DNA of 64,000 nt from Isurus oxyrinchus (lineage: Eukaryota), in contig JANJGN010000007.1 of NCBI GenBank assembly GCA_026770705.1, positions 56,606,001-56,670,000 on the forward strand. Reading direction: 5' to 3'. The position numbers were made by a program, and so were the translations under genes. Position 1 is the stretch's first letter. Every line of letters begins with the position of its first letter. Positions 1-64,000 of the stretch are shown here, piece after piece. The notes beneath the pieces were generated by a model. The model ran no database searches. It worked only from the letters and a program-made list of their open reading frames with translations, and had not been told where the DNA came from.

Positions 1-369
1 AATAACATAATCTGATCAACTTCCTATTTCCTAAGGTCTAAATTAGGTTAATACTGCATATATGTGAATGTGCAGAGTGTGGTAAATGAGGTTGGTGAGC
101 TGCAGACGCAGATAGGCACAAGGAATTATGATGTGATGACAGTAATTGAAGCTGGCTCAAAAAAGGACAGATTTGGGTACTAAACATTCCTGATTACAAG
201 GAGTTTAGGAAAGGTAGAGAAAGAAAGGAACATAGGTAGCTGTATTGATTAAGGCAAACATTACAATACTGGAGAGAGAGGACATCCTAGAAGGGTCAAG
301 AACACAACCAATTTGGGTAGAGCTAAGAAACTATAGAGGTAACAATTACATTGCATGTTGTATTCTGTA

Positions 370-809
370 ACTCTTTTGAGTACAAACACATTTCCATCTG
401 TTCCTTTTCAGATGAAGTTACATTGTTTCATAGTTTGCCATTGTGAGATTTGAACTCTTGATCTTGGGGTTACAAACTCAGTACCATAACCACTTGGCTA
501 TTTATGCCAAGCCATGAAGTTACATTGTTTCATAGTTTGCCATTGTGAGATTTGAACTCTTGATACTCTTTTGAGCACAAACCCGTTTCCATCTGTTTCA
601 GATGAAGTTACATTGTTTCATAGTTTGCCATTGTGAGATTTGAACTCTCGATCTTGGGGTTACAAACCCAGTACCATAACCACTTGGCTATTTAGGCCAA
701 GCATCAGGAAGCTGCAACTCTTTCGAGTACAAACCCATTTCCATCTGTTCCTATTCAGATGAAGTTACATTGTTTCATAGTTTGCCATGGTGAGATTTGA
801 ACTCTTGAT
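370..809 (-). repeat. Tandem tRNA-derived (Thr-TGT-like) SINE units, left cluster; full heads at 436-508 and 626-698, half heads ending at 564 and 809
   Basis: Reverse complement GGCCTAAATAGCCAAGTGGTTATGGTACTGGGTTTGTAACCCCAAGATCAAGAGTTCAAATCTCACAATGGCA has an A box (TAGCCAAGTGG), D stem, TGT loop and B box (GAGTTCAAATC). Acceptor and T stems are broken. A constant tail ends in AAAGAGT. Confidence 0.8.
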
Positions 810-1882
810 AATCTTTTAAAAGAAAACCAAATCAACAAAATCGGGATAAATCAGGCACAGCCCCTAATTCAGGTCAGCTGTAAAACCAAGAACAAAGTTT
901 AAAGGAAACTGACAAACTTTAAATCAAAATGTGATTAAAGGGGTCAACAAAACACCCCAGTCCCCGCGGTGCCCACCGAGCATGGAAGGCCTCGAGAGTG
1001 CCAGCAGACACCGCGTGCTCCCTCTCCAGGGACATCCAGCAGCGAATGTAGCCACGGAAGAGGGACAAACAATCGGGCGGGACTCCCCCATCGATCGCCC
1101 GCTGCCTGGACCTTTTAATGGCCAACTTGGCCAGGCCCAGGAGCAGGTTCACGAGGAGGTCCTCCTCCTTCCCGACCCCCTTCCGCACCGGGTGCCCATA
1201 GATCAGGAGCGTGGGGCTGAAGTGCAAACAAAACATCAATAAAAGGTTTTTCAATAACTAAAAAGGGAGTGCGGCCTACAACACCCTATGTATACATGGT
1301 CCACGGACTCCACAAGACCGCAAAAAGGGCACGTGTCCTGAGAGTCTGTGAACCTATGCATCCTCTTATTATAGGGGACTGCTGCATGCAACACCCTCCA
1401 ACCCAGGTCCCCGATAGAAAGGGGGAGGACACCTCCGTAGAGGGCCTCCCATCGGGGGCCTCCGCCGCCGGACGGCAACAAGGCATGCCAGGGCGTGTCC
1501 GGGCGGCGGACAAGGGCGAGAAAATGGAAGGTGTGCAGCAGCAGTCCGTACAAAAAGCCTCTCTTTGCTGTGCTAAAAGGCACGGAGGGCATGTCCCCGA
1601 GGCGGCTCATATTGCGGGGCCCCAGCACCCTAGGGAGGGTTCGGGGCTTGGGGCCAATGTGGAATTCCGTCCGAACAGGGGAACGTTCAGACGGAAGACC
1701 ACCGCGCACCTGGGCCACCTCAAGACCCAAAATAACGTCGGGTCCGAGCACAACCATTCTCAGGTCTTGGATGGCATCGGCTGCGACCTGGACACTCACA
1801 GACACGCGTCGCGCCAACTCCTGCGGGAGCATCCAGCCCAGTCCTCCGCCACCCAGCACGTCCCCGATCCTGGTCACAAAAA
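810..1882 (-). mobile_element. 5'-truncated Tx1/L1-clade non-LTR retrotransposon (ORF2 C-terminus and 3' UTR)
   Basis: ORFs 1251..1931(-) and 919..1254(-) give GDLGWRVLHAAVPYN, the zinc knuckle CPFCGLVESVDHVYIGC, LLVNLLLGLAKLAI and FHARWAPRG, typical of Tx1 ORF2 ends. Stop at 919. GC-rich with CpGs retained, so young. Confidence 0.85.
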
Positions 1883-2257
1883 TTACAAACCCATTTCCAT
1901 CTGTTTCAGATGAAGTTACATTGTTTCCCATTGTGAGATTTGAACTCTTGATCTTGGGGTTACAAACCCAGTACCATAACCACTTGGCTATTTAGGCCAA
2001 GCCATGAAGTTACATTGTTTCATAGTTTGCCATTGTGAGATTTGAACTCTTGATCTTGGGGTTACAAACCCAGTACCATAACCACTTGGCTATTTAGGCC
2101 AAGTATCAGGAAGCTGCAACTCTTTCGAGTACAAACCCATTTCCATCTGTTCCTATTCAGATGAAGTTACATTGTTTCATAGTTTGCCATGGTGAGATTT
2201 GAACTCTTGATCTTGGGGTTACAAACCCAGTACCATAACCACTTGGCTATTTAGGCC
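1883..2257 (-). repeat. Tandem tRNA-derived SINE units, right cluster (heads ~1928-1998, 2028-2100, 2185-2257)
   Basis: Near-identical to the units at 370-809. Confidence 0.8.
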
Positions 2258-2446
2258 ATAGGCTAACAATTAGTGGGAAAGATATAGAGGAACAAATTTG
2301 TAAAGAAATGACTGAGAGGTTCAAAAACTACAGGGCAGTTATTATAGGGCACTTTAATTATCCTAAGATAGACTTGGATAGTAATAGTGTAAAGGGGAGA
2401 GAGGGGAAAGAGTTTCTAGAATGTGTTTAGGAGAACTTTCTTCAGT

Positions 2447-3479
2447 CAAAAACAAAACTCGCCACCATGGACATCCACAACTTTCAGTTTGTGGATGTCT
2501 GCTGCATGACGGCTCACGCTGTACAGGACATGCAAAGGATGCTTGACTTCTTCAACACCTCAGATAAGAGGCTTGGCCTGCCCTTAACACTCACCAAAAT
2601 GAAGGTCCGTCGCTAACTTTCCCTGGGCCAGTTGAGCATCCCCCACACCATCCACATAGATGGGGTGACTCTGGAATATTTGCAGTACTACCCTTATCTC
2701 AGTAGCCACCTCTCCCAAGGGACTACTGTCTATGTGGAAGTCCAACACCAAGTCAACTGTGCCAGCGCTGCCTTCTTCAAGCTGTATCACTGTGTCTTTG
2801 ACAACAGGGACCTTTGCAAGTCAACAAAAGTTTGTAAGGCCATTGTGTTGACCACCCTCCTCTACTGCAGCAAAACATGGACTGCCTACCGGCACCACAT
2901 TAAGATCCTTGAGAGTCTCCATCAGCAGTGCTTGCATCGAATCCTGGGGATCAAATTGGCAGACCACTAGACTAATGTGAGCATCCTCCATGAAGCTGCG
3001 TCTACTGGCATTGAAGCCTTTCTCCTGTGGAACCAACTCTGATGGATGGGCCATTGTATCCAGATGCCCAAAAACCACCTCCCTCAGCAGGTTCTCTTCT
3101 CACAGCTCTCCATTGGCCACTACTCAATGGGTGGCCAAAGAAAAAGGTATAAGACTACGCCCAAGGTCACCCTTAAACATGGAGGCATTAATACCACTGA
3201 CTGGGAAGAGAATGTGCCGATCACTCGGCATGGCGCCACCTGGTCCATCAAGGCACAAGCCACTTTGAGGCTCAGCAACTTGAAAGAGAGGCAGAATGGC
3301 GGCGGCAGAGGAAGGAGAAAGAAGCCACCCCGAGGCTGCGATTTTCACTCCCCTGCGCAACAACGTGCCCCCACCGCAGAAGAAAAAATGGATCCAGAAT
3401 TGGGCTCCTCAGTTATCTGAAGTCTCACCAATCCTGACGAACGTCATCCTCAAAACCGAGGGACAACTGGCGACTACAA
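2447..3479 (+). mobile_element. RTE-clade LINE 3' fragment inserted in the CR1
   Basis: YYPYLSS, VNCASAAFFKL, TLLYCSKTWTAY..HQQCLHRILGI, WMGHCIQMPKNHLPQQV..GGQRKRYK; RTE-like 3' end gtcatcctcaaaaccgagggacaac. Confidence 0.8.
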
Positions 3480-4569
3480 TGTGCAAGGAGGCATTGCTGG
3501 ATCTGGCTCTGGGGAATAAGATGGGTCAAGTGGATTCAGTGCGAGTGGGGGAATATTTAAAGGACAGTGATCATAGCATCATCAGTTTTAGGTCAGGTAT
3601 AGAAAAGGCTAGGAGCAATCCAGCATACAAATAATTAATCGAGGGAGATCCAATTTCAATGGGGTGAGAAAGATCTAGCCCAGGAAAATTGGAATCGATA
3701 TTAGTAAAACTGTAATGGAACAATGGTTTGTCTTTCAAGAGGAGATAGTTTAAGTACAGTCAAAGTACATTCCGTAAAGGGGAAAAGGTAGGGTAACTAA
3801 AGCCAGAGCCTCCTGGATGGCAAAAGACATAGAGGGCAATAAGAAGGCAAAAAAAGGTGCAAATGATAAATGTCAGATGAAAGATATTACAACTGAGTAC
3901 AAAACTGAATATAGAAGGTTCAGAGATAAAGTGAAAAAACAAATAAGTGAAGCAAAAAGAGAGTATGAGAACTTGCAGATAGCATTAAAAATAATCCAAA
4001 AGTCTTCTATAGGTATATGAACAGTAAAAGTTTGATTAAAAAAACGATGATTAGGGGCCGAAAATGGGTTTTACACATGGAGGCAGAGGGCATGGCTGAG
4101 GTACAAAATGAATACTTTGAATATGCCTTTACTAAAGAAGAAGATATTGTCCAAGAAACAATGAAAGAGAAGGTAGTTGAGACACTAGATGGGCTAAAAT
4201 GAATGAGCAGAAGGTATTAGATGGGCTGTACTTAAAGCACCAGGACTGGATGAGATGCATCCAAGGAAACTGAGGCAAATATCAGAAGCACTGGCCATAA
4301 TCTTCCAAACCTTCTTAGAGTAGTGCCTGTGAACTGGAGAATTGCAAATGTTACACCCTTGTTCAAAGAAGGGTATAAGGGTGGCCCTAAAACTACAGGC
4401 TAGTCAGTTTAACCTTGGCGGTGGGAAAACATTTAGAAATGATAATTCGGACAAAATTAACAGTCACTTGGACAAATGTGGATTAATTAAAGAAAAACAG
4501 CTCCAATTTGTCAAGTGAAAATGATGTTTAACTAGCTTGATTGAATTTTTGATAAGGTATTTTTTCAAA

Positions 4570-4778
4570 ATAGTACCATGGCATCTTTACATCCACCTGA
4601 GCATACAGATGTGGCATTGGTTTAACATCTAACCCAAAAGACAGCACCTTCAACAATGCAGCATACCTATAATACTGCACTGGAGTGTAACTAGATTTTT
4701 GTGCTTGACTCCAATAAAGGAACTTGAACACAGGCCCTTGTCATTCAGAGGTGAGAATGCCTCTGAGCCAACTGAGCT
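4570..4778 (-). mobile_element. Deu-domain SINE (SacSINE1/AmnSINE1-like) fragment
   Basis: ccatggcatctttacatccacctgag...aaagacagcaccttcaacaatgcagc...tactgcactggagtg matches the remembered Deu core in reverse, with a tRNA-like head at ~4720-4778. Confidence 0.7.
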
Positions 4779-4911
4779 ACAGCATTTGAAGAGACCATGG
4801 GGGAGATTAAGGGGCCTTGCCCACTTTTTATGTCTATATATACAAAAGCACAGCCATAATGGGTTTCGATTGCCAAAAGAATCCAAATGAACATAAGGGA
4901 GTAAAGTAAAT

Positions 4912-4958
4912 TTAGTCTACAGAGGCTACTTCCACTACAAGCCACATGATGGACTTTC
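4912..4958 (-). CDS. Possible terminal coding exon of the unidentified host gene (GKSIMWLVVEVASVD*)
   Basis: Acceptor caattcaacag; phase 1 fits the 28039 donor. Short, so weak. Confidence 0.2.
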
Positions 4959-5240
4959 CTGTTGAATTGATCAATGAGTCTTAAGCCCCAATTTTAAAGA
5001 ATGGACATAGTACAGAGTGGGAAGAACAGTTAATGGAACTATAAATAGGGGGGATGTGAAACAAGTTGTTAACTTACACTGTCCCACGAAATCAAAAACA
5101 CCCTCATAGAATGCTCTCTCCACTTTCTAATGGTACTTGACCTTATAATCATCAAACTTATTCCTAACCAGATATCCATCTAATACTTAGAATCGAATAC
5201 GTGTATCTACTGCCATGTCAGCTGTTGCTCAATATGTGGT

Positions 5241-5324
5241 TGTCGGGAAGGTATAATAATTTTCATAATGTTATTGGAATTTATTTTAAAATAGAGTAAT
5301 AGTGGGGTCTGTGTCCATGTCCCT

Positions 5325-5376
<52 letters not shown>

Positions 5377-6168
5377 CTTAAATGAATTAAAGGCAACTGG
5401 TCAGAGGGCTTTGATGTATCAGAAGATAAGTTAGATTTGAAATGTTAAGTAGGTAAAGATGAGGGAAGTTTTAGAATGTAAGGCATAAAGGAAACATTTG
5501 TATTTTTAAATAAACCAGACTAGCTTGAATTCAAAAGAAGGGGGTGAAATGTTTCACCTAGCCAGGAGAAGTTAAGAAACTTTTTATTTTGCCCCAATAT
5601 TGCTGATAAACTATGGTAGATTTTTATTATTAAGGAGATAAAGTTCAAGACATAGTGAAACAATGGGAATTTGCATTCAAATGGGAAAATATGTATAAAG
5701 GACAGATGGATGTGTGCGAGGGCAGGAATTCTAAGATCTAACAGAAGCGTGAAAAGCCTCCAGCATCTAAACCTCAGGCTGCTGTCTACAAAGAACTGAA
5801 GCTGAGAAAACTCACTTTGAATTCGACTGTTTCAAGTATTGCGTGTTGCTTTGCCTGGGTCTTTTAAAATCTGTGTCTTAACATTGCCTTAACGAAAGTG
5901 TATCTGGGAGTTAGATTAACCAGGAGATTTAGAAGTTATCATAGTAGTAATTTGTAGATCTATGTACATGCTTCAAATAATTTCTTATATTAATAAAGGT
6001 TTAATTTAGTTTTGTAATAAACCTATAAGGCTCGGTGGTCATAGTACTATTGAATTCAAGGCACATGTCTCGGAATACATGCAAATTGCAAAACAGTTAT
6101 GGCAGTTGTTTCAAGTTTCCCTTTGGGATTTGAGCAGCTCAGCATTTACCATTGGCTCTGCCATCACA
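5241..6168 (+). repeat. 5' LTR with internal (TG)n at ~5327-5374
   Basis: TG...CA ends (tgtcggg...catcaca); colinear with 15160-16079 and 21617-22496; AATAAA at ~5992. Confidence 0.9.
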
Positions 6169-6172
6169 AAGT

Positions 6173-6191
6173 TGGGGGCTCTTTGCAGGAT
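6173..6191 (+). promoter_or_regulatory. Primer-binding site, tRNA-Pro-like
   Basis: TGGGGGCTCTTTGCAGGAT just after the LTR versus canonical TGGGGGCTCGTCCGGGAT. Confidence 0.7.
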
Positions 6192-6306
6192 ATATTTGAG
6201 ATTCCTTTATTGGTTTGGAGTTGGTGAATCTTAAGGTTATGATCAAAAGAAGCACCTTGAAATCAGGAGTTGGTGTGGGTTTTTTTTTAAAGTGGTGAGA
6301 CTGCAA

Positions 6307-7294
6307 TATGGCTTTGGCAGTTGCTAAGGCTTGCTTGGTAGTTGAAGCTATAACTTTGGCTGGTTTACAAAAGTCAGCTAAAGTTAAGTTAATGGTATTG
6401 GGAGATAAATAACAATTGGGATTACCTGCAGGGGTAAGGAAAGCAGACATCATTGAAAGTATAGCACAACATTTAAAGTTGGAAGTGATACCTGACTGAC
6501 ACTAGGGAGTCACAGCTTGAGGTAGTGAGACTTCAGTTAGGAATGAAGAGGCTTGAATTTGAACAAGTAAAGGAACTGAGAAAACTAGAATTAGAGGCAA
6601 ACGAAAAGGAAGAAGAATTGGAAATGAAAAAAGCTGGAACTAGAGGCAGCAGAAAAAGAAAGGGAAAAAGAGAGATGATTTCAAAAAGAAATGGAAATGC
6701 AAAAACTTGACCTTGGGGGGAAAAGTTAGCAACGAAAGAGAGAATGAAGGAAAGAAGCAGAGAGTACCAGCTTAAAAAGCTGGATTTTAAAAAGGAGATA
6801 ACAGATGCTGAGGAAAGTTCTGATGAAGAGAAAACCTTTAACCTAAAACCCAGTGGGGGGATGTTCAAATTTGTACAACCTCTTCCAAGTTTGAGGGAAG
6901 AGATGTTGAAGCATTCTTTATTTCATTTGAGAAGATAGCTAAACAGATGAAATGGCCACAGGAAAACTGGGCATTGTTGTTACAATCCAAGTTGGTGGGT
7001 AGAGCACGTGAGGTTTATATTTCACTGTCAGGAGAAATGTCAGTGGACTATGATGTAGTTTTAAAAAAAGCTCTTTTGAGTGCATATGAATTGGTTCCTG
7101 AGGCTTACAGGCAAAAATTTAGGAGTATGGGAAAACAGCCTGGGCAAATTTATATTGAGTTTGAGAGAGAAAAACAAAGTAACTTTGACCAGTGGATAAG
7201 GGCATTAAAGATAGAAATGACATTTGCAGCTCTTAGAGAGGTAATTCTTTTGGAAGAATTTAAAGATTCAATTCCTTTGGTAGTGAGAATGCAT
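6307..7294 (+). pseudogene. Gmr1-like gag: coiled coil and SCAN-like capsid domain, frameshifted
   Basis: KWPQENWALLLQSKLVGRAREVY...YELVPEAYRQKFR...LREVILLEEFKDSIP. Confidence 0.8.
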
Positions 7295-9669
7295 GTAAGT
7301 TCAGAGAGAGACAGATTAGAATGGGTGAGAGCAGCAGAGAAATTCAGAGATTTGAGAAAATCTCTCTGAACTTACTGCACTCTGTTCTCTCAGGTCCAAC
7401 CCCAACATTGTCATCAAACCTGCTGACAAGGGTGGTGCTGTTGTTGTCTGGCGCACTGACCTCTACCTCGCAGAGGCTGAGCGTCAACTCGCAGACACTT
7501 CCTCCTACCTCTCCCTGGACCATGACCCCATCACTGAACATCAAGCCACTGTTTCCAGGACTGTCACTGACCTCATCTCCTCTGGAGATCTTCCTCCCAC
7601 AGCTTCCAACCTGATAGTCGCCCAACCTCAGATGGCCTGCTTCTACCTCCTACCCAAAATCCACAAACAGAACTGTCCCGGTAGACCGATCGTGTCAGAC
7701 TGCTCCTGCCCCATGGAACTCATTTCTCAATATCTTGACTCCCTTCTCTTTCCCCTTCTCCAGTCCCTTCCCACCTACATCCATGATTCCTCTGACACCT
7801 TACGTCACAGTAATTTCCAGTTCCCTGGCCCCAACTGCTCCTCTTCACCATGGACATCCAATCCCTCTACACCTCCATCCCCTACCAGGATGGTCTGAGG
7901 ACCCTTAGCTTCTTCCTCGAACAGAGGCCCGAACAATCCCCTTCCACCACTACTCTCTTCCGTCTGGCTGAACTTGTTCTCACACTGAACAATTTCTCCT
8001 TCAACTCCTCTCACTTCCTCCAAATAAAAGGTGTGGCTATAGGTACCCGCATGGGCCCCAGCTATGCCTGTCTCTTTATGGGGTATGTGGAACATTCCTT
8101 GTTCCAGTCCTACTCCGGCCCCCTTCCACATCTCTTTCTCTGGTACATCGATGATTACTTCGGTGCTGCTTCATGCTCTTGTCGGAACTTGGAAAAATTT
8201 ATTAATTTTGCTTCCAATCTCCACCCCTCCAACATTTTCACATGATCTATCTCTGACACTTCCCTTCCCTTCCTTGACCTCTCTGTCTCAATCTCTGGTG
8301 ATAGACTGTCCACCAATATCCATTACAAGCCTACCGACTCCAACAGCTACCTCGACTACAGCTCCTCACACCCCGCTTCCTGTAAGGACTCCATCCCATT
8401 CTCTCAGTCCCTTCGCCTCCGTCACATCTGTTCTGATGATGCTACCTTCAAAAACAGTTCCTCTGACATGTCCTCCTTCTTCCTTAACCGAGGTTTTCCA
8501 CCCATGGTCATTGACAGGGCCCTCAACCGTGTCCGGTCCATCTCCCTAGCATCCGCCCTCACACCTTCTCCTCCCTCCCAGAAACATGATAGGGTCCCCC
8601 TTGTCCTCAATTATCACCCCACCAGCCTCCGCATTCAAAGGATCATCCTCCGCCATTTCCACCAACTCCAGCATGATGCCACCACCAAACACAACACATC
8701 TTCCCTTCACCCCTCCTGGCGGCATTCCATAGGGATCATTCCCTCCGCGACACCCTGGTCCACTCCTCCATCACCCCCTACTCCTCAACCCCCACCTATG
8801 GCACCTCCCCATGCCCACCCAAAAGATGCAACACCTGCCCCTTTACTTCCTCTCTCCTCACCGTCCAAGGGCACAAACACTCCTTTCAAGTGAAGCAACA
8901 TTTCACTTGCATTTCCCCCAACTCAGTCTACTGCATTCGTTGCTCCCAATGCGGTTTCCTCTACATTGGAGAGACCAAACGTAAACTGGGCGAACACTTT
9001 GCAGAACATCTGCAGTCTGTCTGCAAGAATGACCCAAACCTCCCTGTCGCTTGCCATTTTAACACTCCACCCTGCTCTCTTGCCCACATGTCTGTCCTTG
9101 GCTTGCTGCATTGTTCCAGTGAAGCCCAAAGCAAACTGGAGGAACAACACCTCATCTTCCGACTCGGCACTTTACAACCTTCCGGACTGAATATTGAATT
9201 CAACAACTTTAGATCTTGAGCTCCCTCCTCCATCCCCACCCCCTTTCTGTTTCTTCCCCCTTCCTTTTGTTTTTTTCCAATAATTTATATAGATTTTTCT
9301 TTTCCCACCTATTTCCATTATTTTTAAATCTTTTATGCCCTGCTAGTCTTTCCACCCCACCCCCACTAGAGCTGTACCTTGAGTGCCCTACCATCCATTC
9401 TTAATTAGCACATTTGTTTAGATAATATCATCACCTTCAACACCTCTTTGTTCCTTTGTCTGTGACATCTTTTGGTTATCTGCTCCTAACACTGCTTGCT
9501 TGTCCCTACAACCACACCACCACCCCCCCTCCCACTTCTCTCCCCCCACCCCACCCCCACCTTAAACCAGCTTATATTTCACCCCTCTCCCAATATTCAC
9601 TCAGTTCTGTTGAAGGGTCATGAGGATTCGAAACGTCAACTCATTTCTTCTCCGCCGATGCTGCCAGAC
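7295..9669 (+). mobile_element. Penelope-like element (RT and GIY-YIG endonuclease) inserted in gag
   Basis: IVIKPADKGG, FYLLPKIHK..PGRPIVS, MDIQSLYTSIP, GVAIGTRMGPSYACLFM, YIDD, VYCIRCSQCGFLYIGETKR...GLNIEFNNFR; 3' hammerhead-like motif. Confidence 0.92.
9603..9641 (+). ncRNA. Minimal hammerhead-ribozyme-like motif of the Penelope element
   Basis: AGTT-CTGTTGA-A-GGGTC ATGAG GATTC-GAAAC-GTC-AACT: stem I, variant core, stem II, palindromic stem III. Confidence 0.6.
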
Positions 9670-12129
9670 AAGGTGAAATGAAGTTGTGTAATCAGGGAAG
9701 AGAAGGAGCAGGTGGCAATTCGCAGGAAGATTTTTCGCAGAATAAAAAGGAAGGCGCTGAGGGTAAAAGTGATACTCGAAAATTGAGGTGTTTTCATTGT
9801 AATAAAGTTAGACGCACAAAGTCAGTGTGTTGGAAATTGCAGGGAAAATATGTTGTAATTATAGGGGTGCAGAAAAGATCTGTAAGTAAAAGTATTGTGT
9901 GTCCTAAGGTTCAGGCACAGGAAAAACCAATGGTTTGTGTACAGGTAAAACAGGAAGAATCAGTGACAGGTAAAGAGGTGGAAAAGTGTTCACAATTCAC
10001 CCAAAACAATTCTGAGGAGCAGGTTGCAGATATGTTTAAATATTTTGTGTGTGAAGGGAAAGTCTTTCCATGTGTATAGGGTGGAGTAGGTAAAGATGTT
10101 AAAATTTTAAGAGACACAGGGGTGAGTCAATCCTTAATGTTGTGGGATAGTGACATTTGTTGTTCAGGGAGAGTATTGCAGGTACAGGTGATAATCAATG
10201 GGGTCCATGGAAATGCTAAACCTATTCCTTTGTGGAAGGTAAATGTAAAGAGTAAGTGGAAAACAGGTGAGGTAATTATTGGAGTAGTGGAAAAATTGCC
10301 CATTGCAGGAATTCAAATTATTTTGGGTAATGATATAGCTGGATCACAGATGTGGGTGATATGTATGGTGGATGAGCAGTCTGTATAAGTGTTTTCAACA
10401 GAAGTGTTGCAGAGAGAACATTCTGGATTATTTCCAGATTGTGTGATAGCAAGATCACGGGCTCATAGGTTGAAACAAGAAGAACAGGAAGTTCAAAATC
10501 AGAGAGAAGGTATGGAAATCCAATTAGCTGGTACTGTGTTTGATAACATTGTTCAGGAGGAAAGAACAGAGGACAATTCAGCTGAAGTGTTTAACTCAAG
10601 GAGGTTCGTGGAGTTACAGAAAATGTATTTACAAATAAAACAATTATATCAGACAGCTTACTCAGAAACAGAGGCAAAATGTAGTCCAAAATTTTATTAC
10701 CTTAGCAGTAATGTTTTAATGAGAAAATTGAGACCTTATCATGCTTCAGTAATTGAAGTCTGGAGGGAGGTGCAACATGTTGTAATACCATTTGGATATA
10801 GAAATGAGATTCTGAGGATAACTCATGAAATTCCAATGGGGAACATTTAGGAATTAGCAAGACACAGGTGAAAATACAATAATATCGTTACTGGCCTGGA
10901 TTGCATTGGGATGTAGTCAAATTTGGAGAACATGTACACATGTCAGGTGATAGGGGAACCACAAGCAATGATTATGCCAGCACTTTTAATCCCAATTCCA
11001 GCATTTGAAGAACATTTTACTAAGGTCATGATTGATTGTAAAGGACCCCTCCCTAAGACTAGAAATGGAAATCAGTACTTACTGACAATAATGAATGTTT
11101 CTACCAGGTTTCCTGAAGCAATACGTTTGAGAAATATTGCAACAAAGAAAATTGTGGAAGAGTTAACTGCATTTTTTACAAGATATGGTTTATCAAAAGA
11201 AATACAATCAGATCAGGGTTCAAATTTCATGTCACAGCTGTATGAAGAAGTAAAGAACAGTTTGGAGATAAAACAGTTTAAGTCAACAGCTTACCATCCT
11301 GAGTCACAAGGGGCTTTGGAAAGATGGCATCAAACTCTAAAAACTATGATGACGGCGCATACTTAGGATCATCCACAAGAGCGGGATGGGGAAATCCATT
11401 CTTGTTATTTGCTATTAAGCATAGTCCTAATGCATCCACTGGTTTTAGTCCTTTTGAACTAGTTTATGGTCATGAGGTAAGGGCACCACTGAATTTGATA
11501 CATGAGAAATTGGTGGGTCAAAATCCAGAATGTACTCTCCTGGATTATGTATCAAACTTCAGAGAGGGAGATTGGGCAGAGCATGTGAGTTGGTTGGGGA
11601 ACATTTAAACATATCACAGCGAGTAATGAAAGTGAAGGCAGACAGGAAAGCTACAGCTCGTAGTTTTGTTGTTGGGGAGAAAGTGTTGGTTCTGTTACTA
11701 GATGATTCATTAAAGGCAAGGTTTAGTGGGTATTACAGGATTGAAAAGAAGCTGAATGAAGTAAATTATTTAATAAATACTCCAGGTAGAATAAAGAGGG
11801 TGTGTCATGTAAATCTGCTTAAAAAGTACTTTGACAGGGAAGAGGTCCAAAAGGAGGTGTTAGTGGTTGTAGGTGATAAGAAAGAAGTAGAAATGCAGGT
11901 TTCTGAAATTGATTTTCACCTAATCAAATTGAATAATGAGGGGGTGCTTGAAAATTTCAATGTAATATTGAATTACCTTCTAGATAAGTGTCAAAGTGAT
12001 TTGTGAAGCTATTTTGCAGTCACACAAATCTATTTATGGAAATATGTTGGGGAGGACAAATTTAGCTGTAGATGATATATGTGTAGAAGGCTCATCTTCA
12101 CTAAGACAACATCCTTATAGATTAATCCA
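9670..12129 (+). pseudogene. Gmr1-like gag zinc knuckle, protease and integrase, decayed
   Basis: CFHCNKVRRTKSVC; ILRDTGVSQSL..ILGNDIAG; IDCKGPLP, QSDQGSNF, YHPESQGALERWHQTLK, TGFSPFELVYG, CHVNLLK. Confidence 0.85.
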
Positions 12130-13767
12130 TAAGACAATAAGAAATAGGAGCAGAAATTAGGCCATTCGGCCCATCAAGTCTGCTCCGCCATTCATGGCTG
12201 ATAAGTTTCTCAACGCCATTCTCCTGCCTTCGCCCCGTAACCTTTGATCCTCTTACCAATCAAGAACCTATCTATCTTGGTCTTAAATACACTCAATGAC
12301 CTGGCCTCCACAGCCTTCTGTGGTAATGAATTCCATAGATTCACCACTCTCTGGCTAAAGAAGTTTCTCCTCATCTCTGTTCTAAAAGGTCTTCCCTTTA
12401 CTCTGAGGCTGTGCCCTTGGGTCCTAGTCTCTCCTACTAATGGAAACATCTTCCCCAAATCCACTCTATCCAGGCCTTTCAGTATTCTGTAAGTTTCAAT
12501 CAAATCCCCCCTCATCCTTCTAAACTCTATCGAGTATAGACTCAGAGTCCTCAAACGTTCCTCATATGTTAAGCATTTCATTCCTGGGATCGTTCTCATG
12601 AACTTCCTCTGGGCCCTCTCCAGGGCCAGAACATCCTTCCTGAGATACGGGGCCCAAAATTGCTCACAATATTCTACATGTGGTCTGACCAGAGCCTTAT
12701 AAAGCCTCAACAGCACATCCCTGCTTTTATATTTGAGTTCTTGAAATAAATGCCAACATTGCATTTGCCTTCCTAACTACTGACTCAACCTGCAAGTTAA
12801 CCTTAAGAGAATCCTGGACTAGGACTCCCAAGTACCTTTGCACTTCAGATTTCTGAATTCTCTCCCCATTTAGAAAACAGTCTATGCCTCTATTCTTCCT
12901 ACCAAAGTGCATGACTTCACACTTCCCCATGTTGTATTCCATCTGCCACTTCTTTGCCCATTCTCCTAACCTGTCCAAATCCTTCTGCAGTCTCCCCACC
13001 TCCTCAATACTACGTGTCCCTCTATCTATCTTTGTGTCATCTGCAAACTTAGCCAGAATGCGCTCAGTTCCTTCATCTAGATCATTAACGTATAAAGTGA
13101 AAAGTTATGGTCCTAACACTGACCCCTGCGGAACTCCACTAGTCACTGGCCGCCATCCTGAGAAGGACCCCCTTATCCCCACTCTCTGCCTTCTGCCAGA
13201 CAGCCAATCTTCTATCCATGCTAGTACCTTGCCTCTAACACCATGGGCTCTTATCTTACTGAGCAGCCTCCTGTGCGGCACCTTGTAAAAGGCCTTCTGG
13301 AAGTCCAAGTGGATAACATCCATTGGCTCTCCTTTGTCTAATCTACTCGTTACCTCCACAAAGAATTCCAACAGATTTGTCAGGCATGACCTCCCCTTGA
13401 TGAAATCATGCTGACTTTGCCCTATTTTACCATGCACTTCCAAGTATTCTGAAATCTTATCCTTAATAATGGACTCTAAAATCTTACCAATGACCAAGGT
13501 CAGGCTAATCGGCCTATAATTTCCCTTCTTTTGCCTCACTCCCTTCTTAAACAGGGGGTTAGTGATTTTCCAGTCCTCTAGGACCCTCCCTGACTTGAGT
13601 TATTCCTGAAAGATCACCACTAACGCCTCCACTATCTCTTCAGCTATCTCCTTCAGAACTCTGGGGTGTAACCCATCTGGTCCAGGTGATTTATCCACCT
13701 TCAGACCTTTCAGTTTTCCTAGCACCTTCTCCTTGGTAATGGTCACCATACTCACCTCTGCCCCCCG
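12130..13767 (-). mobile_element. 5'-truncated CR1 LINE inserted between IN and RT of the LTR element
   Basis: NYRPISLT, LDFQKAFYKVPH, SGVPQGSVLGP, LYKALVRPHVEYC, FFSQRVVNLWNSLP; 6-bp TSD AATCCA at 12124-12129 and 13768-13773. Confidence 0.93.
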
Positions 13768-14948
13768 AATCCAGCAAAGTTATTAAAAGTACTGAAAGAA
13801 ATCAAATTCGTGCTTCAAAATGATATCATTGAGTCTAGTTGCAGTAACTGGCGTTCGTCTATTGTGCTGGTACCGAAACCGGATGGAACACAAAGACTGA
13901 GTATGGATTATCGAAAGGTGAATGTGGTGATAAAAGTGGATTCATATCCTACACCATGGTTGGAAGATTGTATTGAGAAAGTGGGACAATCAAGATTAAA
14001 CACAAAGATTGACTTGCTTAAAGGATATCGGAGAGAGCAAAGGAGATATTTTTTTGTGATGCCAGATGGACTATATCAGTTTAAAGTCATGCCGTTTGGT
14101 ATGAAAAATGCACCTGCAACATTTCACAGACTGACAAACAAAGGAATTGCAGGTCTGGGCAATTGTGCTGTGTATACTGATGACGATGATTTTCAGTCAG
14201 TCATGGGAGGAGCATTTACAACATCTGGAAGAATTATTTACTTGATTACAGGAAGCTAATTTGGCGATGAACTTGTCTAAAAGTGAATTTTCAAAAGCGC
14301 AAGTTACATATCTAGGCCATACCATAGGACATGGTAAGGTGGCTCCGAGAGATGTGAATATCAAAGGTTTGTGGATTTCCCTGTGCCTACAACAAAATTA
14401 GAAGTTTTGAGATTCCTGGGCATGAGTGCGTTTTATTGCAAGTTTTAGCAGTGTGGTTGCTCCATTGACTGAACTATTAATAAAGAACAAAAAGTTTCAT
14501 TGGACAGAGGAGTGTCAGAAGGCATTTGACAGATTGCAAACAGTATTAACTATGACACGAGTTTTGGCAGTACCCAATTACACCAAGCAATTTAAGTTGG
14601 CCATCGACATAAGTGATAAAGGCATTGGGGCTGTACTGTTACGCGAAGATGACATTGGAACTGAAAAACTGATAGGGTATTTTGCACGGAAGTTGAAAAT
14701 ATTCAACAATCGAAAAGGAAACTTTGGATTTGGTGTTAGCGTTGCAGCATTTTAAGATTTATGTTGTAAACAATTCATCAGAAACAATTATTTATACAGA
14801 CCACAATCCTTTAAAGTTTCTGGACAAATTTCAAGAGAGAAGTGCAAGGCTATTCGGCTGGAGTTTATTACTGTAACCATTTAATCTATAGATTATACAT
14901 GTGGCAGGATGAGAAAATCTGATTGCAGATGCGTTGTCAAGAGCTTGA
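13768..14948 (+). pseudogene. Gmr1-like RT and RNase H, decayed
   Basis: SIVLVPKPDGTQRLSMDYRKVN, IDLLKGY, VMPFGMKNAPATF, YTDD, FKLAIDISDKGIGAVL, YTDHNPL, NLIADALSR. Confidence 0.88.
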
Positions 14949-15145
14949 AGCTTAAAGGGAACATTGGACATTTAAAAACCTGACCAACTAACTGGAATGA
15001 CTTCTGTTGATACCAAGGATTTGAATATATATTGTTATGTTAATGCATGCATCTGGTAATGTAATAGACTTGTAAGTATAGGAGGTAATGTAAGATAGGT
15101 TCAGAAAATAAAGCCATATTTTTAAATTATGAAGGTTCAGTTTTT

Positions 15146-15159
15146 AATAAGGAGGGGGA
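15146..15159 (+). promoter_or_regulatory. Polypurine tract
   Basis: aataaggaggggga immediately before the 3' LTR. Confidence 0.7.
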
Positions 15160-15219
15160 TGTCCGGGAGATAAAGTAATTATCATAGGTTTTTGGAATTT
15201 ATTGCAGAGTAATAATGGG

Positions 15220-15282
<63 letters not shown>

Positions 15283-16079
15283 TTAATTGAATTAAAGGCA
15301 GCTGGCCTGAAGGCTTTGATGTATCAGAAGATAAGATAGATTTGAAATGTTAAGTAGGTAAAGATGGGGGAAATTTTAGAATATGTAGTATAAAAAGATT
15401 GCATTTTTAAATAAACCAGCCTAGCTTGAATTCAAAAGGGGTGAAATATTTCACCTAGCCAGGAGAAGTTAAGAAACAGTGTGTTTATTTTTCCAAAAGA
15501 TTACTGATTAAAATTAGTACTATGATAGATTTTTATTATTAGAGAGATAAAGTCCAAAGACATAGTGAAACAATGGAAATTTGCATTCAAATGGGAAAAA
15601 TATGTATAAAGGAGAGAAGGCTGTGTGTAAGGGCAGTAATTCTAAGGTCTAACAGAAGTGTGAAAAGCCTCCAGCATCTAAACCTCAAGCTGCTGTCTAC
15701 AAAGAACTGAAGTTGAGGAAACTCACTTTGAATTTGACTGTTGGGAGTATTGTGTATTACTTTACCTGGGTCTTTTAAAATCTATGTGCCTTACTGTTGC
15801 CTTAACAGAAGTGTAACTGGGAATTAGATTAACTAGGGGATTTAGAAGTTATCATAGTAATAATTTGTATATCTATGTATATGCTTCAAATCATTTCTTC
15901 TATTAATAAAGGTTTAATTTTGTTTGTAATAAACTAATAACACTCTGTGGTCTTATTACTACTGAATTCAAAGCCTGCATGTCAAAATATATAGAAATTG
16001 CAAAACATTTGTGGCATTTGTTTCAAGTTTCCCTTTAAGATTTGAGCAAGTCAGCATCAATATCAGCTGTGCCATAATG
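15160..16079 (+). repeat. 3' LTR with (TG)n at ~15223-15281
   Basis: Colinear with the 5' LTR but visibly diverged. Confidence 0.9.
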
Positions 16080-16344
16080 GTGGTATTCTTTCTAAGTCAC
16101 AGGCTTGTGGTTCCACTCCCACTCCAAAGACTTCAGTGCAAAAAAAAAAGTCCAGTCAGAGAGCTTAGTGCAATATTGTGGGATTGCTGCACTTTCTGAG
16201 GTGACATCTTTTGGATGAGATGTTTAACTGAGTCCCACCTGCTCTCATGGTTGGAAGTTAAAGATCCCAATGCACTATTTCAAAGAACAGGGAAGCTATC
16301 CCTGCTGCAATAATTATCCCTAAATCAATATTGTTATAAACAGA
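16080..16344 (+). mobile_element. Middle piece of a Deu-domain SINE (head starts ~5220-5240, tail at ~25449-25600)
   Basis: tRNA-head remainder (gtcacaggcttgtggttccactcccactcc), Deu core (gaggtgacatcttttggatgagatgtttaac...aaagatcccaatgcactattt); the tail resumes after the Harbinger element. Confidence 0.7.
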
Positions 16345-16604
16345 GGGTGGAATCGTCCGATACTGTTGGTGGCAGGCATCATGGAGGGTGGGTGCAACAA
16401 TATAGCGAGAAGATCAAAAATCAGTTTCACGCCGTTGTGAAACCAATTTGCAATTATCCGCTCCTTTCATCAATGGCAGGCCGTGTTTCCCACCGCCGCA
16501 TGCTGGGAACATAATTTAGCATCTCATTATAAGCTCTGCTCATGGGAATCATCCGCCCATGCTGAATCATTCAGGCATCCAATGTGTTTCACAACTGTAC
16601 ATTG

Positions 16605-19600
16605 TTTTTTATTCGTTCATGGGGTGCGGCATCGTTGGTTAGGTCAGCATTTATTGCCCATCCCTAATTGCCTTTGAGAAGGTGTTGAGCTGCTTTCTTG
16701 AACCGCTGCAGTCCATGTGGTGTAGGTATACCTGCAGTGCTGTTAGGGATGAAGTTCCAGGATTTCGACCCAGCAGCAGTAAAGGAATGGCGGTACATTT
16801 CCAAATCAGGATGGTGGGTGGCTTGGAGGGAAACCTCCAGGTGGTGGTGTTCCCATGCATCTGCTGCCCTTGTCCTTCTAGATGGTAGTGGTCATGGGTT
16901 TGGAAGATGCTGTCTAAGGAGCCTTGGTGAGTTCTTGCAGTGTATCTTGTAGATGGTGCACACTGCTGCCACTGTTCATCAGTAGTGAAGGGAATGAATG
17001 TTTGTATGTGGGGTGCCAATCAAGTGGGCTGCTTTCTCCTGGATTTTGTCAAGCTTTTTGAGTGTTGTTGGAGCTGCACTCATCCAGGCACGTGGAGAGT
17101 ATTCCATCACACTCCTAACTTGCGCCTTGTAGATGGTGGACAGGTTTTGGGGAGTCAGGAGCTGAGTTACTCACCACCAGATTCCTAGTCTCTAACCTGC
17201 TCTTGTAGCCACAGTATTTATACGGCTAGTCCAAATCAATTTCTGGTCAAGAGTCACCCCCAGTCACTATGTTGATAGTGGGGGAATCTGCAATGGTAAT
17301 GCCATTGAATGTCAAGGGGGGATAGTTAGATTCTCCCTTGTCGGAGATGGTCATTGCCTAATACTTGTGTGGCGTGAATGTTACTTGCCACTTGTCAGCC
17401 CAACAACAAACTTCCCCCTTCTGACCTTATAATGGAAGGAAGATCATTGATGAAGCAGCTGAAGATGGTTGGGTGTAGGCCACTACCCTCATGAACTCCT
17501 GCAGTGATGTCGTGAAACAGAGATGACTGACCTCCAACAACCACATCCATCTTCCTTTGTGCTAGGTATGACTCCAACCAGTAGAGAGATTTCCCCCTGA
17601 TTCCCATTGACTCCAGTTTTACTAGGACTCCTTGATGCCCCAATCGGGCAAATGCTGCCTTGATGTCTAGACCAGTCATTGTCACCTCATCTCTGGAGTT
17701 CAGCTCTTTTGACCATGTTTGAACCAAGACTTGTAAAAGATCAGGAGCTGAGTGGCACTGGTTGAACCCAAAGTGAGCAGGTTATTACTAAGCAAGTGCT
17801 GCTTGATAGCACTGTTGATGACCCCTTGCATCACTTTACTGATGATTGAAAGTAGACTTCTTGGACAGTAATTGGCTGGGTTGGATTTGACCTGTTTTTT
17901 GTGTAAGGACATACCTAGGCAATTTTCCACATTCCAGGTAGATGCCAGTGATGTAGCTGTACTGGAACAACCTGGCTAGGGGCATGGCAAGTTCTGGAGC
18001 ACAAGTCTTCAGTACCATTGCCGGAATATTGCCAGGGCCCATAGCATTTACAGTATCTAGTGCCTTCAAACATTTCTTGATATCATGTGGAGTGAATTCA
18101 ATTGGCTAAAGACTGGAATCTGTGATGCTGGGGACCTCTGGAGGCAGCCGAGATGGATCATCCACTCAGGACGTCTGGCTGAAGATTAAAACAAGTGCTT
18201 CAGACTTATCTTTTGCAGTGATATGCTGGGCTCTCCCATCTTTGAGGATGGGGACATTTGTGGAGCCTCCTCCTCCAGTAAGTTGTTTAATTGTCCACCG
18301 CCATTCACGACTGGATGTGACAGGACTGCAGAGCTTAGATCTGATCCGTTGATTGTGGATTTGCTTAGCTCTGTCTACCGCTTGCTTCTTATGCTGTTTG
18401 GCACACAAGTAGTCCTGTGTTATAGCTTCACCAGGTTGAATTTCATTTTTAGGTAAGCCTAGTGCTGCTCCTGGCATGCCCCCCTGCACTCTTCAATGAA
18501 ACAGAGTTGATTCCCTGGCTTGGTGGTAGTTGTAGAATGGGGGATATACTGGGCCATGAGGTTACAAATTGTCATTGAGTACAATTCCGCTGCTGCTGAT
18601 GGGCCCACAGCGCCTCATGGTTGCCCAGTCTTTAGTTGCTTGATCTGTTTGAAATCTATCCAATTTAGCACGGTGATAGTGCCACACAACACAATGGAGG
18701 GTATCCTCAATGTGAAGACAGGACTTTGTCTCCACAAGGACTGTGAGGTGGTCACTCCTATTGATACTCTCATGGACAGATGTATCTGCAGCAGGCAGGT
18801 TGGTGAAGATGAAGTCAAGTACATTTTTCCCTCTTGTTGATCCCCTCACCACCTGCTGCAGACCAAGTCTAGCAACTATGTCCTTTAGGACTTGGCAAGC
18901 TCGGCCTGTGGTGGTGTTACCAAGCCACTCGATGATGGACATTGAAGTCCCCCACCCAGAGTACATTCTGCACCCTTGCCACTCTCCGAGCTTCCTCCAA
19001 TTGGCGTTCAACTTGGAGGAGTACTGAATCATCAGCTGAGGGAGGACGGTGTGTGGTAATCATCAGGAGGCTTCCTTGCCCATGTTTGACCTGATGCTAT
19101 GAGACTTCATGGAGTCTGGAGTCTGGAGTTGATTTTGAGGAGTCCCAAGGCAACTCCTTCTCGACTGTTTACCATTGTGCCGCCACCTCTGCTGGGTCTG
19201 TCCTGCAGGTGGGACAGGACATATCAAGGGATGGTGATGGTGGTGCATGGGACATTATCTGTAACGTATGATTCCGTGAGGATGACTTTGTCAGGCTGTT
19301 GCTTGACTAGTCTGTGAGACAGCTCTCCCAATTTTGGTACAAGCCCTCAGATGTTAGTAAAGGGGACTTTGCAGGGTCTACAAGGCTGATGTTGCCATTG
19401 TCATTTCCAGTGCCTAGGCCAATGCTGGGTGGTCCATCCCGTTCCATTCCTTTTTGACTTTCTAGTGGTTAGATGCCAGAGTCATATGTAGGCCAGAGCA
19501 GGTACAGATGGCAGAATTCCTTCCCTAAAGTACATTGGTGAGTTTTTACAACAATCAACAATAGGTTCAAGGTCACCATTAGATTTTTAATTCCGGATTT

Positions 19601-19690
19601 TTATTGAGTTCGAACCTGGGTCCCCAGAGCTTTACCCAGGGTCTCTGGGTTACTAGTCCAGTGACAATACCACTACGCCACCACACCCCC
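16605..19690 (-). mobile_element. CR1/L2-group LINE (ORF2 only: APE and RT) with a tRNA-derived 5' head
   Basis: TRGKNVLDFIFTN, SDHLTVLV, MGPGNIPAMVLKTCAPELAMPL, LDIKAAF, FSCFINDL; 3' end ggatgggcaataaatgctg plus A-rich tail; A box 19670-19680, B box 19606-19616. Confidence 0.85.
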
Positions 19691-20683
19691 CAGGTGCCAG
19701 GTGCGACATGCACCTGGTTAGCTGAACTGTGAGGGGAACTCAGAAGTGAGTGCACACAACTTTACACAGCGCTAGCGGGCATTGCCCATAGGACATCAAG
19801 GAAGGGGCACTGCCAATTCGAGGATGGCAAGGCACAGGCAAGTCGCTTTTTCCTGGAGGGTTTTCAGTGCGGTGCTGGAGCAAGTGCTCCAGTGTGGATC
19901 AGGCCTGAGGGGCGTGGGGCGGGGTCTAGGCAGCACAGACTGAAGGAAATACACAAACACATGCCAGCAGTTGGGGGGCAAGGGAGAATAGACTGAAGGG
20001 AATACTTAAGTACGTGCCGGGAGGAGGGGGCAGTGGGGAGGGGGAGGGGGTGCAGTAAGTGGCCATGCACTTGGAAAAGTTTGTCAAAATTGAAATTCTT
20101 CTGCAGCTGACACTGTTCAACTGCAGCTCCATTGAAGTGCTTGGAGTCGGGCCTCTGAAGATTTTCTGCCCACTCAAGCAATGCAAAGGCATGAAAGTGC
20201 CACCAAATGTTCCAGAACTTTTCAATCCTCAAGCTCAGACTTCAAATTAATGTGTGTTTTAGGGGGCAGAGAGCAATTGGCCAACTGGACAAGTTATAGA
20301 ATCCCCTTGCGAAATGTGGCCATGGTTCAGTCAGTGGTAGAGGTACTCACAGGCCCTTGCAATGTATTTATTAAAGTTTGGACCCTGTGTCCATCATGGT
20401 TCAAACTAACAGTGCAGCATTGCAGTGTGGGTTAGGAGGATGCCTGTGCCTAAGCTGAGAGCACAGCATGCAGTTCAGTGGCCGAAGCTGCTGCCAATCG
20501 GTCAGGTGGAGTGGGGCTTCAGACAGCCAATGAACACACTACACACTGGCCATCCATGTGGCGGCCAGCATTCTCCTGCATGCATGAAGGGGCCTTCAGA
20601 TTTAACCAAGAGAGGTTCTTAGGACACTTATGCGAACCCACATGTCTCTCTCTTTAATCCTGCAGGAGGACAACATCAGGATC

Positions 20684-21684
20684 ATGGAGCCTGGTGATTT
20701 GGCAGTGTGCCTCATGCTTACAGAGAGCAGAGAAGAAGAAGAAGAGAGCAACAGGAACCCCTGGCTTGGCAAAGGAAGGAGCACATCCTTGAAGATGAAG
20801 GGGCAGCAGGGCCTGTTGCGTACGTAGCTAAAGATCCAGAGAATTGTTGCTCATAGCCGCTTGGTTAGACCCAGGGTCTACGGACGGGAGATGACCAAGA
20901 ACTAGTATCATCAAAGGCCCCACATGTCTAGAGAACTGGTTGGTCGCATATGCCACCTGCTGTAGAATTTGGCACCATGGGAAATGGAAGGCATCCACTG
21001 CCAATGGCCGTGAAATTGACCGCAGTGCTCAATTTTATGCCAATGGCTCCTTCCAGGGCTCCACAGGTGACCTGTGTAGGATCTCACGAGCCTCCACACA
21101 CAAGTCTATCCAGGAGGTCACAGGACCATCTTTGCGAAGGCACAGAACTTTGAGCTTTTCACCCGGGATCAGGAAAACCAGGAAGCAAGAGTGCTGGGAT
21201 TTGCACAGATCTCTGGTTTTGCACAGGTGCAGGGTGCCAATAACTGCATTTATGTGGTGCTTAGATTTCCATGGCAGCAAGCTGTCAACTACATCAACTG
21301 CAAGAGCTTCCACTCTCTGAATATTCAGTTGGTGTGCAGCCACCACAAACGCATCCTACAGATCTACGCACAATTCCCAGGGCGCGTCCATGACTCCTAC
21401 ATTCTTAGCAGGTCTCAGATCCCTGATACCTTCCAGGGTCCAGAGAAGCTGCAGGGTTGGCTCCTCAGGGAAAAGGGCTACCCATAAAGGATGTGGCTGG
21501 TGATGCCCGTGTGGCTGCAGCAGAGCGACAGTATAACGAGACTCATGCCACAACCCAATGCAAATAATAGGCATTTTGAAAATGAGATTCCTGTGGGTCA
21601 GGTGGAGCACTGCAATTGTCAAAAAGAAATAGTAATGTTATTGGAAATTATTTTAAAATAAAGTTCTAGATGTGTCTGTGTCTA

Positions 21685-21718
<34 letters not shown>

Positions 21719-22782
21719 TGTGTTGTGCCTTAATTGGATTAAAGCCAGCTATTCTGGGTGCTTTGATGTATAGTAGTTTTGAGATGTTAATTAAGTAAAC
21801 ATATGGAGGGTAGGAGGTAAAATGTAAATTTGCATTTATTAAAAGAAGCCATTCAAGACCACGGGTGAAATCTTATACTTAGCTAGGAGACGCCAAGCAA
21901 TGTGTTTATTTTATTCTCAGCTTACTAATACAATTGATGGGATGAAAGGGTGCTATTGTTAGAAGAGGTAAAGTTAAAAGCCTAGTGATACAATGGAAAA
22001 TTTACATTCAAAGAGAAAGCTATGTATAAAGGAGAAAGGACTTTGTGTGTAAGGTAGAGACATTTTAAGATCCAACAAGTGTGAGAAGTCTCCAGCCTGT
22101 AAGCCTCAAGCTACGGTCTGCAAGGACTCTGAGCTGAAAGAAACTCATTTTGAATGTGACACTCCAGGGTATGCTTTGCCAGGTGGCTATTTAAATCTAT
22201 GTGATTTACTGTTACCTTAATGGGTTATAACTGAGATTCAGATTAATTAGGGGATTTTTGTCATGATTATAGTAGTAATTTTGTAGATGTATGTATGTAT
22301 TTACAACCTTTCTTGTATTAATAAATGTTTAATTTAGTTTTATAGAAACCTCTTGAGACTCAGTGGTCTTATTACTACTGAATTCAAAGCCTGCATCTCG
22401 AAACACACAAATTGCAAAAATGTGTTATGACAGTTGTTTCAATTTTCCCTCTAGGATTTGAACAACTCAGCCTTTACCATCGGCTGTGTCATAATACAAT
22501 ACTGTCCCCATAGGGTATCACACATTATTGTAACTTGCTGTGCGCTACACAACATGGTGCTGCAAGGAGGGGAGGACCTGGCTGAGGAGGAGATGCAGGA
22601 GCTGCACATCTCCTTCGATGAAGAGCACATCAAAGGAGATGATCAAGATGAGGTCCTCAAAGGCAAGGATGCAAGCGATGAGGCCATTGCACTGGCCAGA
22701 TGAGGCAGGTAACACTCGGGAGGCCCTCATAGCTGCAAAATTCATGGAGAATGATGCTGAGATGCAGTTAATACAGTCCTGA
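20684..22782 (+). pseudogene. Harbinger DDE transposase (HARBI1-like), interrupted by a solo LTR
   Basis: HPLPMAVKLTAVLNF, ANGSFQGSTGDLC, GFAQVQGA, INCKSFHSLNIQLVC, FPGRVHDSYIL, GWLLREKGYP, GGALQY|CPHRVSHIIVTCCALHN. Confidence 0.88.
21617..22496 (+). mobile_element. Solo LTR related to the Gmr1-like LTRs
   Basis: Colinear with 5241-6168 including (TG)n; 4-bp TSD CAAT at 21613-21616 and 22497-22500; removal restores GGALQY of the transposase. Confidence 0.88.
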
Positions 22783-23489
22783 TATCCTCACCTTGCATCT
22801 TTAAACTTTTGACTCCTGTGTGGCTGATGGCAGCGCACATACATACCCTCTGTGCTCAGGTTCATGTCATGGAGACACAGTGGAGGCCTAATAGTCACTA
22901 GATTCCAGGAGGATGATGACGACATGCAGTGAGGACACTCCATAGCTCTTCACATAGCCTATGTGAATTTCTGACCCCTGTCTAGTTGAGGGCAGCTCGC
23001 TTGTGCTCAGTGATCAGGGTCAAAAAATGGAGATGCAGCGGTGAAATTTTAAATGCACCTGCTCCGTTGGCAGCCTTCAGCACCTGACCCCTTCAGGAGC
23101 ACAGCATCACTGGTCACGGATGCTGAAGAGATGGGGGCCAGCCCCACCTTAAAGGTGCTGAGAGCACACAGAGAGAATGATGGAACTCTGTGATACCGAC
23201 CCACAACATTCTGGCAGCAATGACCAGCACCATCGAGGTGCAGGCATCAGTAATGTGTCCAGTGAGTGTGAGGATGGACCATCACTTTGGTCTGAAGGTT
23301 ACACACTGCATAGGGAATAGGCTCTGGACTGAGACACCTGCCTTTATCTTGTGCATAAAGGTATCACATCTGAGTGACAGGAACACTGTTCATCAGAACA
23401 AAGAGCCATAGGCAAAGAGATGTTCTTGGGAGTTTATTTACAATAGTGAGCATTATGTACAAGTGATTAATAGCCATGCCCAGACTGTG

Positions 23490-25171
23490 CAACTACATTT
23501 TGTTAACCTTCCCAACCCTGCCACTACGTCTTGGTGCTCTCCTAACATCCAAAGGTGGAAGCAGCCTGCTGACTGCAGTCTATGATGACCTTGGCAGACA
23601 TCCTCCGGAGGTCCGAGACCTGGAGGGCCCCGGCCTGCTTTAGGTGTCCTTCTGTGGGCCAGCTTCACCTTCCACTGCTTGATGAGCTGAAGCTGCTAGG
23701 GTCACAGGAAGAGAGAATTTGGATGGGCCGGGCATTCCCGGAGTCAGCTGGGTGGATGGCCCCAGGGTGTTGAGCTGCTGGTCCTCCTTCCTATGGGTGC
23801 CCGACAGCCCCTGGCTGACACCTTGAGGGGAAGGGGAAGCAGGAATGAGATCGAGCTGTCCCGCATCCCTCTCACCTTGACACTGTTCGAGGCCAACTAT
23901 GGCATCAGTGATGGAACTCAGCCCAAGCAGCAGTGCAGGAGCGATGTCCTGGACCAAGGTCTCCATGATGGTGGTCATCCTACCAGTGTTGATCTCGGTG
24001 CATTGGCATGCCGGTGCTATCACCTTATACTGAAAGTGGACACATTCCGCCATCGTGCCTTGCAATCTGAGGAGAGCAGCAGGCCTCGCTTCCTGATGTT
24101 CCCGAGCTTGCCTTTGCAGCTCCAGCAACTGAGCTATGACCGAGTCCAGAAGCTTGACATCTGACTCGGACTCAGCAAAATTCTGGCCTCCAGTAGTTTT
24201 CCAAGTGCCGGGAACCTGTGAAGTCCCTGCCACCGCCTGCTGTGGACCAGACAGTGTGATGTGCTCACCAGATTGTAACCCCGAGGCTACTTTAGAACTA
24301 GGTCCCACCAAGGTGTGTGCCTCTGCACTGGCTAAGGGTGTGAGTGAGCGCTGTGATGAGTCTTCGTTCGTCAGGTTCCTCTTCTGAGGTGTCTTCGAGG
24401 CTTCAGTCAAGGACCTGGCTCATAGACCCCTCAGCTACTTCCCAGAAGTGTCTGTGAAAGCAAGGAGAGATAATTAGTGTATGGTAGGGGACTGTGGAAC
24501 AGGGGAACTCACTCACAGCATGGTTGTTTGATGGATGTTGCACTGCAGGATCCTGAATTGGTAGAGCACCGTCAACCTCACCATCAGCACAGGAATGGTC
24601 TAGATTGTCACGCACCAGCTGGATAGCTGTTTTCAAAGTCTGTGAGGACCTTGATGTTGGGCATTCTTCCACCAGTCTGCCATCTTTTGTTGCATGCCAG
24701 CTTGTCCTGCATGAAGTCAGATGAAGACAGTGTAAGCAGGTGCCTGCCAGGCCAGATGAGAAGGATGCCTGGCATGCATGGGTGGTGAATGGTGCCATGG
24801 ACAGGATGAGGACACAATCCACAGGGCAGATGAAAGTGTGTTGAGAGCATGAGTGGTGATGTCCCGTGAATGGGCAGTAAGTGAGATCCCTGTGGATGTG
24901 ATGGGTTTCTGAGTGTGTGAGGTGAGAGTGATTAGAAGACTGACTTACCCTGGTGGAATGGAGGAAATCATTCATTCTATTTCGGCAATGGATGGCTGTC
25001 CTCTTTTCCAAGGCATTGGTGCTGACCACCGCTGCCACCGCCTCCCACACTGAATTGGTGACCTTGCTTGCTTATCTTCACCCACAGCAATGATAGAGGA
25101 CTGCACCCAGCAGTCACCCGAGGGAGGCATTGCTAAATTTGGAGGCTAAATTTCCTCCATTTGGCAGCCAT
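23490..25171 (-). pseudogene. Harbinger Myb/SANT-like DNA-binding gene, intron-containing
   Basis: ATG at 25171; WEAVAAVVSTNALEKRTAIHCRNRMNDF with a GTAAG donor at ~24947; acceptors at ~24707 and ~24453; coiled-coil exon in ORF 23640..24410. Confidence 0.72.
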
Positions 25172-25889
25172 GACTTTCCAACAGCTTTTGATCCCCTAGG
25201 GAGTGTTAGCTCTGTGCAGGGCACTTTTTAAGTATGGCACCCAGGTTATTGAAGGCCTAATGTGATGGCAGGGTGGGAGAATCCGAGGAAGTCCCATCAG
25301 TGATCTGGCATGTTTCGCAAGAATGAATTATTAATTAGGCCAGGAGTGGGACGATACAGTGTGAAAACCCGCCATTGCGACTGGTGGGTAATGCAACTTC
25401 TTTCACGTCTGCTACTGCACTTTACTCAAATCTGGGACGATTCCACCTAGAGCATCCTGTCATTATCATATTGCTGTGCAGATTGGCAGCCACGTTTCCT
25501 ATGTTACCAGAATGACTACACTTAAAAAGTACATGATTGGCTGAAAAGCACTTAAGAATACCCTGAAGTTGTGAAAGAAGTTTAATAAATTCCAGTCTTC
25601 CTAATCTTAGAACTTGTTTCAGATTTGTTCATGTCATACTTAAATGCTCATAGCCCAAGTTAAGCAACCTCCTTGAATCCATGTTATACATTGTTCTCAG
25701 CATTTAAAGAACCCTGGGTACATCTTCCTCAATGTTTTTTTCTCGAATGAAAATGAGTTCAATTCTCTGAGTCCTACTTTCATAACTTAAAGCCTCAAGT
25801 CCCAGAATCATCTTTGCACTGTTCCCTGAATGATTTCAATGCATTGATGGCTTTTTGAATATAAATTGTCCAAAATTTGAAAATAGTTG

Positions 25890-26713
25890 AATGCTCACAG
25901 AGATCACAAGTGTCACCAAAGGTACCCAGGAGGTGAATTGGGCTCAGCACATAATAAGTCATCCAGACATAAGTGGACTGCAGCCAAGCAAAGAATAAAG
26001 GATTATTTGTTTACCAGCTGCCCCAGAAGGCAAAGTCACAAATGCATTCTGCTAGAAGATTCAAATGAGGACCTCAATGGGGCAGCATACAAGAGAGCAC
26101 TAATGGGGATGTACAACGAGGCACTGGGTCCATTGGTCAGCCTGCCCGACAGGTTCCTGTTGCTATCGAGGAGCATGAAGGAGACTGGCTCAAAGTTGAC
26201 ATAGCAGTTACCCTCTCTGAAGCCTCTGCTTGGTCATCCTGTCATCGTTCAGACCCACAGGCCCCTCCACTACTGCCCCCAACCTGTTGCAGCCTTTTCA
26301 TGGATAGGTCACCTTTTTCTCCATCCTCCTCTGCCCTTGCTCTGAGGATGCAGCGACACCCTGCGACAAATCCAAGAGCTCAGCACAAAAGACATCAAGA
26401 AACACTCCTGAGTATTTCCAGGCACTTTGCAACAGAAAAGATTGTCAAAAAAAATACCTTACTTCAGATTTGAATGCCTGGTCTTTTAAGTAACATTGGT
26501 GCTGGATGCAACTTACAGCTGGTTGTCTATATGGCAATAAAGTAGCACCAATTCAAAGCCTTTCACATGCGTGGGGCCTGTATGCACCCTGCTGCTCCTG
26601 CAATGCCATGCAGGCCACAGAAAGCAGCCAGCAGCACATCAGGTCCCCAGGAAGTGGTGGTAGGCTGGCATAATGCCATTTGAATTGACATTGTGCAACC
26701 AAATTTCTAACCC
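25890..26713 (-). mobile_element. Possible very degenerate Harbinger end and transposase N-terminus
   Basis: TIR-like GGGTTAGAAATTTGG at ~26713 and a GDTCDL-like relic near 25900. Confidence 0.3.
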
Positions 26714-27009
26714 ATTTGCTTTCCATTCACTCAAAGTACAACATGCCATACACAGTGACCACAACGACATAAATGTTTGGTGTTTATATGCCTTATGTGT
26801 CCATGGATGTAGTTGTAATATCATAATCAAACAACATTTATATTCCAAACTTAAAAATGCTTAAAACAATTTTAAAACATCAAGCAATAATTCTGAAGGA
26901 TAGTATTACTTTAAATGAATGTTGGGTCTCAATGGAGGTGCCATTCCTGACAGGAAACAAAATGTTACTCTTGCAAAAAACAGTACAAAGACATCTTAGT
27001 TAATTGCAT

Positions 27010-27748
27010 GCTACAAGTGTCAGGCAATGACCATCTCCAACAAGAGAGAATCTAACCCCTTGACATTCAATGGGATTACTATCACTGAATCCCTCACTAT
27101 CAACATCCCAGTGATTACTATTAGCCAGAAACTGAATTGGACTAGCCATGTAAATACTGTGACTACAAGAACAGATCAAAGGCTAGGAATACTGCAGCGA
27201 GTAACTCACCCCCTGATTCCCCAAACTATCCACCATCTACAAGGCACAAGTCAGGAGTACGATGGGATAATCTCCATTTGCCTGGATGAGTGCAGCTCCA
27301 AAAACACTCGAGAAGCTCAACACCATCCAGGACAAAGCAGCTCACTTGATTGGCAACACATCCAAAAACATTCACTCCCTCCACCACCGACGAACGGTGG
27401 CAGCAGTGTGTACCATCTACAAGATGCACTGCAGAATCTCACTAAGACTCCTTAGACAGCACCTTCTAAACACACGGCTGCTACCATCTACCAAGGGCAG
27501 CAGATGCATGGGAACACCACCACCTGGAGGTTCCCCTCCAAGTCACTCTGACTTGGAAATATATCACCATTCCTTCAATGTCACTGGGTCAAAATCCTCC
27601 TTAACAGCATTGTGGATGTACCTACACCACATGGACTTCATCGGTTCAAGAAGGCAGCTCGCCACCCCCTCTTCAAGGGCAATTAAGGATGGGCAATAAA
27701 TGCTGGCCTAGCCAGCGAAGCCCATGTTCCATGAATGAATAAGAAAAA
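27010..27748 (+). mobile_element. 3' fragment of the same CR1/L2-group LINE family as 16605-19690
   Basis: QKLNWTSHVN, LNTIQDKAAHLIG, HSLHHRRTVAAVCTIYKMHC and the shared 3' tail. Confidence 0.85.
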
Positions 27749-28038
27749 CTAAAGGTTAAATTTTTGTGGCCCTTTGTGTTGTACATGGAAGTGCTCATGG
27801 TTTCCCAAACGCAAGAAGCAAAATCAAATCATCACGAAAACATTGAAATATTACTGGTCATAATCTGCAGACTCCCCTCAATATATTTGCACAAAGATAG
27901 CATGGATTGCCAAACAGATAAACAATAAGTCGAAATATTTCATGGCTTTGTAGTGTCGAATAGGCTTCTGGAAGTATCACGTGATATAAACATTAAAGGC
28001 CTTGGTGATAACTGTAGGTCATTGGCTGCACTGCATAC

Positions 28039-28182
28039 CTGAATCCCTGCTGTGCCTGAAGATGTTTGTGCACTCCTCCTCTATAATGGCACCTTCAATA
28101 AACCGTGCATTGTACCAGTTGTAATCTATGCAGCTTCTACAGTTCCTGAGTTCCTTGGCTTTCTTTGCACTTCCTGTGCAAC
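28039..28182 (-). CDS. Internal coding exon (phase 1-1) of an unidentified host gene: GCTGSAKKAKELRNCRSCIDYNWYNARFIEGAIIEEECTNIFRHSRDS
   Basis: cattggcag acceptor, CAG|gtatgc donor, 144 nt stop-free, non-repeat context. Confidence 0.6.
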
Positions 28183-29779
28183 CTGCCAATGCTTGTTATA
28201 TCCATGTCCTTGGGGGGAAAATAACTCCTCTGTATTATTACTTCCATCACTGCTGTGATGATACTTCACAACACCCTTTCATTAAGCTCATTAACAGCAG
28301 GTCTGATCTGGAGTAAAATGTGCAACTTTTTGCTCCTGATCCACAGCTTCAAATTTCCACACAACTGTTTTTATGACTGGCTGTTAACAAGGCTTTTAAA
28401 AGTAAAAATTGTTTGTTTTTCCTTGCAGCTGCCTGAGTTTTCTCTAAATGCTTACTTTCTGCTGGTTGTATTCTAATTCCAGATGAGGCTATCCACTCAG
28501 GATATTCTCAAAACCAATGCCAAATCTCAACTGACAGTATTTAAGCTGCAGCAGAACTGAGATTCCAGTATCACGACACAGTTACGATTATTTCATTATT
28601 GCTCAATTTGCTTCAGAAGGGCAAATTTAGGACAGATCTCAGAAAATATTTCTTTACACAGGTGATCCACAGGTTGTCAGGAAGTGTGAGTCAAGGGCAC
28701 TGGAATCGGTGAAGACATAATGAAAAGAATGTAGATCTGCTGTTCTGGAAAGATGACACCAAATGGGCTTAAAGGCATATCTTGTGATCTGTTTGTCATT
28801 TCAATAGATCACTGGCAGACTTTTACTACCTCCAAGGCTTTTAGGGCCTTTGTTCCATGGATATGCAGGTGCCATAAATCCTTAAGATCAGGAATCTATT
28901 AGTTCTTGCTGATAATTTTTTTAATGATTTCTGTATACATCTTATAATGATTAACATTTGCATCTCACTACAGACTGATGCATTCCCTCACTTATGTTGA
29001 AAACTTCTAGGACATTGATTGATCATTCAGGGTTATTTTGCCTTTTTCAGTAGAATTTAGCACTAGCGCTAGTTGTTGTTTGTCTGGTTTAAGGAGAAAT
29101 TTAAGCCAGGCTGCTGGGAATGCCAATTCACCCTGTTATACGTTGATCTGTTCTCTTCTAAGCACTCTGGCAGTAGTTTCCTATCAGTTGTGCAGGCGAG
29201 GGAAGGAATTGCCAATGTGGGTTAAGGCTGCTTTTTAATCTCCCAGAGGGGAATGCCACATGCCCCTTGATGAAAATCAGGCCCATGTTTTTAAAATGTT
29301 TTGATATCTGCCCTGGGTTTACAGCTCTCATAAATGTTTGACCTCTGTGGCACACAAGCATTAGTACTTATTCATTCAGCAGAAATGTACCGATATTTAC
29401 AACAGAATGACAGTCATGAACTATACAAAGCGAGAAGATTTGAAAGGGAACCTTTTGAAAACTAAATTAATCTTGAGCTTTAAAGCTACAATCATTGACA
29501 TTATTAAACTAGCACTGATCAAAAACAAAGCTTGTGTTTAAGCTATTTAGTCCTGCACATGTCCTGTATTCCACATCAAAAAAGAAATGAATGCAGTTGG
29601 ATATCTCTGATATCATGTGATGATGCTGTGATTGTCAAACTAGTCTGTGAGCAATACAGAATTAAAAAATGATCTACTTAGTTTAATTCAGTAAATTCTC
29701 AATTGTGATATTTTGGAAACAACATAGCCATACACAACAATTCTTAATGTAGGTGATTATTTTTGATTAAGAAAGAAAT

Positions 29780-30335
29780 GAAAAGACTTGTAATTATGCT
29801 TTTTACTACCACCGGATGTCTCAAAGCGCTTTACAACCAATGAAGTACATTTTGAAATGTAGTCATCGTTGTGATGTAAGGAACATAGCAACCAATATGT
29901 GTTCAACAAACTCCCACAAACAGCCATGTGATAATGACAAGATAATCTGTTTTTGTAATGTTGGGTCAAAATCCTGAAACTGCCTTCCTAACAGCACTGT
30001 GGGTGTACCTACACCACATGGACTGCAGCAGTTCAAGAAGGCAGCACACCACCACCTTTTCAAGGGCAACTAGGGATGGGCAATAAATGCTGGCCCAGCC
30101 AGCGAAGCCAACATCCCGTGAATAAATTTTTAAAAATTGAGGGGAAAGGCTGGGAAAGCGGGATAATTCCCTTTCTCTTCTTCGAACTAGTGCCATGGGA
30201 TCTTTGACATCCACTTGTAAAAGACAGATGGGGCCTCGGTTAATGTTGCTTCTAAAAGATGACACCACCAACAGTGCAGGGCTCCCTCAGTATTGCACTG
30301 CAGTGTAGGCCTTTATTTGTACTCATGCCCTGGAT
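29780..30335 (-). mobile_element. Deu-domain SINE interrupted by a LINE 3' fragment (+, ~29962-30135)
   Basis: aaagcgctttacaaccaatgaagtac tail and gtgccatgggatctttgacatccac core flank the LINE tail. Confidence 0.75.
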
Positions 30336-31064
30336 GACTGTATTCAGCATATAGATATATAATTTTAAATTAAATTGCATTTAAATCTTTTAATGATAGA
30401 TCCATAAACACTTTCACTACCTTTTTAAGCCTCCACAAATGGATAGATTTTCAATTCTTACTGAATGCAAATAGTTTTCTGTGCTGGTGGGGCTATGTGG
30501 TGACTTTTCAGAGGTGTGACCCAAATACCCTGTTAAACTAGGCCCAACTTTTCCTAAAATAATAACAGACATTTCTGCCCTGACAAACAGCTTCTGTTCA
30601 ACAGTCAGTTTTTAGCCCCAGCTGGAAGGTAGAAATGAAAATAAACATATTTATGCACACCAAGCGAAGCTTACAAGGTTTGTGGCCTTTTTTAAACAAA
30701 TTTTAGGGGGAAAAAACATATAATCATACCCATGTAGTAGATAATCTGGGGTGAAAATTAGTATGCTCTGCACCTATTTTATGTGCACAAATCAGACACA
30801 AACCACAGCAATTTATCAGTGGGACAGCATGCCCAACTGACTTAGGTATTGGACCTGCCAATAAATTCACAGTGCCTGTATTTTAGATGACTCAGGCAGC
30901 TGCCTAAAGCAGGGTTAGGGCCCTTAAATATGATCATGAGGGGCCTAGCGTCTGTTGAAGGAGCCTTTTCTTGGGTTACTTCCTTTAGCTCTTCTGGACC
31001 TGGATTCAGCCAAAAGTGGCCGCCACCAAATAGGTGAGTAAAAAAAACTTGTCGTGAAGTCATG

Positions 31065-31200
31065 GGACGGGATTTCCTGGTCCCACCACCACAGGACCAG
31101 AAATTCTCACCCGAAGTCAACAGGCCTTTTGTTGGATGGTCAAATTTTTGGTCCTGCCCGCTATGAGTCCTACGCTGGGCGGAACTGGAAAATCCTGCCC
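31065..31200. mobile_element. Small Harbinger MITE
   Basis: Imperfect TIR GGACGGGATTTCC / GGAAAATCCTGCCC, 3-bp TSD ATG; related to 51832-51949 and 53146-53272. Confidence 0.7.
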
Positions 31201-32117
31201 ATGGAGTCATTTATGATATGGAAGGGTGCTATTCAGTCCATTGAGTCCATGTGGCTCTCTGTCGGGCAATCCAATAAGCCCTATATAATACCCCCACTCT
31301 AGTAGCCTTGCAAGTGTATTTCCTTCAAGTGCCCACCCAATTCCCTTTTGCATTCATTCCACCAGCCTCACAGGCAGAATGTTCCAGACCAATACCATTT
31401 GCTGTGCAAAATAAGCTCTTCCTCATATTTACCCTCTCGCCCCAAACCTATAAATCCATGTTCCCTGTCTTTAGCTCCTTTAATGTGGATCCAGGAAGAG
31501 AAGAAATGCTCAACCATATTTTTGGCATTCACAATTGAACACTATCCCACTGTCCACAATCACCTACCTCCGCTCAAATCTCCCAGGAATAACCTGACAG
31601 ACATTGCTTCACCAGTAGAAGGGCCACCAGCCTGTGGAGATGCAAGAAGTGCTGGACACTCACCTGGAATATTTAGATGGAGCCTGAAGCCCAATTTTAT
31701 GCCTGCCTCAGGCCTCTCTTTTCAAGCATGTCCTGCTCCTGAAAACAGGCCTAGATTAATTTCTACTCTTTAGCTTTGTCAAAACAATTTTAACTTTTTT
31801 AAATGTCAGTACATGCTTGGTTTCACAATTATGCCTCCTCGTTACAGAAAAATCACTTTTTCTGTAATAACAGGGAGAGATCAGCTTTCAGTCTTTATTC
31901 AATTTATTGGTGTGTGCAGTACACGACCCTCCAAAAAGATTGAAAATAATTAAACCGCCCTATTTTGTGATTTGATCCTTAACACCTGCAACTCAAGAAT
32001 ATTGGAAATTTCCGGGAAACCTATCTTCAATCACTACCGGCAGGTACAAAACTAAATGATTAGGTAGTAGCATCACTCCCAGCTATCATTTATGGGGAAA
32101 TTACATCCCATTTTCAC

Positions 32118-32300
32118 CATATATTTGCTGAAAGTGTTTTTCCTGTCTTTCCCATTCATTAAAAACTCTCTTGCTCAAATGCAGTTCACGCTTCCATTCG
32201 TGTACACAAGTTAAGGTAGCATCAAAAGCATCTGAACTACTTGCGATGGCAGAGGTTGAACAATAAATACCTAGTGCATTTGTGCAAAGATGGCCATTCT
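32118..32300 (-). CDS. Internal coding exon of the unidentified host gene: NGHLCTNALGIYCSTSAIASSSDAFDATLTCVHEWKRELHLSKRVFNEWERQEKHFQQIY
   Basis: Acceptor ttttaaatattctacag; donor ATG|gtgaaa (alternative GAT|gtaatt ending at 32105); stop-free; phase 1 joins the 28182 exon. Confidence 0.6.
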
Positions 32301-32998
32301 CTGTAGAATATTTAAAATAAAAACAGAACCCCCAATCATGAAACACAAATAAAGTTTGATTACATATGAAAATGTAATCACCTTAACTTTCCATCCTGAT
32401 TGAAGCTGTCAGCCATCTTGATTACAGCAGTAGTTTAGTTTAAGTTTTAATGTTGGGATGTGGCCTACAACCATCTTTTCTACAGCTTTGTTGGTTTTGT
32501 CATTTCACTAGTGGAAATGACATGAAAAAAGGCAACAGAATTTCAGGTTTTGTGCAGAAATAGTCACAATTTTTTTACTCAGCTCCCTCATTTGTCATTT
32601 TAGGACGTGTACAGCACTGTTAAAATAAATGGTATGTATTACTGCAGTGATCTAAAGCTAAAGGTGCAGGATATTTTAACATCAATTTAATGCACATTAT
32701 TAACCAAGGCTCAAGCACACTAGAATCATTAAGTGCAACATCCTCTGGTATTTAGAACAGCAATAATAGCCAAATTTGTCTATTCTGTATGTGAGCACTA
32801 AAACTAGAGATGGCAACAGAACCATTTCTTTAAATTGAAGACTATTTAAAACTGTCAGTGAATTGTAAAGTGTTCCTTAATTTCAATGGACAAAAACTGT
32901 GGCATAACTTCTTTTTCATTTCCTTTTGTTTTATGTCCACACAAGTCCAAAGAAGGCTGTGCTGAAGTGAGTAGCTCAGACATCTCTAGATATATTAA

Positions 32999-33018
32999 GT
33001 GCCACAAGGGGGCAGTAG
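32999..33018 (+). promoter_or_regulatory. Candidate CTCF motif
   Basis: GTGCCACAAGGGGGCAGTAG resembles the CCACnAGGGGGC core; unique sequence. Confidence 0.35.
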
Positions 33019-34559
33019 AAGATTTTGTAGCCTCTGAGCCCAGGGCATTGGACTGCGTGTTGTAAAAAACATTTAAGTTTCATATTTGCATATTTTTTTA
33101 ATCATAACAAGTTTTGTTTGCACATTTACATTTTTTCATGCAAAGTCCCAAGTTAACTGAAATTAGTGATAAGAAAGTTCCACAAGTGTGCATCAAGTGA
33201 CTTTTTATTCTGATTCTGCTTACCTCACAATTGTTGTGGATGTAGTTACAATATATTTATGGCAACTTTGAGCTTTTACTAGAGACTGATGTTATTTTTT
33301 CCACTGTAGTGGAACGTTCCTTAGTACCTATAAATTTTGCAATAGATAGATTTTGTTTAAAAAAAAACTTTTAACATGTCGCATAACCTGCCTAGAATTT
33401 TAGAAGCATGATTAGTTGTTCCATTTTAGGAAAAGCTGGTTGGTTCTCGATGAGTGAAATGGAACATTAGCTATTTATAGCATGGAACTTGCAATTGATT
33501 GTGTGGTCAGTCTCATTAGTTCAGGACATGCCAGCTAATTCAAGAGTGTTATCATAAAGTTCTTTCACTTTACTCACAAGAGCTGTTAAGAACATTTATT
33601 AAAGATTTTGGCTAGTTACTTTTCAAATTGGTCCAAGAATGGGGGTATGGACTTTGGAGAGACTAGGACATCGGAGGCCTGCCTATGAGAGAATTCAAAT
33701 GCAATGCAGAAGCATTGCCAAGGGCCGTTTACAGCATTTTAGCAAATTGCACAACAGCAATGGGCAATAAACCTCAACAGTGAGGAGACCAAAGCCATTG
33801 ATATAGCTCTGCTCCCTCACCCCCAACCTTCACAACCTCTCCAAAATCTAGCCAACTCTTCCCTGACCCTAACTAAAGATGGTCTTGTGAGAAATGGCAC
33901 ACCAAGGCAAAGAACTTACATATGAACGCCTTGTGAAACTAGGGCAGTACTTCATCATGTTAAGAGAGATCACAGAGAATGATGAAAGTTGCAGGGGAGT
34001 AGCTTTAGTTCCAGCACCTCCAACCACACTGAAAGGAGCAGTGTGAGTTGCAGTTACTGTGGCTCCTAAACCTCACCCCCCACTCCCGTTTGTCTCTCGG
34101 ATTTGTTTTTCTTATTTTAAAATAAATTATCTTAGGTGTGAGGTCTTAGCTATTCTTTTACAATTATGGCTGAATGGACTGACTAAACTGTTGCTGGTCA
34201 TTTCCCTCCAGGGCACAGTGGATAAGAGTTTCTAATGATGAATTTTAAGCTAAAAATTGTTTTCACTCTTGGCGTCACTTGTGGAATTGTTGGCCATTTC
34301 TAAAATGGTAAAATGAGTAAGGAACATTTAAGATGCATGTGAACTCTAGCTGTAGCCTAGCAGAAACAGCAGCTGATAATGTTGTAATAACTTTTAAGTT
34401 GGTGAGTCAGCTTCAGATGTACAATTTATAAAGACAGAGCCAAGAGATCATAAAAGAGTGAGCAGAAGCAATTGGATGTGACAACAACAAATATTATGAT
34501 GGGCCAGGGCTTGTCTAGATAGACATTCTTAAAAAGTGTCATATATCAAGAAATCATAA

Positions 34560-35030
34560 AAGAACCTATCTACCTTTTATGACCTCAGGACATACCAAAG
34601 CGTTTCACAATCAATGGTGTGTAGTCACCATTGAATGTCGACATGGCAATCAATATATGCACAGCAAGGTTCCCAACAGCAATGAGAATGAGTAACCAGT
34701 GATGTTGTTTCAGCAATAAACATTAGCCAGGATGCCAGTAGAACCTCCCAGCTCTTCTAGTTGAGCTATGGGATCTTTTAAGTATTAAAGAGCACACAGA
34801 GCCTCAAAGGATAACAATTCTGAGCAAGTAGCACTACTTCAGTACTGCACTGAAATATCATCCTGGATTATGTGCTTAGATTTCTGTTTTAGAAATGTTT
34901 GTCAATGGAAAATGGTTAGCCACAACATCAGGAGAACACTCCTGTTCCTCTCCAACAAAGCAATGAGATTTTTTACGTCCATCTGAAAGGTCAGACAAGC
35001 CCTCAGCTTAACATCTTATCATTAACAGTG
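34560..35030 (-). mobile_element. Two degenerate Deu-domain SINE fragments
   Basis: caaagcgtttcacaatcaatg tail, tgggatcttttta and ttttacgtccatctga cores. Confidence 0.6.
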
Positions 35031-37608
35031 AACTTATTGGACATCCTATTGGTGTGCATTTAGGCAAGGCCCTGGAACTCTGTTATTGATGTTGTATAAA
35101 CTACCTTAAGACAATTTTTCCTTCACTTGGTCTAAACTTAGATATTAGGCTTGTTAACACCTATTGTTTGAGAGTAATGAGTGTCAATTAAGGTGTGAAA
35201 TGGTGTCTCCCCCCTGCACAGTGCCAGAAACCATGTGCATATACACAGCTAACAACCTTTGGTAGTACACAAAACAGGTAGATCATAGTGGTCCAATTTT
35301 GGAACTCAATACTCGCACTAACGTACTCCCTTAACCTTGCATGGCTGACCATGAATTCAGCAGCAGGAAACACTCCCCCATCTGCACCATTTAAAGGGAT
35401 CATCAATGACTTCAGCTACGTTGCTGGTTGAATTTGTCTAGCTGTTGCTGTGATTCTACAAGTGTTTGGTTCTTTTTATAGTTGTTTTGAGTTGCAAATG
35501 AATACTGGGAGTGATGTGACAGGTGCCCAGGATCTTTTTGTCTTCTGTATAAACCAGTTACTCTTAGACATGGGTGAACCAATAGTCATTCCCTTTGGAA
35601 GACAGCATGATTGGAAGAGGAAGTAGAGGGAACAGATAGGAGGACAAGCTGCTGGAACAGGGGACAAAGGCTCTCAGCAGCAGGCCAACTCCATCCAGGG
35701 TATTCAGGAAGCAATTCCCCTATCTGAACTTCAATGAGGAACATAGTGTGAGGCATCTGCACTTCAATAAGGACATCCTCAATGAAACCTACCACTTGCT
35801 TAGTCACAACACAACCTGAGTAAGGCAAGGACTGCATTACCAATGGCCGTCAAGGTGACTGTGGCGATAACCTTTTTTGCATCTGGCTCCTCCAAGCTGG
35901 AGCTGGAGATATCTGCAACATGTTATGGTTTGCCATCAATTGATGCATAACAGAAGTCCCCGAGGTTGTCTAAATGAAGAGTGCTAATTACATTTCATTC
36001 TTTTTGTCAGAGATCAGCAATTGAAGAGAACATGAGCTTTACTGGTTTTCTGTGGTGCAGAATGCCATGAATGCAAATACCTGGTTTTGTGGGTATTGCA
36101 TGCCCTGTACCGGAACTGAAAGGGCTCCCACATCCGCAATATCTGGCTGGTGAGTGACCACAGGCTGTGAATCATCCAAACAAATGCCCAATGTCCCACA
36201 GCAGATATGATGCCTTCATTCTGTGTCAGCAGCATTTCAACCATAACAACAAACCCCAAAGCACGGCTTACTGGGCTCATGACTCTAATGTATAGCCCAC
36301 ACTCACATGGGCAGAATGCACACAATGAAAGTCATGGCGCTATTCAAAAGTGTGATAGAACAAACCACTAGCATGATGAAACAACATTTCCACTGCCTGG
36401 ATGCCCTGGAAGAGTCTTTGCAGTATTCGGCAGGACAGATCTCAAGATTTGTGGTGGCCTGCAGCAGGCTGCATAACCTAACCATTATGAAAGGACAGCT
36501 CTTACTTTCAGTTATATTGTGAGCGGCTGAGCGGAGAATGAATAGAAGGAGAAAGAAGAGGAAAGGACAGCGGTCCGTGCAGGCTGTCTGTGAAGAACTG
36601 ATCCAAGTGCAAAACCAGTAACCCAACCCCAATTCCCCATTCACCAAGAGTCACATACCTTACCATCTCGCTGTCACTGAACGTCACAACATCTGCTGGT
36701 ACAAGGCAAAAAAAAAGCCAACACAAAATAAACATTCCAAACCAAATTTATAAATGAAATCATTCCATATCCCATTTTAAAAAATCATCTAATCACTCTT
36801 GTGTACTCCCTTAGTGCCCATGTCCAAGTGCTACCACAATGGCTCTAACATGGCTGGTGGAAGGCTGCTGACTTTCAGTGCAAGAGACTGCTGGCAGTCT
36901 TGCAGGATGACCTCGAGCAGCTCTGGGCTGAGAAAGTTCCGCTGTTGGCTGCACCAGTCTGGGCGGTCTGGCTGACAAGCAACAGAAAGGGTTCTCTAGC
37001 GGAAGGGCAAGGTGAGAGGATGAAAGCTGTCATCCTGAGAGAGAACAGTTGGCTTTTGCTGCTTGGAGCAAATACCACTCCCCTAGGCAGTGCCTCAACA
37101 ACTCTAGCTACCTGTTGGAAAATAGATTGCGAGACTTAGGCGAGACTCCGCAAACCCCTTTGAAAAGTAGAATCTGCAGCCATGATGGCAGCAGTCTGAG
37201 CTTCCTCTGCAGTGTTCAAGCTGCTGTTTCTGCTGCAATGGAGGCCAGGGCATTGCCCATTAACACTGCAATGTGTATAGGTCCACAAGCCTGCTAATGG
37301 AGTTGGCCACCACTTCCACACTGAAAGGACAGGCTTCAAACTCTGTTGAAAATCCTGTATCAAGCTGGTGCTGGATTTCTCCATGAACCTTGACATTGAT
37401 TGCAGATTTTCCAACAGACATCCCCCAATGCACCAAGCATTGTATTGTGCCTACTAATCGCTGTTTTTCTGTAGGCCACCCCATCAAAATCCTTATCTGA
37501 GTCCTCATCAGTACAACTACATTTCACCTCACCCTCTGGTGAATAGGGTCTGTACTATCCTTGCCCCCTATCCTAGCTGCAGTGCACTTATGCCTGCTGT
37601 GTAACCAT

Positions 37609-38237
37609 GGGTAAAATGTTTAGCCCAGTGAGTGGACGTGCCCCCGACCCACTCGGGCGTAAAATGACATACATTGACATCAGGTGAGTGTCCCAACGTC
37701 AACACACTGTCACGCGATATTTCACTCAGTTGGCATGCGCCAGAGTTGGCAGTGCGCCTGTCAACAATTAAAAGGCCTGTTAAAGCCATTAAATTATCAA
37801 TTAAGTTGAATTTTTCGCTGCCCGTCCAACCTTACAGTTGGCAGGGAGGCGAAAAGGCCAAGCGGCCTTTGCACTTTTTCGGAAAACTCATCCACAGGTA
37901 GGATGAGGTTTCCTAAAGCAAATAAAAATAAAATAAAAATGTTAAAACTTAATTAATAACATGTCCCTGCTCATGTGACAGAGTCACATGAGGGGACATG
38001 TTTCATTAGATATTTGTTGTCTTTTTTTTTATATAACTCCTCATCTCCCTGAGGCAGCTCCTCTCCGCGCCTGCATGGGCAGCACTGAGCACTGCTGTTC
38101 ATGTTTCACGCTGGGCGAGCCTTAACTGTCTCACCAATCTGAAATCAGCTTCCAAACTCGATCGTGGGCAGCAATCAGCTTCTCAACCGCCCCTGCCCGC
38201 CCCTGCTGAGCCCACCCGACATGGTGAAATTCTGCCT
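37609..38237. mobile_element. Harbinger-type MITE (~630 bp) with a central palindrome
   Basis: Imperfect TIR GGGTAAAATGTT / AAATTCTGCCT, 3-bp TSD CAT; homologous to 42898-43614. Confidence 0.8.
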
Positions 38238-38949
38238 CATGTGTAGATCCTGGCTCTAATTTACCCTCTAACATAAGCATTGTTAATATCTGAGCTAGTG
38301 GCTGTAAGTGTGAAGTCAAGTGACGGTGCTATGTCTTCATCATCACTCTCTCCTTGGTGTTCTTTCATTGTCTGACTAGGTTTCGCATCTTGGCTTTCTA
38401 AAGGGAAAAATGCACAACTATAATGTTATGGTGAGGGAGGTAAAGGGGGAATCATAAGAGGTGCATCTTTGCATCATCTAGAGTTTATAAATCAGAAGAG
38501 ATTGTGGGATCAGGGAACACCTGGATTTAAGAAGGAGGATTGGGTTTGAGGATATCATCATCCTTGATGGTTTCAAGCCCATCAAGGCCACACCCTCAGC
38601 AATGGTTATCCCAATAATGGCTGGTGTCATCTCCTCCATGGGTTTAGAACATGCAGACATGCCTGGTCCCCTCTGTTTAGCTCCTGCTGCCATCAGTTAT
38701 GTACCCTTGCTCTATAAAAGAAAGGGAAGTGTGTCAGTGAGTGTCAAGCAGTGTGTTTGGGTAATGTGCCTGTCATGGTTGAATAGCTGGCATTGTGTCT
38801 GAGCTATAAGATGTGGGTAGGCTTTACAGCCTTCTCTAAGTGTGTGAATGTAAGATGAAGCTATGAATGTTTGGTGTGAAGTCTGATAAAGAGAGATTGT
38901 GTGAGAAATGGGGGCACGGTGCATTGAGCAGTGAGTAAGGCTCGGTATT

Positions 38950-39381
38950 GGGCCAGGATCTGAGTGGGGTGGGTGGGGAATCAAAATATTGGCACCAGAA
39001 GTCGTACCGGTTGTCTGGCACATCCCGTCCCAGTGCCATTTTTGGGGAGGTGAGATGGGGAGTAGGGGGGTGGGGGTGTGGAGGAGGGGGGAGTAGTGGG
39101 GTGTGGTATGGCTACCCATCAGCACACAGCAGGTAGCAATTCTAGCTACTTAACAGCTAGTTAAGGCCAATTAAAGGAGACTGACTGGAATTTTGCAGTC
39201 AGTCTCCACGTCCTCACAGGCCTCAGATTGGCCCTCCGACTTCCTTAATTGGATGGCAAACTGTGCTCTGATCATTAATTTGGGAAAATCACCATGAGTG
39301 ACAGCATCCCACACAGTGAGGGCATCTGACCCGCATTTGAGACTGACAGCAGGGTTCAAAACCCCAAGGGAAAATCCTGCC
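38950..39381. mobile_element. Harbinger-type MITE
   Basis: Ends GGGCCAGGAT / AAAATCCTGCC; shares the ttaaggcc(a)attaa motif with the 37609 family. Confidence 0.5.
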
Positions 39382-41499
39382 AGCTATCTCTCCTCCCCTC
39401 CGCCTCTTCCACCAAGACTTCCAGTGCAGCATTCAAAGGCGTTTGAAGCTTGCTTTCTCCCCTATTGCACCACTTCTCACTGTTTCCCAGGTCAAATTCA
39501 CTTCCTACATGACTCCCAACACCTGCTCCAGCCACAATGCACCTGCTCTTTGAGAGGTGCAGGTTAGCTTTAAGTGGTGCTGGGAAATTGTGATTTTGAA
39601 TCCCCTGCTGATGCATGCAGCCAATCAACAAGGTGTTAAGCGGTGGCTGCACGCAGCAATCATTCTACTGAACAGGCAGCACAAAGTTGGCATGCTGCCT
39701 GCATTTCAACCCACAGTTAATCATGCAACACATTTCCCTCACCCATTTCTGGGCGCTATCTAAGTTAACTCCCAAATTGTTGAAAGGCAGACTGAAAAAC
39801 CAGAACATGGATTTTTATTAATCATTCTCATCTCCAATTTTTTTTTACCTTTGCAGCTTGCATGTAGAACCTGTTAACCAATTATTTCTTTTTTATTCTA
39901 CTCCAGTTCCTGAGGTACACGAAGAACTGAACCAACACCTGTTTAATGGCCACAAATTTGCATTGAAAGTCATAGCTAAAATAAGCACCTCCTTTTATCA
40001 TGAAGTGGATGAACTCATCCTCTTAAAGAGATAATGTCAATGTATTTAAATACCTAGCAATGATTGTGCTCTGGTTCCTCAGTTCTCACAAGAAGTGTTC
40101 AGGTTTCTTGAAATTAACCTTATTGCCAAAAAGCTGAAGAACAAGCTCTTTGCACCTATAGCAGCTTTCAGTCAGTAGGCTTCCTATAGATAGATAGGTC
40201 TTTGAACTATGGGAAATACTGTAGGCATATATTCCGGCTTATATAATGGAGAGTTATTTTACATGACAAACAGTATATTGTGCAAAGAGAGACACAGGAA
40301 TTTCAATGACGGCATGTTTAGTTGCTTATTATGAATATATTTAATTTTAAATTTCTATTCATCTCTTTGCTCAGAGTGCTTTTTAAAATAACTCCCTATT
40401 AGTTTCAGGTTCACTAATGCAGTCTACAAGTCCAGCCTCCCAGTAGGATACCGATTTGCTGCAGGCTGCAATGGATTCCTGGAATTAGAATCCTTCAGTT
40501 CTGCCGGTAGCGTTCATTAGCAGGTCCATGCAACTAGTACTGTGCTGATTGCAGTCCATCTTTAACACTTAATGTCTGATGTGTACTGGTGATTGCTTCT
40601 AGATATTGGAGGACAGACTCCAGTTGTTTCTTTAGGTTTCACAGGCAAAGCAATGTTTTTCTTTATCTATTATTAAGTGTTTCCAGACTCATGAGGAAAG
40701 CCATTGAGGCTTTTTCATCTTTTTGTTAAATCTAAACAATGAAATCCAACAAGTCTGACCCTGTAGCAGATAGTACTCTTTTTGGTGCCTTTATTTATGC
40801 TTCAGCAAATACTGAGGGGACAGAGCACAGGCGCATAGTTGTCATCACTTCCACTCATTTCATTTTATCCAGTATAAGATAACCTAAATATATTTTTAAG
40901 ATTTTGAATTGTTTGATGTGATCACAGAGGAATGTCTTTTTTGAATCAGATCGCCTCAGTTTCTGGAAAGTTGCCTGAACATAAGTAATACTTTGTCCCA
41001 AAATCACAACTTCTTCTGAAATAGTATTTCTTTTTGTTTGCATTTCAGGAAACTTAGATCACCTTTGATTTAAGTCATTGCAATCTCTTACATGAGGCAA
41101 ACCTATGGTGATCAATGGATTTGATAGAACCTTAAGTTTGGTTCATGCTTTGACGCTAATACTAGTGCTCCCTACTTTTTGGAACAAGATAAATTAATCA
41201 CTATCACTGTACACTCTTTATGTAAGTCCCATTTTTTTACACTCTCACTTCTTGCCTTTCCCTCTACTTCCATATAACTGCAGGTCTCTTGCTCTTGCTC
41301 CTTGGTCACCATTTGTGCCCCTTCTACTCTGTCATTATACATGACACAGGCAAGTTGCATTTGTTAAATAAAATTTGTGAATCTACATAAATCCATAAGT
41401 ATATATGTGTTAACACAAAAAAGATAATTTCAGTCCACCTGGCTAGCACTAAAGTTTTCAAACAGAATGCATAGTTATCAGTATGTATTGCTCATTGAT

Positions 41500-42350
41500 T
41501 TTCTTGTCCAATGTCTCTCTCACATCCTCTTAGAAATTACTGCTTTAAGAAGTCTTGATTGGCTCGCGGACACTCCTTTCTAAACATTCACTATTATCTA
41601 TGTGAAGTAATTATATATGATTTCAGCATTCACTCTCCTCCTTAGATTCATTTCACGACTCCCTATTGTCATTCAAAAGGCCATGATAAACAGTTTCTCA
41701 AGGTTGAACATGCTAAACTCCTCAACAATCTGGCTTTCAGTCTTTTCTAATATAAACAATCTCAGATTCTCCAATTCTTGAAACTTGGGTGTCCAATGCC
41801 AGGCCTTAGAGAGATAACCCTTTGCTACATCTTTAACAATATCCTTCCTCTAATATGGTAATCATGCTGTATGTGGTACAGTGGGACAACTCTATTTCCT
41901 ATAGAGGCTTAGGATCCTATTCTGTGATTTGTGTTCTATTCCAGTGATATACCAAAGTCCAATTTGCTTCCTCTACTACTGTTTTACAATGGTTCCAACT
42001 ACATGTCTATCAATATCCCCAATTTATTTTCCTGTACAATTTCATTTACAGTTTCAATATTTATTCTCCTTCCCTAGTCTCATCACTTTGCACTTGTCAA
42101 CGTTGAATTTAATTTGTCATTCTCAGTGTGACGTTCCAATCTATCTAGATCTCTTGACACCGGATAAAGCTGCTCTTGATTGTTAGCAACCCCCGTTCCC
42201 TCACTTTGGTGCCCAGCAAATTTTGACAGCTTTGTCTCTATTCTCACTTTCAAATAATTAATATACAACATGAACAGCAAAGGTCTCATCACCAATCCTT
42301 GTGTCACCCCATTAGTCACTTCCCACCATTCAGATGTTGTTCCATGCACC
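41500..42350 (-). mobile_element. Old CR1 RT fragment
   Basis: WWEVTNGVTQGLVMRPLLFMLYINYL..SKFA. Confidence 0.65.
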
Positions 42351-42897
42351 TTAACTGAATCACTGCTTCACATGTCACATTGACAGCTGCTGTTCCCTCC
42401 AAAGCTATAGTAATAATTGACATCGAATCAAAGCCTACTGTTCTTTGCTTTACAGTGATTGGAAATCATAAAATAGGTAACAAGTATTTTTTTCTGTTTA
42501 CATATACATAGATAATTCCAGACTTATTCCTTATGTAATACACTAATTAGTCAACATTATTACAGGCATATTGAGAATGAAAGAGGAGGAAAGAAGTTTC
42601 GCTTAATACTGAATTGTTTCAGCTCTCATTAAAATCACCCAAGGCATCATATTAGGACTTGGTTCAAACAAAGAATTTGTAAGGGTTATATACAGACTAC
42701 AATATGTTATTCCCAGTAAAGCTACAATTTGTTAAAAGTGCAGGTCAATATTGCTGCTACTTGAGGCTCTTAAGATAAATTGTTTGCCTGTGGAAATGTT
42801 TGGTCCCGTGAACCACTTCTAAATTCTATTTCTATCATCATTCTGATTCTTTATCTATACATTTATATCTTGGATAAACTGGAAGGAAAACCTGTTG

Positions 42898-43614
42898 GGC
42901 CAGAACTTTTCACTTGTCGGGTGGAAGCGTGCCCAGGCCAAACGAGCATAAAGTGATGCACAATGACGTCGGGCCAGCGTCCCAATGCCATTGGCACTCG
43001 CAAGGTATTTTGGTTGGAGGGTGCATGCAGGAGTTGCAGCACGCCCGCCGACAATCAACAGGCCTATTAAGGCCATTAAAGATCTAACTGAGTTACATTT
43101 TTTGCTGCCCATCCAACCTTACAGTTGGCGGAACAGGCGAAAAGGCCAACTGGCCTTTGGATTTTTTAGGAACTCTCACCCACGGGCGAGATGAGGCTTC
43201 CAACAGCAATTAAAAATTAAATAAAATTTTTAATATTTCATTCATAACATGTCCCTGCTCATGTGACAGAGTCACGAGGGGACATATTTTTTTTAACATT
43301 CTTCATTTTTCATTTTTTAAACCTTCAGCTCCCTGAGGCACAGAGCTGTCTCAGGGCGCTTTCATTGTACGCACCCACGTGCACGCGCGAACTCGCCCTC
43401 CTTTCCCCCCAACCCCCACCCCCCCCACACAGGCAGTGCTGAGCGCTACAGTGTATGTTTCACACTGTGCGGGACTTAATTGACGCATCAGCATGAAATC
43501 ATGGTCGGGCCCCGATCATGGGCAGTGGTCGGCTTCCTGACCCCCAACACCCCTCCCCCCGACTGCCCCCATCCACCCCGGCTGAGCCCGCCCAACATGG
43601 GCAAAACCTTGCCC
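42898..43614. mobile_element. Second copy of the palindromic Harbinger MITE family
   Basis: Colinear with 37609-38237, including the hairpin at ~43247-43289. Confidence 0.8.
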
Positions 43615-44088
43615 CTGAATTCTGTGAAAAACCATCAAATATCTATTAAATATCCCAGTAGGGGGAAAAAAAACAATTCGGGGTTTTTTTTCTTGAAAAC
43701 AGAAATAAAATAAATGTTTGCTGGATATTTGTTTTTGCAAATAAAATCTACTCTCTGCTTTCATATATTGACCCACTAATGTGACAAATGTTAGATTTTT
43801 AAGAAAAGTTATTTATTACATACCACTAACAGCACCATAAAATTACCATATAGTAATAATCTCTTCAGATTTATAATCCCCTATTATGCTTTAAGAATTT
43901 AAATGTCTTCAATGATATTCTGATAGGACTCAGTGGCATGGATTAAAGCTGTGCCTGGACTGAGCCTTAAAGTAAATAGCAAATTGTAACTGAGGAAGAA
44001 TTTGGATATCCAGAAAACCCAATTTTTGTCCCAGTTCAGATCATTTCAGTAAAACAGCTTTTATGAAAAGAGAGCTAATCTACTGGCT

Positions 44089-44660
44089 GGCTAGAATTTT
44101 ACGTTGAAGAAGCAAGCTCTGCCATGGGACCAAAGTGGATGTCATGGCCATATGGGCAAGGTGCAAAGTTTCATAGCACCACAACACACCACCACATTAC
44201 CTGACACTTTTGCTGGGGCATGTTGAAGGGCTACACTAGATCTATCCAGGCATCGCAACCATATCTTCAGAAGGCTTACAGCCTGCTCAATGGTCACTTG
44301 TGTTGTCCGATGGCAGATGTTATGCCTGTCCTCTGCATCAATGCTTTGGTTCCTCACAGGCATAAATAGCCATCTCTTTAATGGGTAACCCTTATCAACT
44401 AGTATCAGCTCTCGAAGGAGCTCAAGGAGTCTGAAAAGCTCAGGCACCTGAGACTGCTTTAACATGTTGACGTGTGGCAACTTCCCAACAACCTCGCCCA
44501 AACCTGAAGGATCTGTTTGCAGTGGTCCCAGGTCAGTTGTAAATTAAGCAAGTGGAAGCCCTTCCTGCTGATGAAGGCTCAGGTCTGATCTATGAGTTCC
44601 TTGATGGCCACTTACATGCAATTAGTGACACCGGACACCAGCGATGGCCCAGAATCCTAT
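44089..44660 (-). mobile_element. Harbinger fragment: TIR-like end and transposase C-terminal part
   Basis: GGCTAGAATTTT at 44089; LVDKGYPLKRWLFMPVR..TIEQAVSLLKIWLRCLDRS..VVVCC. Confidence 0.7.
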
Positions 44661-44919
44661 TTCCTCATAGTCTGACTGTCTGAATTCATGTACTGGCTAC
44701 CCCTCTGAACAAAACATTGATGACTACCTTGATGCAGTGATAATTTACAGACTAGGAGATCCTACAGATTTCTCCAGGAGATCTTTGGATTTATTCTAAG
44801 GAATGGATATTCTGCACCAGCTCCAATGGGCAGGTAACATTCAGCCAGTTATCTCTCCTCTGATCTATTAAATATTAGCACACTTTTCTCGCCTTAGAAT
44901 TTGGTATGTGTGATGTTGT

Positions 44920-47900
44920 TTTTTATTCATTCATGGGATGGGGTTCGCTGGCTGGGCCAGCATTTATTGCCTATCACAGGTTGCCCTTGAGAAAGTGGTG
45001 GAAAGCTGCCTTCTTGAACCGCTCCAGTCCATGTGGTGTAGGTACACCCACAGTGCTGTTAGGAAGGCAGTTCCAGGATTTTGACCCAGCAACAGTGTAG
45101 GAATGGTGATATATTTGGAAATCAAGATGGTGAGTGACTTGGAGGGGAACCTCCAGGTTTGGTGTTCCCATCTATCTGCTGCCCTTGTCCTAGATGATAG
45201 TGGTTGTGGGTTTGGAAGGTGCTGTCTAAGGAGCCTTGGTGAATTCCTGCAGTGCATCTTGTAGATGGTACACACTGCTGCTACTGTGCATCAGTAATGG
45301 AGGGAGTGAACGTTTGTGCAATGTGGTGCCAATCAAGCGGGCTGCTTTGTCCTGGGCAGTGTCAAGCTTCTTGAGTGTTTTATGAGCTGCATTCATCCAG
45401 GCAAGTTGCGAGTATTTATTCACACTCCTGACTTGTGCGTTGTAGATGGTGGACAGGCTTTGGGGAGTCAGGAGGTGAGTTACTCGTCGCATGATTCCTA
45501 GCTTCTGACCTACTATTGTAGCCACAGTATTTATAAGGCTAGTCCAATTCAGTTTCTGGTCAATGGTAACATCTAGGATGTTGATAGTGGGGGGATTCAG
45601 TGATGGTAATGCCATTGAATGTCAAGGGGCAATGGTTGGATTCTCTTTTGTTGGAGATGGTCATTGCCTGACACTTGTGTGGCACGAATGTTACTTGCTA
45701 CCTGTCAGCCCAAGCCTGGATATTGTCCAGGTCTTGCTGCATTTGGACATGGACTGCTTCAGTATCTGAGGAGTCACGAATGGTGCTGAACATTGTGCAA
45801 TCATCAGTGAACATCCCCACTTCTGACCTTATGATGGAAGGAAGGTCATTGATGAAGCAGCTGAAGATGGTTGGGCCTAGGACACTCCTCTGAGGAACTC
45901 CTGCAGCAATGTCCTGGAGCTGAGATGACTGACCTCCAACAACCACAACCATCTTCCTTTGTGCTAGGTATGACTCCAACGAGCGGAGAGTTTTCCCCCT
46001 GATTACCATTGACTCCAGTTTTGCTAGGGCTCCTTGATGCCACACTTGGTCAAGTGCAGCCTTGATGCCAAGGGCAGTCACTCTCATCTCATCTCAGGAG
46101 TTCAGCTCTTTTGTCCATGTTTGAACCAAGGCTATAATGAGGTCAAGAGCTAAGTGGCCCTGGCAGAACCCAAACTGGGCATTAGTGAGCAGGTTATTGC
46201 TAAACACTTTCCACTTGATAGAACTGTTGATGACCCCTTCCATTACTTTACTGATGATCAAGAGTAGACTGATGGAGCGCTAATTGGCTGGGTTGGATTT
46301 GTCCTTCTTTTTGTGTACAGGTCATACCTGAGCAATTTTTCACATAGCCGGGAAGATGCTAGTGTTGTAGCTGTACTGGAACAGGTTTGCTAGGGGCGCA
46401 GCAAACTCTGGAGCACAAATCTTCAGTACTATTACCAGAATATTGTCAGGGCCCATAGCCTTTGCAATATCTAGTGCCTCCAGCCGTTTCTTGATATCAT
46501 GTGAAGAGAATCGAATTGGCTAAAAATCTGTGATGCTGGGGATCTCCAGAGGAGGTTGGGATGGATCATCCATTTGGCACTTCTGGCTGAAGATTGTTGT
46601 GAATGCTTCAGCCTTAAAGTTTGCACTGATGTGCTAGGCTCCTCCATCATTGAGGATGGGGATATTTGTGGAGCCTCCTCCTGTTTAATTGTCCACCACC
46701 ATCCACGACAGGATGTGGCAGGACTGCAGAGCTTAGATCTGATCTTTTGATTATGGGATCGCTTAGCTCTGTCTATCACTTGCTGCTTATGCTGTTTGGC
46801 ATGCAAGTTCACCAGCTACTTTTCTTTTGAATGTTTAAAACATTTGACATTTGTTTTGCATAACTTTGTTTTCATAAACTTTCTTCAGTAAATATGGTTT
46901 TTGACAATTCTAAATTCAGATACAAACACTTCTCATTAAAAGAACTTCACCAGCTTGACACGTCATTTTTAGGTATGCCCTTCTGCATTTTTCATTAAAT
47001 CAGGGTTGATCGCCCAGGCTCAATGGTAATGGTAGAGTGGGGGATATGCTGAGCTATGAAGTTACAGATTGTGTTCAAGTACGATTCTGCTGCTGCTGAT
47101 GACCCACAGTGCCTCATTGCTGCCCCATCTTGAATTGCTAGATCTGTTCAAAATCTATCCCATTTAGCATGGTGCTAGTGCCATGCAACACAATGGAGGG
47201 TATCCTCAATGTAAAGGCAGGACTTTGTCTCCACAACGACTGTGTGGTGGTTGCTCCTACCGATACTGTCATGGACAGATGCATCTGTGGTGGGCAGGCT
47301 GGTGAGGATGAGGTCAAGTGTGTTTTTCCCTCTTGTTGGTTCCCTCACCACCTGCCGCAGAGCCAGTCTAGCAGCTATGTCATTTAGGACTCAGCCAGCT
47401 CAGTTAGTAATGGTGCTACTGAGTCACTCTTGTTGACAGACATTGAAATCCCCACCCAGAGTTCATCCTGTGCCCTTGCCACCCTCAGTGCTTCCTCCAA
47501 GTGATGTTCAACATGGAGGAGCGCTGATATGTCAGCTGAAGGAGGGCGGTATGTGGTAATCAGCAGGAGGTTTCCTTGCCCATGTTTGGCCAATGCCATG
47601 AGACTTCATGGGGTCTGGTGTTGATGTTGAGGACTCCCAGGGCAACTCCTTGCTGACTGTATACAACTGTGCCACCACCTCTGCTGGGTCTGTCCTACAG
47701 GTGGGACAGGACATACCCAGGGATGGTGATGGTGGAGTCTGGGACATTGTCTGTAAGGTATGATTCCGTGAGGATGACTATGTCAGGCTGCTTGACTATC
47801 CTGTGAGACAGCTTTCCCAATTTTGGCACTAGCTCCCAGATGTTGGTAAGGAGGAGGATCGACAGGGCTGTGATTGCTGTTGTCGTTTCTGGTGCCTAAG

Positions 47901-47935
47901 GTCGATGCCAGGTGATCCGTCCCATTTGATTCCGG
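44920..47935 (-). mobile_element. Near full-length second copy of the CR1/L2-group LINE (tRNA head not retained)
   Basis: Colinear with 16605-19450; GVPQRSVLGPTIFSCFINDLP..MFTDDC; YRPPSAD. Confidence 0.88.
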
Positions 47936-48238
47936 TTTCATATTGAAGCAATTAGTAAGACTGTTATTCCATTTTCCATTTTCTTATCGTGCCATGCAAG
48001 GAATTGATCTTCATGGCCCAGGAGGGATGATGATCAGTTGGAAAATAATCTAGGAGAAATATAGCAAGTTCTTTGATAGCCTAGGAGGAGGATAGGTCGC
48101 ATTGCGGATCGTACTAGTCAGCATATGGGACAAGGTTCTCAGGAGAACCAGGGAGCCTCTGCTTGGTTGAAATGGCAACACAGACTTGCTTATTTTGGGA
48201 GGAAAGGAAATTAAATCAGAATTCACTTCAAGACTTAC

Positions 48239-48371
48239 TGATTTTATTTCAGATCCATTCAACATAACATCCTCAAAATAATAGTCTTTTCTGCCATAGG
48301 CTAGTCTTTCCATTTTCAACTGCTCAAACCTCCATGACCAATATTCTGCGACAAAGTTGTCTCGTAAATAC
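48239..48371 (-). CDS. Internal coding exon (phase 2-0) of the unidentified host gene: RYLRDNFVAEYWSWRFEQLKMERLAYGRKDYYFEDVMLNGSEIKS
   Basis: atatctatag acceptor, TCA|gtaagt consensus donor, 133 nt stop-free; phase matches the 58084 donor. Confidence 0.68.
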
Positions 48372-48991
48372 CTATAGATATTTGTATTAATCTAAAAAAT
48401 GGTTAATTCTACATTGTGAATTTTAAAAATAGGCAAAATCAGAAGTAAAACTTTGAAGCCAGTACATTGGATACCTTCATTGTTTCTACCACTTCATTCT
48501 TATTGTGAGTAATTAAGTAGAATAATACAACATTACTTAATGGAAAACTAGTCAAATCATTTACAATGTCTGACAAGAAGAGCAACCTGTTCAATACTAT
48601 TGATGCACCTGTCATGATAGTTTGCATACTGAAAACCAAACTGTGGCCACATACAAATGAGACACTTGAAACAGTTGAACAGCTTCTTCATCAGTGATCA
48701 ACAGTTGTGATATAAATTGTTGAACAGAACTATCTGGATGGTTTAGTTGGCACACTGAATCATACTGATCAGGAAAATTCTACGTTCAACCGCTGGTGGG
48801 AGCTGCGTTTTCTCATCTGATCCATGGTGGCAATTTGACCTCACTACTGCTGGACTAGAATGAGAAGAACCAGCCAGGATTCCTGCTCCTAATTGCTCAA
48901 TATCATGAATTAATGTACTGGTTTGAATAAACCTCAAAGTGAATTCCAACTTGTAATTGAAACAAGTAACTGCTTATATGTGTGTATATAT

Positions 48992-50050
48992 TGTTACAAT
49001 CTGGTTAGGGACAAGTAGCTTTTTGTTTAAAGTAGACAAAGTTTGAAATCCCTGGTATTTACTAAGAGAATAAAGCCACAAGATTCCAGGGCTTTAAACA
49101 AACAAAGTAAACTCTACTACACAAAGTCAGAAAAGTAAAACTATTTACAATAGCTATTTTATATTCTAACCTTCAGAATTAACATAAGATAAATATGAAT
49201 GAACAGGACAACTGTGGTCGAACACACCAAACCGCACAATAAATGGCAGATGTCACTAAGACAGAGCCCATGGATCTCTCAGCATCTACCCAGATGTCAG
49301 TGTCTACAGTGAGTTACACAATCTTGTGAAAATTCTGTCCCTGCACAAGGGATTGCAAGTCCCCATTTTCAAAGATCTACCCTCTGAATTCTCTCAAAAG
49401 CCATTCCATCTTGGACTGCCCCAACAACTGCATACATCCTGATGATTCAATCTCTTCTCCTGAGACTGCCTTGCCATGGGATTCACAAAGCTGCATTCCA
49501 GCATCTAATTACTGCCAAAACTTAGCTCTTTAGCTGACCACCAGCTTCACAGAGTTGGCACTGCCCCTGGGTTTCTCTGAAGTCCAACCTCCTGGCTTCA
49601 CTGAGCTAGAAATAGATCCTAGAACTTCTGAGCTCAACCCTTTCCAACACAGAGCCAGCGACCTTCTGCCACCTTCTTGGTTCCCCATGACTCCTCCTGA
49701 GCCCTTGTTACCTACAGTCTGCCAACAGCAGTACTTTTGCTGCTGGGAGCCTCTTCCTTTGCCTCCCAACAAACTTAATCATGTGGGTATACCTTTACTC
49801 ACTACCATAGGTCCTGTGGTTAGGTTTTGCACCACCATTACCACACAAGAGCCCTGGTGATCTCTGCCATGGCCCTAGAGAACCCAGAATACTGGACTGA
49901 GACATATGCTGCCTGTCACCTTGCTGCAATCTACGCATGTGCCTGCCATGAAATGGAGTCCTCTGCCCACACCCAGAACAAGGTAAGATCACATTTCTTA
50001 ACTGTATAGATATATAATATATTATATTAATTATAGTGGGAATTTTGTTA
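48992..50050 (-). mobile_element. Possible solo LTR in reverse orientation
   Basis: Starts TGTTACA with LTR-like composition; right boundary and TSD not resolved. Confidence 0.3.
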
Positions 50051-50453
50051 CTAGCAGTATTGTTACAGTAAAATGTGAGACTGCGTGACATGATATCTTT
50101 CAGTAAGCACAATGCAGCTCGTGGGTACTTACCAGCTCGCTTTCACAGTTGCTGCCTTGTTGCTATAACAATGTGCGTTGTCTTTAACAGTTCAAATTAG
50201 CATAATTGCTGACATGTTTGTACAATTCAGCAGAATTATTATCAGGATAATAGTTATATTCTAAAGCACCAATATTATTGTTGACAAATCTTCCTAAGTC
50301 ATTAGGCAAAATTGTTGTGCATTAATTGTTTGTTTCCTTAAATGGTATAAAAGAAATAATTTTATGGCTGACTTTAGTCTTTCATATCCTTGAAACAGTG
50401 ATGAATGATATTGCCTTTATTCATGATACATTGAGAGAAAATGTTATTACTTT

Positions 50454-51734
50454 GGCCGGAATTTTCCGCCCCTATTGACGTCAGGCAGGACTATATGGCG
50501 AGAAGGCCTAAAATTGGTTTTAAGCCGTTGTGGAACCAATTTGCCATTGTCCACTCCACCCGTCAATGACAGGCTGCATTTCCTGCTGCTGCACATTGGG
50601 AACCTCATTTCAATAATTTAGCATCTCATTATAAGCCCTGCTTGCCGGTACCATCCCCCATGCTGGATCATCCGGGCCACGCTGATGTGCCTCACAACTG
50701 CACGTAAGCAACATGCACATGCCAAGCTGCAGTTCATTCAGGACTTCGAGGTTTGTTTGCCTACCTTGCTTCAGTCAGCACTTGCAGTCATCAGTGTCAG
50801 ACTTCGCAGACATCACTTTTAGGGGGGCTCACAGGCAGGTCTCTAACTACCAGGGCAACCATAAGGTGGGGGAAGGGAGGTTCTTATCAACAACTGCAGG
50901 GCTAGGGTTTGCTTGAGTAAGGGGGATAAGTGCACTCAGGCAAGGGAAAAGGCTGCAGGGCCAGGGCTGTGCTGGGGAAGGGCATATCCCAGGGTGTGTG
51001 TGGGGGCACATTTTGTTCTGTGCAGGTGGCCTCAAGATGGTGAGGACCAAGGAGGCAGGTTCCAGAGGAGATGAGGCCAGATGGAGATGTGAGGGTGTGT
51101 GTGAGAGAGAGAGTGATGATGTCCCTTGAGCTGGCAGTGAGTGAGAAGCCAGTGAAAGTGTAATGGCCTTGTGAGTGTGTGGGTTTAGAGTGCTGAGATG
51201 GTTGACTTATCCTGGCAGCACGGATGAGATCATTCATCCATTCTCTGTGCTGGATGGCCGACCTCTTCTGTGCAGCATTGGCACTGACCACCTCTGCCAC
51301 CAACTCCCAAGCCAGAGTGGTGAGACCAATGGGCCTCCTGCAGTCAGAATGGGAGTAGAGGACATCATGGTGGGCTGTCAGGGCATCCAGGGATGCCTTG
51401 GGATGCTAAGAATGCATCACTGCATTGGGGGCTGCACTCTTCTTGGCTTTTGGGGCCTTGTCTTCACCAGAGCAAGCCTAGGCTGCAAGCATTGAGAATT
51501 GTGCGCAGGACTGCAGTTTAAATATGTTGCTCTGTGTGAGGAAGTGGCAATGTAACAGCATGGTGGGCAAGTCGGAGGCCACCCACCAGTGAGACATGTT
51601 TCCTGTGGCTGCATAGTTAATGAGGCAAGAAGAGAGCGATACGGTGCAAAAACCCAGCATTGCGCCTGGCGGGTAAAACAACTTTCTTCCCACCCGCTAC
51701 CACACTTTTGTGAAAACCTGGGACGATTCTGCCA
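50454..51734. mobile_element. Internally deleted relative of the 16345-25448 Harbinger
   Basis: Left ~250 bp and right ~700 bp are colinear with that element's ends; Myb exon AEVVSANAAQKRSAIQHREWMNDL; TIR GGACGATTCTGCCA. Confidence 0.78.
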
Positions 51735-51831
51735 CTTGGTTTCTCATACAGTTGAAGACTGAAGGAAGAAATGATAGATAGCTATGTTTGGTATAATAAC
51801 AAAAATGTGTGCAAGGTCTCTACGAAGTGGA

Positions 51832-51949
51832 GGTACACAATTTTACGGCAGTGGGATTTTACGTTCCCGCTGAAGTCAATGGGCTTTGTAACAGCTCGCC
51901 GCAGTTCACGGACCCGTCCCCACCGAAATGGGGCTCTAAAATTCTGCCC
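51832..51949. mobile_element. Small Harbinger MITE
   Basis: Ends AAAATTCTGCCC; gaagtcaatgg core shared with 31065-31200. Confidence 0.55.
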
Positions 51950-52399
51950 AATGTTATGCATTAGTTTAGGACACAATAAAATGGAAAGAAGCCTTTGATG
52001 TGCTACACAGTGGGCTGACAGTCTCCTGGTTCACCACATGATGCCTTTCTGAGATCTGCTTGGAGGTATGTTGATGGGGAGTGGCTAGGATTTAACTTAA
52101 GCCTTTCATATGCATCTGCTAGTGGTTAATTGTGGCATTGGCAGAAGGTAAACCGTTGTTCACTTTCTCCATGAGGTGATGATATGTGTCCAAGGACAAC
52201 TAGATGTTATAAGATTTTTTGCACATTGGAATAGGATGATGTTCTGCTTATTTTTTTTTAATTAATATGATAAATGTTTTAAGTGCTAAATGATAAATAG
52301 TATCCATAGAGAAGATAACAAACATTGATAAAGAAGTTCTCAACCCATGAACATCAATGCAAAGGGAAGGTTGGGATGCGCAATGGGGTGTGTAGTGTC

Positions 52400-53140
52400 A
52401 GGTGAAGAGGAGCAGAGTGTTATTGAATGTGTTGGAAAGCTTTTGGTCGATGTGCTGGTCAAGCTGAACAGCTTGAAGCATGGGTAATCTGCGAGATACA
52501 GCTGTAAGGCTTGCAGTAGTGGTAAGTATGTGAGGGTGAGGTGGAGCATATGATTGCCAGGTATCAATCTTGATTGCTAGAGATGGCAGATGAGTAAGTG
52601 ATGGGGGTTTGTGAGACATTGAGCAGTGTGTGAAGTTTGAGGTGCGGTGGGTAGCTGGCGGTATTTGAAGATGCATTCACTGACCTTGATCACCCACGTG
52701 AAGTTGATAAACTTTTTGCTGTACTGCAGCCAGGTCCTCAGGGCTAGATTCCTTGAATTGATCTCCTTAGCTACCTGCTCCTATTCTTTTCACACTGTAT
52801 GCCTGTACGGCCTCTCCCTGCAGAACCATAACCTCTCTCCTTTCCACTCCTTGAACAAAGGCCTCCAGCGTCTCATCAGAGAACTTAGAAGCCCTCTCTC
52901 TGGCTTCTTCCTCCATTGGCGTTCTTATTCCTTCTCTGAAACACTTGGTGGCAGTTCCATCAACTGCTGCAGCCTGAAAGCACCTCCCCTTTAAGAGGTG
53001 CAGGCTGCCTTTAAGAAGTGCAGGACAGCTCCAGCTCATGTTAGCCATGCATGCACCTGAGCCCTTTGCTCAGCATTCAGCCAGTCAGCATCACATTTTG
53101 TGCAGGTTTGCACACCACATCATGCTGATGTGCAGGCAAC
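52400..53140 (-). mobile_element. Harbinger Myb/SANT first-exon relic
   Basis: MEEEARERASKFSDETLEAFVQGVERREV. Confidence 0.55.
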
Positions 53141-53145
53141 AAATT

Positions 53146-53272
53146 GGGCAGAATTTACCGGCCCTGTTGCAGCAGGGACAGGGCCAGAAAATGCGTTGAG
53201 CCATTCAAAAGTCCATTAACTTTGGTGGGACTGGAATATTCTGCCAGCAGGAGGGGCTGGAAAATTCTAACC
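53146..53272. mobile_element. Small Harbinger MITE
   Basis: GGGCAGAATTT / AAAATTCTAACC ends. Confidence 0.6.
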
Positions 53273-54159
53273 AGTGTGTCCTTTGGACAATTTTTCAACA
53301 GCAATGGGGCATTATTACAATGGAAATCAACTGCATGTTTTGTTAAGAGTTGCCACTAGCACTTTGTTTAAACAGAGAGTATGTTAGTAAAGTGACTCCT
53401 TTTTTATTGTTGACAAACATACATTATCATGACATAAATTTGGGCAAAACACATCAACATGTCACCATTGTCTCACCTCATTGTGACACATAGCTCTTCT
53501 AGCACTTTTACCCCCACACATAAAATGCTTGACAAACACTTTTTCGTAAAAACGTTCTCTCTTTAAGGTACTTACTTTGGTCCATGAGTGCTGCATTTTA
53601 TTGGAGAGGCACTCTCTAATGTCGTCCTCTAAAAGTGGTTCATGGTCCTGTTGCTGCAGAAACAGCCCTCTTTATGTTGTAACAGGTTTTGTGCAGCAGA
53701 TTTATTTTAAAGCAACAATATGTGTTTAAGCTTGGCATTATCAAGAGCTTAAGCGTGAGCATTGCTCAGTACCACCTCCCCAATCCTAGTCAGGTCACCA
53801 CTTTTCATGCTAGGTTGGTCTTAAAATACTGCTTACTGTCAACTAACTGCATGGAAATTCGGCAAAAATCATAAGAGGAGCCTTTTTTTTTTATCTTTCT
53901 ACCTGTGAATCTTCAAGATTTCTGTTAACATTCAAGGCTATGGGCCAAGTGCTGGTAAATGAGATTAGGTAGGTAGGTCAGGTGTTTCTCACATGTCGGT
54001 GCAGACTCGATGGGCCAAAGGGCCTCTTCTGTGCTGTGATTCTGCGATTCTGTTAACAGTTAAACAGATTGGTCAAATTTGGGCACAATGTGGTGCATAA
54101 ATAGTCTGGTGGCAGAACCATAGGAAATTGATCTGTCATTATCATCTATATGTTACTGC

Positions 54160-55190
54160 TTAATCGACACCCCATTCAACATGTTAAACATTCATTCCCT
54201 TCACCACCAATACACAGTGGCAGCAGTATGTACCATATACAAGGTGCAAAGCAACAACTCACCAAGACTCCTTCAACAGCACCTTCCAAACCTGCGACCT
54301 CTACCACCTAGAAGGACAAGGTTAACAGAGACATACGAGCATCAGCAGCTGCAAGTTTCCCTCCAAGCTACTCACCATCCTGACTTGATATTATATCCCC
54401 ATTCCTTCACTGTCGCTGGGTCAAAATCCTTGAACTCCCTGTACTGGCCTTTAACCCAGAAGCAGCAACAGAACTTGACAAGTTCTGTCGAAGGGTCATG
54501 AGGACTCGAAATGTCAACTCTTTTCTTCTCCGCCGATGCTGCCAGACCTGCTGAGTTTTCCAGGTAATTCTGTTTTTGAGCTGGAGGCAGAAGCCAATCA
54601 GCAAACACATGCAGACAGAAAGGAGATCTGCGGGACAGGAGAGTTGGAGACGTGTTGAGAATGTTCCGGAAGGAAGTGCACCATATAGGGAAGATTGCAC
54701 GGTTGGAACCCCGTTTAAATGGAAGCTGCTCCTTATAGAGAATTGGCTAACTTCTGGAAGGAAAGGGACTAGAACTTGGATTGGAAGACCTGTGTCGCTG
54801 ATATGGGGACCCACAGGTAACGTGGACTGCTTACTTAATAAGTGAGATAGTCGTTGTTGAATCTGTTATTCCATGTTTAACGTATAGTTCATACTGGCCG
54901 TGATTTTCCTGTTATGTTTAATTTACAGTGATTCTAATTCATGTCAAAGTATAGTTATAAAAAAGTGAAATCTTGTTGGTAATTTCTTCATTTGGGGAGC
55001 GCTTGGTAAAGTCGGTTGATTCCCACTGGAATCGTAGCACTCCCTTCCTAACAGCGGTGTGGGTGTGCTTACACCAGTGGTCTGCAGCTGTTCAAGAAGG
55101 TGGCTCACCACCAGCTTCTCAAGCACAGTTGCAGATGGGCAACAAATGCTGGCCTTGTCAATGATGCTCACATCTCAGGAAAGAATTAAA
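54160..55190 (+). mobile_element. LINE 3' fragment split by a solo LTR (54440-55039) that itself contains a Penelope end (~54468-54578)
   Basis: HSLHHQYTVAAVCTIYK; LTR TG...CA with TSD CTCCC at 54435-54439 and 55040-55044; hammerhead motif 54481-54519. Confidence 0.75.
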
Positions 55191-56924
55191 AGAAAATACC
55201 AGCAAGCATTAAGCATTCTCTATCCCAGAGGCAACACAGCAATTGCATGAGGGGCAGTGATGATGGCAGTCTGGAATGGAGATGAGGAGGGTGAGACATG
55301 GAGCTGGGCTGGCAGTTTAAATATGGACCCTAGAGGAGGACTCCTGCTCCCACTCCCTCTGTATTCAGCACTTGTCTTTTTGGTGGCAATCTCCAGCAGT
55401 CCCTTTAATGAATGCAGTTTTAGCTAACATATTCCTGAGAAAAATGACTGCAACTTGCACGGCCCACGCTGCGCTCAGTCATGACCCAATTTTGCAAAAT
55501 GGGGCATGAAACAGACATTTGGTCACTGTCTTGCTTAGAAAATGGATGTCTAAAGTATGGCAGGCAGCATTTTCCAGCATGGACTGAGCATGTGCATGCC
55601 ATGTTAATTCCTTCAATGCCAATTCAAGCATGAACTGGGCACTGTGCAATCAAATGTCTAAAGCATTACACTTGCGCACAAATAAGTAAGGACCAACTTC
55701 GGTTAGATATGGTTTTAGCCAAATGATGTATCACCATTGCAGTTTTGTTATATTACAGTTTGAGGCAAATGATCTTTATTTTCTTGCTGGAGACAATCTA
55801 ACATTATTGTACAAGTAAATGCGTTATGACAAGTTTCACCTTTTAAATCAAATGATATGTAACCACAAATTGTGAAACTGGACCACATTAACTAAGTTCA
55901 GAACAATTCATATGCAAACACTAAAGGTTGCTTTTTGCTGCTTTTGAAAGGAGCCAGAATAATTATCTGATTTAAAAGCACTCACTGTGATGACACAGTG
56001 TGTAACATTTAGTTTTTTTAACCACAAAAAAGCGATATTCAAAGAGATGATGGGCCATGCTTGTCACATAATCCACTTTGATTTGCTCTTTTTGCGCTTT
56101 CTTTGGCTCAGCTTCCATTTCCTTTCCATCTCTGAAAAGAACCTTGGGATAGTTTTCTTAATTAAAGGTGGCATATAAATTAAAGTTCTAGTTGTGCTAT
56201 GGTTAACTATGGTACCACTATGTGGTACAGAGCTATGAGTGTGAGGAGAGATGTCTGTGTGCATAGTTTTCCCATACAGGTCACAGCCAAGTCAATGTTC
56301 ACTGCTTCCTTAAAGAATGAAAATTGGAGAGGGGATCACTCAAAGAGAATGCTCCCACTAGCAACGAATTAGAGAGCGGCATTAGAAAGTGGCATTATAG
56401 CGGTCTGAAATCAGTTTGCCTACTTGTGCTCTTGGCCTATGAATGCTGCATGGTTGATAGGGCCTTAAAGGATAAGAAAAATATGCTAGTCAGGTGGGAA
56501 ACATTTGCTTTAACATAAACTAATAAAAGATGAATTGAAAATAAGGAAAGGGTTATTGCGCCTAAAGATATAGGCTCTTAAAGGGATACATGTGTCCACT
56601 TGCTATTCACTACTGAAGTTTTAAAAGTTGCATGACATTGTCGTAAATTGCTTACATTTTCCCAATCTTTTTGATGGCTATTCCTCCCAGTACTGTTTTA
56701 ATTTAGCTTTTATACTTCTGGATTACATCAACACCCACTACAGAACTAAATACAGCTGTCACTGTTAATCAAGGTGCATGTTGCCATGAATATATTTGGA
56801 TCTAGGATTAATCAAAGCATTATGCCTCTTTTGTAAATTATTACTTGTGCATCAGAGATCATTGCAAAATGTCTACCAGTGTTGAATGGCAGTTGATTTT
56901 CTATGTTCCAGACAATATGGGCAA

Positions 56925-57490
56925 CAAGAGCATGGAGGTTAAGTTTAAGTTGAACTTGTATAAGATACTAGTTCGGCCTCAGCTGGAGTATTGTGTCTAG
57001 TTTTGGACGCTGCACTTTAGGAAAGATGTGAAGGCATTGGAGAGAATGGTTCCAGGGTTGAAACTTCAGTTATGAAGATAGATTGGAAAAGTTGGGACTG
57101 TTTTCCTTGGAGAAAATAAGGCTGAGAGGGGAGTTGATATACAAAATTATGAGGAGTCTGAACAGAGTAGATAGGGAGAAACTGTTCCCATTTGTGAAAG
57201 GATCGAGAACGAGAGAGCACAGATTTAATGTAATTTGCAAAAGAAGCAACAGCGATATGAGAAAAAACTTTTTCACACACTGAGTGGTTAAGGTCTGGAA
57301 GCACTGCCTGAGAGTATGGCAGATGCAGATTCAACCAAGGCATTCAAAAGGAAATTAGACTGATATTTGAAAAATAACAATGTGTAGGGTTTTGGGGAGA
57401 AGGCGGGAGAATGGCACTAAGTAAATTGCTCATTCAGAGAGCTGGTGTAAACATGAAGGGCCTCCTTCTGTGCTGTAAAAATTTCTGTGA
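56925..57490 (+). mobile_element. CR1 3' fragment
   Basis: LYKILVRPQLEYC, LGLFSLEKIRLRGELI, RKNFFT. Confidence 0.85.
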
Positions 57491-58083
57491 CTCTATGATC
57501 TGCTTGTTACATGGATGATGGACAAAGTTTTTTGAGATAAGGTGGTGCATCATATGTCATTACTCTGGACGAGACAGAGCTATGCAACATTGTGCCTCTC
57601 AATGAGATGTCATAAGAATTTGTGTTGATGAAACTAGTCAGCAGCCCATTAATGTTGTTGTTTCTGACAGACAGTGAAACCTGCAGGTCATTTTACTTAT
57701 GCCTTACTTTTTCAACGTTTCAAAATGCTCATTGGCACAGTAAAGCAGTAGAAGCTAAAACATACGATGAATCACATATTAAGTGGAAGTGCTAACCACA
57801 TATTGTCAATAATTAAAACCAAATTTTTGCATCCCTGTGCATTCAACTGCTGTGGGTGCTGCTCTAACACCACTGTTAACTGTAATTTAAATAATCTGCC
57901 TCAATCTAAATGTAGTTCAAAAGCTTTCAATTACAAGTACACAACACAACTTCTCAAGTTTTAAAAACTTTCTGCAAAAATTGATTATTCTGAATGTCAT
58001 TTTGGTGACTAATAATAAATGTGTTGCCTATTTTGCACAGCACTGTTACCTTTTATTTTTCTGCACTTTCCTTCGAAACGTAC

Positions 58084-58153
58084 CTTCCTGAATTAAAACC
58101 AGGTGGTTCCAAACTTTCAAGCAGTCTGATCCCTTTACCCTGATTGGACTTTA
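58084..58153 (-). CDS. Internal coding exon (phase 1-2) of the unidentified host gene: KSNQGKGIRLLESLEPPGFNSGR
   Basis: tgtttcttttag acceptor, AAG|gtacgt donor; joins in frame with 48371. Confidence 0.55.
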
Positions 58154-59624
58154 CTAAAAGAAACATTTTTGAACAGAACCTTTTGTTATTGTTTCCAACA
58201 CCATTTGATACTTCAACTGTGGAAGAAGGGGAGAGAGCGAGAGGAAAGGAGGGAGGAATGAAGCCTGAAAAAGAGAAACAGCTGCCTATGTGCATAACAA
58301 TTAACCTTTTCACAAGCACAAACCTATATTTAGGTTTGAACAAACTGTGCTCCAGATGTCATTAACCTATATTATAGCTGGTGTTGCAACTTACAATTTA
58401 TGCTTTAAACAATAAAAGTTCACACTTTTTTACCATACAGTGAATGAAATAGACAGAATTTAGATGCAACTCCAATTTCAACAAAATGTATTTAACAATT
58501 ACCTAGATATGAGTAATTGACAAAAATCAAGATTCAAAAATAAATGACAAAATACACAGAACTCTCAGCATATCAGGTGAGTTTGCATTCTCACAATCAT
58601 TCAGTTAAAGCTTCATTTCCCATCTTGGTAAAGTACTTTGGAAACATGCATGTAAGCTACAATGTTCCCATTGTGGAATGTCATTGTCACAGGGCAGTTC
58701 CTGTAACCCTTCTTCAGAGCTTAATTAAAATATAAGTGAAACATAGTTGAATGGTTTTACAGCAATCTGGACAGCAGCAGATGTAGCACAAACTGCACTT
58801 CAAACTGCTCCCAGTCGCAATCACTCTGAAGGTTTTGGCATGGGCTGCTCAAGCAATTGAATCCGATTGGGGAAAAAACTCCCCAAGAAGATATCAGTGC
58901 CCCAAGCTCACCTCCTGTTGACCAATCTGTAGGGAAGCCTTGCCCTTATAAAGCATGGAGGCATCTGGGAGCCACTCTATTATTGAAAAGAGGTATGAAA
59001 ATATACAAGCAGAGAGGGAAAGAAAATGAAATGACAAAAGTGCATTCAAATTAAAGCCTTAATTATTCTCCTCTGCTACTAAAGGAAATATGGTATTACA
59101 GATGTCTTTTACTTTATGGAATTGATGGTGTACAGAAGCTGAAGAGTGCTTAGCTTCTCCAAATGCTAACTCTCTGCCTTTCAGCCCCACTGAATTTATT
59201 ATGAAAATATGATCAGCAAATACATATTTCTGGTATTTATGAAAACAGAACCCTTTACAGTAAACTCATTGCTATGAGCATTCCGAGTTTTACTTTCTTT
59301 GCCTAGAAATAATTTGAAAATAATTTAGTTCAAAATTGACATTTATTAAGCTTGTCTGTGTTCAGCCCAGCCAAGCTTTTGTCTCTGTGTGAATAATTGT
59401 TGGTGCTATATCCATTTCTGCATGCGAAACAGGCTCTCACACCTGTGACAAGCACTTGCTGCTGTTCACAAAAATGTACAGCCGGATTTTCAAAACTTCA
59501 CAATTTTGACACGCACAAGTGGGTAATGTATGTAACCACATCACAAATGTCCTATCTTCAGCAGATTTCTGCACATTTTTGTACATCTCTTTAACATGCT
59601 AATTGCGTTCAAGTGTGCTTTGAT

Positions 59625-59990
59625 AGGAACTGAGTTAGAACAATGTGCTCAGCACAGGTTCAAATCCAGCCCAGACTTAACAGGATGAAAGCATTCTATT
59701 TCTGTTGGTTGTAAGGATCCTTAAGTAGGACAATCTCTGTCCAGTCCCTGGCAGGCACAAAACTATTCATAATTTATCGCAAATTGGCGCAAAATTGGAA
59801 ATTACACTCAGGGGCTACAAGGGAGGCTGATGTGGAAACTGAAATCTAATACTGGTGCAGCAGAGAGTTCTTCAGAGGTTGGGATTAAAGCACAGGGTTG
59901 TGGGCAATGTCATAGACATTTTATCTTGCATCTAGACTTGGTTTAGCTGCATGTACCTGATACTGACACTGCGTGTGAAATTGTGAAACC
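59625..59990 (+). mobile_element. Ancient LF-SINE-like element
   Basis: ggttcaaatccagcccag B box followed in order by ctgtccagtccct, aattggcgcaaaattgg, ggaaactgaa, gggattaaagcaca, resembling my recollection of the LF-SINE consensus. Confidence 0.5.
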
Positions 59991-60544
59991 TTTCCCAGCA
60001 CTGACATCTTTATCATTCAAAACAAAATGTACTTGTTACAATGGAAGGCTAAATATTTCAGCATCACTAATTAAAAATTATATCATCTGAGGAAAACTTC
60101 AATTTGTAAACAAATAGTATATTTTAGGGATCAGAAATAATGGTCAAAGAAGATGTCCTTCAGTACGAATAAAATGAGGTTAAGCTATGCAATTTTATTG
60201 TATGAGTTTCAATTTCCATAAACATTTAAACATAATCAAATACAGCACTTTTCCTATTATAACTAAATGTATGAATCAGCCTCAATATTAACATAAGGCC
60301 TCTCATCCTGCATCGTTGGTGTGAGGCCCAGGTTATGATAATTGCCAGGTCCCATTAACGTCATCCAGGTTTGGCTCCTACTTGAAGCTGGCAGGTATAA
60401 TGAAGAGGCCAGTGGGTGGGAACTAACTGCACAGAAAGCCACTACCTGAGATGCACCAGGCATGTTGCTGACAGTCAGGAAATTTGGGAGCAAGAGGGCA
60501 GGAGCTTCAAACGTAATCACCGTCAATGGATGGAGGAGCAAGGG

Positions 60545-61000
60545 AGGCCCAATGTTACAAACATACGAATTAGGAGCAGCAGCAGCAGGATTGGCCATTC
60601 AGCCCCTCAAGCTGGTCCACCATTCAATAAGATCATGGCTGATCAGAATGTAATCTCAACCCCATTTTTCTGCCTACCCCTGATAACCTTTCACCCCTTT
60701 CTAGCCCTGCCTTAAAAATATTTAAAGACTCTGCTTCCACCACCTCTTGAGGAAGCAAGTTCCAAAGACTCACAAACCTCTGGAAAAAAATTCTCCTCAT
60801 CTCTGCCTTAAATGGGCAACCCCTTATTTTTAAACAGTGACCTCTAGTTCTAGATTCACCTACAGGAGGAAACATCCACTCCACATCCATCCTGTCAAGA
60901 CCCCTCAGGATCTTAAAAGTTTCAATTAAGCAGCCTCTTATTCTTCTAAATTCCAGTAGATACAAGCCTAACCTGCTCAGCTTTTCCTCATAAGACAACC
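60545..61000 (-). mobile_element. CR1 3' fragment
   Basis: LSYEEKLSRLGLYLLEFRRIRGCLIETFKIL..SRTRGH..FFQRFVSLWNLLP. Confidence 0.85.
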
Positions 61001-62139
61001 TTCTGTGGCTCACAGGATGATGCCTACTGCTCCTGTTCCACAATAAAACCCTTAAAATGTTTAAATCCTTACTTTCAGGCTCTCTTTTTGTTCTCCTGCT
61101 CCTTGCATCCAGCATTCCTGGTGAAGCCAGCACCAGAGACCAAAAATGCAGCAGGAGATAAAAATGCGTTCCAACTTTTAAATCTCAAAGAGGCCCTTGG
61201 CCTGCTTGAGTTGAGAGCCTCACAGTGAGGGCTAGCTAAAATGGTGCAAGGTCAGCGAGAACGTGGTGAATAGCATGCTGCCACAAACTTAACTACCTCT
61301 TGCCCTTTCTCATTGAGCAGGTCTAATGTAATTAACCAATAGGACTACATGTAGAGTATTCCAAGCTTGTAACACATCTTGCTTTCTAGTGAGTAATGTA
61401 AAGCTATATGGCAAATCAGCACAGTCTTGATGGTGGCTGTTCGTATTTAGGAAAGAAATATGGAACATCACAGCCCTAACAAAAGGTGAGAAAATTCACA
61501 AATAGAGAAACATTAAAGAGTTGCATAGATTGTCAAAAAGATTAATTGTTTATATTCTTTAAAAAAAGGATTTATAGGTTGGTGATAGAGTGTTCATTGC
61601 TCAGGACTTGGATGCCTATATAAACCACTTCAGTTCGTCTCTCATAATTACAACATCATGGAACATCTTCAAGAGTCTTGCAAGCATGTAAAATATTGCC
61701 TACCAGCTGTTATTCTCTATACGAAGGTTCTGAGATTGGTGCTTATTGGGGTTCTCATAAATGTTTTACTCTGTGTTCTAATAATGTTATTTTGTTTAAA
61801 TCTGACCTCGTTTCCTCTCATCATTTATGACAAATTGTTGTTTGTATGAAGGAGGCCACATGTGAACATTTTTCCCCTTACAATTAAATAAACACATTAA
61901 CGAAGCACACTTGAATCACATCGGTGACAATTTTTACACTGTTTTCTACAATACCAGCACAACATCAAAGTATCTGCAGAAACTGTGTTTTTAAAGATTA
62001 TAGACTTAATCAAAAGTGTGATAAATTCTGGTTTAAAATTAATTCCTTTAGTAGATAAAAAAAATTGTAACAGAAAACATAAGTAATTAAGAGAAATGCC
62101 ATTCAGCCCAATTACGACCAGATAGTATCTCTCTCCCAA

Positions 62140-62272
62140 GTGGAGAAGTAGATCACAGACTGAAACATTTACTCGCTTTCTCTCGCCAGTGATGCTGCCA
62201 GACCTGCAAGTATTTCCACCATTTTCTGTTTCCATTTCAGATTTCCAGCATCTGCATCATTTTGCTTTTGTA
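62140..62272 (+). mobile_element. Penelope terminal-repeat fragment
   Basis: gatgctgccagacctgc..atttcagatttccagcatctgca shared with the 9650, 54535 and 63850 copies. Confidence 0.6.
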
Positions 62273-63259
62273 TTAGTGATGTACCCAGCTTTGACTTGCA
62301 ATGCACATTGCCTTCCTCTTGAGGGTGAGCTCTGTAACTGCCAGGCATAAGGGAAAAAAAATCTGCTTAACTGAGGAGAAGAGCCTTCCAATTCCTTTCA
62401 AATATCCGTCAAATTGGAGCACAACTATCAACGTCTGGTGCAACAGACGCCCTCTTGCCAACAAGGAGAGGAGTGTAGAATGGGAGCAGAAGAAAAGAAG
62501 AGAAGCAGTTACATAATCTTAGAAATTATTCTTTACTGAACTGAAAAAGACTGAAAGAAAAGGGATTAATTTGGTCTTTCCACTTTTGTGAAGGACACTT
62601 CCTCTTGTCAAAATACAGGAGTGGCTGCAAATAAACAACTTGTTTCTAAAAAAAATCAATTGCATTTTCCCACCCCACCCTGCTCAGCACAGTCTTAAAC
62701 CTGTGAAGCTGAAAGTCTAAAATATAATGACTTATGAGATCGGGGTGTGTTCTGTAATGAAGGAACATTATCTCATGTTTGATGAGTCACGTTACTGGTT
62801 TGAATTGAATACCCCCAAAGCATTCATTGATCTTGAAAACCTTTATTTTGTGTCAGCAATATTTGTCCTGCCTCACATCTCCCTTAATTTTGGAGCTGCA
62901 ATAAGACATTTTTCTCTGTCATATAATCACTTTCCAACAAATGTGAATGTTTTGACTGATCAATGACTGAATTATAGTAAGTGTATGAATAATTTTTTTG
63001 GTTAAAATCGTCAGCAGTATAACATCATTATAAGAACCTAGGCATTTTCCTCATTTTTATTTCTGTCCCTCTTCTTCTGTCTCCCAGTTGCAGTTAAAGA
63101 AGGTAGGTTGGCAAACCATTCTATTCTGCTATAATTCTTTACATGTCTAGTAGGGTGTGCAATAATAAAATGAACCCAATTAAATTATCTTCTAATTTTT
63201 CTTTCTTTCATTTGGAAGCACCCAGTCTCAGCTCCAAGTCTCTTTTCTCTCTAAGATAA

Positions 63260-63848
63260 GGGATGTCTTGCTGTAATTGTACAGGGCCTTGGTGAGACCA
63301 CACCTGGAATATTGTGTGCAGTTTTGGTCTCTTTATCTGAGGAAGGATGTTCTTGCTATAGAGGGGGTGCAGGAAAGGCTTACCAAACTGATTCCTGGGA
63401 TGGTGGGACTGACATATGAGGAGAGATTGAGTCGGTTATGATTATATTCGCTGGAGTTCAGAAGAATGAGGGGGATCGCATAGAAACCTATAAAATTCTA
63501 ACAGGACTAGACAGGGCAGGTGCAGGAAGGATGTTCCTGATGGTGGGAGAGTCCAGTACCAGGAGTAACAGTCTGAGGATATGGTGTAGACCATTTAGGA
63601 CTGAGATGAGAAGAAATTTCTTCACCCAGAGAGTGGTGAGACTGTGGAATTCGCTACCACAGAAAGTAGTTGAGGCCAAGAAAGACTTAGATATAGCTCT
63701 TGGGTGAAAGGGATCAAAGGATATGAGGAGAAAGCAGGAGCAGACTATTGAGTTGGATGATCAGCAATGATCATTATGAATAGCGGAGCAGGTTCGAAGG
63801 GCCAAATGGCCTACTCCTGCTCCTAGTTTCTATGTTTCTATATTTCTA
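63260..63848 (+). mobile_element. CR1 3' fragment with (TTTCTATR)n tail
   Basis: LYRALVRPHLEYCVQFW, FRTEMRRNFFTQRVVRLWNSLP; tail tttctatgtttctatatttctat. Confidence 0.88.
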
Positions 63849-63849
63849 T

Positions 63850-63987
63850 AAAAGCAAAATACTGCGGATGCTGGAAATCTGAAACAATAAATCAAAAAAT
63901 GTTGGAAAAACTCAGCAGGTCTGACTGCACCTGTGGAGGCAAGGACAGAGTTAACATTTTGAGTCTGTATGACTCTTCTTCAGAGCT
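63850..63987 (-). mobile_element. Penelope terminal-repeat fragment with hammerhead-like motif
   Basis: Reverse strand AGCT-CTGAAGA-A-GAGTC ATACA GACTC-AAAATGTT-AACT. Confidence 0.65.
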
Positions 63988-64000
63988 AACAGGAAGCTCT

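Follow-up and report, generated by a model that had tools for sequence, protein, structure and literature searches.

A tRNA-like array around a truncated LINE

We analysed a 64,000-nt stretch of Isurus oxyrinchus DNA (contig JANJGN010000007.1, positions 56,606,001 to 56,670,000), referred to here as the window. On its minus strand, between positions 370 and 2258, seven copies of a tRNA-like unit surround a 5'-truncated LINE. The arrangement described in the original prediction was recovered: five units bear a 5' head, starting at 2258, 2104, 2002, 702 and 512, and two are half heads that start at the same base of the unit (809 and 564), 5 nt before the T-loop/B box. The half head at 564/565 is joined to a SINE 3' end and that at 809/810 to a Tx1 3' end, again as had been read from the sequence.

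The array lies within an old LINE. The left flank of the founder SINE array (1..369, plus strand) is a CR1-like ORF2 fragment and the right flank (2259..2443, plus strand) continues this ORF2; the two are contiguous in a related, uninterrupted copy at locus L254, with a 5-nt gap between the hits, and the flanking LINE has a sub-threshold profile match to Exo_endo_phos_2 (E = 0.02). From this match and its general likeness to the family, we take the LINE to be presumably a CR1. Just right of the array it is interrupted by a different LINE-like 3' fragment (2444-3480), which is presumably RTE/L2-like.

All features of the array itself are on the minus strand. A full SINE unit, d (370..512), has the founder 3' end at a TAC site, with an overlap of only 2-3 nt and no long TSD. 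Next to it lie half unit c (514..564), which is the 3'-truncated downstream half of head b and starts at the target base, an 88-nt SINE self-insertion with a G-variant tail at that base (565..652), and the 5' half of head b, with the A box and the anticodon TGT arm (653..702). A 14-nt spacer foreign to the flanks (703..716) may represent read-through or the TSD of another locus. Half unit a (717..809) is the downstream half of the head hit by the LINE, here called Tx1-A, with the target site at 809. The 5'-truncated Tx1-A (810..1877) consists of the ORF2 C-terminus, with a zf-RVT domain and a frameshift near 1252-1262, and the 3' UTR. Joined to its 5' end is SINE d' (1878..2002), which has a full head and a truncated tail ending in a T5 run; it differs from unit d and is likely a captured SINE transcript. 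Unit b' (2004..2104), a head with a truncated tail, duplicates b/c without the 88-nt insert, and full SINE unit a (2119..2258) forms the 5' end of the array.

The two arrays that flank Tx1-A stem from a local duplication; over their first 284 aligned nt they differ by 3 substitutions. The breakpoints at 564 and 809 nevertheless did not arise by copying one from the other: the array upstream of Tx1-A does not have the 565-652 unit, which occurs in the right-hand copy alone. From the comparison of the two arrays we infer a history in which a three-unit SINE array would have entered the old LINE at a TAC site, followed by Tx1-A, whose insertion into head a would have brought along a foreign SINE cap with a T5 end. 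The array would then have been duplicated, either through joining to a downstream head or by unequal crossover, and the 88-nt unit at 564/565 would have come from a G-variant SINE that inserted into the right-hand copy alone, unless the left copy once had this unit and lost it.

The duplicated arrays raise the question of whether the whole pattern could stem from local duplication or faulty assembly, the more so as long duplications and tandem arrays occur elsewhere too. The joints at 564 and 809, however, connect different elements, the founder flank is covered by Logan contigs of two organisms (these contigs break inside the repeat), and thousands of the same joints lie on all large contigs. 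The genome-wide counts refute this explanation, and we assign it virtually no probability.

The SINE and the LINE

The SINE unit is 138 nt long and derived from tRNA-Thr(TGT). Rfam matched tRNA to four heads in the window, the best with 30 bits (E = 0.003, 626-697) and three below the gathering threshold, and ARAGORN found no tRNA gene in the window. One SINE head and a genuine tRNA-Thr(TGT) gene of the same genome were 69% identical. With a tRNA-derived head that carries A and B boxes, dispersed copies with TSDs and a 3' hairpin in common with Tx1-B (described below; about 12 nt only), the repeat has the features of a SINE2 element, and 20,393 exact SINE tails were counted genome-wide. Many dispersed identical tRNA-Thr(TGT)-like matches were also seen on two small contigs (C38 and C42).

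The LINE fragment at 810-1877 shares 98% identity with the 3' end of a 7.3-kb element, represented by a full-length copy at locus L043. This copy and that at L035 are natural copies with both ORF1 and ORF2 open. The L043 ORFs encode 714 aa and 1,303 aa, with Pfam matches to CCHC in ORF1 and to an APE endonuclease, RT and zf-RVT in ORF2, so that the element has the two ORFs, the CCHC ORF1 and the ORF2 with APE, RT and C-terminal zinc domain that are expected of the Tx1 clade. Its ORF2 is 49% identical to that of Xenopus Tx1L (YTX2_XENLA) over 1,300 aa (99% coverage); the other top matches are unnamed turtle, sturgeon and shark proteins, the best with 68% identity being a Heterodontus protein. 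Judged by its nearest ORF2 match, Tx1-A is a Tx1-clade non-LTR retrotransposon. The window fragment, which contains an indel, is 36% identical to Tx1L ORF2 and retains zf-RVT. A search of the full-length L043 element with Rfam found no ribozyme. The 5' UTR of Tx1-A contains a variable minisatellite and occurs in at least two types (L043, oriented positions 1850-2260; L037 and L038). At C2:61.83-61.89 Mb (L157-L165), nine full-length Tx1-A 5' ends lie in tandem with a period of about 7.4 kb.

Tx1-A inserts at a single base of the SINE head

A search of the whole 5-Gb genome returned 2,583 exact Tx1-A 3' ends and, with a slightly different pattern, 1,980 exact joints between the Tx1-A end and the target; the reversed patterns gave none in either case. 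In samples of the 3' joints, inspected as had been suggested for a predicted specificity of Tx1-A for the SINE head, most ends fell at a single base. On contig 1, 26 of the first 30 Tx1-A ends are followed by the target 11-mer with at most one mismatch, and the other four by sequence starting ATC. The target ATCRAGAGTT in the SINE head was found at 83 of the first 100 exact Tx1-A 3' ends, counted by eye as exact-end places that are also in the exact-joint list, and at all 30 of the best-matching Tx1-A 3' ends the adjoining sequence opens with the 11-mer of the target, exact or nearly so. Both proportions (26/30 and 83/100) lie above the 20% that Kojima's rule sets for a sequence-specific Tx1 element. 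The exact target 8-mer is present in 132 of 232 intact heads but at 63 of 76 joints formed by Tx1-A and at 95 of 104 formed by a SINE end, in copies that are partly interdependent. Because loci cluster in arrays and some were picked for their likeness, p-values overstate independence.

The break falls in the variable loop, and the real tRNA-Thr genes of the genome, compared as proposed, differ from the SINE head at the target site and have other letters there. Among 60 3' joints examined, we found no Tx1-A end in a tRNA gene and no insertion in U2, 5S or tRNA-spacer DNA, the kinds of site used by Keno, Mutsu and Dewa.

Off-target copies delimit the element. At L075 and L079, Tx1-A is bounded by TSDs of 11 and 13 bp that start ATC, which fixes both the true end of Tx1-A and the position of the cut. 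At L251, an outer 14-bp TAC TSD surrounds the SINE and an inner 12-bp TSD surrounds a full-length Tx1-A, and this nesting gives the order of events: the SINE came first and Tx1-A entered it later. The same nested order was found at L240 in a Harbinger target. Identity is 93.3% among the halves behind Tx1-A, 92.9% among intact SINEs and 96.4% for the Tx1-A tail (26 copies); the halves are as diverse as intact SINEs and more diverse than the tail, indicating that they existed before Tx1-A arrived. Together, the nested TSDs, the diverse downstream halves and the off-target TSDs of 11-13 bp show that these are real insertions and do not go back to one local duplication.

They also bear on the possibility that the half SINE is the true 3' end of Tx1-A and that a single old insertion has been recopied with no site specificity at all. 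Most truncated Tx1-A copies do lack an upstream half head at the 5' joint, and some read-through copies exist. Nevertheless, the diversity of the halves and the nesting in L251 contradict recopying, Tx1-A ends are also found at unique ATC sites and at the TSDs of further Tx1-A insertions, and most truncated copies have SINE sequence upstream (see below). This explanation is largely refuted and in our estimate highly improbable. A limited form of inheritance does occur. At L246 and L254, full-length Tx1-A carries SINE or head sequence 5' but is followed 3' by non-SINE DNA, and at L247 and L248 the target 12-mer stands as read-through ahead of unique DNA; some joints have therefore been inherited through RNA. 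The first pair of loci suggests that full-length Tx1-A can take the SINE head along, and the second that RNA read-through priming also contributes to the head-site joints.

The B box core is 5 nt downstream of the target base, in a repeat that is abundant and presumably transcribed by Pol III. Tethering to a Pol III factor at the B box, as for TRE5-A, could fix this position independently of the DNA sequence. Against this, the off-target sites, which have ATC in common, belong to no Pol III gene, the broken B box at the Tx1-A TSD does not prevent joints there, and the 60 joints include none in a tRNA gene. Tethered elements also insert near their targets and not at a fixed base inside them, according to the part of the literature consulted (PMC3706591). 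We hold tethering to be very unlikely, scarcely ahead of an artefact and slightly behind recopying. We infer that the Tx1-A endonuclease itself reads the head site.

Two insertion routes of the SINE and an older sister of Tx1-A

Genome-wide counts bore out the proposed self-insertion of the SINE, with its head entered at the base used by Tx1-A: there are 6,639 exact joints of a SINE end with the head target and none for the reversed-pattern control. Of the first 30 SINE tails, 9 are followed by the head target, 17 by TAC and 4 by other sequence. We rejected the idea that the SINE itself ends in TAC, since TAC forms the first bases of the TSD. In SINE arrays read by eye, 8 of 21 have TSDs of 13-15 bp, five of which start TAC. 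A one-base variant of the SINE tail tracks the route, with 69 of 84 G tails at the head target and 149 of 182 A tails at TA[CT]. Since the tail variant is tied to target class and SINE dimers have been copied whole (L144 to L143), the 6,639 joints are not all independent insertions.

One part of the original prediction, that the SINE seeds new landing pads through the same LINE, was not supported in the form given. Most SINE founders instead adjoin TAC and have a 13-15 bp TSD, the signature of a second subfamily, Tx1-B. Its ends lie at TAC in 28 of 30 cases, and its favourite target is an old repeat with a DDE_Tnp_4 piece upstream (L127), on which basis we call the repeat Harbinger-like. This site accounts for most of the 30, which again exceeds Kojima's 20%. 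Of 20 Harbinger-like sites sampled, 18 are empty and 2 hold a SINE, and none of 20 examined contains a full-length Tx1-B 5' end. The terminal 3' hairpin folds in both the SINE and Tx1-B. At L266 (C1:28.19-28.20 Mb), more than 20 truncated Tx1-B units of ~430 bp lie in tandem with the Harbinger TSD between them, forming a LINE-derived satellite.

The array growth by self-targeting that had been proposed does happen, but it is not the sole route. Units also stack at a TAC site with the TSD between them (L240), several RNAs can be fused, as seen in the U6 and tRNA-Thr pieces on SINE 5' ends described below, and arrays are locally duplicated.

Near the 3' end, leaving aside the last ~25 nt, the majority sequences of Tx1-A and Tx1-B disagree at just 2 of 270 columns. 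Within-group identity is 95.8% for Tx1-A and 91.2% for Tx1-B, indicating that Tx1-B is the older. The first 10 nt of full-length Tx1-A match the Harbinger target sequence downstream of TACA and are likely a relic of the ancestral site. An ORF2 search seeded with Tx1-B gave mostly Tx1-A (one Tx1-B among 20 fetched), and 11 further stretches yielded a single Tx1-B endonuclease, a decayed one (L258, 88% aa identity).

This near identity, outside the last ~25 nt, would suit a scheme in which the two subfamilies share one endonuclease while the RNA 3' end, and the pairing of its read-through with the nicked strand, determine the target; a SINE or LINE would then have its target class from its master locus. 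So would the conservation at off-target sites of only the bases downstream of the joint (ATC or TAC), the read-through 12-mers ahead of unique DNA at L247, L248 and also L025, and the link between SINE tail variant and target class. On the other hand, off-target Tx1-A copies have proper 11-13 bp TSDs beginning from the exact end, as from a staggered endonuclease cut, and a match of 3-4 nt alone would favour off-target sites, yet 26 of 30 ends are on target. The sole Tx1-B endonuclease also has 27 changes, three of them in the presumed specificity hairpin, which could be decay. Targeting by RNA alone appears unlikely, if a good deal less so than recopying or tethering.

SINE sequence at the 5' joints

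SINE sequence was found within 250 nt upstream of 50 of the 59 truncated Tx1-A copies. Usually this is a whole SINE together with a stretch foreign to the locus. Both of the foreign stretches that were traced occur at exactly one other place in the genome, directly behind a SINE, and end at a T4 run; one trace led from C3 to C1 and the other from C7 to C1. By their sequence, the traced caps appear to be Pol III read-through SINE transcripts from distant loci that were fused to the LINE fragment. Short TSDs flank 42 of 50 truncated Tx1-B copies vs 2 of 59 truncated Tx1-A copies.

At full-length Tx1-A 5' ends (n = 30), 15 follow a SINE end, 11 a half head and 4 a Tx1-A end. The canonical joint, in which a 5' half head and the TSD precede full-length Tx1-A, is present at 11 of the 30, nine of them in one tandem array.

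Two other accounts of the 5' joints were discarded. TTT is enriched at these joints (18 of 59 for Tx1-A, 5% in the control), but 13 of 50 Tx1-B joints have it as well, and the T-run enrichment is not specific to Tx1-A. A long TSD as the general cause of SINE-preceded joints was rejected because most caps differ from the downstream flank. Flanks match end to end at few loci only (761 nt at L018, 629 nt at L043), the others being tandem repeats of one insertion. The duplications at L018 and L043 extend from precisely the target base to the 5' joint of Tx1-A; the one at L018 has internal T4 runs and so was not a single Pol III transcript.

Chimeric SINE 5' ends were also observed. At L155:1361-1500, a 3'-truncated U6 (Rfam, 82.7 bits) is fused to a SINE head, behind which comes full-length Tx1-A, and at L187 a 3'-truncated tRNA-Thr(TGT) is fused to a SINE 5' end. 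Such pieces show that RNAs were joined in series.

Discussion

The observations that any model has to accommodate are the two target classes with their TSDs, the hairpin of the SINE and Tx1-B, and the fusions of SINE transcripts to truncated Tx1-A. We consider it probable that they reflect a three-part system, in which Tx1-A inserts at the SINE-head base, the SINE inserts itself there and Tx1-B scatters the SINE to TAC sites. Young Tx1-A inserts at the one fixed base with a 12-bp duplication. SINE self-insertion at that base would likely proceed via Tx1-A enzymes, and the older sister Tx1-B would likely carry the SINE to TAC sites, creating new targets for Tx1-A. At the head site, the Tx1-A endonuclease would make the nick, with assistance from RNA whose read-through extends into the target. 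If copying ends prematurely, the RT may jump to a Pol III transcript of the SINE, or that RNA may have been ligated to the template, and the captured SINE head would then anneal to the upstream half head and complete the 5' joint. Tx1-A may have arisen from Tx1-B by a switch of target, from the Harbinger-like transposon to its own passenger SINE. It is a much more tentative proposition that this switch came about mainly through a change of the RNA 3' end, and that Tx1-A now needs the SINE as landing pad, as 5' leader of its full-length transcripts and as an RNA patch by which most truncated insertions are completed in trans.

In that case the SINE would help its LINE beyond only parasitising it, and the picture of SINEs as pure parasites would be revised. 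A target multiplied by the system to which it belongs would provide a self-renewing supply of safe landing sites. It is an open problem how site-specific retrotransposons change target and complete the 5' joint, one that RNA-based gene insertion tools face as well. The Isurus genome offers two almost identical subfamilies with different single-base targets, open ORFs (L035 and L043) and thousands of joints, and with so similar a pair the contributions of the endonuclease and of the RNA 3' end should be separable by simple swaps.

Similar elements have been described, and we compare them here as far as the consulted portions of the sources extend. Keno, Mutsu and Dewa, which target U2, 5S and the tRNA-Leu spacer, respectively, are likewise Tx1-type elements at a fixed site of a multicopy small-RNA sequence (PMC3706591, PMC5340908). 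They hit host genes or spacers, whereas the target of Tx1-A is a parasite-derived copy and the real tRNA-Thr genes are without the site. U6/L1 and Alu/L1 chimeras resemble the truncated Tx1-A copies in having a sense small RNA 5' of a truncated LINE, attributed to RNA ligation or template switching; these are occasional in mammals, while SINE-preceded copies form the majority of truncated Tx1-A (50/59) and the attached RNA matches the target (PMC11838501). The RNAs of melanogaster-type R1 and R2 carry upstream target sequence whose annealing completes the 5' joint (PMC2718515), as proposed here, but this sequence acts in cis from an rRNA co-transcript, whereas annealing at Tx1-A would be partly in trans, with SINE transcripts of other loci. 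SINE-derived satellites and tandem SINEs also form head-to-tail arrays with half units. These are put down mainly to unequal recombination, and the text seen of those reports does not invoke a site-specific LINE (PMC10702118, PMC11481361).

Tx1L of Xenopus has the same APE endonuclease, RT and zinc domain and is site-specific within another interspersed repeat, in its case Tx1D, and its endonuclease nicks this target almost exclusively in vitro (PMC1950540). In Tx1-A, the hairpin that this work links to specificity is three residues shorter and unlike.

The closest parallel is with the crocodilian elements Tx1-Mar, SINEU-1/2/3 and Tx1-9_AMi (Kojima 2015, PMC4494074). As in Tx1-Mar/SINEU, a Tx1-clade LINE and a partner SINE have a common target inside another repeat, insertions stand in tandem around the TSD, and small-RNA heads are added 5' by template switching; Tx1-9_AMi targets Harbinger elements, as Tx1-B does (PMC4494074). 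The Tx1-Mar/SINEU target is a DNA transposon, with a partial preference of 13-90% (PMC4494074), while that of Tx1-A is one base in the tRNA head of the partner SINE itself and the sister subfamily keeps the old target. In place of the Mariner target and snRNA-derived SINE head of Tx1-Mar/SINEU, we find a tRNA-SINE head or a Harbinger-like repeat as the target. Within the literature searched, outside of which most subscription papers lie, we found no report of a LINE specific for the head of its partner SINE. Overall, the system works like Tx1-Mar/SINEU and Tx1L/Tx1D, yet it is not Keno, Mutsu, Dewa or Tx1-Mar; it is of a kind already known from Tx1-Mar/SINEU, and what is new is that the target is the head of the partner SINE.
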